The notes below the pieces were generated by a model. The model saw nothing but the letters and a program-made list of their open reading frames with translations. It had not been told where the DNA came from and made no database searches. From contig JBBRMM010000004.1 in assembly GCA_038230835.1 (NCBI GenBank), positions 157,972 through 221,971 of the forward strand: 64,000 nt of DNA, written 5' to 3'. The stretch comes from Gaiellales bacterium (GTDB lineage: Bacteria; Actinomycetota; Thermoleophilia; Gaiellales; JAICJC01). Shown piece by piece: positions 1-64,000 of this stretch. Within the stretch, counting starts at the first letter, position 1, and every line of letters starts with the position of its first letter. Both the position numbers and the translations under genes were made by a program.

Positions 1-92
1 TGATCGTGTCGCTGGCCGGAAGCGAGGCGGTTGTGAAGGGCTTCCGGATGGCCGACATGACGGTCGCCGAGGAGCCACTGAGCTTCGAGTGA
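1..92 (+). CDS. 3' end of an unidentified CDS entering from upstream of the window (...AEEPLSFE*)
   Basis: Open frame from position 3 to TGA at 90-92. It is too short to assign a product. Confidence 0.3.
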   Translation, partial: IVSLAGSEAVVKGFRMADMTVAEEPLSFE

Positions 93-108
93 GCTTCGAG
101 TGAGCTTC
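80..108. repeat. 11-bp tandem repeat gagcttcgagt, 2.6 copies, spanning the stop codon of the partial CDS
   Basis: gagcttcgagt at 80-90 and 91-101, then gagcttc at 102-108, read directly from the sequence. Confidence 0.8.
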
Positions 109-167
109 TAAGGCCTGTCTCAGTGGGGGCTCACTGCTGTCTCATGCCGGCCCGGCATGCTGGGTGC

Positions 168-413
168 ATGACCCAGAACCTCCTCCTCAAGATCTACACC
201 AGCCTGGTTGCGGTGATCGCGGTCGTCGCGATCGCGCTCACCCTGAACGCACAGCAGATCGCCGGCCAGTGGCGGGTGCAGGCCCAGTCCTCCACCCACG
301 TCGCCGCGCTCCTGGCACCGCAGCGCGGCTCGACGAAGGCAGTCACCGCGCCGGGCTCGGCAGCGCTGCCTGCCTCCGCTGTGGCGACCCTGCCTACCAC
401 CCACACCAGCTGA
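168..413 (+). CDS. small membrane-anchored hypothetical protein (81 aa from internal ATG)
   Basis: ORF 123..413. From M16 it reads MTQNLLLKIYTSLVAVIAVVAIALTLNA, a single N-terminal hydrophobic helix followed by an Ala/Ser/Thr-rich tail. No recognised family. Confidence 0.3.
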   Translation: MTQNLLLKIYTSLVAVIAVVAIALTLNAQQIAGQWRVQAQSSTHVAALLAPQRGSTKAVTAPGSAALPASAVATLPTTHTS

Positions 414-466
414 GCGTCACGCCCCGGCAGCGCTCAGGCGGCCCGCCTGACCTCTGTCGCCGGATC

Positions 467-518
467 GTCACGACTCCGTGTCCCGAACCGTTCGGGGTCT
501 GACCCCGGGGTGGGGTGG
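467..518 (-). repeat. C-block/palindromic repeat, copy 3 (reverse orientation, internally shortened)
   Basis: The reverse complement reads ccaccccaccccggggtcagaccccgaacggttcgggacacggagtcgtgac. It shares both ends with 49877-49948 and its core with 49641-49697. It lies between convergent gene ends. Confidence 0.65.
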
Positions 519-549
519 CGCGTGGCTCGCGACCGCGACGCGCCCGGGG

Positions 550-1038
550 TCAGGTTTGCGGCATCTCAGCATCGAGTGCGGCGGGAGTAACCGGCCGGCC
601 CTCGAACTCCGTGCCCAGCACGATCACCGACTTCGTGCGCTCCACCGATGCCAGAGCGCGGATCTCCCAGATCAGATGCTCGAGGGCGCGCATGGACTCG
701 GCACGCACCTTGAGCATCAGGCTCTCCTCGCCGGCGATGTGGTGACACTCCTCAACCCATGACATGGCCTCGAACGCGCCCTCGAGCTCGCTGCGCGGCC
801 CAGCGGCCTGGGTGACCATGATGAAGGCGGTGACCGCCGAGCCGACCATCTCGGGGTCGACGACGGCGCGATAGCCGGTGATCACTCCTCGCGACTCGAG
901 CTTCTTCACACGCTCGTGCACCGCCGCGGGCGATAGGCCGACCTGCTGGGCGATGTGCGCGAAGGTCGCCCTGCCCTCGCCCTGGAGGTGGGCGATGATC
1001 GCGCGATCGGTGTCGTTCAGCTCTTTCGTGCTCATCAA
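550..1038 (-). CDS. Lrp/AsnC family transcriptional regulator
   Basis: 162 aa. N-terminal HTH (DRAIIAHLQGEGRATFAHIAQQVGLSPAAVHERVKKLESRGVI) followed by an AsnC-type ligand-binding domain. Confidence 0.9.
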   Translation of the reverse strand: MMSTKELNDTDRAIIAHLQGEGRATFAHIAQQVGLSPAAVHERVKKLESRGVITGYRAVVDPEMVGSAVTAFIMVTQAAGPRSELEGAFEAMSWVEECHHIAGEESLMLKVRAESMRALEHLIWEIRALASVERTKSVIVLGTEFEGRPVTPAALDAEMPQT

Positions 1039-1079
1039 CCTTGCAAGAACGATACTCGCGCTGCGGTATTGTGCAGCGC

Positions 1080-1331
1080 ATGAGCGACCCAGCAGGATGG
1101 GAGCGACGCGACGGGGCGTTGCGCAAGCGGTTCGGATTCGCGGACTTCGCGTCTGCGCTCAGCTTCGCCAACCGCGTCGGCGCCGCCGCGGAGGCGGCCG
1201 ACCACCATCCCGACCTGTGGGTGTCGTGGGGGGCCGTCGAGGTGGCGTGGGTGAGCCACTCGGAGGGCGGGATTACCGACCGCGACGTCGAGATGGCGCG
1301 GCGCACCGACCAGCTGGCCGAGGCCGACTGA
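1080..1331 (+). CDS. pterin-4-alpha-carbinolamine dehydratase (PCD/DCoH-like)
   Basis: ORF 1041..1331. FADFASALSFANRVGAAAEAADHHPDL is the characteristic PCD motif (HHP). ATG at 1080 is preferred over TTG at 1041. Divergent from the Lrp gene. Confidence 0.8.
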   Translation: MSDPAGWERRDGALRKRFGFADFASALSFANRVGAAAEAADHHPDLWVSWGAVEVAWVSHSEGGITDRDVEMARRTDQLAEAD

Positions 1332-1343
1332 CGCTGCGCGGAG

Positions 1344-2732
1344 TTACGACGCGTCGTCGCCGGGGGCCGGCGCCGCCTCCTCGACCTGCTTGAACGACAC
1401 GTCCACCTCGGTGATCCGCGGGCCGTCGACACCCGACACCTCGAACCGGGCGCGTTCGATGTTGACCGAGTCACCCGGCTGCGGTGCCCGCCCCAGTTCG
1501 CCGAACACGTAGCCACCCACGGTGTGGTAGTCGTCCTCCGGCAGTTCGGTGCCGAAGCGCTCGTTGAACTCGTCGATCGGGAACGAGCCACCGATCCGCA
1601 CTCGGCCACCGCCGATCCGCCGGATGCCCAGCTCGGGGAGGTCGAACTCGTCGCCGATCTCGCCGACGATCTCCTCCAGCAGATCCTCGAGCGTCGCCAG
1701 GCCCGCCACCGACCCGTACTCGTCCACCACGATCGCCATGTGATTCGACGTGCTGCGGAATTCGGCCAGCAGCTCGTCCAGCCGCTTGGTCTCCGGCACA
1801 ACGATGGCGGGACGCAGGATCGATCGCACGTCCAGCCGCTCGATCCCGCGATCGTTCATGGCACTGAACAGGTCGCGCACGTGCAGCACCCCGACCACGT
1901 CGTCGAGATCCTCGCCATACACCGGGTAGCGCGTGTACGGGTGGCTCAGCACCACGCTCAGCAGGTCGGGAGTCGGCATGTCGAGCGGCAGCGCAACCAC
2001 ATCCGGACGGGGCACCATCACGTCGACGGCATCCTTGTCCGCGAACTCGAACACCTTGTGCAGCATCTCCTGCTCCTCCTCCTCCAGCACACCCTTCTGG
2101 CGGCTGGCGGTGACGAGCATCTTCAGCTCCTCCTCAGAATGCACGAGCGAGACCCCGCTGACCGGCGGCAGGCCGGCCCACCGCAGCACCGCGGCGCTGG
2201 AGCCCACGAGCACCCAGATGAACGGCCGAAACACCGCGTAGAACACCGCGATCGGGGTGGCGACCGCAAGCGCGACACCCTCGGCGTGCCCGAGCGTGAA
2301 CGACTTGGGCACGATCTCGCCCATGACGACGTGGAAGTAGGACAGGATCGTGAACGCCAGAATCACCGAGACCGTGGTGGCCACCCCCGAGTGCCAGCTC
2401 TGCGGGAGCAGGTCGAGCGGCGAGCGCAGCAGCCGCGACACCACCGGCTCGCCGATGGCGCCCAGGCCCAGGCTCGACAGCGTCACGCCGAGCTGGATCG
2501 CCGAGATGAACCGGGACGGGTGCTCGAGCAGGACGAGCACACGCCGGGCGCCGCGTGACCCCTGCGCGTCGAGCTCCGCCACCCGTGTCCGCCGCACCGT
2601 GACGAGGGCATACTCCGCGGCCACAAAAAAGGCGTTGGCGGCCACGATCAGCACCACCGCGGCGAGTTCGACGGCGGTCAACACGGTCTGGGAACGTCGT
2701 CGCTCAACCCGGCGCAAGTATAGACCGGGCAT
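1344..2732 (-). CDS. HlyC/CorC (CNNM) family transporter: DUF21 membrane domain + CBS pair + CorC_HlyC domain
   Basis: 462 aa. N-terminal TM helices with FFVAAEYALV, a central CBS region and a C-terminal transporter-associated domain. Confidence 0.85.
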   Translation of the reverse strand: MPGLYLRRVERRRSQTVLTAVELAAVVLIVAANAFFVAAEYALVTVRRTRVAELDAQGSRGARRVLVLLEHPSRFISAIQLGVTLSSLGLGAIGEPVVSRLLRSPLDLLPQSWHSGVATTVSVILAFTILSYFHVVMGEIVPKSFTLGHAEGVALAVATPIAVFYAVFRPFIWVLVGSSAAVLRWAGLPPVSGVSLVHSEEELKMLVTASRQKGVLEEEEQEMLHKVFEFADKDAVDVMVPRPDVVALPLDMPTPDLLSVVLSHPYTRYPVYGEDLDDVVGVLHVRDLFSAMNDRGIERLDVRSILRPAIVVPETKRLDELLAEFRSTSNHMAIVVDEYGSVAGLATLEDLLEEIVGEIGDEFDLPELGIRRIGGGRVRIGGSFPIDEFNERFGTELPEDDYHTVGGYVFGELGRAPQPGDSVNIERARFEVSGVDGPRITEVDVSFKQVEEAAPAPGDDAS

Positions 2733-2929
2733 CCGACGTGGCCCGATCCGCGAAATCGGATCGATCGCGAGTGGAAAGAAACGCTCAAGTCAGCAGGCCT
2801 GATGCCGATCAGCTACCGCAGGGGTTCGTGCCCTGACGGCGAATCCCCGGGCGTTGGCTCAGACCCGCGTTTTGGGAGGGGCTAACGACCGCACGAGGTT
2901 CTGCCGATACACCAAGTCGGTGGCAAGCC

Positions 2930-3568
2930 TTGACGAGTGGAGCACATGTGGGCGAATCCATAAGCTGTCTGATTGTCGATGACCACGAGGTCGTGCGCGA
3001 AGGTCTGCGCCTGGCGCTCTCGAGGGCTGACAACATCCGCGTGATCGGCGAAGCAGCCGATGGCAGCGCGGCCGTGGCGCTGGCCCGCCGACGGCGACCG
3101 AACGTCGTGATCATGGACGTACGCATGCCCGGCACCGACGGGCTGCAGGCCGCCCGCCAGATCTCCGCCGAGGTCCCCGAGACGGCGGTGCTGATGTTCA
3201 CCGCCTACGGTGAGCGAAGCCTGCTCACGCGGGGCCTGGAGGCCGGTGCCAAGGGCTACATCCTGAAAGAGGCGCCCCAGCAGACGCTGGTGCGCGCGAT
3301 CCAGAAGGTGGCCGGCGGCGACGGTTACGTCGATCCGGCGCTGATGCCCGCGTTCCTGACCAAGGAACGCGAGAACATGCTGACCGCCCGCGAGCGCGAG
3401 ATCCTGCAGTTGCTCGCCGATGGGATGTCCAACGCGGACGTGGCGGGTAAGCTCTTCATCAGCCAGGAGACCGTCAAGAGCCACGTGCGGCACATCCTCT
3501 CGAAGCTGGAGGCAGACACCCGCACGCATGCCGTCGCAATCGCCCTCAGACAGGCCATCATCGATTGA
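2930..3568 (+). CDS. NarL/LuxR-family response regulator
   Basis: CLIVDDHEVVREGL...VIMDVRMPGTDG receiver domain plus a C-terminal LuxR HTH (LTAREREILQLLADGMSNADVAGKLFISQETVKSHV). The start could be GTG at 2948. Confidence 0.9.
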   Translation: MTSGAHVGESISCLIVDDHEVVREGLRLALSRADNIRVIGEAADGSAAVALARRRRPNVVIMDVRMPGTDGLQAARQISAEVPETAVLMFTAYGERSLLTRGLEAGAKGYILKEAPQQTLVRAIQKVAGGDGYVDPALMPAFLTKERENMLTAREREILQLLADGMSNADVAGKLFISQETVKSHVRHILSKLEADTRTHAVAIALRQAIID

Positions 3569-5003
3569 TCCGCGGAGCGGACGCGACCGGCTGATCCGCG
3601 CCGGTCTGTTCGCGACCCTGGCCGGTGCCACGACCGCGGCCGCCGCCGCAGGCGGTGCCCTCGTCTCGGGACGTGTCGGTGTGGCCGCAGCCGGCCTCGC
3701 CGGCGCGGGTTGGGTGGCCGCCCTCGCCCACGGGAAGATCGGGGGCCAGTCCGAGCGGCTGCACGCCTACGAGCAGTGGCAGACCAAGCTGCGCAGCGAG
3801 CTGGTCGGCCAATCGGCCTTCCTTGACCGCCTGGTGCGTGGGCTGGATGCGGTGTCGGAGAGCCTGGTCGAGTCGCGCGTGCTGGACAGCACGGCGGAGC
3901 AGGCCCGAACCGTGCTGGGAGCCGACGTGGCGGTGGTGCTGGTGCCCGACGCCGACGGCCGGCGACTGCGCCCGGCGGCGGCCCGCGGCGTCGCACTCGG
4001 CCCGATGGCGGACATCGCGGTCGAGTTCGAGGCACCGGGATCGCCGCTGGCCGAGGCCGCGCGGAGCCGGACGGCTGCCGCCGGCGGGCGTGAGGTCGTC
4101 GGCGAGGACGACCTTTGCCGGCACCTGCGGCCGACCTCGGTGCTCGCTGCGCCGATGGTTGCGGTGGGTGAACTGCACGCCCTTCTGGTGCTCGCACAGC
4201 TGGGCGACGACAAGAGCTTCGGGCCATCCGACCTCGCCCGGGCGAGCGTATTCGCCGACTTCGCCACCCGCGCCGTCGAAAACGCCATGCTGTTCGAGCG
4301 GGTGGAGTCGCTGCTCGCTCAGGCCCGAGTCCGCGAGACCGAGCGCGCCGAGCTCTCACGGCGGGTGGTGTCGGCGGAGCAGGACGAGCGGCGGCGGCTC
4401 TCGCTGCAGCTCCATGACGGCCCGCTGTCGTCGCTGTCCGGTGTCGGCATGATGCTCGACGCCGCGGTCGAAGACGTGACCGCCGGCCGCCTCGAGCCCG
4501 CCCTCCAGGTGCTGGAGACGGCGCGTCAGCGTCAGCGCGGCGTGATCCGTTCCCTGCGCGAGCTGTGCTTCGCGCTCGAGCCGTGGGTGTTGCGCGACCA
4601 GGGGTTCGTGACCGCCGTCCGGGCGCTCGCCGACGAGTTCGAGCGAGGCCACTCGGTGCGGATCGTGCTCGAGGTCGACCCCGCTGATGCGCTCTCCCCC
4701 GACGACCAGGTGTGCCTGTACCAGATCGTGCGGGAAGCGGTGGCCAATGCGATCAAGCATGCCCGCCCCAGCACGGTCGCGGTGACCGTGTCGGGCATGC
4801 CCGCCGACGGGTTCCGGGTGACGGTGGCCGACGACGGCACCGGGTTCTCGGCCGGCCCAGACGACGGCCTGCCCCACCACGGAATGGCGTCCATGCGCGA
4901 GCGGGCGGCGATTCTCCGCGCGGAGCTCACCGTCGAGTCGGTGCCGGGTAGCGGCACCACGGTCAGCCTGACCATGCCGGCGGCGGTCGTCGATGCGGCG
5001 TAG
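3528..5003 (+). CDS. sensor histidine kinase (TM + GAF-like + HisKA_3 + HATPase_c)
   Basis: ORF 3420..5003. H-box ERRRLSLQLHDGPLSSL and ATPase motifs (NAIKHA, DDGTGF, GSGT). The N-terminal part of the ORF overlaps the RR gene out of frame. ATG 3528 is chosen but uncertain. Confidence 0.8.
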   Translation: MPSQSPSDRPSSIDPRSGRDRLIRAGLFATLAGATTAAAAAGGALVSGRVGVAAAGLAGAGWVAALAHGKIGGQSERLHAYEQWQTKLRSELVGQSAFLDRLVRGLDAVSESLVESRVLDSTAEQARTVLGADVAVVLVPDADGRRLRPAAARGVALGPMADIAVEFEAPGSPLAEAARSRTAAAGGREVVGEDDLCRHLRPTSVLAAPMVAVGELHALLVLAQLGDDKSFGPSDLARASVFADFATRAVENAMLFERVESLLAQARVRETERAELSRRVVSAEQDERRRLSLQLHDGPLSSLSGVGMMLDAAVEDVTAGRLEPALQVLETARQRQRGVIRSLRELCFALEPWVLRDQGFVTAVRALADEFERGHSVRIVLEVDPADALSPDDQVCLYQIVREAVANAIKHARPSTVAVTVSGMPADGFRVTVADDGTGFSAGPDDGLPHHGMASMRERAAILRAELTVESVPGSGTTVSLTMPAAVVDAA

Positions 5004-6372
5004 CCGCACGTCCTCCCCCGCCCTGCTCACCGAGCTCGTGGCGGCCTGCGAGGCGGGCCGTGACCTGCCCGCCATCCTCGACATCGCCTGCCGCGCCGTC
5101 GCCGAGTCGCTCGGCAGCGACCGCGTGGCCGCCTACACCGTGTCCGCCGACGGAGCGGCATTCGAGCGCGTGTGCGGCTCCGGCGACGACCAACTGGCGG
5201 CGACGTCGAACACCGAACCGGCGGTCGACGGCGAGGTGTTGCGACTGCCACTGGTCAGCGCCCGGCGAGTTCTGGGCTGTCTGACGGCACACGCTCCGCG
5301 GCGGGTCGAGATCGCCACCGCCCGGCTGGTGGCCGGCGTGGCGGCACAGGCGGTGGAAGCCTCGCGGCTGTGGGAGTCTGCCGGCGCCAGCGCGGGCACG
5401 CTCGACCTGCTCACCGGTTTGCCCAACCACCGCGGGTTCTCCGAGCGCGCTGGACTCGAGCTCGCACGCGCCAAGCGCACGGGCGGCCAGGTCGCGCTGG
5501 CGATGGTCGACGTGGACGGGTTCGGCGCACTCAACGAGGTTACCGGCCACCAGAACGGTGACAGCGTCCTGCGCACCGCCGCCCGCTGTTTTGCGGACGG
5601 CGTGCGGTCGTACGACAGCGTGTGCAGGCTCGGCGGAGACGCGTTCGGCCTCGTGCTGCCCGGAATGACCGCGCCGGCGGCAGCCGGACTGATCAGCCGT
5701 CTGGGCGCCGCGTTCTCCACCTCGACCGACGGCGTCACGGTATCGGGCGGGGTGGCCGGATTCCCCGAGCACGGGGCCACGCTGGCCGAGATCGAACGGC
5801 TGGCGGCGGGATCGCTGTACTGGGCCCAGCGTGGCGGTGGCGGGCGAATCGTCGCCTATGACCCCGCTGTCGTCGAGTCGCTGTCTGCCGAGGAGCGGCT
5901 CGATCAACTCGAGCGCGACACCTACGAGCGCACGATGCGCGCTCTGGAGGCCGCCCGCGGCCAGTCAGCCACCGCCCGGGCGGTCAGCGACTACGCGGGC
6001 TTCCTCGCCTCGGGCCTCGACCTCACACCCGACCGCGCCGACCGGCTGCGGCTGGCGGCGTACGTCTACGACACCACCACACCCGGCGGCGACGAGGTGG
6101 AGCGAGCGCGACTGGCCGCGCGTGTGGCCGCCAACGCGCTGGACGCCGAGGCCGCGGAGTGGCTGCTCGCCGTGCGGACGCCCGACGCCCCCATCGAGTC
6201 GCGCATCATCGCAGTGGCTGCCGGATTCGTGGAGGCGGGCGGGCACACCGGCAGCGCCGGCGCCGGCCGCGCACTGGCTGAGCTCTGGCGCGAGACCGAT
6301 GAGCGCTACGACCGTGAGGTGGTGCGCGCGCTCGAGAGCCTGCTCGCCGACCGCGTCAGCCCGGTGGGCTAA
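4993..6372 (+). CDS. GAF-like / GGDEF (variant GGDAF, intact RxxD I-site) / degenerate HD-GYP-like protein
   Basis: 459 aa. LLTGLPNHRGF...VDVDGFGALNE...RSYDSVCRLGGDAFGLVLPG. The C-terminal region aligns by eye to HD-GYP, but LAAYVYD replaces the HD motif. It overlaps the HK stop by 11 nt. Confidence 0.85.
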   Translation: MRRSRTSSPALLTELVAACEAGRDLPAILDIACRAVAESLGSDRVAAYTVSADGAAFERVCGSGDDQLAATSNTEPAVDGEVLRLPLVSARRVLGCLTAHAPRRVEIATARLVAGVAAQAVEASRLWESAGASAGTLDLLTGLPNHRGFSERAGLELARAKRTGGQVALAMVDVDGFGALNEVTGHQNGDSVLRTAARCFADGVRSYDSVCRLGGDAFGLVLPGMTAPAAAGLISRLGAAFSTSTDGVTVSGGVAGFPEHGATLAEIERLAAGSLYWAQRGGGGRIVAYDPAVVESLSAEERLDQLERDTYERTMRALEAARGQSATARAVSDYAGFLASGLDLTPDRADRLRLAAYVYDTTTPGGDEVERARLAARVAANALDAEAAEWLLAVRTPDAPIESRIIAVAAGFVEAGGHTGSAGAGRALAELWRETDERYDREVVRALESLLADRVSPVG

Positions 6373-6554
6373 GAACTCGTTTCAGAATGAGCTTCGTCGT
6401 GAGGCGCAGGGCGCGGTGGTTGCGGGAAGGATCGAGCGGCGAGCGGAGCGCAGGCGTGGCTGAAGCCACGTTGAGCACCGCACGCAGCGTGGGACGCACC
6501 CGCAAACCGGCGCGAACCAGCCGCAACAGAAGCTCATTCTGAAACGAGTTCTTA
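6370..6554. mobile_element. MITE-like non-autonomous element, copy 1
   Basis: Perfect terminal inverted repeats: ctaagaactcgtttcagaatgagcttc at 6369-6395 and its exact reverse complement at 6529-6555. The interior is an imperfect palindrome with no coding capacity. A near-identical copy lies at 49956-50138. Confidence 0.7.
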
Positions 6555-6862
6555 GTCCCAGCTCAGCCACCGTTCACGCTTCGAGGCAAGGCGTCTCCCC
6601 GCAGCGTGGCGGTCGAGCCGAGCGGCTCAACGACGCTCGGCCTGGCGACCGGTTCCTGGCCTTGTGATGGGAGTGGGTCGCCGGCTTCGTCCACCCGAAT
6701 GGTCGGCTCGGGCTGGCCGAAGGTGTAGCCGCGGAATTCCGGCGGCGGCGCTCGGCCGGCTGCGTTACAGGGCAGCCGCCGGCCGAGTCCCCCCGCCGTC
6801 TATCCACACTCGGTTATCGGCACCAGGCCGGAACGGTTCGCCCCCCGGATGGGCGATGAGCG

Positions 6863-7009
6863 TCAGTCGCGACTGCCGCGGCCGAACACGACGGTGATCG
6901 CGACCAGTCCGGCCACAAAGAGCAGGGTGATCGGCACGGCAAGGCCAGACACGAGGACGAGCACGGGGGAGCCTTTCAGCGGAGCCGGGGAGAGCTGCAC
7001 TCTCGACAT
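6863..7009 (-). CDS. possible small membrane protein (48 aa)
   Basis: ORF 6863..7084 read from M26. The C-terminal half, PVLVLVSGLAVPITLLFVAGLVAITVVF, is a clear TM segment. There is no other support. Confidence 0.25.
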   Translation of the reverse strand: MSRVQLSPAPLKGSPVLVLVSGLAVPITLLFVAGLVAITVVFGRGSRD

Positions 7010-7391
7010 GCACCGCCGCCGTGGCGCGCGCAATCCCCTCCCAGGGTGGTCTGTTGGGCCTGCGCGGGGAGAGGTCCAATGCACTCGCCCGCGCAGGCGC
7101 TACCTGGTCGGACGGCGCGCTGGATCGACGCGGTCTATCCGAGTGCCCACACCCAGGTCATTTCGCGATACCGACCAGATCTCGGCCGCGGCGTGTTGCG
7201 ACTCGACCAAGCGCCGCGCGTGCTTCACGTCGCGCATTGTGGCGACCGGTCGTCTCGACGCGGCTGCTGGTTCGCAAACCGTGCCAAATCAGGTCACCCT
7301 CCTGGGCATGGTTGTCCCAGTGTGTGAGTGGTTGCATTCTCGGGCTGCGGGGTGGAGGATGGACATGCTCGATACTCGGTGAGGAGGCGGC

Positions 7392-8300
7392 ATGGGCGTG
7401 TTTGGGAAGCTCGGTGGTGCGTGGCGGCCACTGGCCAGGGTGCTGGTGGTCTCGGCTCTGGCGACGGTCGTAAGCGCGGTTGTGTGGATGCAGCAGGCCA
7501 ACGGCGCGGCCAAAACGCTAGCGACGTTTTCGCAGATTGGCCAGTACAAGTGGAAGGTGCCGGCGGGGGTCACGTCGGTGACGTTCGATGTGTACGGCGC
7601 GTCTGGAGGCAACGTGCTTGCAGTCCAACACGGCGTTGTGACCGTCGTTACGCAGGGTGGTGCGGGTGGTGAGGCGCGGGGCCGGTTTAGCGTTCACCCG
7701 GGCGAGGTGTTTGAGATTGTGGTGGGCGGGCAGGGCGCGGCGGAGACAGAGGGCGTCACGAACCAGTTTGGCTTCGGCGGGTTCAACGGGGGTGGCGACG
7801 GCGATCAGGCGACTCGGTTTGGTGGGACGCTGGTGTCTGGCGGTGGTGGGGGCGCTTCGGACGTACGCATCGGCGGGCGAGGCAACTCCTGCGCTTCGAC
7901 CGTATGTCTCCTCCCAGACCGGATTATCGTCGCGGGAGGCGGTGGCGGGGGATCGGACGGGAACACCACCGGCGGGAACGGAGGAGTTGGCGGTGGAGTG
8001 ACCGGTGGCCCACCGCGCGTGGGCGGGGGCCAAGAGAACTTCGGACTAGGTGGCGGCGAACCTTCCGGGCAACTCATCGCAGGCTTCGGCGTGGGTGCTA
8101 CGGCGACCGTCGCCACCGGCATCGGTGGTGGAGGCGGCGGGTGGTATGGCGGCGGCAGCTCAAACGGATCAAACGGAATCAACCCGCCACCCCCAGGCAG
8201 CGGCGGCGGCAGCGGCTACATCAGCCAACTGTCCGTGACCGACTCCTTCCCCGGCGGCACACGCCTCGGCGACGGCGAGGTGATCATCACCACCCCATAA
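7392..8300 (+). CDS. secreted glycine-rich protein (Gly_rich / ALK-LTK glycine-rich domain type)
   Basis: GAGGAGG RBS 5 nt upstream. Signal/anchor ARVLVVSALATVVSAVVW. Family-typical YKWKVPAGVTSVTFDVYGASGG...VVGGQG...GGGGGASDVRIGG...RIIVAGGGGGG. Confidence 0.8.
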   Translation: MGVFGKLGGAWRPLARVLVVSALATVVSAVVWMQQANGAAKTLATFSQIGQYKWKVPAGVTSVTFDVYGASGGNVLAVQHGVVTVVTQGGAGGEARGRFSVHPGEVFEIVVGGQGAAETEGVTNQFGFGGFNGGGDGDQATRFGGTLVSGGGGGASDVRIGGRGNSCASTVCLLPDRIIVAGGGGGGSDGNTTGGNGGVGGGVTGGPPRVGGGQENFGLGGGEPSGQLIAGFGVGATATVATGIGGGGGGWYGGGSSNGSNGINPPPPGSGGGSGYISQLSVTDSFPGGTRLGDGEVIITTP

Positions 8301-8342
8301 CCAAGACCCGCCACCGCCCCGCCCGACCGGAGGACTAAGGCG

Positions 8343-9959
<1,617 letters not shown>

Positions 9960-10033
9960 GGGCTGTCATACCTCTCGCGGCCAGTCTACCTCACCACCGC
10001 CGAGCCTGATCAACATCTCCACGAGGCGTTCGA

Positions 10034-10993
10034 TCAGGACTTCTTGCGGCGCTGCGAACGCAGCCGCGCCGCGATCGCAGACTCCGGCCGAGGCGTCGGT
10101 ATGTGCCCGGCGACGGTGCCGTCGGGCGCCGTGACCGGCGCCGGCGGCGGCTCCCGCCGCCGGCGGAAGAGCCGGATGAAGGTCGCGCCGGCGACGATCA
10201 CGATCGCGCTCGCGACCCAGACGTTCAGCCGCTGCCCGAAGTAGTGATGGGCGGGGTCGATCCGTAACGACTCCACGTAGATGCGCCCGGTCGAGTAGAG
10301 CGTCAGGTACAGCACGAAGATCGTCGCCGTCGGCACGCGGTTCCAGTACCGGCGCACGAACCACAGCAGGACGACGAACACGAGCAGGTTCCACAGCGAC
10401 TCGTAGAGGAAGGTCGGCACGAAGGTGTGCGGCCCGCCGGGAACGTTGTACGGCGCGATCGGATTGTCGATCTTGACCGCCCAGGGCAGCTTGCTCGGCC
10501 CCCCGTACAGCTCCTGGTTGAAGTAGTTCCCCCAGCGCCCGATCGCCTGAGCCAGGATCAGCCCCGGGGCGATGCAGTCGGCCACCGTCCAGAACGGGAC
10601 GCGTGCCCGGCGAGCGCCGATCCAGGCACCGAGCATGCCGCCCAGCACCGCCCCGTAGATGCCGAGCCCCCCGTGCCAGATCTTCACGGTGTCCAGGTAA
10701 TGCCCCGAGAAGGCCGACCAGTCGGTCACCACGTGGTACAGCCGCGCCCCCGCCAGGCCGAGCGGCACAGTCCACACCGCAACCGTGTACACGAGTTCCG
10801 GGTCGAGCCCTCGGCGGCGGAACTCGCGCCGGGTGAGCCAGCCCGCCACCAGCACTCCGAGCGCGAGCAGCAGCCCGTACCAGCGAGCCTGAATGCCGCC
10901 GAAGCGGAACAGAAACGGGTCGCCGGGGCTGGGAATCGAGAGCATGATCACGGGCGAGCGCAGGTTACCGCGCCGCTCCGACGGCTGACTCAC
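10034..10993 (-). CDS. lgt: prolipoprotein diacylglyceryl transferase
   Basis: 319 aa. Lgt hallmarks: RWYGLLLALG, GGLGIYGAVLGG, GRWGNYFNQELYG. Polytopic membrane protein. Confidence 0.9.
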   Translation of the reverse strand: MSQPSERRGNLRSPVIMLSIPSPGDPFLFRFGGIQARWYGLLLALGVLVAGWLTRREFRRRGLDPELVYTVAVWTVPLGLAGARLYHVVTDWSAFSGHYLDTVKIWHGGLGIYGAVLGGMLGAWIGARRARVPFWTVADCIAPGLILAQAIGRWGNYFNQELYGGPSKLPWAVKIDNPIAPYNVPGGPHTFVPTFLYESLWNLLVFVVLLWFVRRYWNRVPTATIFVLYLTLYSTGRIYVESLRIDPAHHYFGQRLNVWVASAIVIVAGATFIRLFRRRREPPPAPVTAPDGTVAGHIPTPRPESAIAARLRSQRRKKS

Positions 10994-11028
10994 CTCACGT
11001 GTGGCCGGTGCCGCCCCGTTGTTGCTCG

Positions 11029-11760
11029 TCAGCTACTTCGGCGGAGCATGCGCCGCCACAAGCCCGTCTGGGGCTCCACCTCGCGGGCCATCCGCTCGGC
11101 CGCCATGAATTGAAGCAGCGAGAAGTCGGCGGGCTCACCGGCCGGCCGAACAGCGGTCACCTCGCGCAGCTTCCGCCGCTCTGCGGCCGCGATGGAGATG
11201 AAGGTGCAACCGGCCAGCAGCTGATCGTCCACCGTGGTCACGCGGGCTACTCGCACCTCGGCGGTCACCACCGTGGCGAAAAACCTTCCGCTGAAGTCGA
11301 GTCGGTCGCCGGCGCGCAGGAGCCGACGGGTCAAGAGGGCGACGCCGCTGTCCGACACATCAACGATCGAGCCCTCCACGACGTCTCCATCGACCACGTT
11401 CTGGCAGTTAACGGCGACCAGCCGGGCATGACCTCCCAGCGACGTGCGATCGGCCTGGCGGTGTCGCTCGTCCAGCCTGATCGATCGGCCGCGAAGTACC
11501 ACCTTGGCCAGCTTGGCGGATTGGAACGCGGCCGACTCGATCTCGAAGCCGACGAGCCAGGGCCGCAGGTCGTCACCGTGCACGCGTGCCAGCAGCACAT
11601 CTGACTCACCGATCCTCAGCCGATCACCGGTTGCGGTCAGGCGCGTGCCGGCGTGCGAGAGCGGCGTCAGTTCCAACTCGCGGCCACTCGCCTCCTCCAC
11701 GGCTATCGCCGCCTTGGAGCCGAGCATCGCAACCGCCTGCGTCATCGAGAGTCGTGCCAT
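11029..11760 (-). CDS. PilZ domain protein (c-di-GMP receptor candidate)
   Basis: 243 aa. RHRQADR (RxxxR) and DVSDSGVAL (DxSxxG) motifs in the C-terminal half. Confidence 0.75.
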   Translation of the reverse strand: MARLSMTQAVAMLGSKAAIAVEEASGRELELTPLSHAGTRLTATGDRLRIGESDVLLARVHGDDLRPWLVGFEIESAAFQSAKLAKVVLRGRSIRLDERHRQADRTSLGGHARLVAVNCQNVVDGDVVEGSIVDVSDSGVALLTRRLLRAGDRLDFSGRFFATVVTAEVRVARVTTVDDQLLAGCTFISIAAAERRKLREVTAVRPAGEPADFSLLQFMAAERMAREVEPQTGLWRRMLRRSS

Positions 11761-11894
11761 GCGACCCTTATCGGCACGTGCGGGAGCGGGCTGGAGTGAT
11801 GACAGCCTGTGGCCCGGGTGTCAGGATCAGACCTCGACCCTGGCGGCATCCCCCAAAAGAGGGATACGCCGGGCGTGGGCGAAAATGTCCGGCG

Positions 11895-13088
11895 ATGTCA
11901 CCTGCGAATGGCCCCGCCCCTTCCGAACCGCCGGAACAGACCACGCTCGGCCCGTTGAGCGCCGAGCACATGGAGCCCGTGCTGGGAGTGATCGAAGCCG
12001 CGCAGGCGCTGTACGCGCTGGACGACGTGGCCGAGATGCTGGCGGTGCTGGCGCGCCAGTTGACCGAGATCCTGGCCGCCGACGCATGCCTGATCTCGGT
12101 GATCGACGCCCCAGGTGGAACGGTGCGCAATCGTGCCGGGTTCGCGCGCCCGCCGTTCGGCTGGCGCCGCAACGCGGCCGAGCACAAGATCGCGGAGTAT
12201 CCGCGCACCGCCGAGGTGATCGCGACCGGCGGCTGGTACGCGTGCAGCCTGGATGGGGACGCCGACCCGGCTGAGGCCCGCTGGCTGATCGAGCTCGGGT
12301 ACCGCTCGCTGCTGATGCTGGTGCTACCCGTCGAAGGCGCACCCTACGGCCTGATCGAGGTGTACGACCGCGGCGCGCGCAGGTTCCCGGACGCCGAGCG
12401 CCGCCTGTGCCAGGCGCTGGCCGTCGAAGCGGGCAAGACGGTCGCCCGTGGACGCATGCAGGAGCGCCTCGAGGACGCCTACTTCGCCACCCTCGGTACG
12501 CTGGCAGCTGCGCTCGAGGCCAAGGACGCGTACACGAACGATCACGCCAACCAGATCGCGGAGCTGGCGGGCGCGGTCTGCGAGCAGCTGGAGATCGTTC
12601 CCGCCGAGACGCGGATGATCCGGCTCGCCGCCCTCCTCCACGACATCGGCAAGATCGGCATCCCGGAGGCCATCCTGCGCAAGGAGGGCCCGCTGGACGA
12701 CGACGAGTGGGCGATGATGCACGAGCACCCGCGAATCGGCGCGCGGATCCTCGAGCCGGTGCCCTACTTCGCCGACCTCGTGCCGCTGGTCGCGTGCAGC
12801 CACGAACGCTACGACGGGCGCGGATACCCCGACGGCCTGACCAGCGAACGGATCCCGCTGGGCTCCCGCGTGATCGCCGTTTGCGACGCCTTCCACGCGA
12901 TGACCGAAGACCGCGTGTACCGCAAGGCGATGCCGATCAGCGAGGCCATGGCCGAGATCGAGCGGTGTGCCGGATCACAGTTCGATCCGGTGTGTGCCCA
13001 GGCGCTGCTGGTGGTCGTGCGCAGCCAGGGCTGGCCGCGGATCACCCGCGACCGCCTGGTGCGGCTCGCCCACGTGCCCGTGCTCTGA
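11895..13088 (+). CDS. GAF domain / HD-GYP phosphodiesterase
   Basis: ORF 11586..13088, with ATG 11895 chosen because the upstream part overlaps the PilZ gene. AALLHDIGKIGIP and HERYDGRGYPDGL are intact HD and GYP motifs. Confidence 0.85.
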   Translation: MSPANGPAPSEPPEQTTLGPLSAEHMEPVLGVIEAAQALYALDDVAEMLAVLARQLTEILAADACLISVIDAPGGTVRNRAGFARPPFGWRRNAAEHKIAEYPRTAEVIATGGWYACSLDGDADPAEARWLIELGYRSLLMLVLPVEGAPYGLIEVYDRGARRFPDAERRLCQALAVEAGKTVARGRMQERLEDAYFATLGTLAAALEAKDAYTNDHANQIAELAGAVCEQLEIVPAETRMIRLAALLHDIGKIGIPEAILRKEGPLDDDEWAMMHEHPRIGARILEPVPYFADLVPLVACSHERYDGRGYPDGLTSERIPLGSRVIAVCDAFHAMTEDRVYRKAMPISEAMAEIERCAGSQFDPVCAQALLVVVRSQGWPRITRDRLVRLAHVPVL

Positions 13089-13125
13089 CCCGCTCGATGC
13101 TGCACAGGGGTACAATCGGCCGCCG

Positions 13126-13524
13126 ATGAACCGCGCCGGCCAGAATCCGCTTGCGTTCACCCGCGGCTACGACTACTCGCAGTCGATCGTCGCCGACGGC
13201 CCGCTGGTGTTCGTGAGCGGGCAGGGCGGCTTCGGGGCCGGCGGCGAGGTGGTGGATGCTGTCGACTTCGAGGCCCAACTGCGGCAGGCGTACGCCAACC
13301 TGGCGACGGTCCTGGAGGCGAACGGCGCGTCGCTGGCGACGGTGGTCAAGATGAACGTCTACCTCGCCCGCTCGGAGGACTACGACGCCTTCAGGCGCGT
13401 CCGCCACGAGATGTTTGGCGCGCCCTACCCGGCGTCCACCGCGATCGTGGCCGGCGGCTTCCTCTTCGACGGCATGCTGGTGGAGATGGACGCGATCGCG
13501 CGCGTGGGCGAGCCGCGGGCGTAG
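13126..13524 (+). CDS. RidA/YjgF/Endoribonuclease L-PSP family protein
   Basis: ORF 12967..13524 read from ATG 13126. LVFVSGQGG...NLATVLEANGASLATVVKMNVYL...PASTAIVAGGF...VEMDAIA is the typical RidA pattern. Confidence 0.85.
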   Translation: MNRAGQNPLAFTRGYDYSQSIVADGPLVFVSGQGGFGAGGEVVDAVDFEAQLRQAYANLATVLEANGASLATVVKMNVYLARSEDYDAFRRVRHEMFGAPYPASTAIVAGGFLFDGMLVEMDAIARVGEPRA

Positions 13525-13611
13525 CCACGAGTCGGGCCACGCCCGCGGTGCAATCACCCATCCGTCCGCCGCCGTTCCCGTGGAGCCGGGCGACGCACCT
13601 GCCGGGCGGCG

Positions 13612-13770
13612 CTACAGGACGCCGATAACGCTGGACAGCTGCGCGCTGATCGCGCTGGACAGCAGTCCGAGGGTCACCACGACGGCGACCGTGATCACGG
13701 CGAGCACGACGGCGTACTCGGCCATCGTCTGGCCCGACTCGGCTCGCAGCGATTCGATGTGCTTGGTCAT
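13612..13770 (-). CDS. flp: Flp family type IVb pilin (52 aa prepilin)
   Basis: MTKHIESLRAESG/QTMAEYAVVLAVITVAVVV. G-x4-EY processing motif followed by a hydrophobic helix. ORF 13612..13815 read from M16. Confidence 0.75.
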   Translation of the reverse strand: MTKHIESLRAESGQTMAEYAVVLAVITVAVVVTLGLLSSAISAQLSSVIGVL

Positions 13771-13885
13771 TCCCACCTTCCTGAGGGTCGTCACGTCGGC
13801 TTCGAACCGACACACAGTGCATCAGCTCGCGTGCAAGTCCGCACGAGAGCAAATACGTGCCTGCATGCGTGGACACCCAGGCGGG

Positions 13886-13915
13886 GAGGGGGGCCCGGCG
13901 CTCCGGGCCCCCCTC
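13886..13915 (-). terminator. GC-rich stem-loop (13-bp perfect stem, 4-nt loop) just downstream of the 13924 stop
   Basis: gaggggggcccgg-cgct-ccgggcccccctc. There is no U-tract, so it would be an I-shaped terminator of the kind described in high-GC bacteria. Confidence 0.45.
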
Positions 13916-13923
13916 TCGACCGC

Positions 13924-15105
13924 TCAGTGCAGCACGGTGTCGCAGTAGGTGCTGTGCGGCCCGAACGGGCCGCCGCACAGCGTCTGCTGGTTGAACTGGT
14001 CAGCCTGCCCGAAGTCCTTCGCCGTCGTCGGATAGTTGACGCCGTAGGAGAACGAGCCGTCGTGATTCTGTGTGAACCAGGGGTAGATGCAGAACGGTCC
14101 GCCGTACGCGCTGCAGGTGGATCCGGTCTCGGTCGGATCGGTGACCTCGGCCTTGCCGCCGTAGTCCGAGACCACCGCCCAACCGGTGGGGTGCGACCCG
14201 TTGGCGAAGGTAACCGAGGTGATGTGAATCGGCGGCGCCTGCGACGCCCATGCAGGCGCGTCGTACGAGTAGCAACCCGCCTCTCCCGGCCAGCAGAACG
14301 CGCTGCCGGGACTCGTGAACGGCGAGGTGTGCCCGATCTCCCACACGAACGAGTCCGGGGTGTCGTGCACCGCACCCCAGGCCAGCGAGTGACCGATCTT
14401 CTGGGTCGAGAACGCCGGCATCAACGGCCCGTCCGACTTCGAGTTGAGGACGATCGTGCCGGAGTGCTTCGTGGTCAGGTCGCTGACGGTGATGTGCCAA
14501 CCGTCCTTGGCCGGGGTCACGAAGTAGTGCACCCGGATCGCATCGCCCGCATGCATGACCAGCGGCGAGGTGCTCGTGCCGTTGGTGAGCATCGCGTTGA
14601 ACGCCGCGGGCTCGTGGTAGTTGGGCTTTTGGCCGGTGGTGGTCAGGCTCCACACGGGCGAGCAGACGGTGTAGTCGCCGGGGACGTTGGACACGACGTA
14701 GCCGCCGTTGGGGTTGCAGTTGGAGACCAGCGAGTTGGGATAGAACTGGAGCTCCTCGAATGCCTGTCCGAACAGGCTTGACGGATCGCTCACGGACCCG
14801 CCGAACCAGAAGGTCGGGCCGACGGCGTCGACGCCGAAGCCCTTGCCGTTCTGGGGCAGCACGGCGTTCCAGGTGATGTCCCGGGCCGACCCCTGCAGGT
14901 TCGACAGCGGATCGAGCTCCGGCTCGTCGTGACCCGAGCATCCGGCCGCGTACGCGGGCTCGAACACGCCCTCGATGTAGGCGGGGTGGCGGCCGACGCA
15001 CCCGCCGCCCTGACTCCCACCCGCACTGGCGACACCCGGCGAGGTCAGGAGCACGAGCCCCACCACCGCCGCGGCCGCGCCGCTGACACTCAGTTTCCGC
15101 TTCAA
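13924..15105 (-). CDS. secreted Cys-rich hypothetical protein (394 aa)
   Basis: ORF 13924..15663. TTG at 15105 is preceded by GGGAGGG 4 nt upstream and gives the signal peptide (M)KRKLSVSGAAAAVVGLVLLTSPGVASA. 13 Cys residues in the mature part. No family recognised. Confidence 0.65.
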   Translation of the reverse strand: MKRKLSVSGAAAAVVGLVLLTSPGVASAGGSQGGGCVGRHPAYIEGVFEPAYAAGCSGHDEPELDPLSNLQGSARDITWNAVLPQNGKGFGVDAVGPTFWFGGSVSDPSSLFGQAFEELQFYPNSLVSNCNPNGGYVVSNVPGDYTVCSPVWSLTTTGQKPNYHEPAAFNAMLTNGTSTSPLVMHAGDAIRVHYFVTPAKDGWHITVSDLTTKHSGTIVLNSKSDGPLMPAFSTQKIGHSLAWGAVHDTPDSFVWEIGHTSPFTSPGSAFCWPGEAGCYSYDAPAWASQAPPIHITSVTFANGSHPTGWAVVSDYGGKAEVTDPTETGSTCSAYGGPFCIYPWFTQNHDGSFSYGVNYPTTAKDFGQADQFNQQTLCGGPFGPHSTYCDTVLH

Positions 15106-15622
15106 GAGACCCTCCCAAGGCTGACGCACCCGATTGACGATGCTCGTGCGACCAGTATCGCCGCCGGTCACGAAACGGTCAAGTCGGCCACCGGCCCGGC
15201 AGGTGACGCCGATCACGCGTCCGGCCGGGGTAAATGTTTCGTCGCCGGCGCCGACTGTAGGGATGACAAGCGTCACAAACGGGCCGCGGCGCTCGCGGCC
15301 GACCCAACTTGGCGGAGGCGGGCGGTGGAGACTGGACAGGTCTTCTACGTGCAGGTGCGAACGGCGGCGATGCGGTCGTGGATGACCGTCGGCGCCGCCG
15401 ACAGCTGGGCGGTTGCCGCGCGTGCCGCCGAGCGGGACTGGGGTGTCGTCAAGTCCACCCTTGCCACCTGTGGCTGCCGCGTCGTGACCCACTCCCAACT
15501 CGTCGCGGAGGGCCGGATCGAGCGCTGCCGACCGCGCATCGGACGACCTGCGCCGGCAGGCGATCACAGCCGCAGGGTGGATGACCCTGATCGACGCCGA
15601 GTAGCGCCGGACGGCCAGGGGC

Positions 15623-16297
15623 TCAGGCTGCTGCGCGGACCTGGCGGTCGACGACGGCGCCACCGGTGGCCGGCAGGCCCTCGAGCAGTGCGGTCAGCTG
15701 GGTCACCAGCTGCTCGGACGGCTCGACCAGCTCGCAGCCGACGCGGCGCCGGCCGTAGGCGACCTGGGTGGTGTAGACGACCCGAGCGCCCATGTAGCAC
15801 GCCTTCCCCTCGAAGCTCGTGCCCAGCGAGATGATGTCGCCGCGCACGAGCCGCTGCTGGGTTGTGAACGCAACCCCGCGCACCGACACGTCGACCAGCC
15901 GCACGTCGAACTCGACGCCCGGGGTGACCGCCTTGCCGGCGCTCACCCGAACCAGCGCGAGCTGCGTGAAGGAGCGGCGCTCTGCGGCTCGGGTCGGCTT
16001 GCGCCGGGCAACCGCAGTGACTGCAAGCTCGGCCCGTCCGTGGCCGTCGCCCTCGAAGTAGAGCGTGCTCACGCGGCAGCCGATCTCGTACCCCCCGCGC
16101 TTCGCGGAGCGCACCGGAATCACCAGTCCCATGCCCTCGCGTGCATCATGCCAGGGCAGGCCGGCCTCGAGGTGGCCGTCGACCTGGGCGTCGATCTCGA
16201 GGCCGATCGCAGCGCCGTCGCTGCGGTACGCCTCGACGCGCACGGGCAGCTCCCCGAGCACCGCCACAGCGAGCGCAAGGTTATCGTCTGCAGACAC
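15623..16297 (-). CDS. PilZ domain protein, paralogue of 11029..11760
   Basis: RAAERR (RxxxR) and DVSVRGVAF (DxSxxG). The ORF extends to 16438 but overlaps the upstream gene, so GTG 16297 is chosen (uncertain). Confidence 0.65.
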   Translation of the reverse strand: MSADDNLALAVAVLGELPVRVEAYRSDGAAIGLEIDAQVDGHLEAGLPWHDAREGMGLVIPVRSAKRGGYEIGCRVSTLYFEGDGHGRAELAVTAVARRKPTRAAERRSFTQLALVRVSAGKAVTPGVEFDVRLVDVSVRGVAFTTQQRLVRGDIISLGTSFEGKACYMGARVVYTTQVAYGRRRVGCELVEPSEQLVTQLTALLEGLPATGGAVVDRQVRAAA

Positions 16298-16319
16298 GGG
16301 ACCGAACAGGCCGGCCGGA

Positions 16320-17198
16320 TCAGGCGGCGCGCTTGGACCGGGACGGCGGCACGAGCTCCGCGCGAGCCTTCTCGAGCGACTGTGCGATCGAGGACTGCAT
16401 GTCGAGCGCCCGCTCGACAGCGTCACGAGCCTCGGCACGGTCGCGCTCGGCGGCGGCGTAGATCTCCGCGATCGCCTTCTCGGCCTCGGCGCGCTGGCTT
16501 GCGATCTCCTGCTCCGCGGTCTCGCGGAGATTCTGGAGCTCGCCGTGCCACTGGCGGCGGGCCTTCTCGGTCTCGCGCTCGGCGGAGGTCGTCACACGGG
16601 CCGCGGCGGACTCGGCGTCGGCGATGCAGGAGGCGGACTTCGTGCGGGCCTCCTCCAACGCGCGGTCGCACTCCTCCTGGCAGGCGGCCAGCTGGCGCTC
16701 ACAGGATGCCTTGAGGGCGGCGATGTCGCTCTCGACGAACGCCTCGAGCCCCGCCACGGTGCGCTTGGCGCGCTGGATCGCCTCGGTCAGGGTGCTCAGG
16801 TCGAGCGACACGGCGACGTCCTCGATCTGGGGCAGTTCCACGGCCTTGGGGGCCTCGACGGCCTCGGGGGCCTGGTCGACGTCGTCGACGTCGGTCTCGA
16901 CATGCTCGTCACTCATCACGGTCTCCTCTTGTGTGCTCGGCGGGTGGGTGTCCACGGCAGCCTCGACCGATTCGAGGACCTGGGCGAAGAACGCGCGCAC
17001 CTCGTTCTCGACGTAACCGGGGGACTCCACGCGGTACTCGCGGTCGTTCAGCCTGGTGCGCTCGAGCATCCAGTCCACCGATCCCGCCTCGAGCTGGTCC
17101 GCGAGATCCCCGAGGTACGCGTCGACCGCGTCGGGACTCCATCCGGTTGTAGCGAGCGAGAAGCTCGCCTCGCGAAGCGTCTGGGGGTTCAGCATCAT
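16320..17198 (-). CDS. DivIVA domain-containing coiled-coil protein
   Basis: The N-terminus LREASFSLATTGWSPDAVDAYLGDLADQL and a second GYVENEVRAFFAQV motif match the DivIVA N-terminal pattern. An acidic linker and a long Ala/Glu/Arg coiled coil follow. Confidence 0.65.
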   Translation of the reverse strand: MMLNPQTLREASFSLATTGWSPDAVDAYLGDLADQLEAGSVDWMLERTRLNDREYRVESPGYVENEVRAFFAQVLESVEAAVDTHPPSTQEETVMSDEHVETDVDDVDQAPEAVEAPKAVELPQIEDVAVSLDLSTLTEAIQRAKRTVAGLEAFVESDIAALKASCERQLAACQEECDRALEEARTKSASCIADAESAAARVTTSAERETEKARRQWHGELQNLRETAEQEIASQRAEAEKAIAEIYAAAERDRAEARDAVERALDMQSSIAQSLEKARAELVPPSRSKRAA

Positions 17199-17268
17199 GC
17201 CTCCGAGCGGCCAGGGGTGGAAATAGTTTGGTACTCGGACGCATAGTCGGCCCGATGCCCCTCACCCT

Positions 17269-17715
17269 TTAGGGTTTGTTCGATCTCACCCGGGCCGTGA
17301 GCGCCTCCAGCAACCGCGACCGCTGGTCGCGAAGCCACTCCATCGCGCGCTGCTCGCCGTCCGCACCGCCCCGCCGCTCCCACATCTGCACGAACGCCGT
17401 CTCGCCCGCGAGCACGCGCCGACGCACGAACTCGATGCCGATACGCTTGCCCTCAACGATCGCCTCCACCAACTGCTCGCGGTCGCGCTCCGGGACCCGT
17501 ACGCATCGGCGAGCACTCGCAGCCGTCGTGGCCAAAACATCCTCCCCCGGCGCGGTCTCCACCGGCAACGGCGCTGGAAACGCCCGGCGCTCGAGGTGCG
17601 CGAGCAGTTCGAAGATCGCGGTCGAGTGAGCCCCGTGCGGGCGCCGGACGGTGGCTCCCACCCGAACCACGCGGCCGCCGTTGCCCAGTCCGCCTGGGAG
17701 TGGCTCGACACCCAT
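17269..17715 (-). pseudogene. phosphotransferase (APH/choline-kinase fold) remnant lacking the catalytic core
   Basis: The N-terminus GGLGNGGRVVRVGATVRRPHGAHSTAIFELLAHLERRAFPAP is APH-like and the C-terminal tail is APH-like, but only 148 aa remain and no HGD/N catalytic segment is present. Confidence 0.45.
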
Positions 17716-17719
17716 GAGC

Positions 17720-18382
17720 TCAGACCGCGGTCATCAGCAACCGCTTGAGCTCGTCCTCGACACTCGGCTCGAGAATTGCCATCACCCGATCCCCGGGGCG
17801 AAGCTGCGTCTCGCCGACGGCGATCTCGGAACGTCCATCGCGGGAGACGGAGATCAGCCGCGACCCGTCGGGCAGGTGCAGCTCGCGCACGTGCCGCCAT
17901 GCCACCGGCGAGCTGTCCTCGATGGCGAACTCGACGATTTCGAGGTTCTCGCGCCGCAGGTCGAGCAGCGTCACCAGCTCGCGCTGTGGCAGCTCGTGCT
18001 CGATCAGCGCCAGGATGGTGGCGGTCGCCGAGACGGTCATCGCGATGTCCAGCATGTCGAAGTGCAGCTGGTTTCGGGGATCGTTCACGCGGGCGATCAC
18101 CTTCGGCGCCCCGTACTTGTCGCGCGCGACCTGACACACGATCAGGTTGTCCTCGTCGTCCCCGGTGACGGCCACCACCAGGTCGGCGCGCTCGACGCCC
18201 GCCCGCTCGAGCACGAACAGCTCGGTCGCATCGCCGAACCGCGCCACGTTGCCGAACCGCTCCTCGAGCATGCCGTGGCGGTGCGGGTCGTTGTCGATCA
18301 GCGTCACCTCGTGACCGAGCTGAATCAGCGTCGAACTGAGGTTGAAGCCGACCTTGCCGCCGCCGGCGATCAGGATGTACAT
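17720..18382 (-). CDS. trkA: TrkA/KtrA-type RCK protein (NAD-binding + TrkA_C)
   Basis: MYILIAGGGKVGFNLSSTLIQLGHEVTLID Rossmann motif. ORF 17720..18424 read from M15. Confidence 0.85.
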   Translation of the reverse strand: MYILIAGGGKVGFNLSSTLIQLGHEVTLIDNDPHRHGMLEERFGNVARFGDATELFVLERAGVERADLVVAVTGDDEDNLIVCQVARDKYGAPKVIARVNDPRNQLHFDMLDIAMTVSATATILALIEHELPQRELVTLLDLRRENLEIVEFAIEDSSPVAWRHVRELHLPDGSRLISVSRDGRSEIAVGETQLRPGDRVMAILEPSVEDELKRLLMTAV

Positions 18383-18465
18383 GCGTGTCTCTCGGTTCTG
18401 GCCGGCCACCCGGCCATCGAGCACAACCCTACCTGGGTGGCGATCAGCGGCACCTCACTCCGGAG

Positions 18466-18535
18466 CGTGATCCAGACGTGATGTCAGCGTGACGTGATCG
18501 GTATGGATCGTCACCTGATCGTGATACCACCGTGA
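18466..18535. promoter_or_regulatory. six CGTGA direct repeats, partly at 11-bp spacing, in the trkA / permease divergent intergenic region
   Basis: CGTGA starts at 18466, 18477, 18488, 18493, 18520 and 18531. Local GC is visibly lower than the surroundings. Confidence 0.4.
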
Positions 18536-18553
18536 GCCGGTCGCTGCCAGCCT

Positions 18554-20521
18554 GTGACGGAGATGGTGCGCTCGCTACCCAGAATCCTCTCCGCACGGCA
18601 TTCACCGGTCGTCCGCAAGGGCGGCCGGCGCGTCGCGCGGGTATCGCGCGGAGCGCCGGAGCTGGTGGCTGCCGGCTACGTGCGCACCGGCTGGTCGGTC
18701 TCGATTGCGCTCGGGCTGGTGGCCGGCCACGCGCTCGGCCTGACCCCGCTTGCAATCGTGGCGGCCGGACTGGTGTTCGCCGCCACGGCGCTCAGCTATG
18801 CGGAGGGCGTCTCGATGTTCCCGGAGTCGGGCGGCGCGTCGGCCTTCACCCGGCACGCCTTCAACGACCTCGCGAGCTTCGTCTCGGCATGGGCGATGTC
18901 GCTCGCATTCGCGGTCGTAATCGCGATCTCCGCCCTCTTCGCAGTCCACTACCTGAGCGTGTTCTGGGCACCGCTCGCCCACTCCCCGTGGGATCTTGTC
19001 GGCGGCGTCGGCGTGATCGCCGCGGTGGCGCTGCTCAACATCCGCGGCGTCCGGTCACCGCCCGGTCTCGAGGTGTTCCTGGGGATCGTCGGCTTCGGCC
19101 TGGAGGTGCTGCTGGTCGTGCTCGGTGCGATCCTGATCTTCCGGCCACACCAGCTCGCCCAGGGCTTCCACCTCACCGCCGCCCCGTCGGCACGGCAACT
19201 GTTGCTGGGGGTGGTGCTGGCAACCATGGCCTACACCGGCATCGAGACGATCACAGGGATGGCGGGAGAAGCGCGAAATCCCGACCGTGACCTGGGCCGT
19301 GCGGTGCGGGGTCTGCTGGCCGGCGTGCTCGTGCTGTTCTTCGCGCTGTCTGTTGTCGCCCTGATGGCGATGCCCGTCACGAGCACCGCCGGCGGCTCCC
19401 GGCAGACGCTGCTGGCCGGCTCCCCCGGCCATGGTTATGCGGCCTACCCACTGCTGGGGATCGTCGCCCGGCTGCCGTTGCACGTGCTCTCGACCGGTGC
19501 CCTGCACCTGGTCGGACTGCTGGTCGCGGTGGTTCTGGTGGCGGTCGCAAACGCCGGGGTGCTCGGCTTCACGAGGCTCAGCTACTCGCTCTCCCAGCAC
19601 TACCAGTTGCCCGCGGCCGCCGCACGACTGCACCCCCGGTATCAGACCCCTTACGTGGCCGTCGCCGCGTGCACCGCCGTCGCCGCCGGGCTGCTGATGT
19701 CGAGTGCGCTCGTCGCTGACCCCGCCGCATACCTGGCCGGGCTGTATGCCTTCGGCGCGATGATCGTGTTCACGATTCTCCAGCTCGCGATCATCGTCAT
19801 GCGCTGGCGCGATCCGGTGCGACACCGGGCGAGCAAGGTGCCGTTCGGCATCCGCGTGCGGGGCCGCGAGCTACCGCTCACGGCGCTCGCCGGGGGCCTG
19901 GCGACGCTGCTGGTGTGGATCGCCGTGATCGTGCTGCAGCGGGATCCGCGCTGGGTCGGCGGTCTCTGGATGACCGCCGGGCTGGCCGCATACGCCGGCT
20001 ATCGCCGGCGGGCCGGGATCGGGCTCACAGAGCGCCGCCGGCGCGAGATCGCGCACCACATCGGGCCGGGCATCGAGGTCGAGTTCCGCACGATGCTGAT
20101 TCCCGTCAGCACCGACCTGCCCGACATCCCGTCCGACGTCGTCGCCGACGCCGCCTGCCTGGCCGCGGAGCGGCGGTCGCTGATCGTGCTGCTCGCGTTC
20201 ACCGAGATCCCGCTGTCGGAGGAGTTGGACATGGAGATCGACGGTCTCGAGCAGACGGTTCAGCGGTTTGCGGCCCAAGCCGAGGCGATCGGCGAGCGCT
20301 ACGGCATCCGCATCCACACGACGCATCTGCGCACTCGGGATCCGGCGGAATCCATCCTGGCAGAGGCCGGCCGGCGCAGTTCGGAGCTGATTCTGCTCGG
20401 CGCGGAAGGTCTGCACCGGACGACCTTCCGCCGGATCGCCGACGACCACGTGGTGCGACGGATCGCAGCCGAGGCCCAGCAGCGTGTGATGATCGTCAGT
20501 TCCCCGCCGGTGACCGCATGA
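18554..20521 (+). CDS. APC-superfamily amino acid/cation permease fused to a C-terminal universal stress protein (Usp) domain
   Basis: 655 aa. About 12 TM segments with SYAEGVSMFPESGGASAF, then a Usp-like tail (MLIPVSTD...ELILLGAEG...RVMIV). The start is GTG 18554 or ATG 18563. Confidence 0.8.
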   Translation: MTEMVRSLPRILSARHSPVVRKGGRRVARVSRGAPELVAAGYVRTGWSVSIALGLVAGHALGLTPLAIVAAGLVFAATALSYAEGVSMFPESGGASAFTRHAFNDLASFVSAWAMSLAFAVVIAISALFAVHYLSVFWAPLAHSPWDLVGGVGVIAAVALLNIRGVRSPPGLEVFLGIVGFGLEVLLVVLGAILIFRPHQLAQGFHLTAAPSARQLLLGVVLATMAYTGIETITGMAGEARNPDRDLGRAVRGLLAGVLVLFFALSVVALMAMPVTSTAGGSRQTLLAGSPGHGYAAYPLLGIVARLPLHVLSTGALHLVGLLVAVVLVAVANAGVLGFTRLSYSLSQHYQLPAAAARLHPRYQTPYVAVAACTAVAAGLLMSSALVADPAAYLAGLYAFGAMIVFTILQLAIIVMRWRDPVRHRASKVPFGIRVRGRELPLTALAGGLATLLVWIAVIVLQRDPRWVGGLWMTAGLAAYAGYRRRAGIGLTERRRREIAHHIGPGIEVEFRTMLIPVSTDLPDIPSDVVADAACLAAERRSLIVLLAFTEIPLSEELDMEIDGLEQTVQRFAAQAEAIGERYGIRIHTTHLRTRDPAESILAEAGRRSSELILLGAEGLHRTTFRRIADDHVVRRIAAEAQQRVMIVSSPPVTA

Positions 20522-20970
20522 TCCGGATCCTGGTCGTCCCCACCGATCCACACCTCCGTCCGGCGCTGCTGGCCGACGCTGTCGCAAGGGTGTCCCGCGA
20601 GCGCGGCGACGCTCCCGCGATCGTGGAGGTCCTGATCCCGGCGGTGTTGCCGTCCACGCTGCCGATCAGCGCTTGCCCGCCCAGGATCGCGGCCCGACTG
20701 GCCGCCCTTCGGGACGCCGCCGGCGGGTGCCTCTCCTCCCTGCCTGCGACCGGTCGGGTGGAGGTCGTGCCGTGCCGAAGCGTGCCCGCACTGCTGCACG
20801 CCGCCGATCCGCCCGAGCGACTGGTGCTCGTCGGCCGGGCCGGGTGGCGGATCCGGCGCGCCGCTCAAGGGGTGTGCAGCGACGTATCCGTGATCGCACC
20901 GTCGAGACAGAGCCATCGCCAGGTGCAGCCCGCGCCGCTGCGCACCCGGCGGGAAGGGCTGGCCGAGTGA
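20518..20970 (+). CDS. hypothetical protein, weakly Usp-like (150 aa)
   Basis: ATG 20518 overlaps the upstream TGA (ATGA). MIRILVVPTD...LVLVGRAG resembles a Usp fold. In frame with track ORF 19915..20970. Confidence 0.5.
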   Translation: MIRILVVPTDPHLRPALLADAVARVSRERGDAPAIVEVLIPAVLPSTLPISACPPRIAARLAALRDAAGGCLSSLPATGRVEVVPCRSVPALLHAADPPERLVLVGRAGWRIRRAAQGVCSDVSVIAPSRQSHRQVQPAPLRTRREGLAE

Positions 20971-22931
20971 GCAGGATCGAGACGATCGACGTCGCAACTC
21001 CACGCCGTACCGCCACCACCGCCGCTCCCAGTGCCGCCGCCCACAGTGATCCGCACGCCCCTTCGGTGTCCGCCTGGGCCACCTGGGGGCTGTCGCTCGG
21101 TGCGCTGGGAGTGGTGTACGGAGATATCGGCACCAGCCCGCTCTACACCGTGCAGTTGATCTTCGCCGGCGACCACCCGATGCGGCCGACCCCCACGACC
21201 GTGTACGGAGCGATTTCGCTGATCTTCTGGGCGCTGCTGACCGTCGTCACGCTGAAGTACGTGCTGCTGATCCTGCGCGCCGACAACAACGGCGAGGGCG
21301 GGATCATGGCGCTGGTGGCGCTGATCGAGCGCTCGGTGAAGTCCCGCCGCAAGACCGCGCTGGTGATGGTCGGGATCCTGGGAGCGTCGCTGTTCTACGG
21401 CGATGGAATGCTGACACCGGCGATCTCGGTGGTATCCGCGGTGTCGGGGCTGCAGGTGGCCTCACCGAGTCTGGCGGCCCAGGTCGTGCCGTTCTCGATC
21501 GCGATCCTGGCCGGGCTGTTCGCCCTGCAGCGGTTCGGCACCAACGCCGTCGGCGGCCTGTTCGGGCCGATCATGGTGATCTGGTTCCTGGTCATCGGCG
21601 CGCTGGGTGGGCACGAGGTGCTCGCCCATCCGGGAATCGTGCGCGCCCTGTCACCGACCTACGCCGGGGCCTTCATCGCAGCCGACCCGACAGCCGGATT
21701 CCTGTCGCTGGGCGCCGTGTTCCTCGCCGTCACCGGAGCCGAAGCGATCTACGCCGACATGGGCCACTTCGGCCGCCAGGCGATCACGAGGGCCTGGCTG
21801 GGCCTGGCGTTCCCCGCACTGGTGCTCAACTACATGGGTCAGGGCGCGCTGATCCTCGACCGGCCGGCAACGATCTCCAATCCGTTCTTCTTCCTCGTGC
21901 CCGGCGGCCAGACCGGCCAGAAGGCAATGGTCGTGCTGGCCACCGTGGCGACGGTGATCGCCTCCCAGGCCGTGATCTCGGGGGCGTTCTCGGTCACCCA
22001 GCAGGTGATCCAGCTCGGATTCCTGCCCCGGATGTCGATCCGGCACACCTCCACCCGGATCATGGGCCAGATCTACATCCCGGTCGTCAACTGGTTCCTG
22101 ATGACGGCGGTGGTGGCACTGGTGCTCGGCTTCCGCAACCCCAACGGCCTGGCCAACGCCTACGGCATAGCGCTCAGCGCCATCTTTGCCACCAACACCC
22201 TGCTGGCGTTCGTGGTGTTCCGCAAGCTGTGGCGCAAGCCCCTCTGGCTGGTGATCCCGGGCGGCGTGGCATTCATCGCCGTCGAGCTGACGTTCTTCGC
22301 GGCCAACCTGCCCAAGGTGGCGAGCGGCGGCTGGCTGCCACTGGTGGTGGGCGCGGTCTTCTTCACGGCGCTGACGACCTGGCACCGCGGCCGCATGCTG
22401 CTCGGGCGGGCATTGCGTGAAGGCCGCGTGCCGGTGCGCCGGTACCTGAACCGCATGATCGACAACCCGCCCGCGCGGGCACCGGGGACGGCCGTGTTCC
22501 TCACCACCTCCCTGGACGCCATCCCGTCGGCGCTGCTCAACAACGCCGAGCACAACCACATCGTGCACGAGCACGTGGTGCTGCTGAAGGTCGAGACGAT
22601 CGGCGTACCCCACGTCGACGATGCACACCGGATCCTGATCGAGCCGATGCGACTCGGGTTCGTGGGCGTGACGGCGCGCTACGGCTACCAGGACGAGCCG
22701 GACGTGGTCTCGGCGCTGGAACTGGCCCGCCGGCAGGGACTCGAGCTCGACGTCGAGCGCACGTCGTACTACGTCGACCACGTGTCCCTCGTCCCCACCG
22801 GCCACTCCCCGATCGCAGGCTGGCGCAAGCGGCTGTTCGCCGTGCTCTACCAGAACTCGACGCCGATTGCCCGCTACTTCCAGGTCCCGCCCGACCGGGT
22901 GTTCGAAGTCGGCGTCTACGTCGAGTTGTGA
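20967..22931 (+). CDS. kup: KUP/HAK/KT potassium transporter
   Basis: GVVYGDIGTSPLYT signature and a polytopic body. GTG 20967 overlaps the upstream TGA (GTGA). The Arg-rich extension back to 20673 was rejected. Confidence 0.9.
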   Translation: MSRIETIDVATPRRTATTAAPSAAAHSDPHAPSVSAWATWGLSLGALGVVYGDIGTSPLYTVQLIFAGDHPMRPTPTTVYGAISLIFWALLTVVTLKYVLLILRADNNGEGGIMALVALIERSVKSRRKTALVMVGILGASLFYGDGMLTPAISVVSAVSGLQVASPSLAAQVVPFSIAILAGLFALQRFGTNAVGGLFGPIMVIWFLVIGALGGHEVLAHPGIVRALSPTYAGAFIAADPTAGFLSLGAVFLAVTGAEAIYADMGHFGRQAITRAWLGLAFPALVLNYMGQGALILDRPATISNPFFFLVPGGQTGQKAMVVLATVATVIASQAVISGAFSVTQQVIQLGFLPRMSIRHTSTRIMGQIYIPVVNWFLMTAVVALVLGFRNPNGLANAYGIALSAIFATNTLLAFVVFRKLWRKPLWLVIPGGVAFIAVELTFFAANLPKVASGGWLPLVVGAVFFTALTTWHRGRMLLGRALREGRVPVRRYLNRMIDNPPARAPGTAVFLTTSLDAIPSALLNNAEHNHIVHEHVVLLKVETIGVPHVDDAHRILIEPMRLGFVGVTARYGYQDEPDVVSALELARRQGLELDVERTSYYVDHVSLVPTGHSPIAGWRKRLFAVLYQNSTPIARYFQVPPDRVFEVGVYVEL

Positions 22932-22935
22932 GCGC

Positions 22936-23391
22936 TCAGGCGGCGGGCGGTGCGGCCTGCCGGGTGCCGAGCAGCCTGAGCGTGATCCCGGCGGGGGCCG
23001 CCTTGCCCAACGTCCAGCGTTCGATCACGTAGCTGGTGTAGGCGCCGGCCGCGAGCGCGGACGCCGTCCTGTGGGTGGGCAGCCTGGTGGCGGCCGCGGC
23101 CTGGCGCTCCGTCTCCCACAGGCAGAAGCTGAGGCTGCGGCGGCGGCGATCGAGCAGGCCCTGGTGATAGTGCAGCAGTCCGCCTGACGCAACCGCCTCG
23201 GCAAAGGCGAGCTTGTCCTCGCGCCAAAGGCCGCGGCTGTCGGCACCCGCACGCCGGTGCGACCGGAACACCACCAGGTGGTAGTCGCCGTCGCCAAGCG
23301 GGGCGGCCAGGCTGTGCCAGTCGAATGCGGCAGCGGTGGCAAGCCCGGCGTGTGCGGCCCCGCCGAGGGGCTTCACGACCAGTCGTTCCAT
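22936..23391 (-). CDS. hypothetical protein (151 aa), possibly a dimeric alpha/beta-barrel fold
   Basis: The intact ORF has plausible composition (YHLVVFRSHRR...LLHYHQG...LSFCLWE). The family assignment is tentative. Confidence 0.5.
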   Translation of the reverse strand: MERLVVKPLGGAAHAGLATAAAFDWHSLAAPLGDGDYHLVVFRSHRRAGADSRGLWREDKLAFAEAVASGGLLHYHQGLLDRRRRSLSFCLWETERQAAAATRLPTHRTASALAAGAYTSYVIERWTLGKAAPAGITLRLLGTRQAAPPAA

Positions 23392-23542
23392 GGTGCTTCC
23401 AGGCTACCGCACGTCGCCGCCGCCGGCGACTGGCCGAGCGGCCTCAAGCAACGATCGTGGCGAATCTGTTCGCGGTGTGGGAAGATCGCTGGTGGAAGCC
23501 GCGTCTGGAGGACAACCACCCGCCCACCACCAGGAGGACACC

Positions 23543-23695
23543 ATGGGATCGGACGAGCGAGACCGCAAGCGGCAGGACGAGCCTGACGTGGAGGCGCACA
23601 AGTTTCGGGCGAAGGACGAGGAGCCCAAGACGGAGCCCGAAGACAAGGCTGACGACGAGACTCCCGACGTCGAGGCGCACAAGTTCAAGGCGTGA
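23543..23695 (+). CDS. small highly charged repeat protein (50 aa) with two PDVEAHKF(R/K)A motifs
   Basis: AGGAGG RBS 5 nt upstream of ATG 23543. MGSDERDRKRQDEPDVEAHKFRAKDEEPKTEPEDKADDETPDVEAHKFKA. Confidence 0.55.
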   Translation: MGSDERDRKRQDEPDVEAHKFRAKDEEPKTEPEDKADDETPDVEAHKFKA

Positions 23696-23745
23696 GTCGC
23701 GGACCGGTGCCGCGGGCGTCATGAGCCGCGGCACCGGATCCCCGG

Positions 23746-24387
23746 TCATATCCACCGGGAAACGACGTCTTCCACCGCCTCCAGGAGGGCGATTCCGGCT
23801 TTCCTGTCCTCCGGTTCGGCGCCATTGAGAGCGGCCACGAGCCGCGTCAGCACCGCGGCGTCACCCACGCCCTCGTCGAGTAGCGCACGCGCGGCGCGCG
23901 ACCGCGCCAGCAGGTCGAGCGCAATCGCCGCCTGGGTCGCGAACATGCCCAGCAGATCCCCCTGCTCAACGGTGAAGCGCTCGCCCGATGGCCTGTCGAG
24001 CACCTCCAGCACGCCGAGCGAGCGTTCACCCGAAAGGAGCGGCACGGCCATGATCGCCTTCGGAACGTACCCCGTCGACTCGGCTGCCTGACTCGCAAAC
24101 CGCGGATCGGAACTGACGTCGTCCAGCACGAGCGGCTGGCGGGTGACCATCACCCACCCGGCGATCCCGGTGCTCGACGGGAAGCGACGGCCGACCAGGC
24201 TCTCCTCGCCCTCGCCGCTGACCGCCTCGAACACGAGTTGGTCGGCCTCCTCGTCGAGCAGGAACACCGAGGCCGCCCGCGCGCCGAAGATCGCCCGGGC
24301 GACGTCGACGATCGACCGCAACAGCGCGCGATGCAGATCGTCGCCGGGTAGCAACCCGGCCGCGACGGCCGCTCGACTGTCGGTCAC
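23746..24387 (-). CDS. GAF domain protein (213 aa)
   Basis: ASVFLLDEEADQLVFEAVSGEGE...GIAGWV...QPLVLDDV..DPRF...MAVPLL..ERSLGVLEVLD. GTG 24387 overlaps the subtilase TGA (GTGA). Confidence 0.75.
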   Translation of the reverse strand: MTDSRAAVAAGLLPGDDLHRALLRSIVDVARAIFGARAASVFLLDEEADQLVFEAVSGEGEESLVGRRFPSSTGIAGWVMVTRQPLVLDDVSSDPRFASQAAESTGYVPKAIMAVPLLSGERSLGVLEVLDRPSGERFTVEQGDLLGMFATQAAIALDLLARSRAARALLDEGVGDAAVLTRLVAALNGAEPEDRKAGIALLEAVEDVVSRWI

Positions 24388-25220
24388 GGATGTGTCCCCG
24401 CGTTGTCGGCGGTCAGGCCGAGCAGGGTCTTCACTTCGGCCGGGGTCAGATCCGGATGCTTGGAGCGGATGAGCGCACAGATGCCCGCGATGTGAGGGGT
24501 GGCGAAGCTGTTGCCGCTCGCGCGGAGCGTCGAACCGTCCGCCCAGGCGACGTCGACCTCGACACCGCGAGCGTAGAACTCGACCGGCGGCTCGGGGTTT
24601 CGGAGGTAGGCAAGTGGGTCGTCCAGGTCGTGGCTGGCAACCGACACGACCGACGCGAAGCGCCACGGGTAGCTGCGCACCGGCATGTTGTGCGCTGAGG
24701 CGACGATCAGGCTGCGCTTGAAGTACGCGTCGTCGGTCAGGGCGTGCAGGTCGGGCACGAATCGCTCCTTGGTGGTCGAAAGGCTCATGTTGATCACGTC
24801 GAAGCCTCGCATGACCGCCCAGCGGAGGCCCTCGATCAGAGCCGGACCGCTACCGACGAACCCCTCGCCGAGCACGCGCACGCTGACCAGGTCGCAGTCC
24901 GGAGCCAGCGCCCTGATGATGCCGGCACAGGCGGTGCCATGCCCGCAGACATCACCGAGATCATCCGGTTCGACCAGCGTCTCGCCGTCCGCCACCGTCA
25001 CCGACACCGCCTCGCGGACGCCGCCGACCAACGGGTGGCCGGCATCCACCCCGCTGTCGACCACACAGACGGTCGCCCCGGCCCCGGTCGAATCCCCGAA
25101 CGCCCACGCCCGGTCGACGCGTTCCGGCCATGGCCGAGCCCCGAGGAGCCGGCGGGCCGCCGATCCCGCGATCGCGTGCGCGGGCAGGGCATCGTCACTC
25201 GCGTGCAGTCTCACGGACAC
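24384..25220 (-). CDS. S8 (subtilisin) family serine peptidase with no signal peptide
   Basis: Asp/His/Ser triad motifs: VCVVDSGVD, GHGTACAGII, SGNSFATPHIAG. 278 aa with no N-terminal hydrophobic segment. Confidence 0.85.
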   Translation of the reverse strand: MSVRLHASDDALPAHAIAGSAARRLLGARPWPERVDRAWAFGDSTGAGATVCVVDSGVDAGHPLVGGVREAVSVTVADGETLVEPDDLGDVCGHGTACAGIIRALAPDCDLVSVRVLGEGFVGSGPALIEGLRWAVMRGFDVINMSLSTTKERFVPDLHALTDDAYFKRSLIVASAHNMPVRSYPWRFASVVSVASHDLDDPLAYLRNPEPPVEFYARGVEVDVAWADGSTLRASGNSFATPHIAGICALIRSKHPDLTPAEVKTLLGLTADNAGTHP

Positions 25221-25262
25221 CGCGCGATCGTACTCCGTTCACGAGTGCAGACGTGGGGCGGC

Positions 25263-25520
25263 TCAGGCGTCGGCCGGCGGGAGCCGGCGCAGGATGTGAG
25301 CGACGACGTCGTCGGCGAGTTCGTACCCCTCCTGGCGAAGCGCCCCGGACGCGTCCTTGCGAAGCGCATCGCGGAACGTCGGGCTGCTGCCCGCCCGCTC
25401 GAGGATGGAGTCGATCTCGTCGCGCACGAATGGCAGCTCCTGCGCCGTTCGCACCCACGACTCGGGTGCCGGCGGGAGGAGCCGCAAAAGGTGTTCGAGG
25501 TTTCGGTCGTCCATGCTCAC
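25263..25520 (-). CDS. hypothetical 85-aa soluble protein, translationally coupled to the ECF sigma gene
   Basis: GTG 25520 overlaps the sigma TGA (GTGA). No TM segment and no HxxxCxxC zinc anti-sigma motif. Confidence 0.55.
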   Translation of the reverse strand: MSMDDRNLEHLLRLLPPAPESWVRTAQELPFVRDEIDSILERAGSSPTFRDALRKDASGALRQEGYELADDVVAHILRRLPPADA

Positions 25521-26071
25521 CTTCTCTCAGACGGCCGCTGTGCGGGTTGTCTTCCCTCGAGGCTCGCCCGGAGCCTGGCCAGGCACCGGCTGATCCGGCT
25601 TGCGATCGTGCCTGCGGCGATCCCCAGCTCCGCGCCGATGACGACGTACGGCTGCTCGCGGCAGAAGAAGCGGTCGAGGATGTCCCGGCACGGTTGCGAC
25701 AGCCCTTCCAGCGCCTGGCGCACGACGAGCGCGAGCTCGAGCTGCTCGAGCTGGTCGTCCACGGCGCCGGCCGTCTCGTCGGTCAACTCGAGCGTGTCGC
25801 GCCTGCGGCGGAGGTGGTCGATGCACAACCTGCGGGTGAGCTGGCCGATCCAGGCCACCAGAGCGTCGTCGTCGCGCAACATCTCGAGCCGTTCGAACAC
25901 CCGGCTGAAGACGTCCTGGAAGACGTCCTCGGCCTCGTCGGGCGGCAGTCGGAAGACCCGCATGATGATGGCGTAGACATAGCGGGAGTGGGTGGCGACC
26001 AGTTCCCGCCAGGCGTCCTGGTCGCCTCGCCGGCACCGCTCGACGAGCGCATGCACGGGCGTCTCGCTCAT
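25517..26071 (-). CDS. ECF-type sigma-70 family RNA polymerase sigma factor
   Basis: Region 2 (YVYAIIMRVFRLPPDEAEDVFQDVF) and region 4 (GAELGIAAGTIASRISRCLARLR). ATG 26071 overlaps the upstream TGA (ATGA). Confidence 0.85.
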   Translation of the reverse strand: MSETPVHALVERCRRGDQDAWRELVATHSRYVYAIIMRVFRLPPDEAEDVFQDVFSRVFERLEMLRDDDALVAWIGQLTRRLCIDHLRRRRDTLELTDETAGAVDDQLEQLELALVVRQALEGLSQPCRDILDRFFCREQPYVVIGAELGIAAGTIASRISRCLARLRASLEGRQPAQRPSERR

Positions 26072-27714
26072 GCCGTCACCACGCCGGGCCGCAGCGCGCC
26101 CAGGCGCGCCGAGATGACGACGTCGGCCTCCGCCGCGCTCGGCGGGTGACCGGTGACCGCGGCCAGGAACTCCTCGCGGGCCAGTGTCAGCAGGTCGCAC
26201 GCGGTAAGCGCGCGCACGCTTGCGGTGCGCGGCACGTCGCGCAGCAGCGCGATCTCGCCGAACACGTCGCCCGCCTCGAGCGGCGAGCCTGAACGCCCGT
26301 CGACATCGACCGCGAGCTCGCCGGAAGCTACCAGATACAAGCGATCACCCGGATCTCCCTGATGGATCACCCCCGCGCCGGCGGCGACGGCGAGCGGCTC
26401 CAGCTGCCGCGCAAGCTGCTCGAGCGTCCCGTCGGCCAGCGGCGCGAAGATGCGGTGGGCGCGCAGCAACTCCACCCGCCGTCCGGTGTCTGGGTCGAGG
26501 CTGTCGAGCTGCATCAGCGTGCGGGCAACGACCGCCACTACCGCCGGCAGCACGAGCCCGGTGATGACCAGCGCTGGGCGGATGCCGAGTACGTGGATTG
26601 CGACCGGGGCGAGCACCGAGCCGATGCCCAGCGACGCCATCAGCAGGCTCTCGACCACACCGAACACACGACCCAGCACCGCGTCGGGCGCCGATCGTTG
26701 GATCAGGGTGACCGCAGTGACGTCGACGATCGTGTTGCTCACCCCCACTCCGGCTATCAGCACCACCACGATCCACGTGCTGGTCGTCGCGCCCAGCACC
26801 GCCACCCCGGTGCCCCACCCGATCACCCCCACCGCGAAGACGGCGGCGAGCCTCCGTGTTCCGGCCAGCCCGGTCGCGATCACACCGCCCAGAATGGCGC
26901 CCACACCAAACACCGAGTCGAGGTACCCCACGCCGGCGTTGCCCAGTCCGAGCACGTCGATCGCCAGCACCACGGTGAACACACCGAGCGCACCCGCAAC
27001 CATGCATTGGGCTGCGTAGGTGCACGTCACCGCTATCAGCGCGGGCGCCGAGGCGATCGTCCTCAGGCCCGCGGTGAGTCCGGTGTGCGCCTCCCCTGCC
27101 GCCCCGGGCGGATCGGCGCTCCGTGGCGGCTCGTCGATCGACCAGACCAGCGCCGCCGACCACAGGTAGGCGGCGACGCACAGCGCGAAGACGGACGCCG
27201 TACCGGACACCGCGAGCACCAGACCGCCAATCCCGGGCCCCACAAAGATCCCGGCACCCTCGATCGTGCCGGCAAGCGCGTTGGACGCCGTGACCTGCTC
27301 CGGGGTGGCCGCAAGCGCCGGCACGAGCGCCGCCTGCGCCGGGCGGAAGGCGGTTGAGACCACCGAGATCACCACCGCCAAGGCGTAGATCGACCACGCC
27401 GAAGCATGCGTCACCGCGAGCACGCCGACCGCGATCGTGAGCGCCGCGCGCAGGACATCGCAGATCACCATCACCGGCCGCCGTTGGTGGCGGTCGGCCA
27501 ACGCCGAGAGCAGCGGCGAGGCGAGCGACGCGGCGACCATCCGAGCCAGGATCAGCCACCCCACGGCCGCGGCGCCACCCGCACGGTAGGCGATCACCGA
27601 CAGCGCGATCAGGTAGGCGTAGGAGCCGAGTACCGACCCGGCCCACGCCAGCTGCAGGCGGCGAAGTTCCGGGTTGGCGACGGCCACACCAAGTGCCTGG
27701 AGACGGCCGGACAT
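26068..27714 (-). CDS. MFS transporter fused to a C-terminal cyclic-nucleotide-binding domain
   Basis: About 12 TM helices, then a cNMP-binding fold (VIHQGDPGDRLYLVASGEL...GDVFGEIALLRDVPRTASVRA). Confidence 0.85.
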   Translation of the reverse strand: MSGRLQALGVAVANPELRRLQLAWAGSVLGSYAYLIALSVIAYRAGGAAAVGWLILARMVAASLASPLLSALADRHQRRPVMVICDVLRAALTIAVGVLAVTHASAWSIYALAVVISVVSTAFRPAQAALVPALAATPEQVTASNALAGTIEGAGIFVGPGIGGLVLAVSGTASVFALCVAAYLWSAALVWSIDEPPRSADPPGAAGEAHTGLTAGLRTIASAPALIAVTCTYAAQCMVAGALGVFTVVLAIDVLGLGNAGVGYLDSVFGVGAILGGVIATGLAGTRRLAAVFAVGVIGWGTGVAVLGATTSTWIVVVLIAGVGVSNTIVDVTAVTLIQRSAPDAVLGRVFGVVESLLMASLGIGSVLAPVAIHVLGIRPALVITGLVLPAVVAVVARTLMQLDSLDPDTGRRVELLRAHRIFAPLADGTLEQLARQLEPLAVAAGAGVIHQGDPGDRLYLVASGELAVDVDGRSGSPLEAGDVFGEIALLRDVPRTASVRALTACDLLTLAREEFLAAVTGHPPSAAEADVVISARLGALRPGVVTA

Positions 27715-27777
27715 CGGCCCATCATTGCAAGTTTGGACACCCCGGGTATGCGCGGACGGATACCGAGGTGGACGGGC

Positions 27778-28638
27778 TCACGCGCCCGGCGTCGGGCGGA
27801 GGTAGACAAACCAGTACACGGCGCCGACCATCACCGCTCCGCCGATCACGTTGCCGATCGTCACGGGGAGGAGGTTGCCGGCGAGGAAACGTCCCCAGGT
27901 CAGGTGTGAGAGGTCGGGCAGCCCCTGCTGCGTCGCAACGAACCCGGAGTCGCTCTTGACCAGCAGGCCCATGGGGATGAAGAACATGTTCGCGACGCTG
28001 TGCTCGAAGCCGGCGGCCACGAAGGCGGCGATCGGTGGGACGATCGAAAGAATCTTGTCGGTCGTCGTGCGGGCGCTGTAACACAGCCACACAGCGAGGC
28101 AGACGAGGGCGTTGCAGAGCGCCCCGAGCGCGATCGCCTGAACGAAGCCCAGGTTCGTCTTGGCCGCCGCGATCGTGAGCGCCTGGACGCCCACAGCTCC
28201 TCCACCGAACTCGTACTGCTTGCCGGCAAACAGCACGCCGGCTGTGGCGAGCGCGCCGACGAAGTTGCCGCAGTAGACGATCGCCCAGTTACGAAGCAGG
28301 CGCTGGGTCGAGACTCGACGCCCGGCCCAGGCCATGACGATCAGGTTGTTGCCGGTGAACAGTTCCGCGCCCGCAACCACCACGAGGATCATGCCCAGCG
28401 AAAAGGCCAGCCCGGCCAGCAGCCGCGAGACGCCGTAGGGAAGGTTGGCTCCGCCTGCCGTGACGGTCGTTGCGAAGACCGCACCGAGCGCGATGAACGC
28501 TCCGGCGAGCACCCCCAGCGCGAAGGTGCTCGCCACCGGCAGCGCCGCCTTCGCCGTGCCGACCTCCTCAGCCCTGCGGGCCATCTCCGGAGGTGGGAGG
28601 GAGTCGAACCCTGTGGTGGCGAATGTGCGATCGGTCAT
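27778..28638 (-). CDS. formate/nitrite transporter (FNT) family channel
   Basis: 286 aa. FNT pattern (GAELFTGN...FEHSVANMF). Confidence 0.9.
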   Translation of the reverse strand: MTDRTFATTGFDSLPPPEMARRAEEVGTAKAALPVASTFALGVLAGAFIALGAVFATTVTAGGANLPYGVSRLLAGLAFSLGMILVVVAGAELFTGNNLIVMAWAGRRVSTQRLLRNWAIVYCGNFVGALATAGVLFAGKQYEFGGGAVGVQALTIAAAKTNLGFVQAIALGALCNALVCLAVWLCYSARTTTDKILSIVPPIAAFVAAGFEHSVANMFFIPMGLLVKSDSGFVATQQGLPDLSHLTWGRFLAGNLLPVTIGNVIGGAVMVGAVYWFVYLRPTPGA

Positions 28639-28661
28639 GGCTGCGCCTCGACCACCGGCGG

Positions 28662-29018
28662 TTATGCGCGGGTCAGGTTGTCGGCCACGACGTGGGTGAT
28701 GGTTGGCAGAATCCGCGCTGCCTCAACGGTCTGGGGCGACGCCGGCAGCTTTGCGATCCCGCTCACACCACGCAGCAGGACGCCCAGCGACCAGCCGAAC
28801 CCGCCCGGTCGACGACCGCTCTGGGTGAACGGTTCGGCCAGCGTGATCGTGTGGCATCCGGTCGCGATCTCGGTGTCGACGTCTGCGGCGAGCAGGGCGT
28901 CCGCCAGGATCCCCGCAGCCCGCCCGGCGCTTATCCTGGGGTCGTCGTGATCGCGGAGCAGTCCGACCCCGGACACGACGTCGTCCCACTCCGCCTCGGC
29001 ACAGACAAACGTCTTCAT
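28662..29018 (-). CDS. hypothetical protein (118 aa)
   Basis: Intact ORF 23 nt upstream of the FNT gene on the same strand. No family recognised. Confidence 0.45.
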   Translation of the reverse strand: MKTFVCAEAEWDDVVSGVGLLRDHDDPRISAGRAAGILADALLAADVDTEIATGCHTITLAEPFTQSGRRPGGFGWSLGVLLRGVSGIAKLPASPQTVEAARILPTITHVVADNLTRA

Positions 29019-29169
29019 TGCAGCGACCTCCAGGGCACGACGACGCGGCGCGCCGCCTTGAGGAGGATCAGCGAGCGACCTGGAACGTCCGTTTCAACCC
29101 AGCGCCGCCACGAGGCAGGCGGATCCCTCAACCCACGGTAGCACGGCGTATGCGAGTAGACTGACCTCG

Positions 29170-29361
29170 ATGCGCGAATACACCGAGAACCGAAAGTGCG
29201 GCAACCCCGAGTGCCGGCTCTACGGACGGGCCACGGTGCACAGCGTCCGGCGGGTCGAGGGTCAGGTCGGATTCGCCCGCATGTGCGTGGTCTGCGGCAA
29301 GGACCGCATCGTCGATCCGCCGCCCGCGGCGCTCGCCGTCGCCGCGCCCGACGCCGCCTAG
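29170..29361 (+). CDS. small zinc-ribbon-like protein (63 aa)
   Basis: CGNPEC...CVVCG provides two CxxC pairs. Coding status is uncertain. Confidence 0.4.
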   Translation: MREYTENRKCGNPECRLYGRATVHSVRRVEGQVGFARMCVVCGKDRIVDPPPAALAVAAPDAA

Positions 29362-29378
29362 AATTCGTCCGCCTCGTC

Positions 29379-30443
29379 CTACGGACGAACGGTGACCGGG
29401 ACGCGCTGCACAGCGTTGTTGGAGTAGCCGCCGATGTTCCATGAGGGAGTGAGTGGCTGGCGGTTACCGGCGACATCGACGGCGGAGCAGCACAACTCGT
29501 ACCGCCCGGGCCGGTCCGGCTGCCAGGTGTACGACCACCCCCGCCAGGCATGCTCTCCGATCGGCTCTGCGAGGCCGGCCGGGCGCCATGACTCGCCGCC
29601 GTCGCTGGAGACGTCGACCGATGCGATCGCGCCCCACCCCGACCACGCGCGGCCGTCGATGCGCACCGGGCCGCAGTCGACGAACCGTTCACGGGTCATG
29701 AAGTCGGGGATCCCGGGCGGCACCATCAGCGCACGGGGCAGCATACGGGTGACCGGGACGCCCGATTCGTCCTCGGATTGGCGGATCCGGTAGGCGGTCG
29801 CCTGCTGGTGGCCCTCGAAGGGCTGGGACACCACCCGCATGCCGCGCAGCCATTTGACGCTGGTCATCCCGTACCAGCCCGGAACGACCAGCCGCAGCGG
29901 ATACCCGTGCTGGGGCAACAGCGGCACGCCGTTGGCCGCATAGGCAAGCATGACGCCGTCGGATCGGGCATCCTCGAGTGACAGGCTGCGAGCGTAGAGC
30001 TGCTCGACTCCGCCGTCGATGCCCGCGTCGAGGCCCTCGAACACCACCTCGACGGCACCGGTGTCCACCCCGGCATCGTCCAGCAGCTCGGCCACGGTGG
30101 TACCGGTCCACTCGATGGTGCCGACAGCTTCGAGCAACCACGGCTGGCTGATCACGTGAGGCTGCACCAGGGCGCGCCCGTTGCCCGCACACTCCATGGT
30201 CACCGGCCGAGTGACGACCGGCCGGGCCTGGATGTCCGCGAGGGTGAGCGACATCGGGCGCCGTACGGATCCCTCGATCTCCAGTCGCCAGCCGGCCGGG
30301 TCGACGACCGGGATGTCGAAGTGCGTCAGCACGTAGTGCAGGCCAAGCGGCGTCACCGGGTGGGCCAGCGCCTCCAGCGGCAGGCCGTGGTTTCGGGTGG
30401 CCAGCTGCAGTTCCTCGAGGCTCAGCGACGGTCCTGACTCCAT
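29379..30443 (-). CDS. sulfite-oxidase-family molybdopterin oxidoreductase (Mo-binding + dimerisation domains)
   Basis: 354 aa. MECAGNGR, GYPLRLVVPGWYG.TSVKWL and C-terminal Ig-like domain motifs. No Tat or Sec signal seen. Confidence 0.85.
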   Translation of the reverse strand: MESGPSLSLEELQLATRNHGLPLEALAHPVTPLGLHYVLTHFDIPVVDPAGWRLEIEGSVRRPMSLTLADIQARPVVTRPVTMECAGNGRALVQPHVISQPWLLEAVGTIEWTGTTVAELLDDAGVDTGAVEVVFEGLDAGIDGGVEQLYARSLSLEDARSDGVMLAYAANGVPLLPQHGYPLRLVVPGWYGMTSVKWLRGMRVVSQPFEGHQQATAYRIRQSEDESGVPVTRMLPRALMVPPGIPDFMTRERFVDCGPVRIDGRAWSGWGAIASVDVSSDGGESWRPAGLAEPIGEHAWRGWSYTWQPDRPGRYELCCSAVDVAGNRQPLTPSWNIGGYSNNAVQRVPVTVRP

Positions 30444-30528
30444 GGCCGAAGCCTAGACGCGACTCGCGCACGACACCGAGCGCTTCACTGCCCACGTTGA
30501 GCTGGACAACCATTACCATCAACCGAGG

Positions 30529-30930
30529 ATGCCGAATCACGATGCCGCCTGCAGCTGTGGGCAACTTCGTCTGACAGCGGAGGGAGATCCGATCCGGACC
30601 TCCATGTGTCACTGCCTCGCCTGCCAGCGCCGGACCGGAAGCGCGTTCGGGATCCAGGCACGGTTCAGGTCAGATCAGGTGCGCGTCGTCGGTCGGTACA
30701 GCGACTACACGCGAACCTCGGACGAGGAAGACCGAATCGTCCACGTCTTCCACTTCTGCCCCGACTGCGGCGCCACGGTCTTCTTCACTGAGTCGACGGC
30801 GCCAGATGTGATCAAGGTTCCGGTCGGCGCATTCGCCGACCCGTTCTTCCCGGCGCCCACGATGTCGATCTACGAGTCACGCCGGCACCCGTGGCTAGCC
30901 ATGTCGCCGGCGATGGAACACCACGACTGA
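30529..30930 (+). CDS. GFA (glutathione-dependent formaldehyde-activating / CENP-V) family protein
   Basis: CSCGQ...CHCLACQRRTGSAF...FCPDCG Zn-binding cysteine pattern. Confidence 0.8.
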   Translation: MPNHDAACSCGQLRLTAEGDPIRTSMCHCLACQRRTGSAFGIQARFRSDQVRVVGRYSDYTRTSDEEDRIVHVFHFCPDCGATVFFTESTAPDVIKVPVGAFADPFFPAPTMSIYESRRHPWLAMSPAMEHHD

Positions 30931-31040
30931 CCCGACGATCGACCGGCATGTTGCCCCTTTCGCATCACGCTCGGGTTCAGCATTCGCGAGTCCCCTGCCG
31001 CGAGATGCGACATACGCTCAGGGAAACCCGAGTCGAGCGC

Positions 31041-31766
31041 TCATCCGGTTCGTTCCCAGACGGACACGTGCTTGCGGCTTGCGCTCGTGAACGGTGAGCG
31101 GTTCCAATTCTCCCAGCGCTCGCGCAGCCGCATCCCGGCGAGGCGAGCCATCAGATCGAGCTCCGCCGGCCACACGTAGCGAAACGGGATCGACGATCTG
31201 CGCCAAGCGCCGTTCTCCGCGAAGAGGTGGTGCGAGACGAGTCCCTGGTTGGCGATGTCGTACTCGTCGAAGCCAACGTGATCCACGCTCACGTCGAATG
31301 GGTAGAACGTCTCGCCGGGAGAGAGCCGCTGCAGATCGGGTACGCCCACCTCGATCACGAAACAGCCGCCCGCCTCGAGGTGGTCGGCGGCGTTCTGAAA
31401 GCACGCGACCTGGTCGTCCTGCGTCGTCAGGTTGCCGATCGTGTTGAACACCAGGTAAACGAGGGAGAACGTCCCCTCAACCCGTGTTGTCGCGAAGTCG
31501 CCAATCGTCGCACCGACCCGCTCCGCGCCCGGCTTCTCACGCAACCGGGCGACCATCGCCTCCGACAGATCGATGCCATGCACACGAACGCCTCGCTCGG
31601 CGAGCGGAAGCGCGACCCGACCCGTCCCGATGCCGAACTCGAGCGCCGAGCCGTCGCCAGCGAGCGCCGAGAGGAAGTCGACCGTTGGCGAGAGAACCTC
31701 CGGGCTGAACATCACCCCGCCGTCGTAGTGCGCCGCGACCTCCTCACCGAAGTAGTCCTCCTTCAT
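31041..31766 (-). CDS. class I SAM-dependent methyltransferase
   Basis: Motif I ALEFGIGTGRVALPLAERG and motif II/III spacing. 241 aa. Confidence 0.85.
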   Translation of the reverse strand: MKEDYFGEEVAAHYDGGVMFSPEVLSPTVDFLSALAGDGSALEFGIGTGRVALPLAERGVRVHGIDLSEAMVARLREKPGAERVGATIGDFATTRVEGTFSLVYLVFNTIGNLTTQDDQVACFQNAADHLEAGGCFVIEVGVPDLQRLSPGETFYPFDVSVDHVGFDEYDIANQGLVSHHLFAENGAWRRSSIPFRYVWPAELDLMARLAGMRLRERWENWNRSPFTSASRKHVSVWERTG

Positions 31767-32365
31767 CGAAAGCGAGCGTACACGCCCCCCGCCCGACCCA
31801 CGCCTTCGTGCGCGGTGAATCGAGAGGGTCGATCGATCGCCGAAGCCTCCGCCTACCCCGTGGCGTGTGGGGGTTTCGATGGGCAGCGGACGATGATCAG
31901 ATCCGGTTCGCGCGCCGTCGGCGTCTTCCGGGCTCGATCTTGATCAAGATCGCAACGCCAAGCACCAGGCCAGCCACCATTCCCCACGCGGCCGCAGCCG
32001 CGGCGCCACCGATCGCTACCACGCGAAGTATCGCGGCGGAGACCAACGAGCCCATCGTCGGCGGAACCCACGGTGACGCCGGTGCCAGGCGTGTATGGCC
32101 AGCCTCCGCTCGGTTCCGATCCTGTCATCCACCACGGTTCCGGCCAACACAAGGCTCAACACCGTCAGTGCGAATGCGGTGCCTCCGATCATCAGCACTC
32201 CGAGGACGCCACCCTCAACGTAGTTCGGTGAGAGTTTGGACGACGAGCGCTGACCTGGGTGTCCGCAGAGGAGCGACCGATCCTGAGATGTTCCTCGCGG
32301 CTGGTTTCGCGACCGATAACTGCCCCAAAACGAGGACGACCCGCACAATGTACGGGTCGCCACTA

Positions 32366-32439
<74 letters not shown>

Positions 32440-32488
32440 TCGTGGACGAAGATCCTAGCACACCCGGCCCGGTTGGTAGGATGCCGCC

Positions 32489-32803
32489 GTGCTGCTCTGG
32501 GTGGTCATCGCGTGGCTGGTCGTGGTCGGAGGAACGACCGCGTGGGTCGGCGCCCGTGGCTACACCACGTACCGCCGCGCCCGCGTTGCCTCGGGCGAAC
32601 TGCAGGTGCAGGTGGGGCGGCTCGAGGCCGGCGGATTGGCGACGCTGGCCGCCAGCACCGCCCGCCTGCAGGAGCAGATGGTCGTGCTGGAAGGGACGAT
32701 GCAGCAGCTCAGTCGCGCGCTCGCCGGGCTACGTGTGCTGCTAGCCGCGTGGTCAGGTGCCACCGGCCCGGCGCGCTGGTTGATCCGCCTCGCCCGTCGG
32801 TGA
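32489..32803 (+). CDS. small membrane protein with a coiled-coil tail (104 aa)
   Basis: An N-terminal TM (LLWVVIAWLVVVGG) followed by heptad-like LQ-rich sequence. Its TGA overlaps the ppx GTG. Confidence 0.5.
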   Translation: MLLWVVIAWLVVVGGTTAWVGARGYTTYRRARVASGELQVQVGRLEAGGLATLAASTARLQEQMVVLEGTMQQLSRALAGLRVLLAAWSGATGPARWLIRLARR

Positions 32804-33711
32804 CGCAGCGCGTCGCCGCGATCGATCTCGGTACCAACTCCACGCGCCTGCTGGTCGCCGACGTGAGCGGCGGCGCCCTCGGCGAGGTTGAACGGCTGCT
32901 TCGGATCACGCGCCTGGGCGACCGCGTCGACGCCGAGCGCCGGCTGACCGACGAGGGCATGCAGCGCGTGCACGATGTCCTCGACCTGTACACGTCGCGG
33001 GCGGGCCACCTCGGCGCCGAGCGCGTTCTCGCCGTGGCCACCAGCGCCGTTCGTGACGCCACCAACGGCGACCGCTTCCTGGACGACGTGCGCAGGCGCC
33101 ACGGCATCGAGTGCCGGCTGCTCTCCGGCGACGAGGAAGCGGCGCTGACGTACCGCGGCGTCACCTCCGCCCGCCCGGCCGACCCGGGCACCCTGATCTG
33201 CGACATCGGCGGAGGCAGCACCGAGCTCGTGCTCGGCGACGCGGCCGGCGTATCGGCGCAGGTCAGCCTCGAGCTCGGCTGCGTGCGCATGTCCGAGCGC
33301 TTCGTCACCGCCGACCCACCGACGCCCGAGCAGGTGACCGACCTGCGGGCCGCCGCGGCCGCACTGCTGCCGCCCGGGATCACGGGTCGTGCGCGGTCCC
33401 TGATCGGCGTGGCCGGCACCGTGACCACGCTGGCGACAATCGACCTCGGCCTGGAGCGAGAGGTTCCCGAGCGCATCGACGCACACCGTCTGACCGCAGA
33501 TACCGTCGAACGCCTGCTGGCCCGCCTGGCCGCGATCACACTCGACGAGCGGCGCGGCATCCGCGGCCTGATGCCGGAGCGCGCACCCACCATCGTCGCC
33601 GGCGCAGCGATCCTGGCCGAGGTGCTGCGGGCCTGTGGGCTCTCGGAGCTCTCGGTGTCCGAGCGCGACATCCTTCATGGAGCAGCGCTCGCGGCGGCCC
33701 GCCAACCGTGA
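32800..33711 (+). CDS. ppx: exopolyphosphatase / guanosine pentaphosphate phosphohydrolase (Ppx/GppA family)
   Basis: VAAIDLGTNSTRLLVAD and DIGGGSTE ASKHA phosphate motifs. GTG 32800 is in frame with track ORF 32473..33711. Confidence 0.85.
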   Translation: MTQRVAAIDLGTNSTRLLVADVSGGALGEVERLLRITRLGDRVDAERRLTDEGMQRVHDVLDLYTSRAGHLGAERVLAVATSAVRDATNGDRFLDDVRRRHGIECRLLSGDEEAALTYRGVTSARPADPGTLICDIGGGSTELVLGDAAGVSAQVSLELGCVRMSERFVTADPPTPEQVTDLRAAAAALLPPGITGRARSLIGVAGTVTTLATIDLGLEREVPERIDAHRLTADTVERLLARLAAITLDERRGIRGLMPERAPTIVAGAAILAEVLRACGLSELSVSERDILHGAALAAARQP

Positions 33712-33787
33712 CCCCGGCCCCAGGCCCGCCCGGTCGCCGCCAACCGGGGGACGGGTGATACTACCTCTGCCGCGCGAGCGGCACCCG

Positions 33788-33873
33788 GCCCGGGTGGCGG
33801 AGTTGGTAGACGCGGTCGACTTAAAATCGACTTCCCCGCAAGGGGAGCGCGAGTTCGAGTCTCGCCCCGGGCA
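33788..33873 (+). tRNA. tRNA-Leu (anticodon TAA)
   Basis: GCCCGGGTGGCGGAGTTGGTAGACGCGGTCGACTTAAAATCGAC...long variable arm...GCGAGTTCGAGTCTCGCCCCGGGCA. Class II tRNA cloverleaf. Confidence 0.9.
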
Positions 33874-33921
33874 CTGCCTGGATCCCACTCAGCGCGATCG
33901 AGTGGCTCGCCACCCGACGCG

Positions 33922-34728
33922 TCACGGCGTCGTGTACGACGTCCCGTTGAACACGACGTGGGCAACGAGGTTGGCGGTCAGCGAGACCGAGACGGCCTCG
34001 GAGGCGTTGGGATCGGCTCCGTTCGCCTTCGCGCATTGGATGATGAAATGCGTGTTCGCGGGCTCGGCTGGGAACGCATCGTCGAGGCTGAGTGTCTGAA
34101 CAACGCCGGTGGAGGCGCTGTCCGGCGGACCGCCGGTCTCGGAGTATCCATTCGCATAGTTCCCGTGACTGTCCTTCAACAGGCACTGGATGTCCTGGGC
34201 GCCGTTGTCCATGAACACGAGCACCTGAGCCGTGACCGTGTAGTTCCCCGCCGGAACCCCGGTTGTCTGACCGACCGTCGTCAGGTTGCTGCTGATGTTC
34301 ACCGGAAACGTGCCCGGGTTCGTCTCGTTGCTCTGCGAGAACACGTTCGCGTACGAGGGCCTCCCAAGCGCCGTCCAGTTCGGGTTCGGCGGGTTGCTGT
34401 TGGTGTTGGCCGCCTTCACGATGTACGTCCCGCCGCCCGATGTCACAGCATCGCCGACCGCGTACGACCGCGTCGCGCTCCAGCTTCCACGCCAGTTGAT
34501 TCCGCGCCCATTCCAGTTCAGCGCCGATTCCGAAGCGGTGCAACTCTGCCCCTTCGACGGATCGATGACCCGCAGCGCCCCGGTGGTGTTGTCGTAGCAA
34601 CTGTGGATCACGTTGGTGCCCGAATCCGGGATCACCGCGATCGCAACGCCGGCGGCCGCGAGCACGGCCGTGACCGTGCCGGCAATGCCAGCCAACCACA
34701 GCGACCGCCGCTTGCTCATCACAGCCAT
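33922..34728 (-). CDS. secreted/anchored hypothetical protein (268 aa)
   Basis: N-terminal signal/anchor KRRSLWLAGIAGTVTAVLAAAGVAIA. VIHSCYDNTTGALRVID and WRGSWSATRSYAVGDAV (carbohydrate-binding-like) motifs. Confidence 0.65.
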   Translation of the reverse strand: MAVMSKRRSLWLAGIAGTVTAVLAAAGVAIAVIPDSGTNVIHSCYDNTTGALRVIDPSKGQSCTASESALNWNGRGINWRGSWSATRSYAVGDAVTSGGGTYIVKAANTNSNPPNPNWTALGRPSYANVFSQSNETNPGTFPVNISSNLTTVGQTTGVPAGNYTVTAQVLVFMDNGAQDIQCLLKDSHGNYANGYSETGGPPDSASTGVVQTLSLDDAFPAEPANTHFIIQCAKANGADPNASEAVSVSLTANLVAHVVFNGTSYTTP

Positions 34729-35068
34729 GGCCCGCTCCCCCCTTTGTCGTGATGCCCCTGCCGGCGAGTCTACGCCAAAGCCGCCGCCCGGACAACTGAC
34801 ACGGCCGGCCGCGGCAGCAAGCTCAGCCCGCGGCGCGGCTGAGCACCGTCGCGTCCGACCGTGTCCCGCCCAGCCAGCCGCCGAACGTCGGCCCGGCCGT
34901 CAACACCCGGCCGTTCGACGCCACCCCCACCGAATCGAGCCCGCGGTCGAACGGGACGGGTTCGACGCTCCAACTGCCGCCGACGTCGGAGATCGGATAG
35001 GGCGCTGGGCCGGAGGCGTACTGCTCGCCGGCGACGATCACCTCCCCCGCCGGTCCGACCGCGATCGC

Positions 35069-35995
35069 CTAGCCGGTCGAGCCGGCCGGTGCCGGGATCG
35101 CCACCCACGTCATGCCGGACGGACCGCCGGTCCACACCTGAGCCGTGGTCTGCAAGACGGTCGAGAACCCCGTCGCCCACACCGTCCCCGCGCTGTCCGC
35201 GGTCAGCGCGGTGACCTCTATGCCGTCCGGCAGCCGCATGACGCTGTGCCAGTGGCGGCCGTCGAACCGCTCCGCGAGGCCGGCGAAGCTGAACCGCGGC
35301 GTCTGGCAATCCAGCGCCAGGTAGAGACCGTCTCCGGTTGCCACCGCCGAGGCGACGACGGCCGGCGCGTTGGTCTGACAGTGGCCGTTCATGACGGGCG
35401 GGATCGACTGCGTCCACACGAAGCCGTTGAAGTGCCACAGCACGGGGGTGCTCACACCCTGGGCCACCGTCCCGCCGACCCACACGTCGGCTGGCGAGCG
35501 GGCGACCACCACCGAGAACTGTCCCGTCGCACCCGGCGCCAGCCACGGCTGGGAGACGACCGTCCAGCTCGAGCCGTTACCGTGCGCAACCAGCGGCTGT
35601 GAATCGCCGTTGGACTCGATCGTCGTGTGCCCCACCGCCCACACGTCGCCGGCTCCACTCGCGGCGACCGCCTGCAGGTACCCCCAACGGCCTGTCAGAT
35701 CGACCGGAATCGCCATCGGCGTCCACACGGAGCCGGTCCGGCGCCACGCCGTCGGCGCGTCGTAGCCATCCGGCGTCGAACGGCCGCCGACCGCCCACAC
35801 CGGCCCCCCGGGCGACGCCGTCAGCGCCTCGAACGAGGTGACGTCACCGCCCGGATGGAGCGCCACCCGCCAGGCGGAGGCGAGTGCGGTCGCCGTGCAG
35901 CCCAGCAGCACGCAGGCTGCAACGGCCGGCACGGCGACGATGTGACGTCCCCCCATCCCGGCCGAAGCTACCACACCGCATCGCCCGCGACTCAT
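35069..35995 (-). CDS. putative lipoprotein with repeated (D/T)VWAVG blades (beta-propeller-like), terminated by an in-frame TAG
   Basis: Lipobox VLLGC after a hydrophobic segment. The motif recurs as PVWAVGG, DVWAVGH, DVWVGG and TVWATGF. The same frame stays open for 81 more codons after TAG 35069-35071, down to 34823. The start is M at 35995 or 35956. Confidence 0.6.
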   Translation of the reverse strand: MSRGRCGVVASAGMGGRHIVAVPAVAACVLLGCTATALASAWRVALHPGGDVTSFEALTASPGGPVWAVGGRSTPDGYDAPTAWRRTGSVWTPMAIPVDLTGRWGYLQAVAASGAGDVWAVGHTTIESNGDSQPLVAHGNGSSWTVVSQPWLAPGATGQFSVVVARSPADVWVGGTVAQGVSTPVLWHFNGFVWTQSIPPVMNGHCQTNAPAVVASAVATGDGLYLALDCQTPRFSFAGLAERFDGRHWHSVMRLPDGIEVTALTADSAGTVWATGFSTVLQTTAQVWTGGPSGMTWVAIPAPAGSTG

Positions 35996-36084
35996 CGAGC
36001 CGCAGCGAGCGCCGCGGGCAGGGACTCGCCCCTTCCCGGGGGCCGGGCCCACGAGCCACCCGCCCGCGACCTGCCAAGTATCCG

Positions 36085-36108
36085 AGTTTGTGCACCTAAG
36101 TGCAAACT
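36085..36108. promoter_or_regulatory. imperfect palindrome AGTTTGtGCAC-CTAA-GTGCAAACT in an AT-rich patch upstream of the lipoprotein gene
   Basis: Read directly from the sequence. It lies about 90-150 nt upstream of the candidate starts 35995/35956. Confidence 0.35.
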
Positions 36109-36264
36109 TTTTGTAACGTCGAACATTTCCGGCGAGCGACCCGTAAGCTCGAACTGGAGCCACCGGCTCGAGGGTGATCCCCCTTCCGTCCCCGCGAGCC
36201 GAACGCTCCGAGAGTCCCCTCGGGCGGCCGTTCCAGACAGGTCGCCCGAGGGATACTCGGGTGC

Positions 36265-37338
36265 TCAGATCGCCTGCGAGTGGCTGGCCTCGGTGTTGCC
36301 GTTGACGTCCACCGCGCGCCAGGTGATGGTGGCGCCGGTGGCCACGGTCAGCGGTCCGGTGTAGCGGTGGTAGCCGCCCTTGCCCAGCCGGTACTCGATG
36401 CCCGACACCTTCACGTTGTCGGTCGCCGAGAGGGCGACGGTCGCCCCGCCGGCGATCGGCGTGACGGTCGCCGACGACGCCGGGGCGGTCACGTCCGAGA
36501 AGTCGAACCCGCTGCTCCAGGCCACGCTGGCCAGCAGGGCCTGCCCCGTGATGGACGGGTGGAAGTAGTCCAGCGTGTTGGCATCCGAAGCCGCCAGGGG
36601 GTAGTTGAACACTGCATCCTTGTCGAAGCGGCAGTGGATGTAGCGGGCGCAGACCTTCTTCAGCTGCGTGTTGAAGTCGGTCTCCCGCTGGAGCACCGCA
36701 GCCCGGCGGGCGACATCAGCCGGAGCCGTCGAGGTGGGGTTGGCGAGCATCGACGGGCAGATGCCCGCGAAGCTCCACACGAACTGCGCCGAGGCGTTGG
36801 TGTGGAGGACTGACCAGAGCTGGTACACGCTGGGGATGCTGACGACGTAGATGCGGGCGTTGGGGAGACCGTGCGACAGCGTCTTCATCGCTCCGGCGAA
36901 CTGAGAGTGGAACGTGCTCACCGGCGTCATCGTCGCGTCGCTCGACGTGCACACGTCATTGGCACCCATCAGGATCGTCACCTCCTCGGCGTGCTGTGAG
37001 ACGGCGGTGGCCACCTGGCCGCTCAGATCGACCATGTTGGCGCCGGTGACGGAGTCGTTGAACGCGTTACCGCCGATCGCCGGATCGGCCGCCAGGATCC
37101 GTTCATAGAAGCTCTGCACGGTCGAGTCGGTACCGGTCGACCACGAGTACTGCGGCCGCTCACCCTTCGGAAGCGCCCCGTCGGCGTCGTAGGCCTGGGT
37201 GATCGAATCGCCGGTTGCCGCGATCGAGTTCGGGTAACCAACCACCGCCGGATCGGCGAATGCCGTCGCGGCCGTCGAAAACGACAGCACGGCGGCGGCG
37301 GCGACAGCGATGGCAGGCACTCGCATTCCGGTGTTCAT
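36265..37338 (-). CDS. secreted SGNH/GDSL hydrolase with a C-terminal Ig-like (chitobiase/hexosaminidase C-type) domain
   Basis: Signal peptide MNTGMRVPAIAVAAAAVLSFSTAATAFA. GDSITQ block I, GANDV block III and DYFHPS block V. Confidence 0.8.
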   Translation of the reverse strand: MNTGMRVPAIAVAAAAVLSFSTAATAFADPAVVGYPNSIAATGDSITQAYDADGALPKGERPQYSWSTGTDSTVQSFYERILAADPAIGGNAFNDSVTGANMVDLSGQVATAVSQHAEEVTILMGANDVCTSSDATMTPVSTFHSQFAGAMKTLSHGLPNARIYVVSIPSVYQLWSVLHTNASAQFVWSFAGICPSMLANPTSTAPADVARRAAVLQRETDFNTQLKKVCARYIHCRFDKDAVFNYPLAASDANTLDYFHPSITGQALLASVAWSSGFDFSDVTAPASSATVTPIAGGATVALSATDNVKVSGIEYRLGKGGYHRYTGPLTVATGATITWRAVDVNGNTEASHSQAI

Positions 37339-37375
37339 GGTCGCATCGGACAGCCGGAAAGTCAACGTGCGACCC

Positions 37376-38206
37376 CTAACGATGGGCCGGCTCGCCCGGG
37401 CGTCGAAGACCCCGCGCCTCCATCCAATCCCGAAGCGGCACATCCTCGTCGGCCGGCTGCCAGTGACCGGTCGGTCCCGCTGCGCCGCCCAGCAGCTGGC
37501 GGCGCAGCGGGCTCAAGCGTCGCGCGAGGAGGGGCTGACCGCTCAGCACCTCCTCGCGCGGACGCACCCACCGGTAGGTGTAGGACAGGAAGAGCACCCT
37601 GCGGGTGAACGGCGAGCGGTTGTCGTCGGCGGCATGCCACAGCCGGCGATCGAACACCATCGCGGTGCCCGGCGCGGCCAGGATGGGTCGCGCGCCCGGC
37701 GGGTGCTCGAACCGCTCGCCGGGTGCAGGCCGAGCGAGGGTGTTCGCCCGCTGGCTGCCGGGGAGCACGAGCATGTTGCCGCGGCCGGGTGCGGTCAGGT
37801 CGGTCAGAAACACCGCGACCTTGACCGACAGGCGCGGCCGGGTCGGCTCCGCACCGAGCTCCAGGTTCTGGCGCAGGCCGTCCTGGTGCCAGCGCCATCG
37901 CGGGGCCGCTGGGAGCCGGGGCGGGTTGACGTCCAGGTGGCTGTGGTAGACGTAGATGTTCCAGCCCAACGCCGCGCTCACAACGGTCAGCGTCGCCGGC
38001 AGGTCGACCAGCTCCGCAAACGCCGCGTCGCGATTGAGGAAGCCGAGCAGGTGAAGCTCGCCGCCGCCCTCATCGGCGTGCACCCGGTCGCAGGCGGCGA
38101 CCAGCCGCTCGAGCAGCGCGGGCGACACCGCCCCCGGCAGCAGCGCGTAGCCATCACGCTCGAAGACGTCCGGGGGACTGCATGCGACCGTGGAGGCGGT
38201 GCTCAC
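37376..38206 (-). CDS. phytanoyl-CoA dioxygenase (PhyH) family Fe(II)/2-oxoglutarate oxygenase
   Basis: 276 aa. WHQD...HAADDNRS-type facial triad context and typical PhyH length and order. Confidence 0.75.
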   Translation of the reverse strand: MSTASTVACSPPDVFERDGYALLPGAVSPALLERLVAACDRVHADEGGGELHLLGFLNRDAAFAELVDLPATLTVVSAALGWNIYVYHSHLDVNPPRLPAAPRWRWHQDGLRQNLELGAEPTRPRLSVKVAVFLTDLTAPGRGNMLVLPGSQRANTLARPAPGERFEHPPGARPILAAPGTAMVFDRRLWHAADDNRSPFTRRVLFLSYTYRWVRPREEVLSGQPLLARRLSPLRRQLLGGAAGPTGHWQPADEDVPLRDWMEARGLRRPGEPAHR

Positions 38207-38247
38207 CCAGGCAGTACGCCTCCGCCCGGCTCACGCGTCCTTCGCGG

Positions 38248-38541
38248 TCACTGCTCGGGCAGCTCGCCGGGCTCCTCTGCGTACAGCACGTGCGCGCCCA
38301 TCCGTCCCACCCGCGGGATCGCCTCCAGCTCGCCGGGATAGCTGTAGTAGATGCGCTGCGCGGTGCCCGAGACCGCGAAGGCCTGGTCCATCTCGAGCAC
38401 GACGCTGCGGCCCCGCACGCGCAGGACCGTGCCGGTGGCACCGGAGGTACGAAGGCGCACGCGATCACCGGGCTCGAGCCCCGGATCCGCTGGCGGACGG
38501 GGCTTGAGGTACGAACGGTCTGGTCGTTTGAAGAGGGCCAC
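38248..38541 (-). CDS. hypothetical protein (97 aa)
   Basis: GTG 38541 lies directly after the upstream stop (38543). In frame with track ORF 38248..38622. Confidence 0.4.
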   Translation of the reverse strand: MALFKRPDRSYLKPRPPADPGLEPGDRVRLRTSGATGTVLRVRGRSVVLEMDQAFAVSGTAQRIYYSYPGELEAIPRVGRMGAHVLYAEEPGELPEQ

Positions 38542-38542
38542 G

Positions 38543-39295
38543 CTACTCACCGTTGGGGAAGGCGAAGCTCTTGTCGGGTGTGAACCCTGCAGGTGGCTGT
38601 CCCACGACCATCGTGACCACATCGTGCTTCACCAATTTGGTGTTCAGCCCGTCCGCGTCCGGCTTGCCGTTGATCCAGATCTTGACTCGGTCACAGTAGC
38701 CACCCAGGCATTGCGGAGTCGCCTGCACGCCCCACACGTCGAAGAACTCGAGCAGCGTCCCCTGGAACCCGGGATTGGGCGACTCGATGTGGAGGATGCC
38801 GGGGACGGGGTCGGTGTTGCGGTCGTGGGTGTGGATCTCCGACGTCGCGGTCGAGCTCATGCCGCCGGCGGCGGCGAGGCCGATGTTGTCCGGCACGACG
38901 ATCTTCTTGCCGTCCACGTAGATCGTGAGGTGCACGTGGTAGTGGACGGCCGACTGCGTTTCGGCGCTCGGCTTCAGGCCGAGCGCCGTCAGTGCGCACT
39001 GCAGATTGTCGTAGTTGGCCGGCCAGGTGGGCTCGGACGCCGGGTCGAGCTTCTGGGTCGACAACCGCTGCTGCACGCAGGCCGCGTTCTGGCCGCCGCT
39101 GTTGCCGCCGCCGCGGGTGATCAGTACGACCGCGATCACCACCGCCGCGATCAGCACCGAGCCGGACACGAGCCAGGCCCAGGCAGGGATCCCGCCGCCC
39201 TTTGGGCGCGCGGGGGCGATCCCCTCGCCGGAGCCCAGCCGGCGAGCGCGCTTTTCGTTGGTCACCTGTTTCTTGGACTTGCTCACCGGCCGCAA
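38543..39295 (-). CDS. membrane-anchored hypothetical protein (250 aa)
   Basis: Basic N-terminus, a single TM (AWAWLVSGSVLIAAVVIAVVLI) and an extracytoplasmic domain with Cys pairs and an HYHVH/HTHD His-rich motif. Confidence 0.6.
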   Translation of the reverse strand: MRPVSKSKKQVTNEKRARRLGSGEGIAPARPKGGGIPAWAWLVSGSVLIAAVVIAVVLITRGGGNSGGQNAACVQQRLSTQKLDPASEPTWPANYDNLQCALTALGLKPSAETQSAVHYHVHLTIYVDGKKIVVPDNIGLAAAGGMSSTATSEIHTHDRNTDPVPGILHIESPNPGFQGTLLEFFDVWGVQATPQCLGGYCDRVKIWINGKPDADGLNTKLVKHDVVTMVVGQPPAGFTPDKSFAFPNGE

Positions 39296-39324
39296 ACTGT
39301 AGCGATCCGGGCGAACGGCACGGA

Positions 39325-40003
39325 TCAGCCGCCCTGCCCCGGCTCGATCCGGTAACGGCGGACCGAGGGCTGCAGCAGGTCGGGGTAGCCGTCAGCGGCG
39401 AACGCCAAGAAGGTGCTCTCGAAGCCGGCGACTGAGAGCGGCCACGGTTCGATCGACACCGAGCCGCCGGGGCGCACCTCGAAGCACACCTCGACGGCAT
39501 CCTCGGACGCCGCAGGATGGACGCTCACCGCCCCCCGCGTAGTGCGCATCGAAGGACAGCGCGAAGCTGATCCGGTCGCACAGATCGGTGATGGCGTCCG
39601 CGCGCGCAAAGCGCCACTGCGCCCACTCGCAGGCGGCCTGCTGGGCGGCGATCTCGGCGTCCAGGTCTGCCGCCAGCGCCGCCTCGAGCGGTCCGGCCAC
39701 CGCATCGGTCAGGCGGCGCAGGTGCAGATTCACGACCAGGTCGAGCACCGGGTCGTCGGTCTGGCGGCCGATCCCACGCCGGGTGACGGCGCACCAGCGC
39801 TCCGCGCCCATCGCCAGCAGCTGATCGGAGTCGAACAGGCCGTAGGCGCGGTCGTGCTGGTCGACCCCGGCCAGGAACGATCCCGCCGGCAGCGGGGCCG
39901 GCTGGAACCGGTCGTTACCCCACAGGGCGGCGATCACCCCCGACACACGGGCGTGCTCGTGCTGGGGCACGATCAGGCCGCGATCACTCACCATCCGAAA
40001 CAT
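39325..40003 (-). pseudogene. DUF3891-like gene split by a frameshift at a C6/G6 run
   Basis: Frame A from ATG 40003 (MFRMVSDRGLIVPQHEHARVSGVIAALWG...) turns into Arg-rich junk after ...FDAHYAGG. Frame B (ORF 39325..39705) becomes protein-like from AVSVHPAASEDAVEVCFEVRPGG. The switch coincides with cccccc at 39531-39536. Confidence 0.5.
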
Positions 40004-40016
40004 CGGCCTCAATCCT

Positions 40017-40436
40017 ATGGTCAGTAGACTGTCGGGCGCGATGTGGACGCTCGTCCGGTTCCTGCACCTGACCGCCGCCGCCGTCTGGGTCGGCCTCCAG
40101 GCCGCCCTGTTCCTGTTCGTGCCGCTGCTTCGCCGGGCGCTGCCGCCCGAGCAGGTGCGCCCGATCGTGCGCGGGATCGGCAAACGGCTGGCGCTGGTGT
40201 CGGCCGTGGCGGTGCCCATGCTGCTCGCCACCGGAGCCGCCCTGGCGGCGCACGAGGTGCCGAGCTCCAGGTCGGGATGGGTGATCGCCAAGGTTGCGAT
40301 CCTGGTCGCGGTCGCCGCCCTGCTCGGCGGCCACGCGCTGGCTCGCACGCCGCGGCAGCGGATCGCCGCATCGGCACTGATGCTCGTGCTCAGCCTGGTC
40401 GCGATCGCCGTCGGCGCGTATCTGGCGGAAGCATGA
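40017..40436 (+). CDS. integral membrane protein (139 aa, about 4 TM)
   Basis: The hydrophobic helices start WTLVRFLHLTAAAVWVGLQAALF. No family assigned with confidence. Confidence 0.6.
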   Translation: MVSRLSGAMWTLVRFLHLTAAAVWVGLQAALFLFVPLLRRALPPEQVRPIVRGIGKRLALVSAVAVPMLLATGAALAAHEVPSSRSGWVIAKVAILVAVAALLGGHALARTPRQRIAASALMLVLSLVAIAVGAYLAEA

Positions 40437-40594
40437 CCCCGACCGACCCGCCCCAGCCGGTCGCCTTCTGCCCGTACTGCGGGCAGGCGCTGGGGTGGTT
40501 CTTCGGCGCCAGGGTGGACGATGACGCGGTCGTCTGCGACCGCTGCGGGGAATGTTTCCGGGTAACGCGCGTTGAAATTGATGAGACTGACTAA
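40433..40594 (+). CDS. small zinc-ribbon protein (53 aa)
   Basis: ATG 40433 overlaps the upstream TGA (ATGA). CPYCG...CDRCG. Confidence 0.45.
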   Translation: MTPTDPPQPVAFCPYCGQALGWFFGARVDDDAVVCDRCGECFRVTRVEIDETD

Positions 40595-40630
40595 CGTTCC
40601 ACTACCTCTGAACGACGTGACTGGAGAGCG

Positions 40631-41590
40631 ATGAGCGACATCCGAGACGTGATCATCATCGGCGGAGGGCCGGCCGGGTACACCGCCGCCCTGTACGCCG
40701 CGCGCGCCAACCTGCACCCGCTGGTGTTCGAGGGGTTCGCGTTCGGCGGGCAGCTGATGATCACCTCGGACGTCGAGAACTACCCCGGATTCGTCGACGG
40801 CGTGATGGGGCCCGAGCTGATGGCCACCATGCGCAGCCAGGCCGAGCGCTTCGGCGCCGAGCTGGTGTCCGACGACGTCACCCGGGTTGACTTCTCCTCG
40901 CAGCCGCTGCGCGTGTACCTGGGCGACGAGGAGCACCGCGCGCGCTCGGTGATCATCGCCACCGGAGCCACCGCCCGCCAGCTGGGCCTCGACAGCGAGC
41001 GGGCGTTTCAGGGACGCGGCGTCAGCTACTGCGCGGTGTGCGATGCGGCCTTCTTCCGCGACCAGGACGTGGTTGTGGTGGGCGGCGGCGACTCCGCCTT
41101 CGAGGAGGCGAGCTTCCTGGCCAAATTCGCCCGCAAGGTGACGCTGGTGCATCGACGAGAAGAGTTCCGTGCGTCGAAGATCATGATCGACTACGCCCGC
41201 TCCAAGGAGAACCTGGAGCTGGTCACGAACGCGGTCGTGACCGACGTGATCGGGGCCGACGGCGGGAAGGTGACCGGCGTTCGGCTGACCGACACCGTCA
41301 CCGGCGAGTCGAGCGAGATGGCCGCCGACGGGCTCTTCGTGGCGATCGGCCACGACCCGGCGACCGGCCTCTTCAAGGACATCCTGGACATGGACGACGA
41401 GGGCTACCTGCTGGTGAAGCAGGGCTCGACAGCGACCAACATCGAGGGCGTGTTCGCCGGCGGCGACGTGGTCGACCACATCTACCGGCAGGCCGTGACC
41501 GCCGCCGGCATGGGTTGTATGGCGGCTCTGGATGCCGAGCGCTGGTTGTCGCACGCGCAGGCGCCGCCGGCCGCCGAAGCGGCCGCCTGA
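40631..41590 (+). CDS. trxB: thioredoxin-disulfide reductase
   Basis: VIIIGGGPAGYTAALYAARA FAD motif, redox-active CAVCD and a second Rossmann motif VVVVGGGDSA. Confidence 0.95.
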   Translation: MSDIRDVIIIGGGPAGYTAALYAARANLHPLVFEGFAFGGQLMITSDVENYPGFVDGVMGPELMATMRSQAERFGAELVSDDVTRVDFSSQPLRVYLGDEEHRARSVIIATGATARQLGLDSERAFQGRGVSYCAVCDAAFFRDQDVVVVGGGDSAFEEASFLAKFARKVTLVHRREEFRASKIMIDYARSKENLELVTNAVVTDVIGADGGKVTGVRLTDTVTGESSEMAADGLFVAIGHDPATGLFKDILDMDDEGYLLVKQGSTATNIEGVFAGGDVVDHIYRQAVTAAGMGCMAALDAERWLSHAQAPPAAEAAA

Positions 41591-41623
41591 CCGGTCCGGA
41601 GGCACACGGTACCGGCGCCCGCC

Positions 41624-42109
41624 TTGGCTACTCTGAGAGGCATGCGCTACTTCATCTGCCCCAACTGCCGCACCAGGGCGCTGGACGACGACGGCAAAGC
41701 CGGGTTGACCCATCAGCCTGTCGGCTGTGCGCGCTGCGGCTTCGGTTACCTGTTCGAGATCCTCGAGGACTACTACCCGCCGGCCGGCGCCGGGCTGATC
41801 ACCTGCGACCGTGACGGCCGGGTGCTCTCGTGCGGGCGGGGCGTGTTCGAGCTGACCGGGTACTCCGAGCGCGACGTGATGGGCAAGCCGCTGGCCGAGG
41901 CGTTCGGGCTGCGGGGCACGGCCGCCGACCAGGACCCGATCCCGGTGGTGCTCGAGTGGGGCGTCCGCAAGCTCGACCAGCACATGGTGATGCGCCACCG
42001 CTCGGGCATCGAAAAGCGGATCCGCGTCGACCTCTTCCCCGCCTACGACGACGACGGCGGGCTGCTGGCGTCGCTGGCGTTCGACAACGTCTCCTCGACC
42101 AGAGCCTGA
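41624..42109 (+). CDS. zinc-ribbon + PAS domain protein
   Basis: CPNC...CARCG followed by a PAS-like core (ITCDRDGRVLSCGRGVFELTGYSERDVMGKPL). The start is TTG 41624 or ATG 41642. Confidence 0.6.
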   Translation: MATLRGMRYFICPNCRTRALDDDGKAGLTHQPVGCARCGFGYLFEILEDYYPPAGAGLITCDRDGRVLSCGRGVFELTGYSERDVMGKPLAEAFGLRGTAADQDPIPVVLEWGVRKLDQHMVMRHRSGIEKRIRVDLFPAYDDDGGLLASLAFDNVSSTRA

Positions 42110-42357
42110 AACCGCTCGACAACCGCGAGCTGCCGCAGCCGCCGCTCGAGCAGTCGCCGCTCCGCGTCCTCGTCGGCACCGGTGAGCACACCCAAGGCGT
42201 CCAGCACGGCCGCGTCACGCGCACCAAGCCGCCCGCGCGCGTCGCGCTCGAAGCGCGCCCACGCGATCCGCGTGCGGGCGCCGTCCAGATCGTCGCGCAG
42301 CCGCTCGGCGCTGCGCGAGAGCCGGTCGGCGTACAACTCGAGTTCGATGCGTCCCAT
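42043..42357 (-). CDS. hypothetical helical protein (104 aa)
   Basis: ORF 42043..42480 read from M42. Its 3' end overlaps the convergent PAS gene by 67 nt. Support is weak. Confidence 0.35.
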   Translation of the reverse strand: MGRIELELYADRLSRSAERLRDDLDGARTRIAWARFERDARGRLGARDAAVLDALGVLTGADEDAERRLLERRLRQLAVVERFQALVEETLSNASDASSPPSSS

Positions 42358-42500
42358 GCCGCCAGCATGCCGGCCGACCCCGTCACGGCACAAGACGTGC
42401 GGTGTGCCGGGAGTGTCCCGAAACTGGAGCGCGTGTTGCCGCCCCGACCGAGGTGCAGTAGCCTTGTGCACTCGTACCATCCGCTACCAGGAGGCAGGCT

Positions 42501-42809
42501 ATGCACACGAGCATCCGCCGCTACCGCATCGATGTCGGCTCGGCCGACGAGGTGAAGCGCATGGCGATCGAGCACTTCGTGCCCAAGCTGCGCAGGGAGC
42601 CGGGATTCGTCAGCTACCAGATGCTGCACTCGGACGACGGCTCGATCACGTCGATCACGAGCTTCGCCGACGCGGAGGCCGCCGAGCGATCCAGCGAACT
42701 TGCCGCCGAGTTCGTGCGCGAGCGCCTCGGCCATCTGCACATCACCCGCACCGAGGTCATCGGCGGCGAGGCGCTGGTCAACGAGACCGGTTCGATGACG
42801 CACGCCTAG
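42501..42809 (+). CDS. antibiotic biosynthesis monooxygenase (ABM) fold protein
   Basis: AGGAGG RBS. 102 aa ferredoxin-like ABM pattern (GFVSYQML...SITSFADAEAA). Confidence 0.7.
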   Translation: MHTSIRRYRIDVGSADEVKRMAIEHFVPKLRREPGFVSYQMLHSDDGSITSITSFADAEAAERSSELAAEFVRERLGHLHITRTEVIGGEALVNETGSMTHA

Positions 42810-43455
42810 AGGGGACGAGGATCGCCGACGGGCACAGATCGGCGACCGGGCACTCGCCACAGCGAGGTCGACGCGCGTCGCACACCCGGCGGCCGTGGAA
42901 GATCAAAACGTCGGTCACCTCCAGCCAGCGCTCGCGCGGGTACAGGCCCATCAGCACCCGCTCGACCTTGACCGGGTCGGTGTGACGGGTCAGCCGCAGA
43001 CGGCGCGCGAGTCGGCCCACGTGCGTATCGACCGCGATCCCCTCACGCCGGCCATAGGCGTTTGACGAGACGACGGCGGCGGTCTTGCGGCCGACGCCGG
43101 GCAGCGTCACCAGATCCGCCATCGACTCGGGCACGCGCCCCTCGAAGCGCTCCATGATAACCGCGCAACAGCCGAGCACCGCGGCGGTCTTCTGGCGAAA
43201 GAATCCGGTCGACCGGATCAGTTCCTCGAGCTGCGCCTCGCCCAGCGCGAGATAGTCGGCCGCCGTGCGGCAGCGCCGAAAGAGCACGGCTGTCACCAGG
43301 TTGACCCGCTCGTCGGTGCACTGCGCCGAGAGGATGGTCGCCACCAGCAGGTCGAGCGGCGTCGAGTAGTCCAGCGCGCAGCGGGCGTCGGGGTGCAGCG
43401 CGGAGAGCCGATCGAGGATCTCCACGGCCCGCTCGCGGCGGGCGGCGCTGCTCAC
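42778..43455 (-). CDS. nth: endonuclease III
   Basis: HhH-GPD (LPGVGRKTAAVV) and a 4Fe-4S cluster loop (CDARRPRCGECPVADLC). GTG 43455 overlaps the addA TGA. Confidence 0.9.
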   Translation of the reverse strand: MSSAARRERAVEILDRLSALHPDARCALDYSTPLDLLVATILSAQCTDERVNLVTAVLFRRCRTAADYLALGEAQLEELIRSTGFFRQKTAAVLGCCAVIMERFEGRVPESMADLVTLPGVGRKTAAVVSSNAYGRREGIAVDTHVGRLARRLRLTRHTDPVKVERVLMGLYPRERWLEVTDVLIFHGRRVCDARRPRCGECPVADLCPSAILVPSRRASSNRSR

Positions 43456-46400
43456 GTGTGGGACTCCAGGCCGGGGCCGGCGCACAGCAGTCCCAGTGCG
43501 GGACACTCCCGGCAGTGCGGCCCCGGCCGGGCGGCGAACCGGCCCGAGCGGATGTCGGCGATCGCGTCTCGCAGCTCCCGCTCGAGGGCTCCCGCCTGCT
43601 CGGCGGTGAACTCGCGTACGGCGATGGCGTCGGGCTGCTCCAGGAACGCGTAGGCGATCTCGACCTTGCGCGCACCCGAACGCAGCGCGGCCAGCGCGTA
43701 GGTGGTGACCTGAACGCCGTAGGACTCGTCCACCAGCTCGTCCGGGTGGCGCTCCCCGAGCCGGTTGGTCTTGTAGTCGACGACCAGCACCGACTCCGGG
43801 TCGGTCCTGACCAGCATGTCCAGCCGGCCGCGGAAGAGCACCCCGGCGATCTCGAACGCGAACCCGACCTCGCGCCGCGCAGCACCGGTCTCGGCCACCC
43901 TGGCTGCCAGGGTCGACGAATGCCAGTTGGCGACGAACCCGGCGATCCGCCCGGCGTCGTCCTCGGTGGCGTTCGGATACAGCCCGCGCCAGCGACCGTC
44001 GGGGCGTTCGAGCTCGAGGTGCACGGCGTCGCCGAGCTCGAGCGGATCCAGGCCCGGCGCTCCGTCGGCGGCGACCCGGTCGGCCTCGGGCAGGCCCAGC
44101 ACCCGCTGGACGAAATAGCGGTAGCCGCAGCGTCGGTAGAGGGCCAGCGCGCTGTAGGAGAGCCGCGCCAGCGCAACCGGCGGCGGTTGCTCCGGCGGCA
44201 CCAGCGGCACCAGCACCTGCGGCATCCGGCCGCCCTCGGCGAACAGGGCGAGCTGGTCGCCGATGCCCTCGCCGAGCTGCGTGCCTGCAGGCGTCGTCGT
44301 CACCGGCGGTGCATCACTCGGGCGGTGGATCCGGACGCGCAGCCGCGCGCCGACACGATCGTGATCACCCTCGTCGTCGAGCCCCAGCCCGAACCCGTCG
44401 CAGATCTCAGCGATGGTCGTCTCGTCGCCGGGAGCCAGCGCGCCGCTGACCACCAGGTGGCGGCGGGCGCGGGTGAGCGCGACGTACTGCAGGCGCCGCC
44501 CTTCCTCGGTCTCGGCACCCGCCTCGGCCGCAGCCACCTCGTCGAACCCCAGAGCACGTCGCATCGACCCGTCCACCGGGTCGGGCACCTTGAGCGCCAC
44601 CCTGCCACCGGCATCGATCAGCAGATCCCGGCTGCGGCGTGCGCCCCGTTCCCGCCCGCAGTCGGCCAGCACCACCACCTCGAACTCGAGCCCCTTGGCG
44701 GCGTGTGTGGTCATGAGCACGATCGCCCCCTGATTCTCCTCCGCCACGGCCGCGTCGCCCTCGCGGGTGGCCAGTGCCGCCTGGTCGTCGCAGAAGCCGA
44801 TGAACCCCTCCAGGTCGGGCCCGCGGAGGGACTCGAAGTCACCCGCCAGCCGCGCCAGCTTGCGCACGTTGGCCATCCGGCGGTCGCCGTCGGGCTGGGC
44901 GAGGCAGGCCAGGTCGTAGTCGTGGTCGGCCACGATCAGGTCGACCAGCCGCTCCAGCCCGACCTCGCCACCGCGCACGGCCAGCCGGGCGAACCGCTGC
45001 GAGAACGCCGCCGCCAGACGGCGCTCGTCCGGCCCCAGGCCCTCCGGCAGCTCGTCCCGCTCGAAGACCGTGAAGATCGGCCGCTTGGGCGCGCCGCGGC
45101 GGATCGCAAGCAGGCCGTCGTTGGAGATGCCGACCAGCGGCGACGCCAGCACCGAGAGCAGGGCGATGTCGTCGTAGCGGTTGCGGAGGAGCCGCAGGTA
45201 GGCCAGCAGGTCGGCCACCTGCTGCTGGGCGTAGTACCCGCGCCCGGTCGTGCGGACGGTGGGCAGGCGACGGGCGCGCAGCGCGGCCTCGAACACCGCG
45301 GCGTCGGTGCCGGCCTCGAACAGGACGACGATCTCGCCGGGGAGCACGTGCTCGGTCTCCACCAGCTCGAGCACGCGGGCGGCGAGCTGCTCGGCCTCCG
45401 CCTCGCGCCAGCTGCGGCCCGCGTCGGGAAATCCCGTTTTGTCGGTCAGCAGCAGCTCGACGTGCCCGTCCGCCGGCGGATCACCGTCGAACGCCTGCTC
45501 CGCCACCAGCGGTGTGTAGCGGTCGCCGAAGGTGGCGGCGAAGAGGGTGTTCACGGCATCCAGCACGTGCGGTCGGGAGCGGTAGTTGCGGGTCAGTGAG
45601 ACGGCCTCGGCACCGGCGGCGGCCCGCCGCTCGCGGTACACCGCGACGTCGGCATGCCGGAAGCGGTAGATCGACTGGAACTCGTCGCCGACCAGGAACA
45701 GCCGCCCGCCGGCGACCTGGTCGATCAGCTCCACCTGCAGCCGGTTGGTGTCCTGGAACTCGTCCACCATCACCTCGGCGAAGCGCTCCCGATAGGCCGC
45801 GGCGAGCTCGGGCGCCCGCTCGAGCAGATCGCGTGCGCGCAGCTCGAGGTCGGCGAAGTCGACCAGTGAGCGGCGATCCTTCAGCTCCTGATACGCGGCG
45901 GAGAACTCGCTCAGCAGACGGTCGAGCAACGCCAGATCGGTCATCGCCGCAGCGTCGCGGGCGGCCTCCTCGAGCGCGTGCCGGGCGGCGTTGTAGGCCT
46001 TGTAGCGATCGGTGTTGCGAACCGCGAAGGCGCTCAGATCGGCCAGTGCAGCGGCATCGGGCTGGGTGTCGATCAGCGCGGCGAGTGCCAGCGCCTCGGG
46101 CTGCTCACCGAGTCCGGCACAGGCGGCGAGGGCCGCCCGCATCGCCCCCGCGATGTCCGGCTCGCGATGCGCCACCAGCCCGACCGCCCGGCCGGCGCTG
46201 CGCAGGCGTTCGAAGGCGTCGCACAGAAGCTCGCGCAGGCGGCGCCGGGAGTAGGCGGCCAGCAGGTCGAGCCGGCGCTCGTCGGCGTCCGCCAGGTAGC
46301 GTTCGAGGGCCAGGTCGAATGCCTCGGACTGGAGCATGCGAGCCTGCACTTCGTCGGCCACCGCGAACCGTGGGTCGAGCCCGGCCTCGATCGCGTTGGC

Positions 46401-46700
46401 TCGCAGAAGGCGTGTACAGAAGGTGTGGATCGTCGAGATCCACGCCGAGTCCACCTGCCGCGACCGCTCGCCGTCCCCGCGCGCGATCAGCGCCTCGCGC
46501 ACCCGCCGGCGAAGCTCCGAGGCGGCGCGGTCGGTGAAGGTGATGACCAGGATCCGGTCGAGCCCGGTGCCGGCGTCGATCCGGCGCAGCACGCGCTCCA
46601 CCAGCACCGCGGTCTTACCGGTGCCGGCGCCGGCTGACACGAAGACGTGACCGTCCCGCTCGATCGCCTCGAGCTGCTCGGGGTTCCAGGGCCGGCTCAC
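43452..46700 (-). CDS. addA: UvrD/AddA-type helicase-nuclease subunit A
   Basis: SAGAGTGKT Walker A, UvrD helicase motifs and a C-terminal PD-(D/E)XK nuclease (VVDYKT). The ORF extends to 46748, but GTG 46700 overlaps the addB TGA. Confidence 0.85.
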   Translation of the reverse strand: MSRPWNPEQLEAIERDGHVFVSAGAGTGKTAVLVERVLRRIDAGTGLDRILVITFTDRAASELRRRVREALIARGDGERSRQVDSAWISTIHTFCTRLLRANAIEAGLDPRFAVADEVQARMLQSEAFDLALERYLADADERRLDLLAAYSRRRLRELLCDAFERLRSAGRAVGLVAHREPDIAGAMRAALAACAGLGEQPEALALAALIDTQPDAAALADLSAFAVRNTDRYKAYNAARHALEEAARDAAAMTDLALLDRLLSEFSAAYQELKDRRSLVDFADLELRARDLLERAPELAAAYRERFAEVMVDEFQDTNRLQVELIDQVAGGRLFLVGDEFQSIYRFRHADVAVYRERRAAAGAEAVSLTRNYRSRPHVLDAVNTLFAATFGDRYTPLVAEQAFDGDPPADGHVELLLTDKTGFPDAGRSWREAEAEQLAARVLELVETEHVLPGEIVVLFEAGTDAAVFEAALRARRLPTVRTTGRGYYAQQQVADLLAYLRLLRNRYDDIALLSVLASPLVGISNDGLLAIRRGAPKRPIFTVFERDELPEGLGPDERRLAAAFSQRFARLAVRGGEVGLERLVDLIVADHDYDLACLAQPDGDRRMANVRKLARLAGDFESLRGPDLEGFIGFCDDQAALATREGDAAVAEENQGAIVLMTTHAAKGLEFEVVVLADCGRERGARRSRDLLIDAGGRVALKVPDPVDGSMRRALGFDEVAAAEAGAETEEGRRLQYVALTRARRHLVVSGALAPGDETTIAEICDGFGLGLDDEGDHDRVGARLRVRIHRPSDAPPVTTTPAGTQLGEGIGDQLALFAEGGRMPQVLVPLVPPEQPPPVALARLSYSALALYRRCGYRYFVQRVLGLPEADRVAADGAPGLDPLELGDAVHLELERPDGRWRGLYPNATEDDAGRIAGFVANWHSSTLAARVAETGAARREVGFAFEIAGVLFRGRLDMLVRTDPESVLVVDYKTNRLGERHPDELVDESYGVQVTTYALAALRSGARKVEIAYAFLEQPDAIAVREFTAEQAGALERELRDAIADIRSGRFAARPGPHCRECPALGLLCAGPGLESHT

Positions 46701-49600
46701 GGTCGCGGCACCCGGCAGATCGGATAGTGCATGCACCACGACGGGCACGTGCCGCCGCGCGGATCGTGGCGGACGTCGCCGGCGCGGATCCGCTCGACGA
46801 TCCCGATCGAGACCTCGACCGCGCGGTCGATCTGCGCCCAGAAGTCGTCGGCCTGGCGCAGGTCGGGCTGCTTGAGGCCGGTCGCATTCACCTCGCCCGC
46901 GAGCACCAGCCCGCGAGCCTCACGTGAGCCCGCCAGCGCGCGGTAGAGGCCGCCGACCGGCTCGACTCCGAGCAGCTCGCGCAGGGCCAGGATGTAGAGC
47001 GGAATCTGCAGCTTGCCGTCGCGCTCGAACTGGGCCGCCGCGTGTGCTGTGGCACCCGACTTGTAGTCCCAGACCAGTCCCCGCGGCGACATGCCCGGAT
47101 CCATGTCCACGCGGTCGATCACGCCTGACACGGCGAAGTCGCCGATCCGCAGCCCCTCCTTCAGCCCCGGGGCTGACGTTGCGCCGCCGAAGCGCACCTC
47201 GAACCGGCGCGGCACCAGGTCGAGGCCGAGCGCCACCTCGCTGCGCAGGAACCCCTCCAGGTCGCGCTCGAGAGCCCGGGTCAGCTCACGGCCGGCGACC
47301 GTCCCCGGCACCCGCTGGCCGCCCAGCGCCTCGTGCAGACACCGGCGCATCAGCGGCAGCGCGCGCGGCAGGGTCTCGTCGCTCACCCGATCGACTCCGA
47401 GCTCGGCCGGCACAAGCGTGAAGAAGCGGGCCAGCGTGGCATGCGCGACCGACCCCTTGAGCCTGGCGTCGAGCTCGAAGTCGATCTCGCGCGGGGAGAG
47501 CAGGCGCTCGACGAACCACATCGACGAGCAGTCTCCGAACCGCTCCAGGTCGGTGACCGAAAACTTCGGTGCCGCCGCGAGCTCGGCCGACGACGCGGCC
47601 GCCGTCAGGCACGTCGAACGCAGCAGCGCGGTCTGGGCCCGCCGCAGCCTGCGCTCCCAGCCCGCGGCGGCGGCGGTGGTGATCGCCCACCCCGGGTCGG
47701 TGCGCAGCTCGCGCGCCAGCGTGCGCCGGCGGGCGCGATCGTCCGGCGCCTGGTCGAGCGGCCAGGTGAGATCGGCGAGCCCGCGTCGGCGCACCGGCGT
47801 GTGCAAATCGACCAGCCGCCGCACCTCGTCGAGGAACGGCGAGGGGGCGATCGGCCGGCCGGCCTCGGTGACGGCGCTGCGGGCGAGGTGCAACCGCTTC
47901 CACGGCCGGGTGACAGCCGAGGTGAACAGATGGCGATCGAGCTCGGCGCGGTCGATCCGGTGCAGCCCGATCGACTCGGCCATCGACGCGTCCAGCAGCC
48001 GGCGGTCGGTCGACCCCGGCAGGCTGCCCTCCTCGAGGCCGAGCACGAACACGGCGTCGAAGCGGCGCGTCCGGGCCCGGCGCAGGTCGAGCACCGCAAC
48101 CCGGCCTGGCTCGGCATCCGCGCCGACCCGGACCGGCAGCCGGGACACCAGTTCGATCAGGTCGGACGGAGCGGTACCTGTGATGCCGAGCGCCCGGAGT
48201 TCGTCGGCCGCTCGAGTCACGCCGCGCAGGGCGCGCACCCCGACTCTCGCGTGCTCGGGGACGAAGCGCGCCGCCACCGAGTTGGCCGCACGCACCATGT
48301 CCCGGGCCAGCGTGACCAGTCCGTCGAGCGGGTCGGGGTTCTCCGCCAGCCGGTCGAGGGCGGGGGCGAATGGGCCGCCTGCGAGTTCGGTGGCCGCCTG
48401 CACAGTCTCGTCGTGGGCGAACACGCCCCGTCCGCGCAGCCGGCCCTCGATGAAGTCCACCCGCCGACGGGCGACTCCCGAGTACGGACTGCGCAGGTAG
48501 GCGAACAGGTCAGCCCGCTCTCCTGCGGTCCAGGCAAACCGCAGGCCGCCGGCGAGGGCGACCCCGAACCCGGTGTGGGAGAGCGGAAGCCGCGCGTCGA
48601 CCGCGATCGGCACCTCGAGCGCGGCGAACGCATTTTCGAGCGCGGCCCGGTGTGCAGCCACCGACGGGACGAGGATCGCGACCTGCTCCGGCGCGTAGCC
48701 ATCCCGTAGCAGCCCCAGCACCTCAGCCGCAACCAGCTCCGCGACGCCGCGCCGGCCGGCGGCCTCCAGCAACACCAGCGAGCCGTCGTCCGGTGGCGGC
48801 GGCGGCGCGGGAGCGTCCGTGAACAGGGTGCGCTCGAGATGCGCCAGCACCGGGGAGCGGAAGTGCTCGCCGGCGGGCAGCTCCTCGAACTCCGCGCCCC
48901 CTTCGGCGAGCGCCTCGACCAACGGTCGGACCGCCGCATAGGCCGGCCGCCCGGTCTCGTACGGCAGCGACACCGTGACCGGCACCCGAGCGGCCAGCGC
49001 GCGCAGTGCACGCACCTGGGCGGCGGTCATGTCCTCGAACCCGTAGGCGAGCACGGGCGTCTCGTCCCACGCGACCAGCCGCGACTCGAGCAGCCGGGCG
49101 CCATCCGCCGCCAGCCCGGCCCGGTCGACACCCAGGCCGATCCGGCTGCACTCGTCACGGTAGGCCCGCACGAGCGCGGCGAACTCCCCGGCCGACCCTT
49201 CCAGGCCGTCGGGGTCGAGCATCGCTCCGGCCAGCTCGTCGGTCAGACCCGACAGCGCATCGGCGAACCCCGCGAACCGCGCGGACACCGCCAGGGTGTC
49301 CAGCGTGCCCGCGGTGACCACGCGGCGCAGAATCAGCCGGCGCTGGATCTCCGACAGTGCGGCGGTCGATTCGCCGCAACGCTCGAGGGCACGCTCGAAC
49401 AGGTCGTCGAACGTGCCCACGCGCCCGCCCAGCACGGCCTCACGGCGGCGTAGGAGATCCCTCTCCACGAGCTCGACGTCAGTGCGGTTGGGGACGATCA
49501 GCCACGGCTCGGCGCCGGCATCCACCTCGGCCAGGAAACGCTCCTCGAGCAGCGCAACCTTGCCGCAGTTGGCTGGTCCGAGGATCAGGCGAAGCGGCAT
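46697..49600 (-). CDS. addB: AddB-type helicase-nuclease subunit B (degenerate Walker A, C-terminal Fe-S nuclease)
   Basis: LILGPANCGKV, a PD-(D/E)XK motif (VWDYKSG), and four Cys (FGDCSSMW plus CPSWCMHYPIC) as in the AddB iron staple. Confidence 0.8.
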   Translation of the reverse strand: MPLRLILGPANCGKVALLEERFLAEVDAGAEPWLIVPNRTDVELVERDLLRRREAVLGGRVGTFDDLFERALERCGESTAALSEIQRRLILRRVVTAGTLDTLAVSARFAGFADALSGLTDELAGAMLDPDGLEGSAGEFAALVRAYRDECSRIGLGVDRAGLAADGARLLESRLVAWDETPVLAYGFEDMTAAQVRALRALAARVPVTVSLPYETGRPAYAAVRPLVEALAEGGAEFEELPAGEHFRSPVLAHLERTLFTDAPAPPPPPDDGSLVLLEAAGRRGVAELVAAEVLGLLRDGYAPEQVAILVPSVAAHRAALENAFAALEVPIAVDARLPLSHTGFGVALAGGLRFAWTAGERADLFAYLRSPYSGVARRRVDFIEGRLRGRGVFAHDETVQAATELAGGPFAPALDRLAENPDPLDGLVTLARDMVRAANSVAARFVPEHARVGVRALRGVTRAADELRALGITGTAPSDLIELVSRLPVRVGADAEPGRVAVLDLRRARTRRFDAVFVLGLEEGSLPGSTDRRLLDASMAESIGLHRIDRAELDRHLFTSAVTRPWKRLHLARSAVTEAGRPIAPSPFLDEVRRLVDLHTPVRRRGLADLTWPLDQAPDDRARRRTLARELRTDPGWAITTAAAAGWERRLRRAQTALLRSTCLTAAASSAELAAAPKFSVTDLERFGDCSSMWFVERLLSPREIDFELDARLKGSVAHATLARFFTLVPAELGVDRVSDETLPRALPLMRRCLHEALGGQRVPGTVAGRELTRALERDLEGFLRSEVALGLDLVPRRFEVRFGGATSAPGLKEGLRIGDFAVSGVIDRVDMDPGMSPRGLVWDYKSGATAHAAAQFERDGKLQIPLYILALRELLGVEPVGGLYRALAGSREARGLVLAGEVNATGLKQPDLRQADDFWAQIDRAVEVSIGIVERIRAGDVRHDPRGGTCPSWCMHYPICRVPRP

Positions 49601-49640
49601 CGAGTGATTCTAGGCGCCTCCACCCCACACACCGACCCCC

Positions 49641-49697
49641 ACCCCACCCCCACCCCACCCCGGGGTCAAACCCCGTACGGACCGGGACACGGTTTCG
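49641..49697 (+). repeat. C-block/palindromic repeat, copy 1
   Basis: accccacccccaccccaccccggggtcaaaccccgtacggaccgggacacggtttcg. Confidence 0.7.
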
Positions 49698-49876
49698 TTG
49701 CAAAGATGCGCAGAACAGCAACCCGCGAGCCCCCGGTGTCCCAGCGCCTTGTAAGGAGCCGCCCCCATCCGAGCACCCCACGCGTTCTGTGGTTACAAGG
49801 CCTGGCGCCGCCCCAGCCGCGCCGAGCCGACCGCCCCGAGCCGCCGAGGGCGCATACCGTCAAGGTCGACCCGGCC

Positions 49877-49948
49877 ACCCCACCCCCACCCCACCCCGGG
49901 GTCAGACCCCGTACGGACCGGGGGACGGATTCGGCACGGAGTCGTGAC
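49877..49948 (+). repeat. C-block/palindromic repeat, copy 2 (longest)
   Basis: accccacccccaccccaccccggggtcagaccccgtacggaccgggggacggattcggcacggagtcgtgac. It is a direct repeat of 49641-49697, placed 236 bp downstream. Confidence 0.7.
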
Positions 49949-49955
49949 ACCGCTC

Positions 49956-50138
49956 TAAGAACTCGTTTCAGAATGAGCTTCGTCGTGAGGCGCAGGGCGC
50001 GGTGGTTGCGGGAAGGATCGAGCGGCGAGCGGAGCGCAGGCGTGGCTGAAGCCACGTTGAGCACCGCACGCCGCGTGGGACGCACCCGCAACCGGCGCGA
50101 ACCAGCCGCAACAGAAGCTCATTCTGAAACGAGTTCTA
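49956..50138. mobile_element. MITE-like non-autonomous element, copy 2
   Basis: Same TIRs as 6370-6554. Internally it differs by one substitution and one 1-nt indel, plus 1 nt at the right terminus. Confidence 0.7.
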
Positions 50139-50167
50139 AACCGCAGGGGTCATCAGGGCTCGGGCGG

Positions 50168-51460
50168 TCAGCTCAGCACTCGCCCGTCCAGCCCCGAGGC
50201 GTCGAGCCCCAGGCCGTCCAGCGCGGTCGCGGCGACATCCTCGACGCGCGCGTCCCCGGATGGGTGTACGCCGCGAACGAGCACGAACGCGTCGTCGGCA
50301 GTGTGCATCCCGGTCAGCCGGCCGTTGCCCTGAAGCTCGGTGGTTCGCACCGAGCCCTTCAGATCCCAGCCGTTGTGCGACTCCAGCACCAGATCCGGGG
50401 CCCGATCGACGCAGGGACCGTGGAACGCCTGCTCGCGGGTCGCGACGTGCTTGACGAACGGCAGCCCGTCCGCCCAGGCGGCCAGTTCGCCGCGCACCGC
50501 GTCGTACTCGGACGGCAGCACCGTGCCGCCGGGCTCACGACCCGCCAGGTTCAGGTACAACCGACCTGGATCCATGCAGTAGGCCCGGGTCCGCTCGGTC
50601 ACGATCGAAGCGATCGACACCGCAGGGTCGGCCAGGCTCAGCCACCCGTCGCGCTCCAGCCAGCGGTTCACGTACACCTCGTGGTCGAGCCGGCAGAAGC
50701 CGTGATCGGAGAGCAGGATCAGCCGGCAGTCATCCGGCAGCCGCCGCACCACCTCGCCGACCGCGGCGTCGACCCGGTCGTAGTACTCGTGGAACCTGCT
50801 CGCCCACGGCTCCTCACCGGATTCCATCTGCGCCCAGAGGAAGTGGTGCAGGCGATCGGTGCCCGTGAAGGCCACGTAGTAGAGGTCGCACGGCTCACGC
50901 TCCAACAACCCGACCAGCACCCTTGCCCGCGCCTCGTGGTGGATCAATAGCTGCCCCCAGAAGGCCTCCAGATCCGTATGCCCCAGCGCCAGGTCGACGT
51001 CGATCATGTAGCCCTGGTCGCGCAGCCACCGCTGAAGCTCGGGCGGCTGCACCGCCTTTTCGAACACCGGCGAGACGAAGCCCGAAACCAGCACGCCTCG
51101 GCGCGGTTGTGGCTGCGCCGGATACGTACCTGGGATGTTCACGACCACCGAGCGCATGCCCGCCCGGCCGGCGAGCTCCCATACCGTGGGCGCGGCGATC
51201 GTCAGAGCATTAGTGAACGTCATGTCCCAACTCGCGGCCCTGCGCTCCACGAACCCGAACACCCCGTGACGGCCCGGGTTCACGCCCGTCGACGCGCCGG
51301 CCCAGGACACCGAGGAGATCGGCGGCAGCGGCGCCCCGGCGCTGGTCAACGTGCCCTGGCGAGACAGGCCGGCCAGGTTCGGCAGGCCGCCGGCGGCGAT
51401 CCGCGCGCGAAGGTAACTCGCCGGTGCACCGTCCAGCCCGATGACCGCAACCCTGGGCAC
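50168..51460 (-). CDS. alkaline-phosphatase-superfamily enzyme (nucleotide pyrophosphatase/phosphodiesterase type)
   Basis: The N-terminus VAVIGLDGAP and SDHGF metal-site motifs are typical of type I phosphodiesterase/NPP-like proteins. Confidence 0.75.
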   Translation of the reverse strand: MPRVAVIGLDGAPASYLRARIAAGGLPNLAGLSRQGTLTSAGAPLPPISSVSWAGASTGVNPGRHGVFGFVERRAASWDMTFTNALTIAAPTVWELAGRAGMRSVVVNIPGTYPAQPQPRRGVLVSGFVSPVFEKAVQPPELQRWLRDQGYMIDVDLALGHTDLEAFWGQLLIHHEARARVLVGLLEREPCDLYYVAFTGTDRLHHFLWAQMESGEEPWASRFHEYYDRVDAAVGEVVRRLPDDCRLILLSDHGFCRLDHEVYVNRWLERDGWLSLADPAVSIASIVTERTRAYCMDPGRLYLNLAGREPGGTVLPSEYDAVRGELAAWADGLPFVKHVATREQAFHGPCVDRAPDLVLESHNGWDLKGSVRTTELQGNGRLTGMHTADDAFVLVRGVHPSGDARVEDVAATALDGLGLDASGLDGRVLS

Positions 51461-51486
51461 CAGCTAGCGGCGGCCCGCGTACAGGC

Positions 51487-51765
<279 letters not shown>

Positions 51766-51817
51766 GGGACGGCCTCCTGAAAACGACTTGGAGGCCGCGA
51801 TTCTAGCCAGCGGTCGC

Positions 51818-52498
51818 TCAGACCGCGTGCACCACCCGGTTCACCAACACGTTCAGCACGTACATCCGGTCGAAGAACATGGCCAGCCCGACAGCCACCA
51901 GGATCACTCCTGAACACACCCGAACCGCGGTGTAGTGGTCGCGGATCGAACGGGCGGCCGCCATCACCTGCCCGAAGGCCACGCCGGCCGCCAGGAAGGG
52001 GACGGCCAGGCCGGCCGAGTACGCAGCCAGCAGCGCCGCTCCCGACCCGGCGGTGCGGCTCGATCCGGCCAGGGCGAGCAGCGCGGCCAGCACGGGCCCG
52101 ACGCACGGCGTCCAGCACAGACCGAACGCACTGCCGAGCAGCAGCGCAGACCCCGACCCGCGCGCCGGCTCGACCGCGGGCTGCAACGACCGCTCGAGAG
52201 CGGGGATCGGCAGCAGTCCCGTCATCGCAAACCCCATCGCCACGATCACGATCCCGCCGACGTGGATCAGGTCGATCCGGTGGTCTGCGAACTGACCACC
52301 GATCAGCGCAGCCCCCACCCCCATCGCAACGAACACCGCACTGAACCCGAGCACGAACGGCACGCCGGCGCTGATCGCCGTTCGCGGCCGGTCTGCGCGG
52401 GCACCGATCGCCGACAGGTAGGCCGGAACCAGCGGCAGCACGCATGGCGTCGCGAAGGACACCATGCCGGCGGCGAATGCGGCCAGCGCAAGGCTCAA
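51818..52498 (-). CDS. ccdA: cytochrome c biogenesis protein CcdA (DsbD-family thiol-disulfide transporter)
   Basis: Two conserved Cys in TM helices (SFATPCVLPLVP, WTPCVGP). TTG 52498 overlaps the upstream TGA. Confidence 0.85.
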   Translation of the reverse strand: MSLALAAFAAGMVSFATPCVLPLVPAYLSAIGARADRPRTAISAGVPFVLGFSAVFVAMGVGAALIGGQFADHRIDLIHVGGIVIVAMGFAMTGLLPIPALERSLQPAVEPARGSGSALLLGSAFGLCWTPCVGPVLAALLALAGSSRTAGSGAALLAAYSAGLAVPFLAAGVAFGQVMAAARSIRDHYTAVRVCSGVILVAVGLAMFFDRMYVLNVLVNRVVHAV

Positions 52499-52950
52499 TC
52501 GAGCCCACGCAGATCGGCGTCGATCCGCGCATCGAGCGCCGGATCAGGCGGCAGGGAGCGCCCGGGCGGCCCGCGCCGAGATCGCGACCAGGCGAGCGTC
52601 AACCCCATTGCCACCGCCGCACCCACGGCCAGCACCGCCGCCGGCACCACCCACGCAAGAAGGTCGAACCCACGCTTCGGCGGGGCGGCGAGGATCTCCT
52701 CGCCAAACTGGGCGACCAGCGTGGAACGCACCCGATCGGCCGTCCACGCGTCACCGCACCACCGGTGCAGGTTCACCCGCACGCGGCCGGCGAAGGCCGA
52801 GTTGGACTGGTCGAGCCGCTCGTGACACACCGTGCACATGAGCTGCGTCTCCATGTCCGGCTCGGTCCAGCCGTTGCAGGCCATCGCCGCCGGGGGCAGA
52901 GCGAGCCACGCCAGCACCACCAGCACGGCGGCCACGGGCCATCGCCTCAC
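52495..52950 (-). CDS. CcmH/NrfF-family cytochrome c maturation protein
   Basis: Signal peptide, then LMCTVCHERLDQSNSAFAGRVR (CxxC) and a C-terminal TM. GTG 52950 overlaps the upstream TGA. Confidence 0.6.
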   Translation of the reverse strand: MRRWPVAAVLVVLAWLALPPAAMACNGWTEPDMETQLMCTVCHERLDQSNSAFAGRVRVNLHRWCGDAWTADRVRSTLVAQFGEEILAAPPKRGFDLLAWVVPAAVLAVGAAVAMGLTLAWSRSRRGPPGRSLPPDPALDARIDADLRGLD

Positions 52951-53498
52951 GACGCTCCTGCCAGCATCGGCCGCAGAACCGACGCTAGGGCGGACGACGT
53001 GACCAGTCCGTCGAACAGGTGCCGCACCACTCCGGACCGGTCGATCACGTAGGTGACCGGCAAGCCGGTCCCGAATCCCCACCGCGCGGCGATCCCGCCG
53101 CTGTCGTGCACCAGCGGGTAGCCGTCGTGATAGGTGCGCGCGAACCCGCGGCCATCGCTCACGAAGTCGTTCGTGTCCACCCCGAGCACCACCACGCCAC
53201 GCGATCGGTACTCGGCCATCGCCTGGTTGAACACGGGCGCCTCAGCCTGGCAGCCGGTGCACCACGAGGCCCACAGGTTGAGCAGCACGACGCGGCCCCG
53301 GTACCGGCTCAGCGTGATCTCACCGCGACCCAGGAGCGCCGGCGCTGTGAAGTTGGGAGCGGTGGGCGCGCGACCGTCCTTGAGCTGCGCGTACACCGTG
53401 GTGGAGTTTTGCAGCAGGCTCTGGGCGAACAGCGCGACCATTGCGGCGAGCACCAGCACGGCCACCGCCTGCAGCGTCAATCTGACCCGTCGAGGCAC
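52947..53498 (-). CDS. TlpA/ResA-type thiol-disulfide oxidoreductase (thioredoxin fold)
   Basis: N-terminal anchor and WASWCTGC active site. Confidence 0.85.
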   Translation of the reverse strand: MPRRVRLTLQAVAVLVLAAMVALFAQSLLQNSTTVYAQLKDGRAPTAPNFTAPALLGRGEITLSRYRGRVVLLNLWASWCTGCQAEAPVFNQAMAEYRSRGVVVLGVDTNDFVSDGRGFARTYHDGYPLVHDSGGIAARWGFGTGLPVTYVIDRSGVVRHLFDGLVTSSALASVLRPMLAGAS

Positions 53499-53533
53499 CG
53501 GATCAGCTTAGATGGTTTATCGACGGCGCCGGA

Positions 53534-53749
53534 TCAGGCCTCGCGCGCGGACGCCGGGAACGACCGGCTGTACGGTCGCCAGGGGACACGCTCCCACTCG
53601 GCTCCATGACACATCGGGCAGGCCGGAAGCGACCGGTAGACGGTCACTCCGTACCCACAGTCACGACACCGGAACTCACCCTTTGCCCGCATCCCGGCTG
53701 CCCAGTCGGTTACGGCCTTGTCGTCCAGTGGTTTGGCGGTCGACCCCAT
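53534..53749 (-). CDS. small zinc-ribbon protein (71 aa)
   Basis: CRDCG...CPMCHG. Confidence 0.5.
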   Translation of the reverse strand: MGSTAKPLDDKAVTDWAAGMRAKGEFRCRDCGYGVTVYRSLPACPMCHGAEWERVPWRPYSRSFPASAREA

Positions 53750-53837
53750 CTGAATGCTCCTCGCTCCCCCACCCCGGCGGCCGTCAGGGTGACGGTCCGC
53801 TCTGGTAGTCGAAGACTAGTCGCCACAACCACCGCTC

Positions 53838-53910
53838 TCAATGAAGAAACAATAAATTCTTTGCGCGAACGCAATACTTGCGTTGTCTCCGATGCTGGAC
53901 AAAATGACCA
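53838..53910. promoter_or_regulatory. AT-rich island containing the palindrome AACGCAA-TAC-TTGCGTT (53868-53884)
   Basis: ctcaatgaagaaacaataaattctttgcgcgaacgcaatacttgcgttgtc stands out against the GC-rich background. It lies upstream of the 53749 zinc-ribbon gene and downstream of the PAP2 gene. Confidence 0.35.
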
Positions 53911-53947
53911 CTCCTGCACCGGTGGCCCCACTCAACGCCGCGGCCGG

Positions 53948-54496
53948 TCATTCGCCCCGGGAATCGAGAGCAGGCCTGCGCTCCCGCAACGCGCGACCAC
54001 AGATCAGCCAGCCGCGGAAGAGCAGCCAGCCGAGCAGGCAGCCGATGCATGCGCCGACGATCACGTCGGACGGATAGTGGACGCCAAGGTAGACGCGCGA
54101 GAGCGCCACCAACGCGGCGTACGTCAGCAGTCCGGTGCGCAGACGTGGAGCCCACATCCCGATCACCATCGCACAGGTGAACGAGGTCAGGGCGTGACCG
54201 CTGGGCATCGACGGGTCGGGGGGCAGCGCCACCAGCGGATGCACGTGGGCATCGGAGAGCGGCGGGCGGGGACGGTCGAACAGCGCCTTGAGCACCGCGT
54301 CCACCCTGCCGGCGACGATGATCGCGACCAGGGTCAGCGCCGGCAGTGCCAGCCGGCGGGTCGCGATCGCAACACCGACTGCGACCAGCAGGAAGACGAT
54401 CTCGTTGGTGGCCGAGAGCAGCTTCATGACCGGCGTCACAACCGGCCAGTCGAGTCCCGAAAGCGCCTCGACGATGCGTCTGTCGAGCGCACCCAT
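53948..54496 (-). CDS. PAP2-family lipid phosphatase
   Basis: KxxxxxxRP (KALFDRPRP), PSGH and SRVYLGVHYPSDV motifs. Confidence 0.85.
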   Translation of the reverse strand: MGALDRRIVEALSGLDWPVVTPVMKLLSATNEIVFLLVAVGVAIATRRLALPALTLVAIIVAGRVDAVLKALFDRPRPPLSDAHVHPLVALPPDPSMPSGHALTSFTCAMVIGMWAPRLRTGLLTYAALVALSRVYLGVHYPSDVIVGACIGCLLGWLLFRGWLICGRALRERRPALDSRGE

Positions 54497-54522
54497 CAGG
54501 CCCGGTACTCTACGCTGCGTCG

Positions 54523-55089
54523 ATGACAGCGCCCAAGGCCACGCTCAAGCCGTACCTGGAGGAGATCCGTCAATGGGTCGTCCAGGGCCGCACCGACGTC
54601 TGGATCGCCCACGCGCTCAACTCGACGCCGGCCAGCATCTCGGCGTTTCGCTCGTCGCACGGGATCCTGCGCCGGGAACTGGCCTCCGAGGGCGGCGGGG
54701 TCGACGTCCCACCGCCGGTCGCGCCACCCGACGCGCCGCCCGAGGAACAGCCGGCCAAGCCGCGGCGGCGGTCACGATCCAAGAAGACGCCCGAGCCACT
54801 GGCGACCTCGGCCGCGACAGTTGCGGCGGCGGCGGTCGAGCAACCGCCGGCCTCCCCGCAGGAGCCGGCGACGTCGTCCAAACGCCGGCGACGCGGCGGC
54901 CGCGGGCGCACCAAGCGCCGCGAGGGTTTCGAGGCCACGCTCGATACCGGCCAGGAGGGGTACGGCTTCTGGCTCGACGGCGCGGTCCGCGACGACCCCG
55001 TGTTCGCCGAGCACTGGGCATCGCGGCGCGGGCTTGTCGTGCGGATCGAGGTCGACCAGATCGTGATCCGCCCCGACGACCGAGCCTGA
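54523..55089 (+). CDS. hypothetical protein (188 aa) with an N-terminal HTH-like region, a low-complexity Pro/Ala/Arg linker and a C-terminal globular domain
   Basis: Intact ORF with a plausible N-terminus (LEEIRQWVVQGRTDVWIAHALNSTPASISAF). Confidence 0.5.
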   Translation: MTAPKATLKPYLEEIRQWVVQGRTDVWIAHALNSTPASISAFRSSHGILRRELASEGGGVDVPPPVAPPDAPPEEQPAKPRRRSRSKKTPEPLATSAATVAAAAVEQPPASPQEPATSSKRRRRGGRGRTKRREGFEATLDTGQEGYGFWLDGAVRDDPVFAEHWASRRGLVVRIEVDQIVIRPDDRA

Positions 55090-55150
55090 CGCTAGCGGCT
55101 GCGGACGGCCGAAACCCCCGGAAACGTGGTATCCGACCATCCCGCCGGGG

Positions 55151-55459
55151 TCAGCGAAAGTCGCTCGCATTGCGTGCGAACCAGTGGAATGCGGCGTCCT
55201 GCACGAGCGACAGATCGTACGCGAACGGCAACTCGGTCGTCCGCTGCGCGACATCCAGGCACCAGCCCGAGGCCTCCGCGTACTCGCCGGCCAACCGGTC
55301 GAGCGTGTAGCTCGTGCCCAGCCGCCGCTGGAGCTCGTTCACGATCTCGGCCACCACCGCATTCAGCACCGCTCGCCGAAGGGTGGACAGCTCGGCCTGC
55401 TCGAGCCGCCGAGCCCCAGCCTGCCACTCGATCAGGGCCACCTCGGTGAGAGCGTTCAC
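55151..55459 (-). CDS. hypothetical protein (102 aa)
   Basis: GTG 55459 overlaps the DUF501 TGA. In frame with track ORF 55151..55570. Confidence 0.45.
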   Translation of the reverse strand: MNALTEVALIEWQAGARRLEQAELSTLRRAVLNAVVAEIVNELQRRLGTSYTLDRLAGEYAEASGWCLDVAQRTTELPFAYDLSLVQDAAFHWFARNASDFR

Positions 55460-55929
55460 GGACAGCAGCACTCCACCGCCGGGAACACCGGCTCGGCGTC
55501 GGCCAGGATCAGCCGGCCGAACTCGTAGTCCCGATGGACGAGGGCGAACGCCGCGTGCGCGTGCAGGCATTTGACAGCTCCTGGCCGGGCGGTCCCTCCG
55601 ATTCCCAGCCCCAGGCTGTGGCCGCCGTCAGCCATCCGCACGCCCGGCCGCCGCAGCCGCCGCTGCATCTCCGCCCCCGTCCGGTACGAGCGTGCGGCAT
55701 CCGCGTCGCTCTCCAACAGGGCCTCGAAGCGAGCCACTCCACCGGTGTCCTCGAGTCGCGAGATCGCCGTCACGGCAGCCGGACAGGTGAGGTAATAGGT
55801 GGTCGGGAACGGCTCGCCGCCATCCAGGTAGGAGTGCTGCTCGACCACTGCCGGCCGACCGTGCGGGCAGCGCGCGGCGACTCCCGCAAAGGCACGCGGC
55901 GGGCGTCCGAGTTGCCGCTGCACGAGCAC
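55456..55929 (-). CDS. DUF501 domain protein
   Basis: QLGRPPRAFAGVAARCPHGRPAVV...FPTTYYLTCP...KCLHAH. The start is uncertain: GTG 55929 is listed, and in-frame alternatives extend up to about 56049. Confidence 0.7.
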   Translation of the reverse strand: MLVQRQLGRPPRAFAGVAARCPHGRPAVVEQHSYLDGGEPFPTTYYLTCPAAVTAISRLEDTGGVARFEALLESDADAARSYRTGAEMQRRLRRPGVRMADGGHSLGLGIGGTARPGAVKCLHAHAAFALVHRDYEFGRLILADAEPVFPAVECCCP

Positions 55930-55970
55930 GAGGTCGTCGATGTGGGGCAGGGTAGCGGCGTCAGCGCGGT

Positions 55971-56369
55971 TCAGCAGGTGGGCGATCCAGGCGTCGGCGC
56001 GACGCCCGTGATCACGATCGTGCGCTCGCCCGGGTACACCCACCCGCACTGACGCGCGATGGCCACGATCGCCGAGTTGGCGCCGTGGGTCGTGGGTTGC
56101 AGCCGCGCGACTGTGGTGCGCAGGGTCTGGTTCTGCTGCGTGAGCCGAGCCAGCGTCGCCCGCTCGTTGCGCACCTGCTGCTCCGCGTGCAGATACTTCT
56201 GCACGGGGCTGACGTACAGCGCTGCCATCAGCAGCATCACGCCGACACCGATCAGCCGTCCGACGGGAACTCCGCGCGGACGGGTCGAGCGTGAGCGAGC
56301 AGCTGCCACGGCTGCCAGTTCGACGGCCCGCGGCCGGTACCTGCACCGCATAGCGTTCGAGCCGGCCAC
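55971..56369 (-). CDS. ftsB: septum formation initiator (FtsB/DivIC family)
   Basis: A single TM (LIGVGVMLLMAALY), then a coiled coil (QQVRNERATLARLTQQNQTLRTTVARLQ) and a C-terminal GWVYPGE. The start is GTG 56369 or ATG 56351. Confidence 0.7.
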   Translation of the reverse strand: MAGSNAMRCRYRPRAVELAAVAAARSRSTRPRGVPVGRLIGVGVMLLMAALYVSPVQKYLHAEQQVRNERATLARLTQQNQTLRTTVARLQPTTHGANSAIVAIARQCGWVYPGERTIVITGVAPTPGSPTC

Positions 56370-56372
56370 AAT

Positions 56373-60173
<3,801 letters not shown>

Positions 60174-60183
60174 CGCACACGCC

Positions 60184-61275
60184 TCAGCTGGTGGCGGTTG
60201 TGGTGGAGGACGTGGTGGTCGGACTGGTCAGCGACGACGGAGGTGCGAACCCGGTCGCGTACGTGGTCTTCTTCTCGATCGCCTTGAACAGCGCTTGCAC
60301 CCGCTGGGAGACGTGCGCCTGCTGCTGCGTGCTCTTGAGCTGGGTCTCGATCTGGGTCGTGACCGCGTCGAAGCTCTGCTTGGTGCCCTTCTTGACCAGT
60401 GCCGAGACGGGGTTGATCAGGAAGTAGCACTGCGGCTTGCACTGCCCGGTCAGCCGGCTCTTCATGTAGCTCTTCGAGACCGGCACCAGGGGGCCCCAGA
60501 CGCCGGTCGGCTGCTTGACACCGGCGGCCACGAAGTTGGCCTCGAAGCCACCGTTGGCGGTGAAGGTGAGCGGAGTGGCGGCCTGGCCCGGCTTGGCGTC
60601 GCCGTCGATCGCGTGCTGCGCCGTGAACACGTCGGCCTCTGCGGTACCCGCCTTCAGGCTCGCGAGGGCGGCCTGCGCGGCGGCCTTGGACGGCAGCAGA
60701 AGGTAGTGCACCGTGCGCGTGTCGGCGGTCGTCGTGTACTGCGCCTTGTTCTGGTTGTAGTAGTCCTGCACCTGCTGCGGCGTGACCTTGACCTCGTTCT
60801 GCAGCTTGGTGGTGATCTTCTGCTCCAGTGCCTGGATCAGGAACTGCTCGTGGACGTCGGCGGTGCTCAGTCCGTACTTCGTGAGGTCGGCCTGGTACTT
60901 CGCCTGATCGCCGCCGTAGTACTGCTTGATGGCCGCGGTCAGCGCCGTGGTCACCTCGGCCGGGGTGGCCGATACCTTCAGCTGCTGGGCGATCAACTGC
61001 ACCTCGGCGTTCTGCACCAGGCGGTGCAGGGCGGGTTGGATCACCTGGGTCTTGTAGGCGGTGGAGCCGGCCGTGGGCACCGTCTGCTTCTGGAGCGACA
61101 TCCCCTTGACCACGATCGCGATCTGATGATCGAGCTGGGTGTGGGTGACATGGATCGTCTCCACGACCGCCACGTCACCCGACTGGAGGGAGCCGGAAGA
61201 CCCGGACGAACCGCCACAGGCAGCTACGGTCGCGACCAGCGCGACCAGGGAGATGATTGGAAAACGTCGGTGCAT
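60184..61275 (-). CDS. SurA/PrsA-like lipoprotein (SurA N-terminal-type chaperone domain)
   Basis: Lipobox VAAC followed by GGSSGSSGS. Gln/Lys-rich helical chaperone-like body. It occupies the slot between mfd and mazG where actinobacteria carry a lipoprotein. Confidence 0.65.
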   Translation of the reverse strand: MHRRFPIISLVALVATVAACGGSSGSSGSLQSGDVAVVETIHVTHTQLDHQIAIVVKGMSLQKQTVPTAGSTAYKTQVIQPALHRLVQNAEVQLIAQQLKVSATPAEVTTALTAAIKQYYGGDQAKYQADLTKYGLSTADVHEQFLIQALEQKITTKLQNEVKVTPQQVQDYYNQNKAQYTTTADTRTVHYLLLPSKAAAQAALASLKAGTAEADVFTAQHAIDGDAKPGQAATPLTFTANGGFEANFVAAGVKQPTGVWGPLVPVSKSYMKSRLTGQCKPQCYFLINPVSALVKKGTKQSFDAVTTQIETQLKSTQQQAHVSQRVQALFKAIEKKTTYATGFAPPSSLTSPTTTSSTTTATS

Positions 61276-61281
61276 GAAGGC

Positions 61282-64000
61282 TCAGGCCGCGGTCGCGCGG
61301 CGGATTTCCACTATAGCATCGAGCACTTCCAGCCCCTGTCGCATGCTCGGTTTGGCGCCTGGTTGAACCGGGCCGAGGCGGCAGCTGACCTCGCGTGAGG
61401 ACACCGTGTAGAGCGCCGTCGGGCACCGTTCCTTGAGAGCGCGCACATCGGTCGACGAGAGCATGAGCGGGCCCAAGGTGAGCCTGCCGGCGCGGAGCGT
61501 CACCACGTCGGCGCCCAGCCCCGCGGCCACCAGCCGCGCCTCCTGGATGGCGATCAGGTTCTCGACCGCGTCAGGCAGCGGGCCGAAGCGGTCGGCCAGC
61601 TCGGCGGCCAGCTCACGCACCTCCGAGCGGTCGGCTGCAAGCGCGATCCGCCGGTGCAGATCGACCTTGACCGCCTCCAGGGCGACGTAGGCGGCCGGCA
61701 CGTAGGCATCCACCTGAGCGTCCACCCGGACCGGGCGCGTGTGCACGAGCGCCGTGCCCTGGAGCTCGGCGACCGCCTCGGCCAGCAGCTCGCAGTAGAG
61801 CTCGAAGCCGATCGCCGCCACATGGCCGGACTGCTCGTCGCCGAGCAGGTTGCCGGCGCCGCGCAGCTCGAGGTCGCGCATCGCGATGCGGTATCCCGAT
61901 CCCAGCTCGGTGTAGTCGGCCAGGGTCGCGAGCCGGTGCCGCGCCTCCTCGGACAACTCGCGGGCGTCGGGGTAGAAGAGGTAGGCGTTGGCCACCGCGT
62001 CGGAGCGGCCGACTCGGCCGCGGATCTGGTAGAGCTGGGCCAGGCCCAACAGGTCGGCGCGCTCAACGACCAGCGTGTTGGCCTGTGGGATGTCCAAGCC
62101 CGACTCGATGATGGTGGTCGACACCAGCACGTCGTAGTCGCCGCGCAGGAACTGCATCATCACGCTCTCCAGTTGGCGCTCGGCCATCTGTCCGTGGGCA
62201 ACGCCGATCCGCAGCTCGGGCACCCAGGAGCGCAGCCGCTCGGCGGCATCGTCGATGGTCTCCACCCGGTTGTGGAGGTAGAAGCTCTGCCCTTCGCGCG
62301 CGAACTCGCGGCGCAGCGCCGAGGCGACCAGCTCCTCGTCGAACTCTCCGACGTGGGTCTTGATCGGACGCCGGCCGTGCGGCGGTGTGGTGATGACCGT
62401 GATGTCTCGCAGCCCTGACAGGCTCATGTGCAGTGTGCGGGGAATGGGGGTGGCGGACATCGAGAGCACGTCCACCTCCAGCCGCAGTTGCCGCAGCAGC
62501 TCCTTCTGGGCGACGCCGAATCGCTGCTCCTCGTCCACCACGACCAGACCCAGGCTCTGCGGCACCACGTCGCGCGAGAGCACCCGGTGAGTGCCCACCA
62601 GAACGTCCACCTTGCCTTCCCGGTACTCGGCCAGGACCTGCTTCATCTCGCCGGCGGAGCGGAACCGCGACACCATCTCCACCCGCACCGGGAAGTCGCG
62701 GAAGCGGTCGCGAAAGGTGGCGGCGTGCTGTTGGGCGAGGATCGTCGTGGGCACCAGCATCAGCACCTGGCGCCCCGAGCAGGCTACCTTGAACGCCGCT
62801 CGCAGGGCGACCTCGGTCTTGCCGAAGCCGACGTCGCCGCACACCAGGCGGTCCATCGGCCGGTCGGACTCCAGATCCTCCTTGACCATGTCGATCGCGG
62901 TCTGCTGGTCGTCGGTCTCCTCGAACGGGAAGGCGGCTTCCAGGCGCGCCATCCACTCGTCGTCCGGCGGCAGCGGCTGCTTGGTGGCCGACTGGCGGCG
63001 GGCGTAGAGCGCCAGCAACTCCCCGGCAAGCTCGCGAACGGCGACCCGGGCCCGGGTCTTGAGCGTCTGCCACGCCTTGCCGCCGAGCTTCGAGAGCGCC
63101 GGCGCGCGGCCGTCGGCGCCGACGTAGCGGCTGACCTTGGCCAGCTGGTCGTGCGGCACGTACAGTCGGTCGTCACCTTTGAACTCGAGGTACAGGTAGT
63201 CACGGACGACGCCTCCGACCTCCTTGGTGTCGAAGCGAACGAACCGGCCCACGCCATGGTCCTCGTGGACGACGAAGTCACCGCTGCGCAGATCGGAGAC
63301 GGTCGCGAGAGCGCGGCCGATACGCCCAGGGCCGCGAGCGCCCCGGCGGCGGAAGAGCTGGTGTGCCGGCAGCACCGCGAGCCGCAACGCCGGCGAGACG
63401 ACGCCGTGGCGAAGCCCCGAGACGACGAAGCTGACACCGGCCTCGGCGGGTGCGGGCGCTCCCGGCGCAGGCGCGACGGCCTCGATCCGGCGCAGCGCCA
63501 GCCGCGTCCGCTCGGCCTCGCCGCGGTGAGGGAACGAGACCAGCACGCGGTACCCGGCACGGACCATCGCCCGCAGCTCGTTCTCGGCCTCGGCCACCCC
63601 GAACGAGGCCAGCGCCGGGGGTTGGGCGTCGAAGCTGTACGGCTGCCCCAGCGGCATCTCCTCGACCGCCGGCAAGGACTCGATCAGCGCCTCGACGTCG
63701 GATGCACGAACGTACCCGCGCCCGCGTAGGTCGGGGTCGCGCAACCGCTCCGACACGTCGGCCTCGGCCTCGCGCACCTCCGACGCCAGGGCGTCGGGAT
63801 TCCAGGCCACCAGGCGGGAGAACTCGACCAGTTCGGAGCCGAGCGCGACCAGGCCCGCCGGCACCTGCGGCCCCTCGTCCTCGTGGCCCCAGCCGGGGCG
63901 GCTGTCGACGGTCTCGGCCGCCGGGTGGATCTCGATCCGCCGCAGGTCGCGCAGCGAGCGCTGGGTGAACACCGAGAAGGCCGACATGCGCTCCACCAGG
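61282..64000 (-). CDS. mfd: transcription-repair coupling factor, partial (N-terminus lies beyond the window)
   Basis: CarD-like RID (DFVVHEDHGVGRF), DEAD/DEEQ helicase motifs (GDVGFGKTEV, VVDEEQRFG) and a TRG/TRCF C-terminal domain. The frame is still open at 64000. Confidence 0.9.
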   Translation of the reverse strand, partial: LVERMSAFSVFTQRSLRDLRRIEIHPAAETVDSRPGWGHEDEGPQVPAGLVALGSELVEFSRLVAWNPDALASEVREAEADVSERLRDPDLRGRGYVRASDVEALIESLPAVEEMPLGQPYSFDAQPPALASFGVAEAENELRAMVRAGYRVLVSFPHRGEAERTRLALRRIEAVAPAPGAPAPAEAGVSFVVSGLRHGVVSPALRLAVLPAHQLFRRRGARGPGRIGRALATVSDLRSGDFVVHEDHGVGRFVRFDTKEVGGVVRDYLYLEFKGDDRLYVPHDQLAKVSRYVGADGRAPALSKLGGKAWQTLKTRARVAVRELAGELLALYARRQSATKQPLPPDDEWMARLEAAFPFEETDDQQTAIDMVKEDLESDRPMDRLVCGDVGFGKTEVALRAAFKVACSGRQVLMLVPTTILAQQHAATFRDRFRDFPVRVEMVSRFRSAGEMKQVLAEYREGKVDVLVGTHRVLSRDVVPQSLGLVVVDEEQRFGVAQKELLRQLRLEVDVLSMSATPIPRTLHMSLSGLRDITVITTPPHGRRPIKTHVGEFDEELVASALRREFAREGQSFYLHNRVETIDDAAERLRSWVPELRIGVAHGQMAERQLESVMMQFLRGDYDVLVSTTIIESGLDIPQANTLVVERADLLGLAQLYQIRGRVGRSDAVANAYLFYPDARELSEEARHRLATLADYTELGSGYRIAMRDLELRGAGNLLGDEQSGHVAAIGFELYCELLAEAVAELQGTALVHTRPVRVDAQVDAYVPAAYVALEAVKVDLHRRIALAADRSEVRELAAELADRFGPLPDAVENLIAIQEARLVAAGLGADVVTLRAGRLTLGPLMLSSTDVRALKERCPTALYTVSSREVSCRLGPVQPGAKPSMRQGLEVLDAIVEIRRATAA

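What the first reader, a model, noticed from the sequence alone, without database searches (positions are those of the whole stretch)
6370..6554. MITE-like element with perfect 25-27-bp terminal inverted repeats, abutting and supplying the stop codon of the GGDEF gene
ctaagaactcgtttcagaatgagcttc (6369-6395) is the exact reverse complement of 6529-6555. The roughly 130-bp interior is itself an imperfect long palindrome with a central hairpin (cgtggc-tgaa-gccacg) and has no credible ORF. A second copy at 49956-50138 differs by only one substitution, one 1-nt indel and one terminal nt, which argues for recent mobility rather than an ancient conserved RNA. TA dinucleotides flank copy 1 on both sides. 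That would fit an IS630/Tc1-mariner-type TA target duplication, but this is an inference and copy 2 is ambiguous on its right side. No transposase is present in the window. The TAA stop of the 459-aa GGDEF protein (6370-6372) lies in the TA plus first base of the element, so the insertion may have set that protein's C-terminus.
Basis: partly seen in the sequence, partly recalled or inferred. Interest (0 to 1): 0.6.

Follow-up and report, generated by a model that had tools for sequence, protein, structure and literature searches.

The report
IS5-family MITE sitting on a stop codon
The 180-bp hairpin-forming repeat after the GGDEF gene is an ordinary non-autonomous transposon (MITE) of the IS5 family, one of a widespread soil-actinobacterial group that inserts at T-N-A sites, often a gene's own stop codon, without changing the protein.

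Summary
There are two near-identical copies of 179 and 178 bp (6373-6551 and 49959-50136), with perfect terminal inverted repeats, no conserved ORF, and a fold into one long hairpin. The 18-nt terminal core GAACTCGTTTCAGAATGA occurs in over 130 loci from soil Actinomycetota. It also bounds a 901-bp insertion sequence (L070) whose transposase matches NCBIfam "IS5 family transposase" over its full length. Across 50 paired elements the flanks are a direct 3-bp T-N-A duplication in a C|TNA|G context, so this is IS5/Tourist-like. It is not the TA duplication of IS630/mariner. A 96%-identical GGDEF ortholog without the element is also 459 aa and stops at the same codon. The element therefore sits on the existing stop codon and did not set the C-terminus. 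Family-wide, 38% of stop-codon-flanked ends abut a long ORF, against 8% for background. The window holds no transposase. Copy 1 lies at the edge of a 1,963-bp segment that the closest relative lacks, and the origin of that segment is unresolved. Verdict: a new member of a known kind, of modest interest.

The parts
4993..6372 (+). 459-aa GGDEF (diguanylate cyclase) gene. Its TAA stop codon is the left flanking trinucleotide of MITE copy 1.
   Evidence: ORF. Pfam PF00990 on the identical protein. The ortholog P0102 has the same length, 459 aa, and 96% identity.
6370..6372 (.). Left flanking TAA of copy 1: the target/duplication trinucleotide in C|TNA|G context, and also the GGDEF stop codon.
   Evidence: Sequence. 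Family-wide flank statistics. The ortholog stops at the same codon in L148.
6373..6551 (.). MITE copy 1, element proper (179 bp, GAAC...GTTC).
   Evidence: Boundaries come from the alignment of 175 distinct arms. Folds as one hairpin of -117 kcal/mol, z = -11.9.
6373..6395 (+). Left terminal inverted repeat of copy 1. The first 18 nt, GAACTCGTTTCAGAATGA, are the family core.
   Evidence: Matches the L070 IS ends at 18/18 and 17/18.
6455..6470 (.). Central stem-loop CGTGGC-TGAA-GCCACG at the tip of the long hairpin.
6529..6551 (-). Right terminal inverted repeat of copy 1.
6552..6554 (.). Right flanking TTA of copy 1. It does not match the left TAA.
6373..8335 (.). 1,963-bp segment absent from the closest relative (L148). 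It contains MITE copy 1, a 48-aa membrane ORF on the minus strand (about 6863-7009), and a glycine-rich protein gene (7392-8300, PF12810). C-TAA-G flanks it on both sides.
   Evidence: blastn of L148 against the window, with the junction sequences. Gene calls.
49956..49958 (.). Left TAA target-site duplication of copy 2.
49959..50136 (.). MITE copy 2, element proper (178 bp). It lies in the spacer between the Phosphodiest-family gene (50168-51460, minus strand) and the AddB-like gene (46697-49600, minus strand).
50137..50139 (.). Right TAA target-site duplication of copy 2, identical to the left one.

Best explanation
Both copies are non-autonomous deletion-type transposable elements (MITEs) of the IS5 family. 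They keep only the roughly 18-23-bp terminal inverted repeats that an IS5-family DDE transposase recognises. That transposase has DUF4096 and DDE_Tnp_1 domains, sits in a roughly 900-bp IS, and in some copies is read through a -1 frameshift. The interior is unrelated, palindromic filler. The transposase is supplied in trans from a full-length IS elsewhere. It inserts the element at a T-N-A trinucleotide, preferably C|TNA|G, and duplicates those 3 bp. In a genome of about 70% G+C such sites are concentrated at stop codons and between genes. Copy 1 therefore landed on the GGDEF stop codon, and the duplication regenerated the stop and left the protein unchanged. Shown here: the anatomy, the shared ends with an IS5-family IS, the TNA duplication, the enrichment at stop codons, and absence from the closest relative. 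Inferred: mobilisation in trans in this particular genome, the cut-and-paste chemistry, and any effect of the hairpin on the GGDEF transcript.
For: The anatomy and its departure from chance are. The 17-20-nt terminal core is found in 11 loci from species-representative genomes (Gaiellales, Solirubrobacterales, other Actinomycetota, one Streptomyces). It occurs as inverted pairs 45-901 bp apart. L070 4032-4932 is a 901-bp element with these ends and TTA/TTA flanks. Its two overlapping frames, joined by a -1 shift at CCAAAAAGGGGG, give a 270-aa protein that matches NCBIfam NF033580 'IS5 family transposase' at 251.6 bits over 2-258 of 258 positions. The same protein matches Pfam DUF4096 + DDE_Tnp_1 + DDE_Tnp_1_2. 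L073 is an internal-deletion derivative of that IS, and L121 is a decayed second copy. Intact relatives L152 and L153 (70-74% aa identity) have co-diverged ends and TTA flanks. Streptomyces plasmid IS5 elements (65-70% aa identity) have related ends and TAA/TTA flanks. For the duplication, 24 of 50 pairs have identical 3-nt flanks. Of 29 TNA/TNA pairs, 22 share the middle base (p = 8e-6). The flank consensus is C-T-N-A. Copy 2 has TAA/TAA. For stop codons, 24 of 63 TAA/TGA/TAG-flanked arms close an open frame of at least 150 codons, against 8.3% for background trinucleotides (p = 7e-11). For mobility, the relative L148 (93% nt identity) lacks copy 1, and its 459-aa ortholog stops at the same codon. 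Short-read contigs from two runs break at the inner edge of the repeat.
Against: No transposase lies in the 64-kb window, and the rest of the host genome could not be read, so a cognate IS in this organism is not shown. The taxon of the L070 contig is unknown. The interior of the window's element was found nowhere else, so its copy number is known only as 2. Copy 1's flanks are TAA/TTA, not a perfect duplication. The indel relative to L148 is 1,963 bp, not 182 bp, so copy 1 may not have arrived by simple transposition. The L070 frameshift may be a disabling mutation and not programmed, because the closest metagenomic relatives are single ORFs. The copy 2 empty site is inconclusive, because the relative's contigs break in that spacer.
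Confidence: 0.88

Rival explanations
1. This is the first reader's model: an IS630/Tc1-mariner-type MITE that duplicates a TA dinucleotide. Under it the element would be one base longer at each end (AGAAC...GTTCT).
For: Copy 1 reads C-TA-AGAAC...GTTCT-TA-G, which fits a TA duplication.
Against: The TA model predicts complementary middle bases (TAA on the left, TTA on the right) in every copy. Family-wide, 22 of 29 TNA/TNA pairs have the same middle base and 2 have complementary ones. Copy 2 itself is TAA/TAA. Every transposase found between these ends is IS5-family, and no IS630-type domain was found.
Confidence: 0.03
2. The primary identity is a structured RNA or DNA hairpin kept for a host function, such as a transcript 3'-end stabiliser, a terminator or a protein-binding palindrome. 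On this view it is not a selfish mobile element.
For: The hairpin is very stable (z about -12). It sits directly after a stop codon. In the related ~163-bp family the central hairpin is kept through GC-to-CG swaps.
Against: There is no Rfam family at gathering score, and the only sub-threshold hit scores 14 bits at E = 0.85. No terminator-like U-tract was found. The two copies lie in unrelated contexts. The ends are shared with transposase-bearing ISs and with elements whose interiors are unrelated. The element is absent from the 93%-identical relative. Compensatory changes in palindromes can also arise from template switching without selection (established knowledge, not tested here).
Confidence: 0.05
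3. Copy 1 did not transpose on its own. It arrived together with, or next to, the adjacent 1.78 kb (6552-8335) as part of one larger insertion. Alternatively, the relative lost the whole 1,963 bp by deletion between short direct repeats.
For: L148 lacks exactly 6373-8335. That segment is flanked by C-TAA-G on both sides and by an imperfect 13-nt direct repeat CCGGnGGnCTAAG. The MITE's own flanks do not match (TAA/TTA).
Against: The right end of the segment has no recognisable terminal repeat, matching the core at 8 of 18 positions, which is chance level. The MITE is a complete unit 98.9% identical to copy 2, as expected for an independently transposed copy. Mismatched middle bases also occur in 7 of 29 other pairs. 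More distant relatives differ further in this spacer, so the order of events cannot be set.
Confidence: 0.3

Closest known systems
IS5-family insertion sequences with DUF4096 + DDE_Tnp_1 transposase (NCBIfam NF033580), IS427-group-like. Examples are IS1248 and ISPaes1 of Paracoccus (PMC3281130) and the Streptomyces plasmid copies such as WP_163013395.1.
   Same: The autonomous partner (L070) is about 900 bp, has short terminal inverted repeats starting with G, and has two overlapping ORFs joined by a -1 frameshift. Its transposase matches NF033580 over the full length. It shares 65-70% aa identity with annotated Streptomyces 'IS5 family transposase' genes, whose ends (CAACGGCTAACAYAATGAG) resemble this family's and which are also flanked by TAA/TTA.
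   Different: The window holds only the transposase-less derivative. The Paracoccus IS427-group elements are reported with 2-bp (one with 4-bp) direct repeats (PMC3281130, Table 2), whereas this family shows 3-bp TNA. ISfinder lists 3 bp for the IS1031 group, but that is from memory and was not checked here. The terminal sequence GAACTCGTTTCAGAATGA was not found in any searchable paper.
Tourist-like MITEs and their PIF/Harbinger (PHIS superfamily) transposons of eukaryotes, including the NuwaII group with C|TNA|G targets (PMC4482050).
   Same: It works the same way. These are short TIR elements amplified by an IS5-related DDE transposase supplied in trans, with a 3-bp TNA/TWA duplication inside a short palindromic target (PMC4482050).
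   Different: Those elements are eukaryotic, so this is not the same family. PIF/Harbinger transposition needs a second Myb-like protein (from memory). The transposase here is a bacterial IS5-type single protein.
Bacterial MITEs in general, and mobile insertion cassettes (MICs) of Bacillus cereus. Both are cited in PMC3281130 as non-autonomous elements mobilised by ISs.
   Same: Small size, TIRs, no transposase, target duplication, hairpin-forming, multi-copy. Sister elements with the same ends carry a single passenger gene, as MICs do.
   Different: The transposase family and host phylum differ. The window's own copies carry no passenger gene.
   Same: Short TIR elements next to a TA-containing flank.
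   Different: Those duplicate TA and depend on IS630-type transposases. Both features were tested here and not met.

Membership tests
Bacterial MITE (non-autonomous TIR element) | Short length (tens to a few hundred bp) with terminal inverted repeats | tested here: met
   179 and 178 bp. The arms are a perfect 23 bp inside the element, or 27 bp with flank.
Bacterial MITE (non-autonomous TIR element) | No transposase or other conserved ORF inside | tested here: met
   Only chance ORFs of 62 aa or fewer lie within the element. The longer listed ORFs merely run through it from the flanks, and the sets differ between the copies. No tblastn hit to the transposase in the window.
Bacterial MITE (non-autonomous TIR element) | Flanked by a target-site duplication | tested here: inconclusive
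   Copy 2 has TAA/TAA, which meets the criterion. Copy 1 has TAA/TTA, which does not. Family-wide the duplication is clear.
Bacterial MITE (non-autonomous TIR element) | Multiple dispersed copies in one genome | tested here: inconclusive
   Two copies 43.6 kb apart in the 64-kb window. Short-read contigs break at the repeat. The rest of the genome was not available.
Bacterial MITE (non-autonomous TIR element) | Ends shared with an autonomous IS that can supply transposase | tested here: met
   L070 4032-4932 matches the core at 18/18 and 17/18 and carries an IS5-family transposase. Whether such an IS is present in the same genome is not testable here.
Bacterial MITE (non-autonomous TIR element) | Presence/absence polymorphism between close relatives | tested here: met
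   Copy 1 is absent from L148 at 93% nt identity, though as part of a 1,963-bp indel. Copy 2 is inconclusive.
IS5 family (derivative of) | Cognate transposase is an IS5-family DDE enzyme | tested here: met
   NF033580 at 251.6 bits against a cut-off of 110, over the full length. Pfam PF13340 + PF01609 + PF13586. Relatives are annotated 'IS5 family transposase'.
IS5 family (derivative of) | Short target duplication centred on TA/TNA in a palindromic target | tested here: met
   3-bp TNA with C before and G after.
IS5 family (derivative of) | Assignment to an ISfinder subgroup (IS427, IS1031 or ISL2) | not testable with these tools
   No ISfinder access. Size and the two-ORF frameshift resemble IS427 (PMC3281130). 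The 3-bp TNA resembles IS1031 (from memory).
IS630/Tc1-mariner-derived MITE | TA target duplication | tested here: not met
   22 pairs share the middle base against 2 complementary among TNA/TNA pairs. Copy 2 is TAA/TAA.
IS630/Tc1-mariner-derived MITE | IS630-type transposase bounded by the same ends | tested here: not met
   All transposases found between these ends are IS5-family.
Known structured RNA family (Rfam 15) | Covariance-model match at gathering score | tested here: not met
   No hit over the element at gathering score. The best sub-threshold hit is 14.1 bits at E = 0.85.

The most novel reading that the evidence does not exclude
The ends GAACTCGTTTCAGAATGA may define a large, undescribed superfamily of IS5-mobilised elements in soil Actinomycetota (Gaiellales, Solirubrobacterales and relatives). 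It would include 45-75-bp minimal elements, a dominant ~163-bp MITE with a hairpin kept by compensatory changes, and single-gene cassettes. The superfamily would preferentially home to stop codons, with the TNA duplication regenerating the stop. This would make it a near-neutral way to spread hairpins and small passenger genes to the 3' ends of genes. It could also have been co-opted as 3'-end RNA structures.
Probability: 0.3. Interest if true: 0.5.

Novelty: new member of a known kind. Interest (0 to 1): 0.3.

Why it matters
For annotation, the repeat should be masked as a MITE. It should not be called a gene, an sRNA or a terminator, and the GGDEF protein should be treated as full-length. 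For genome assembly, it explains why short-read contigs of this organism break at these sites. For biology, it documents a bacterial counterpart of plant Tourist/PIF elements in poorly studied Gaiellales-type Actinomycetota. It gives a concrete terminal sequence and a candidate transposase (L070) that could be tested as a TNA-targeting transposition system for high-G+C hosts. It also shows a measurable tendency to sit exactly on stop codons. None of this overturns current understanding of MITEs.

Tried and rejected
1. Rfam, at gathering score on the whole window and at E-value threshold on 6250-6700: nothing credible.
2. Promoter and terminator consensus scan of 6200-7500: none found.
3. Search for the window element's interior in all fetched loci and in IMG/VR: no other copy. 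Alignment to the dominant ~163-bp family shows similarity only in the ends.
4. Search for extra or decayed ends in the window, allowing up to 5 mismatches in 18: only the four known arms.
5. tblastn of the L070 transposase against the window: no hit.
6. IS630/TA model: rejected on flank statistics.
7. Integron attC or REP/RAYT-type readings: considered and dropped. The element has paired inverted ends with TNA duplication and a DDE IS partner. No integrase or Y1 transposase turned up where I looked, but I did not search for them systematically.
8. Empty site for copy 2: the relative's contigs L150 and L151 both end inside that spacer. L150 shows different sequence where the repeat would start, so this is inconclusive.
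9. Looking for a terminal repeat at the right end (8335) of the 1,963-bp segment: 8 of 18 matches, which is chance level (by eye).
10. Retrieving more of the host genome: exact-protein look-ups returned only short Logan contigs, not the 244-kb NCBI contig.
11. Literature: the terminal sequence is not in any searchable paper, and no paper was found on MITEs of this type in Actinomycetota.
12. Contig P0110: DNA not available.

Full report

Yes. Bases 6369-6395 are the exact reverse complement of 6529-6555, and the match extends to 30 nt at 97%. The 25-nt arm occurs four times in the window, twice per copy, against 0.00 expected in shuffles. No further or decayed arms exist, even allowing 5 mismatches in 18. 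The second copy lies at 49955-50139. Inside the element the two copies differ by one substitution and one 1-nt indel, giving 98.9% identity. The interior is a 72-73% imperfect palindrome. The unit folds as one hairpin of -117 kcal/mol with z = -11.9 (the other strand gives -107 kcal/mol). The tip is CGTGGC-TGAA-GCCACG at 6455-6470. ORFs overlapping the two copies are different chance ORFs. Rfam finds nothing, and no terminator-like or promoter-like site was found.

**2. What the ends belong to**

The 20-mer GAACTCGTTTCAGAATGAGC occurs in 11 loci of species-representative genomes. These are Gaiellales, Gaiellaceae, Solirubrobacterales, other Actinomycetota MAGs and one Streptomyces.

The core occurs as inverted pairs at several spacings:
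- 45-75 bp
- about 163 bp, the commonest, with 32 related members
- 215-250 bp
- 399-426 bp
- 492-725 bp
- 901 bp

The 901-bp element (L070 4032-4932) has TTA/TTA flanks and holds two overlapping frames. Joined by a -1 shift at CCAAAAAGGGGG, they give a 270-aa protein. That protein matches NCBIfam NF033580 'IS5 family transposase' over its whole length at 251.6 bits, against a cut-off of 110. It also matches Pfam DUF4096 + DDE_Tnp_1 + DDE_Tnp_1_2.

Several related elements support the link:
- L073 491-844 is an internal-deletion derivative of the same IS.
- L121 2676-3391 is a decayed copy.
- L101 and L009 hold remnants.
- Intact relatives at 70-74% aa identity (L152, L153) have co-diverged ends (GAAGTCG..., GAGCTCC...) and TTA flanks.
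- Streptomyces plasmid copies at 65-70% aa identity are annotated 'IS5 family transposase'. They have ends CAACGGCTAACAYAATGAG and TAA/TTA flanks. tblastn matches them in two pieces, as expected for a frameshift.

The window's element shares only the ends with these ISs. Its interior is unique among everything fetched. The window contains no transposase.

**3. Target duplication**

I aligned 175 distinct arms. The bases outside G1 of the core are C (65%), T (75%), N (A 39%, T 40%, C 14%, G 7%) and A (89%). Of 50 distinct paired elements, 24 have identical 3-nt flanks. Among 29 pairs that are TNA on both sides, 22 share the middle base (p = 8e-6 against 35%). Only 2 show the complementary pattern that a TA duplication with a one-base-longer repeat would require.

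The duplication is therefore 3-bp TNA in a C|TNA|G context. This matches what is described for relatives of IS5 in the PIF/Harbinger superfamily (PMC4482050). It is unlike the TA of IS630/mariner.

The two window copies compare as follows:

| Copy | Element | Left flank | Right flank |
|---|---|---|---|
| 1 | 6373-6551 | TAA (6370-6372) | TTA (6552-6554) |
| 2 | 49959-50136 | TAA (49956-49958) | TAA (50137-50139) |

Copy 2 conforms.

**4. The stop codon**

The TAA at 6370-6372 is the flank, meaning target, and is not part of the element. A JGI contig (L148) is 93% identical in DNA over 5.65 kb upstream and 91% over 2.7 kb downstream. It lacks the element. Its GGDEF ortholog (P0102) is 96% identical, has no gaps, and is also 459 aa. 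It stops with TGA at the same codon position, 4 nt from the stop of the convergent ABC-F gene. More distant homologues have variable tails of 5-15 residues after LLAD. So the insertion did not set the C-terminus.

This placement is typical of the family. Of 63 evaluable arms flanked by TAA, TGA or TAG, 24 (38%) close an open frame of at least 150 codons. The figure for all TAA/TGA trinucleotides in the same loci is 8.3% (p = 7e-11). The likely reason is inferred, not shown. In DNA of about 70% G+C, CTNAG sites are rare inside genes. An insertion on a stop codon is also harmless, because the duplication restores the stop.

**5. Mobility and copy number**

The two copies are 98.9% alike and lie in unrelated contexts. 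One is after the GGDEF gene. The other is in the spacer between a Phosphodiest-family gene and an AddB-like gene.

Copy 1 is absent from the closest relative. For copy 2, the relative's contigs end inside the spacer. The 44 nt available after the gene differ from the window where the repeat would begin, so this is inconclusive.

Four short-read contigs from two sequencing runs end at or within 4 nt of the inner edge of the repeat. This fits a multi-copy or palindromic sequence but proves neither. The genome-wide copy number and a cognate IS in this organism could not be checked.

**6. Unresolved**

Relative to L148, the window has 1,963 extra bases (6373-8335). They comprise the MITE, a 48-aa membrane ORF and a glycine-rich protein gene (PF12810). 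The segment is flanked by C-TAA-G on both sides and by an imperfect 13-nt direct repeat. Its right end has no terminal repeat. I could not decide among three readings: one event, two events (the segment first and the MITE later, or the reverse), or a deletion in the relative. More distant relatives lack the ABC-F gene as well.

**7. Mechanism**

The best-supported model is that an IS5-family DDE transposase, supplied in trans, binds the 18-23-bp ends and inserts the element at TNA with a 3-bp duplication. The element itself is passive.

The long hairpin right after the GGDEF stop codon would be part of the mRNA 3' end. It might affect that mRNA's stability or termination, but this is speculation, and there is no U-tract.

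The related ~163-bp family keeps its central hairpin through GC-to-CG swaps. At columns 77/101 the counts are GC 12 and CG 9. At columns 80/98 they are CG 14, GC 7 and AU 2. Selection on a DNA or RNA hairpin could explain this, and so could palindrome-correcting template switching.

**8. Comparison and novelty**

The element works like a Tourist/PIF MITE and like other bacterial MITEs. By its partner transposase and target duplication it belongs with IS5-family derivatives. The partner resembles the IS427 group in size and two-ORF layout (PMC3281130). However, that paper reports 2-bp repeats for that group, against 3 bp here. Subgroup assignment needs ISfinder.

The terminal sequence is in no searchable paper. 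This is therefore an undescribed family of a well-known kind of element. Interest is modest at 0.3. The stop-codon preference and the single-gene cassettes with the same ends are the parts most worth a follow-up.

Noticed in passing
window 466-518 (inverted), 49639-49697, 49875-49933: This is a second small repeat family, 85-93% alike. It has a C-rich run (CCACCCCACCCC) followed by the palindrome GGGGTCAGACCCC. Two copies lie between the AddB-like gene start and MITE copy 2. A short-read contig (L012) starts inside the 466-518 copy. It may be a REP-like element.
   Followed up: partly
window 6552-8335: This 1.78-kb stretch next to MITE copy 1 is absent from the 93%-identical relative L148. It carries a 48-aa membrane ORF on the minus strand (about 6863-7009), a 302-aa glycine-rich secreted protein (7392-8300, PF12810 ALK_LTK_GRD), and about 800 bp with no clear gene.
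   Followed up: partly
L004 2158-2573, L011 1479-1894, L065 50-475, L093 1822-2246, L127 864-1288: These 416-426-bp elements have the same terminal repeats and TAA/TAA flanks. They enclose an intact, conserved 97-aa ORF (FGxIHRFxGGTKDQYEA...EFEIHKEKQGS) with no Pfam match. They look like single-gene mobile cassettes.
   Followed up: partly
L022 1264-1988, L041 1144-1761, L042 442-1055 / L099 1287-1778: These 492-725-bp elements have the same ends. Each carries one small protein with a signal-peptide-like N-terminus and no Pfam match.
   Followed up: no
L009 6304-7915 (Streptomyces sp. NBC_00133) and L007 4454-5591: A 375-410-aa ORF that I read by eye as a glycosyltransferase (no domain search was run) has its last codons and stop (…SSF*) supplied by the terminal repeat. 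In L009 a transposase C-terminal remnant and a degenerate second repeat lie on the other side, so the gene sits between the ends.
   Followed up: partly
23 loci aligned in A2 (e.g. L003 137-300, L046 1253-1416, L084 2281-2445): The dominant ~163-bp MITE family keeps a central hairpin through compensatory GC-to-CG and CG-to-AU changes, flanked by conserved non-palindromic blocks (GCGTCCTCGGTCGC ... CTCCCTGCGTCCTTGC).
   Followed up: partly
L024 1-55, L031 23-67, L051 3749-3800, L067 1667-1721, L111 6381-6433: These are minimal elements of 45-75 bp that consist of little more than two terminal repeats back to back. Several have matching TCA/TCA flanks.
   Followed up: no
L134 4378-4513 and L137 4402-4430: In more distant relatives the spacer after the GGDEF gene holds other palindromes (TGTCAGGCACCGTCACG...CGTGACGGATGCCAGACA and ATGAATAAAAGGTGCCTGGCACCTTTTATTCA). 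A similar GGTGCCAGGCACC motif ends contig L150.
   Followed up: no
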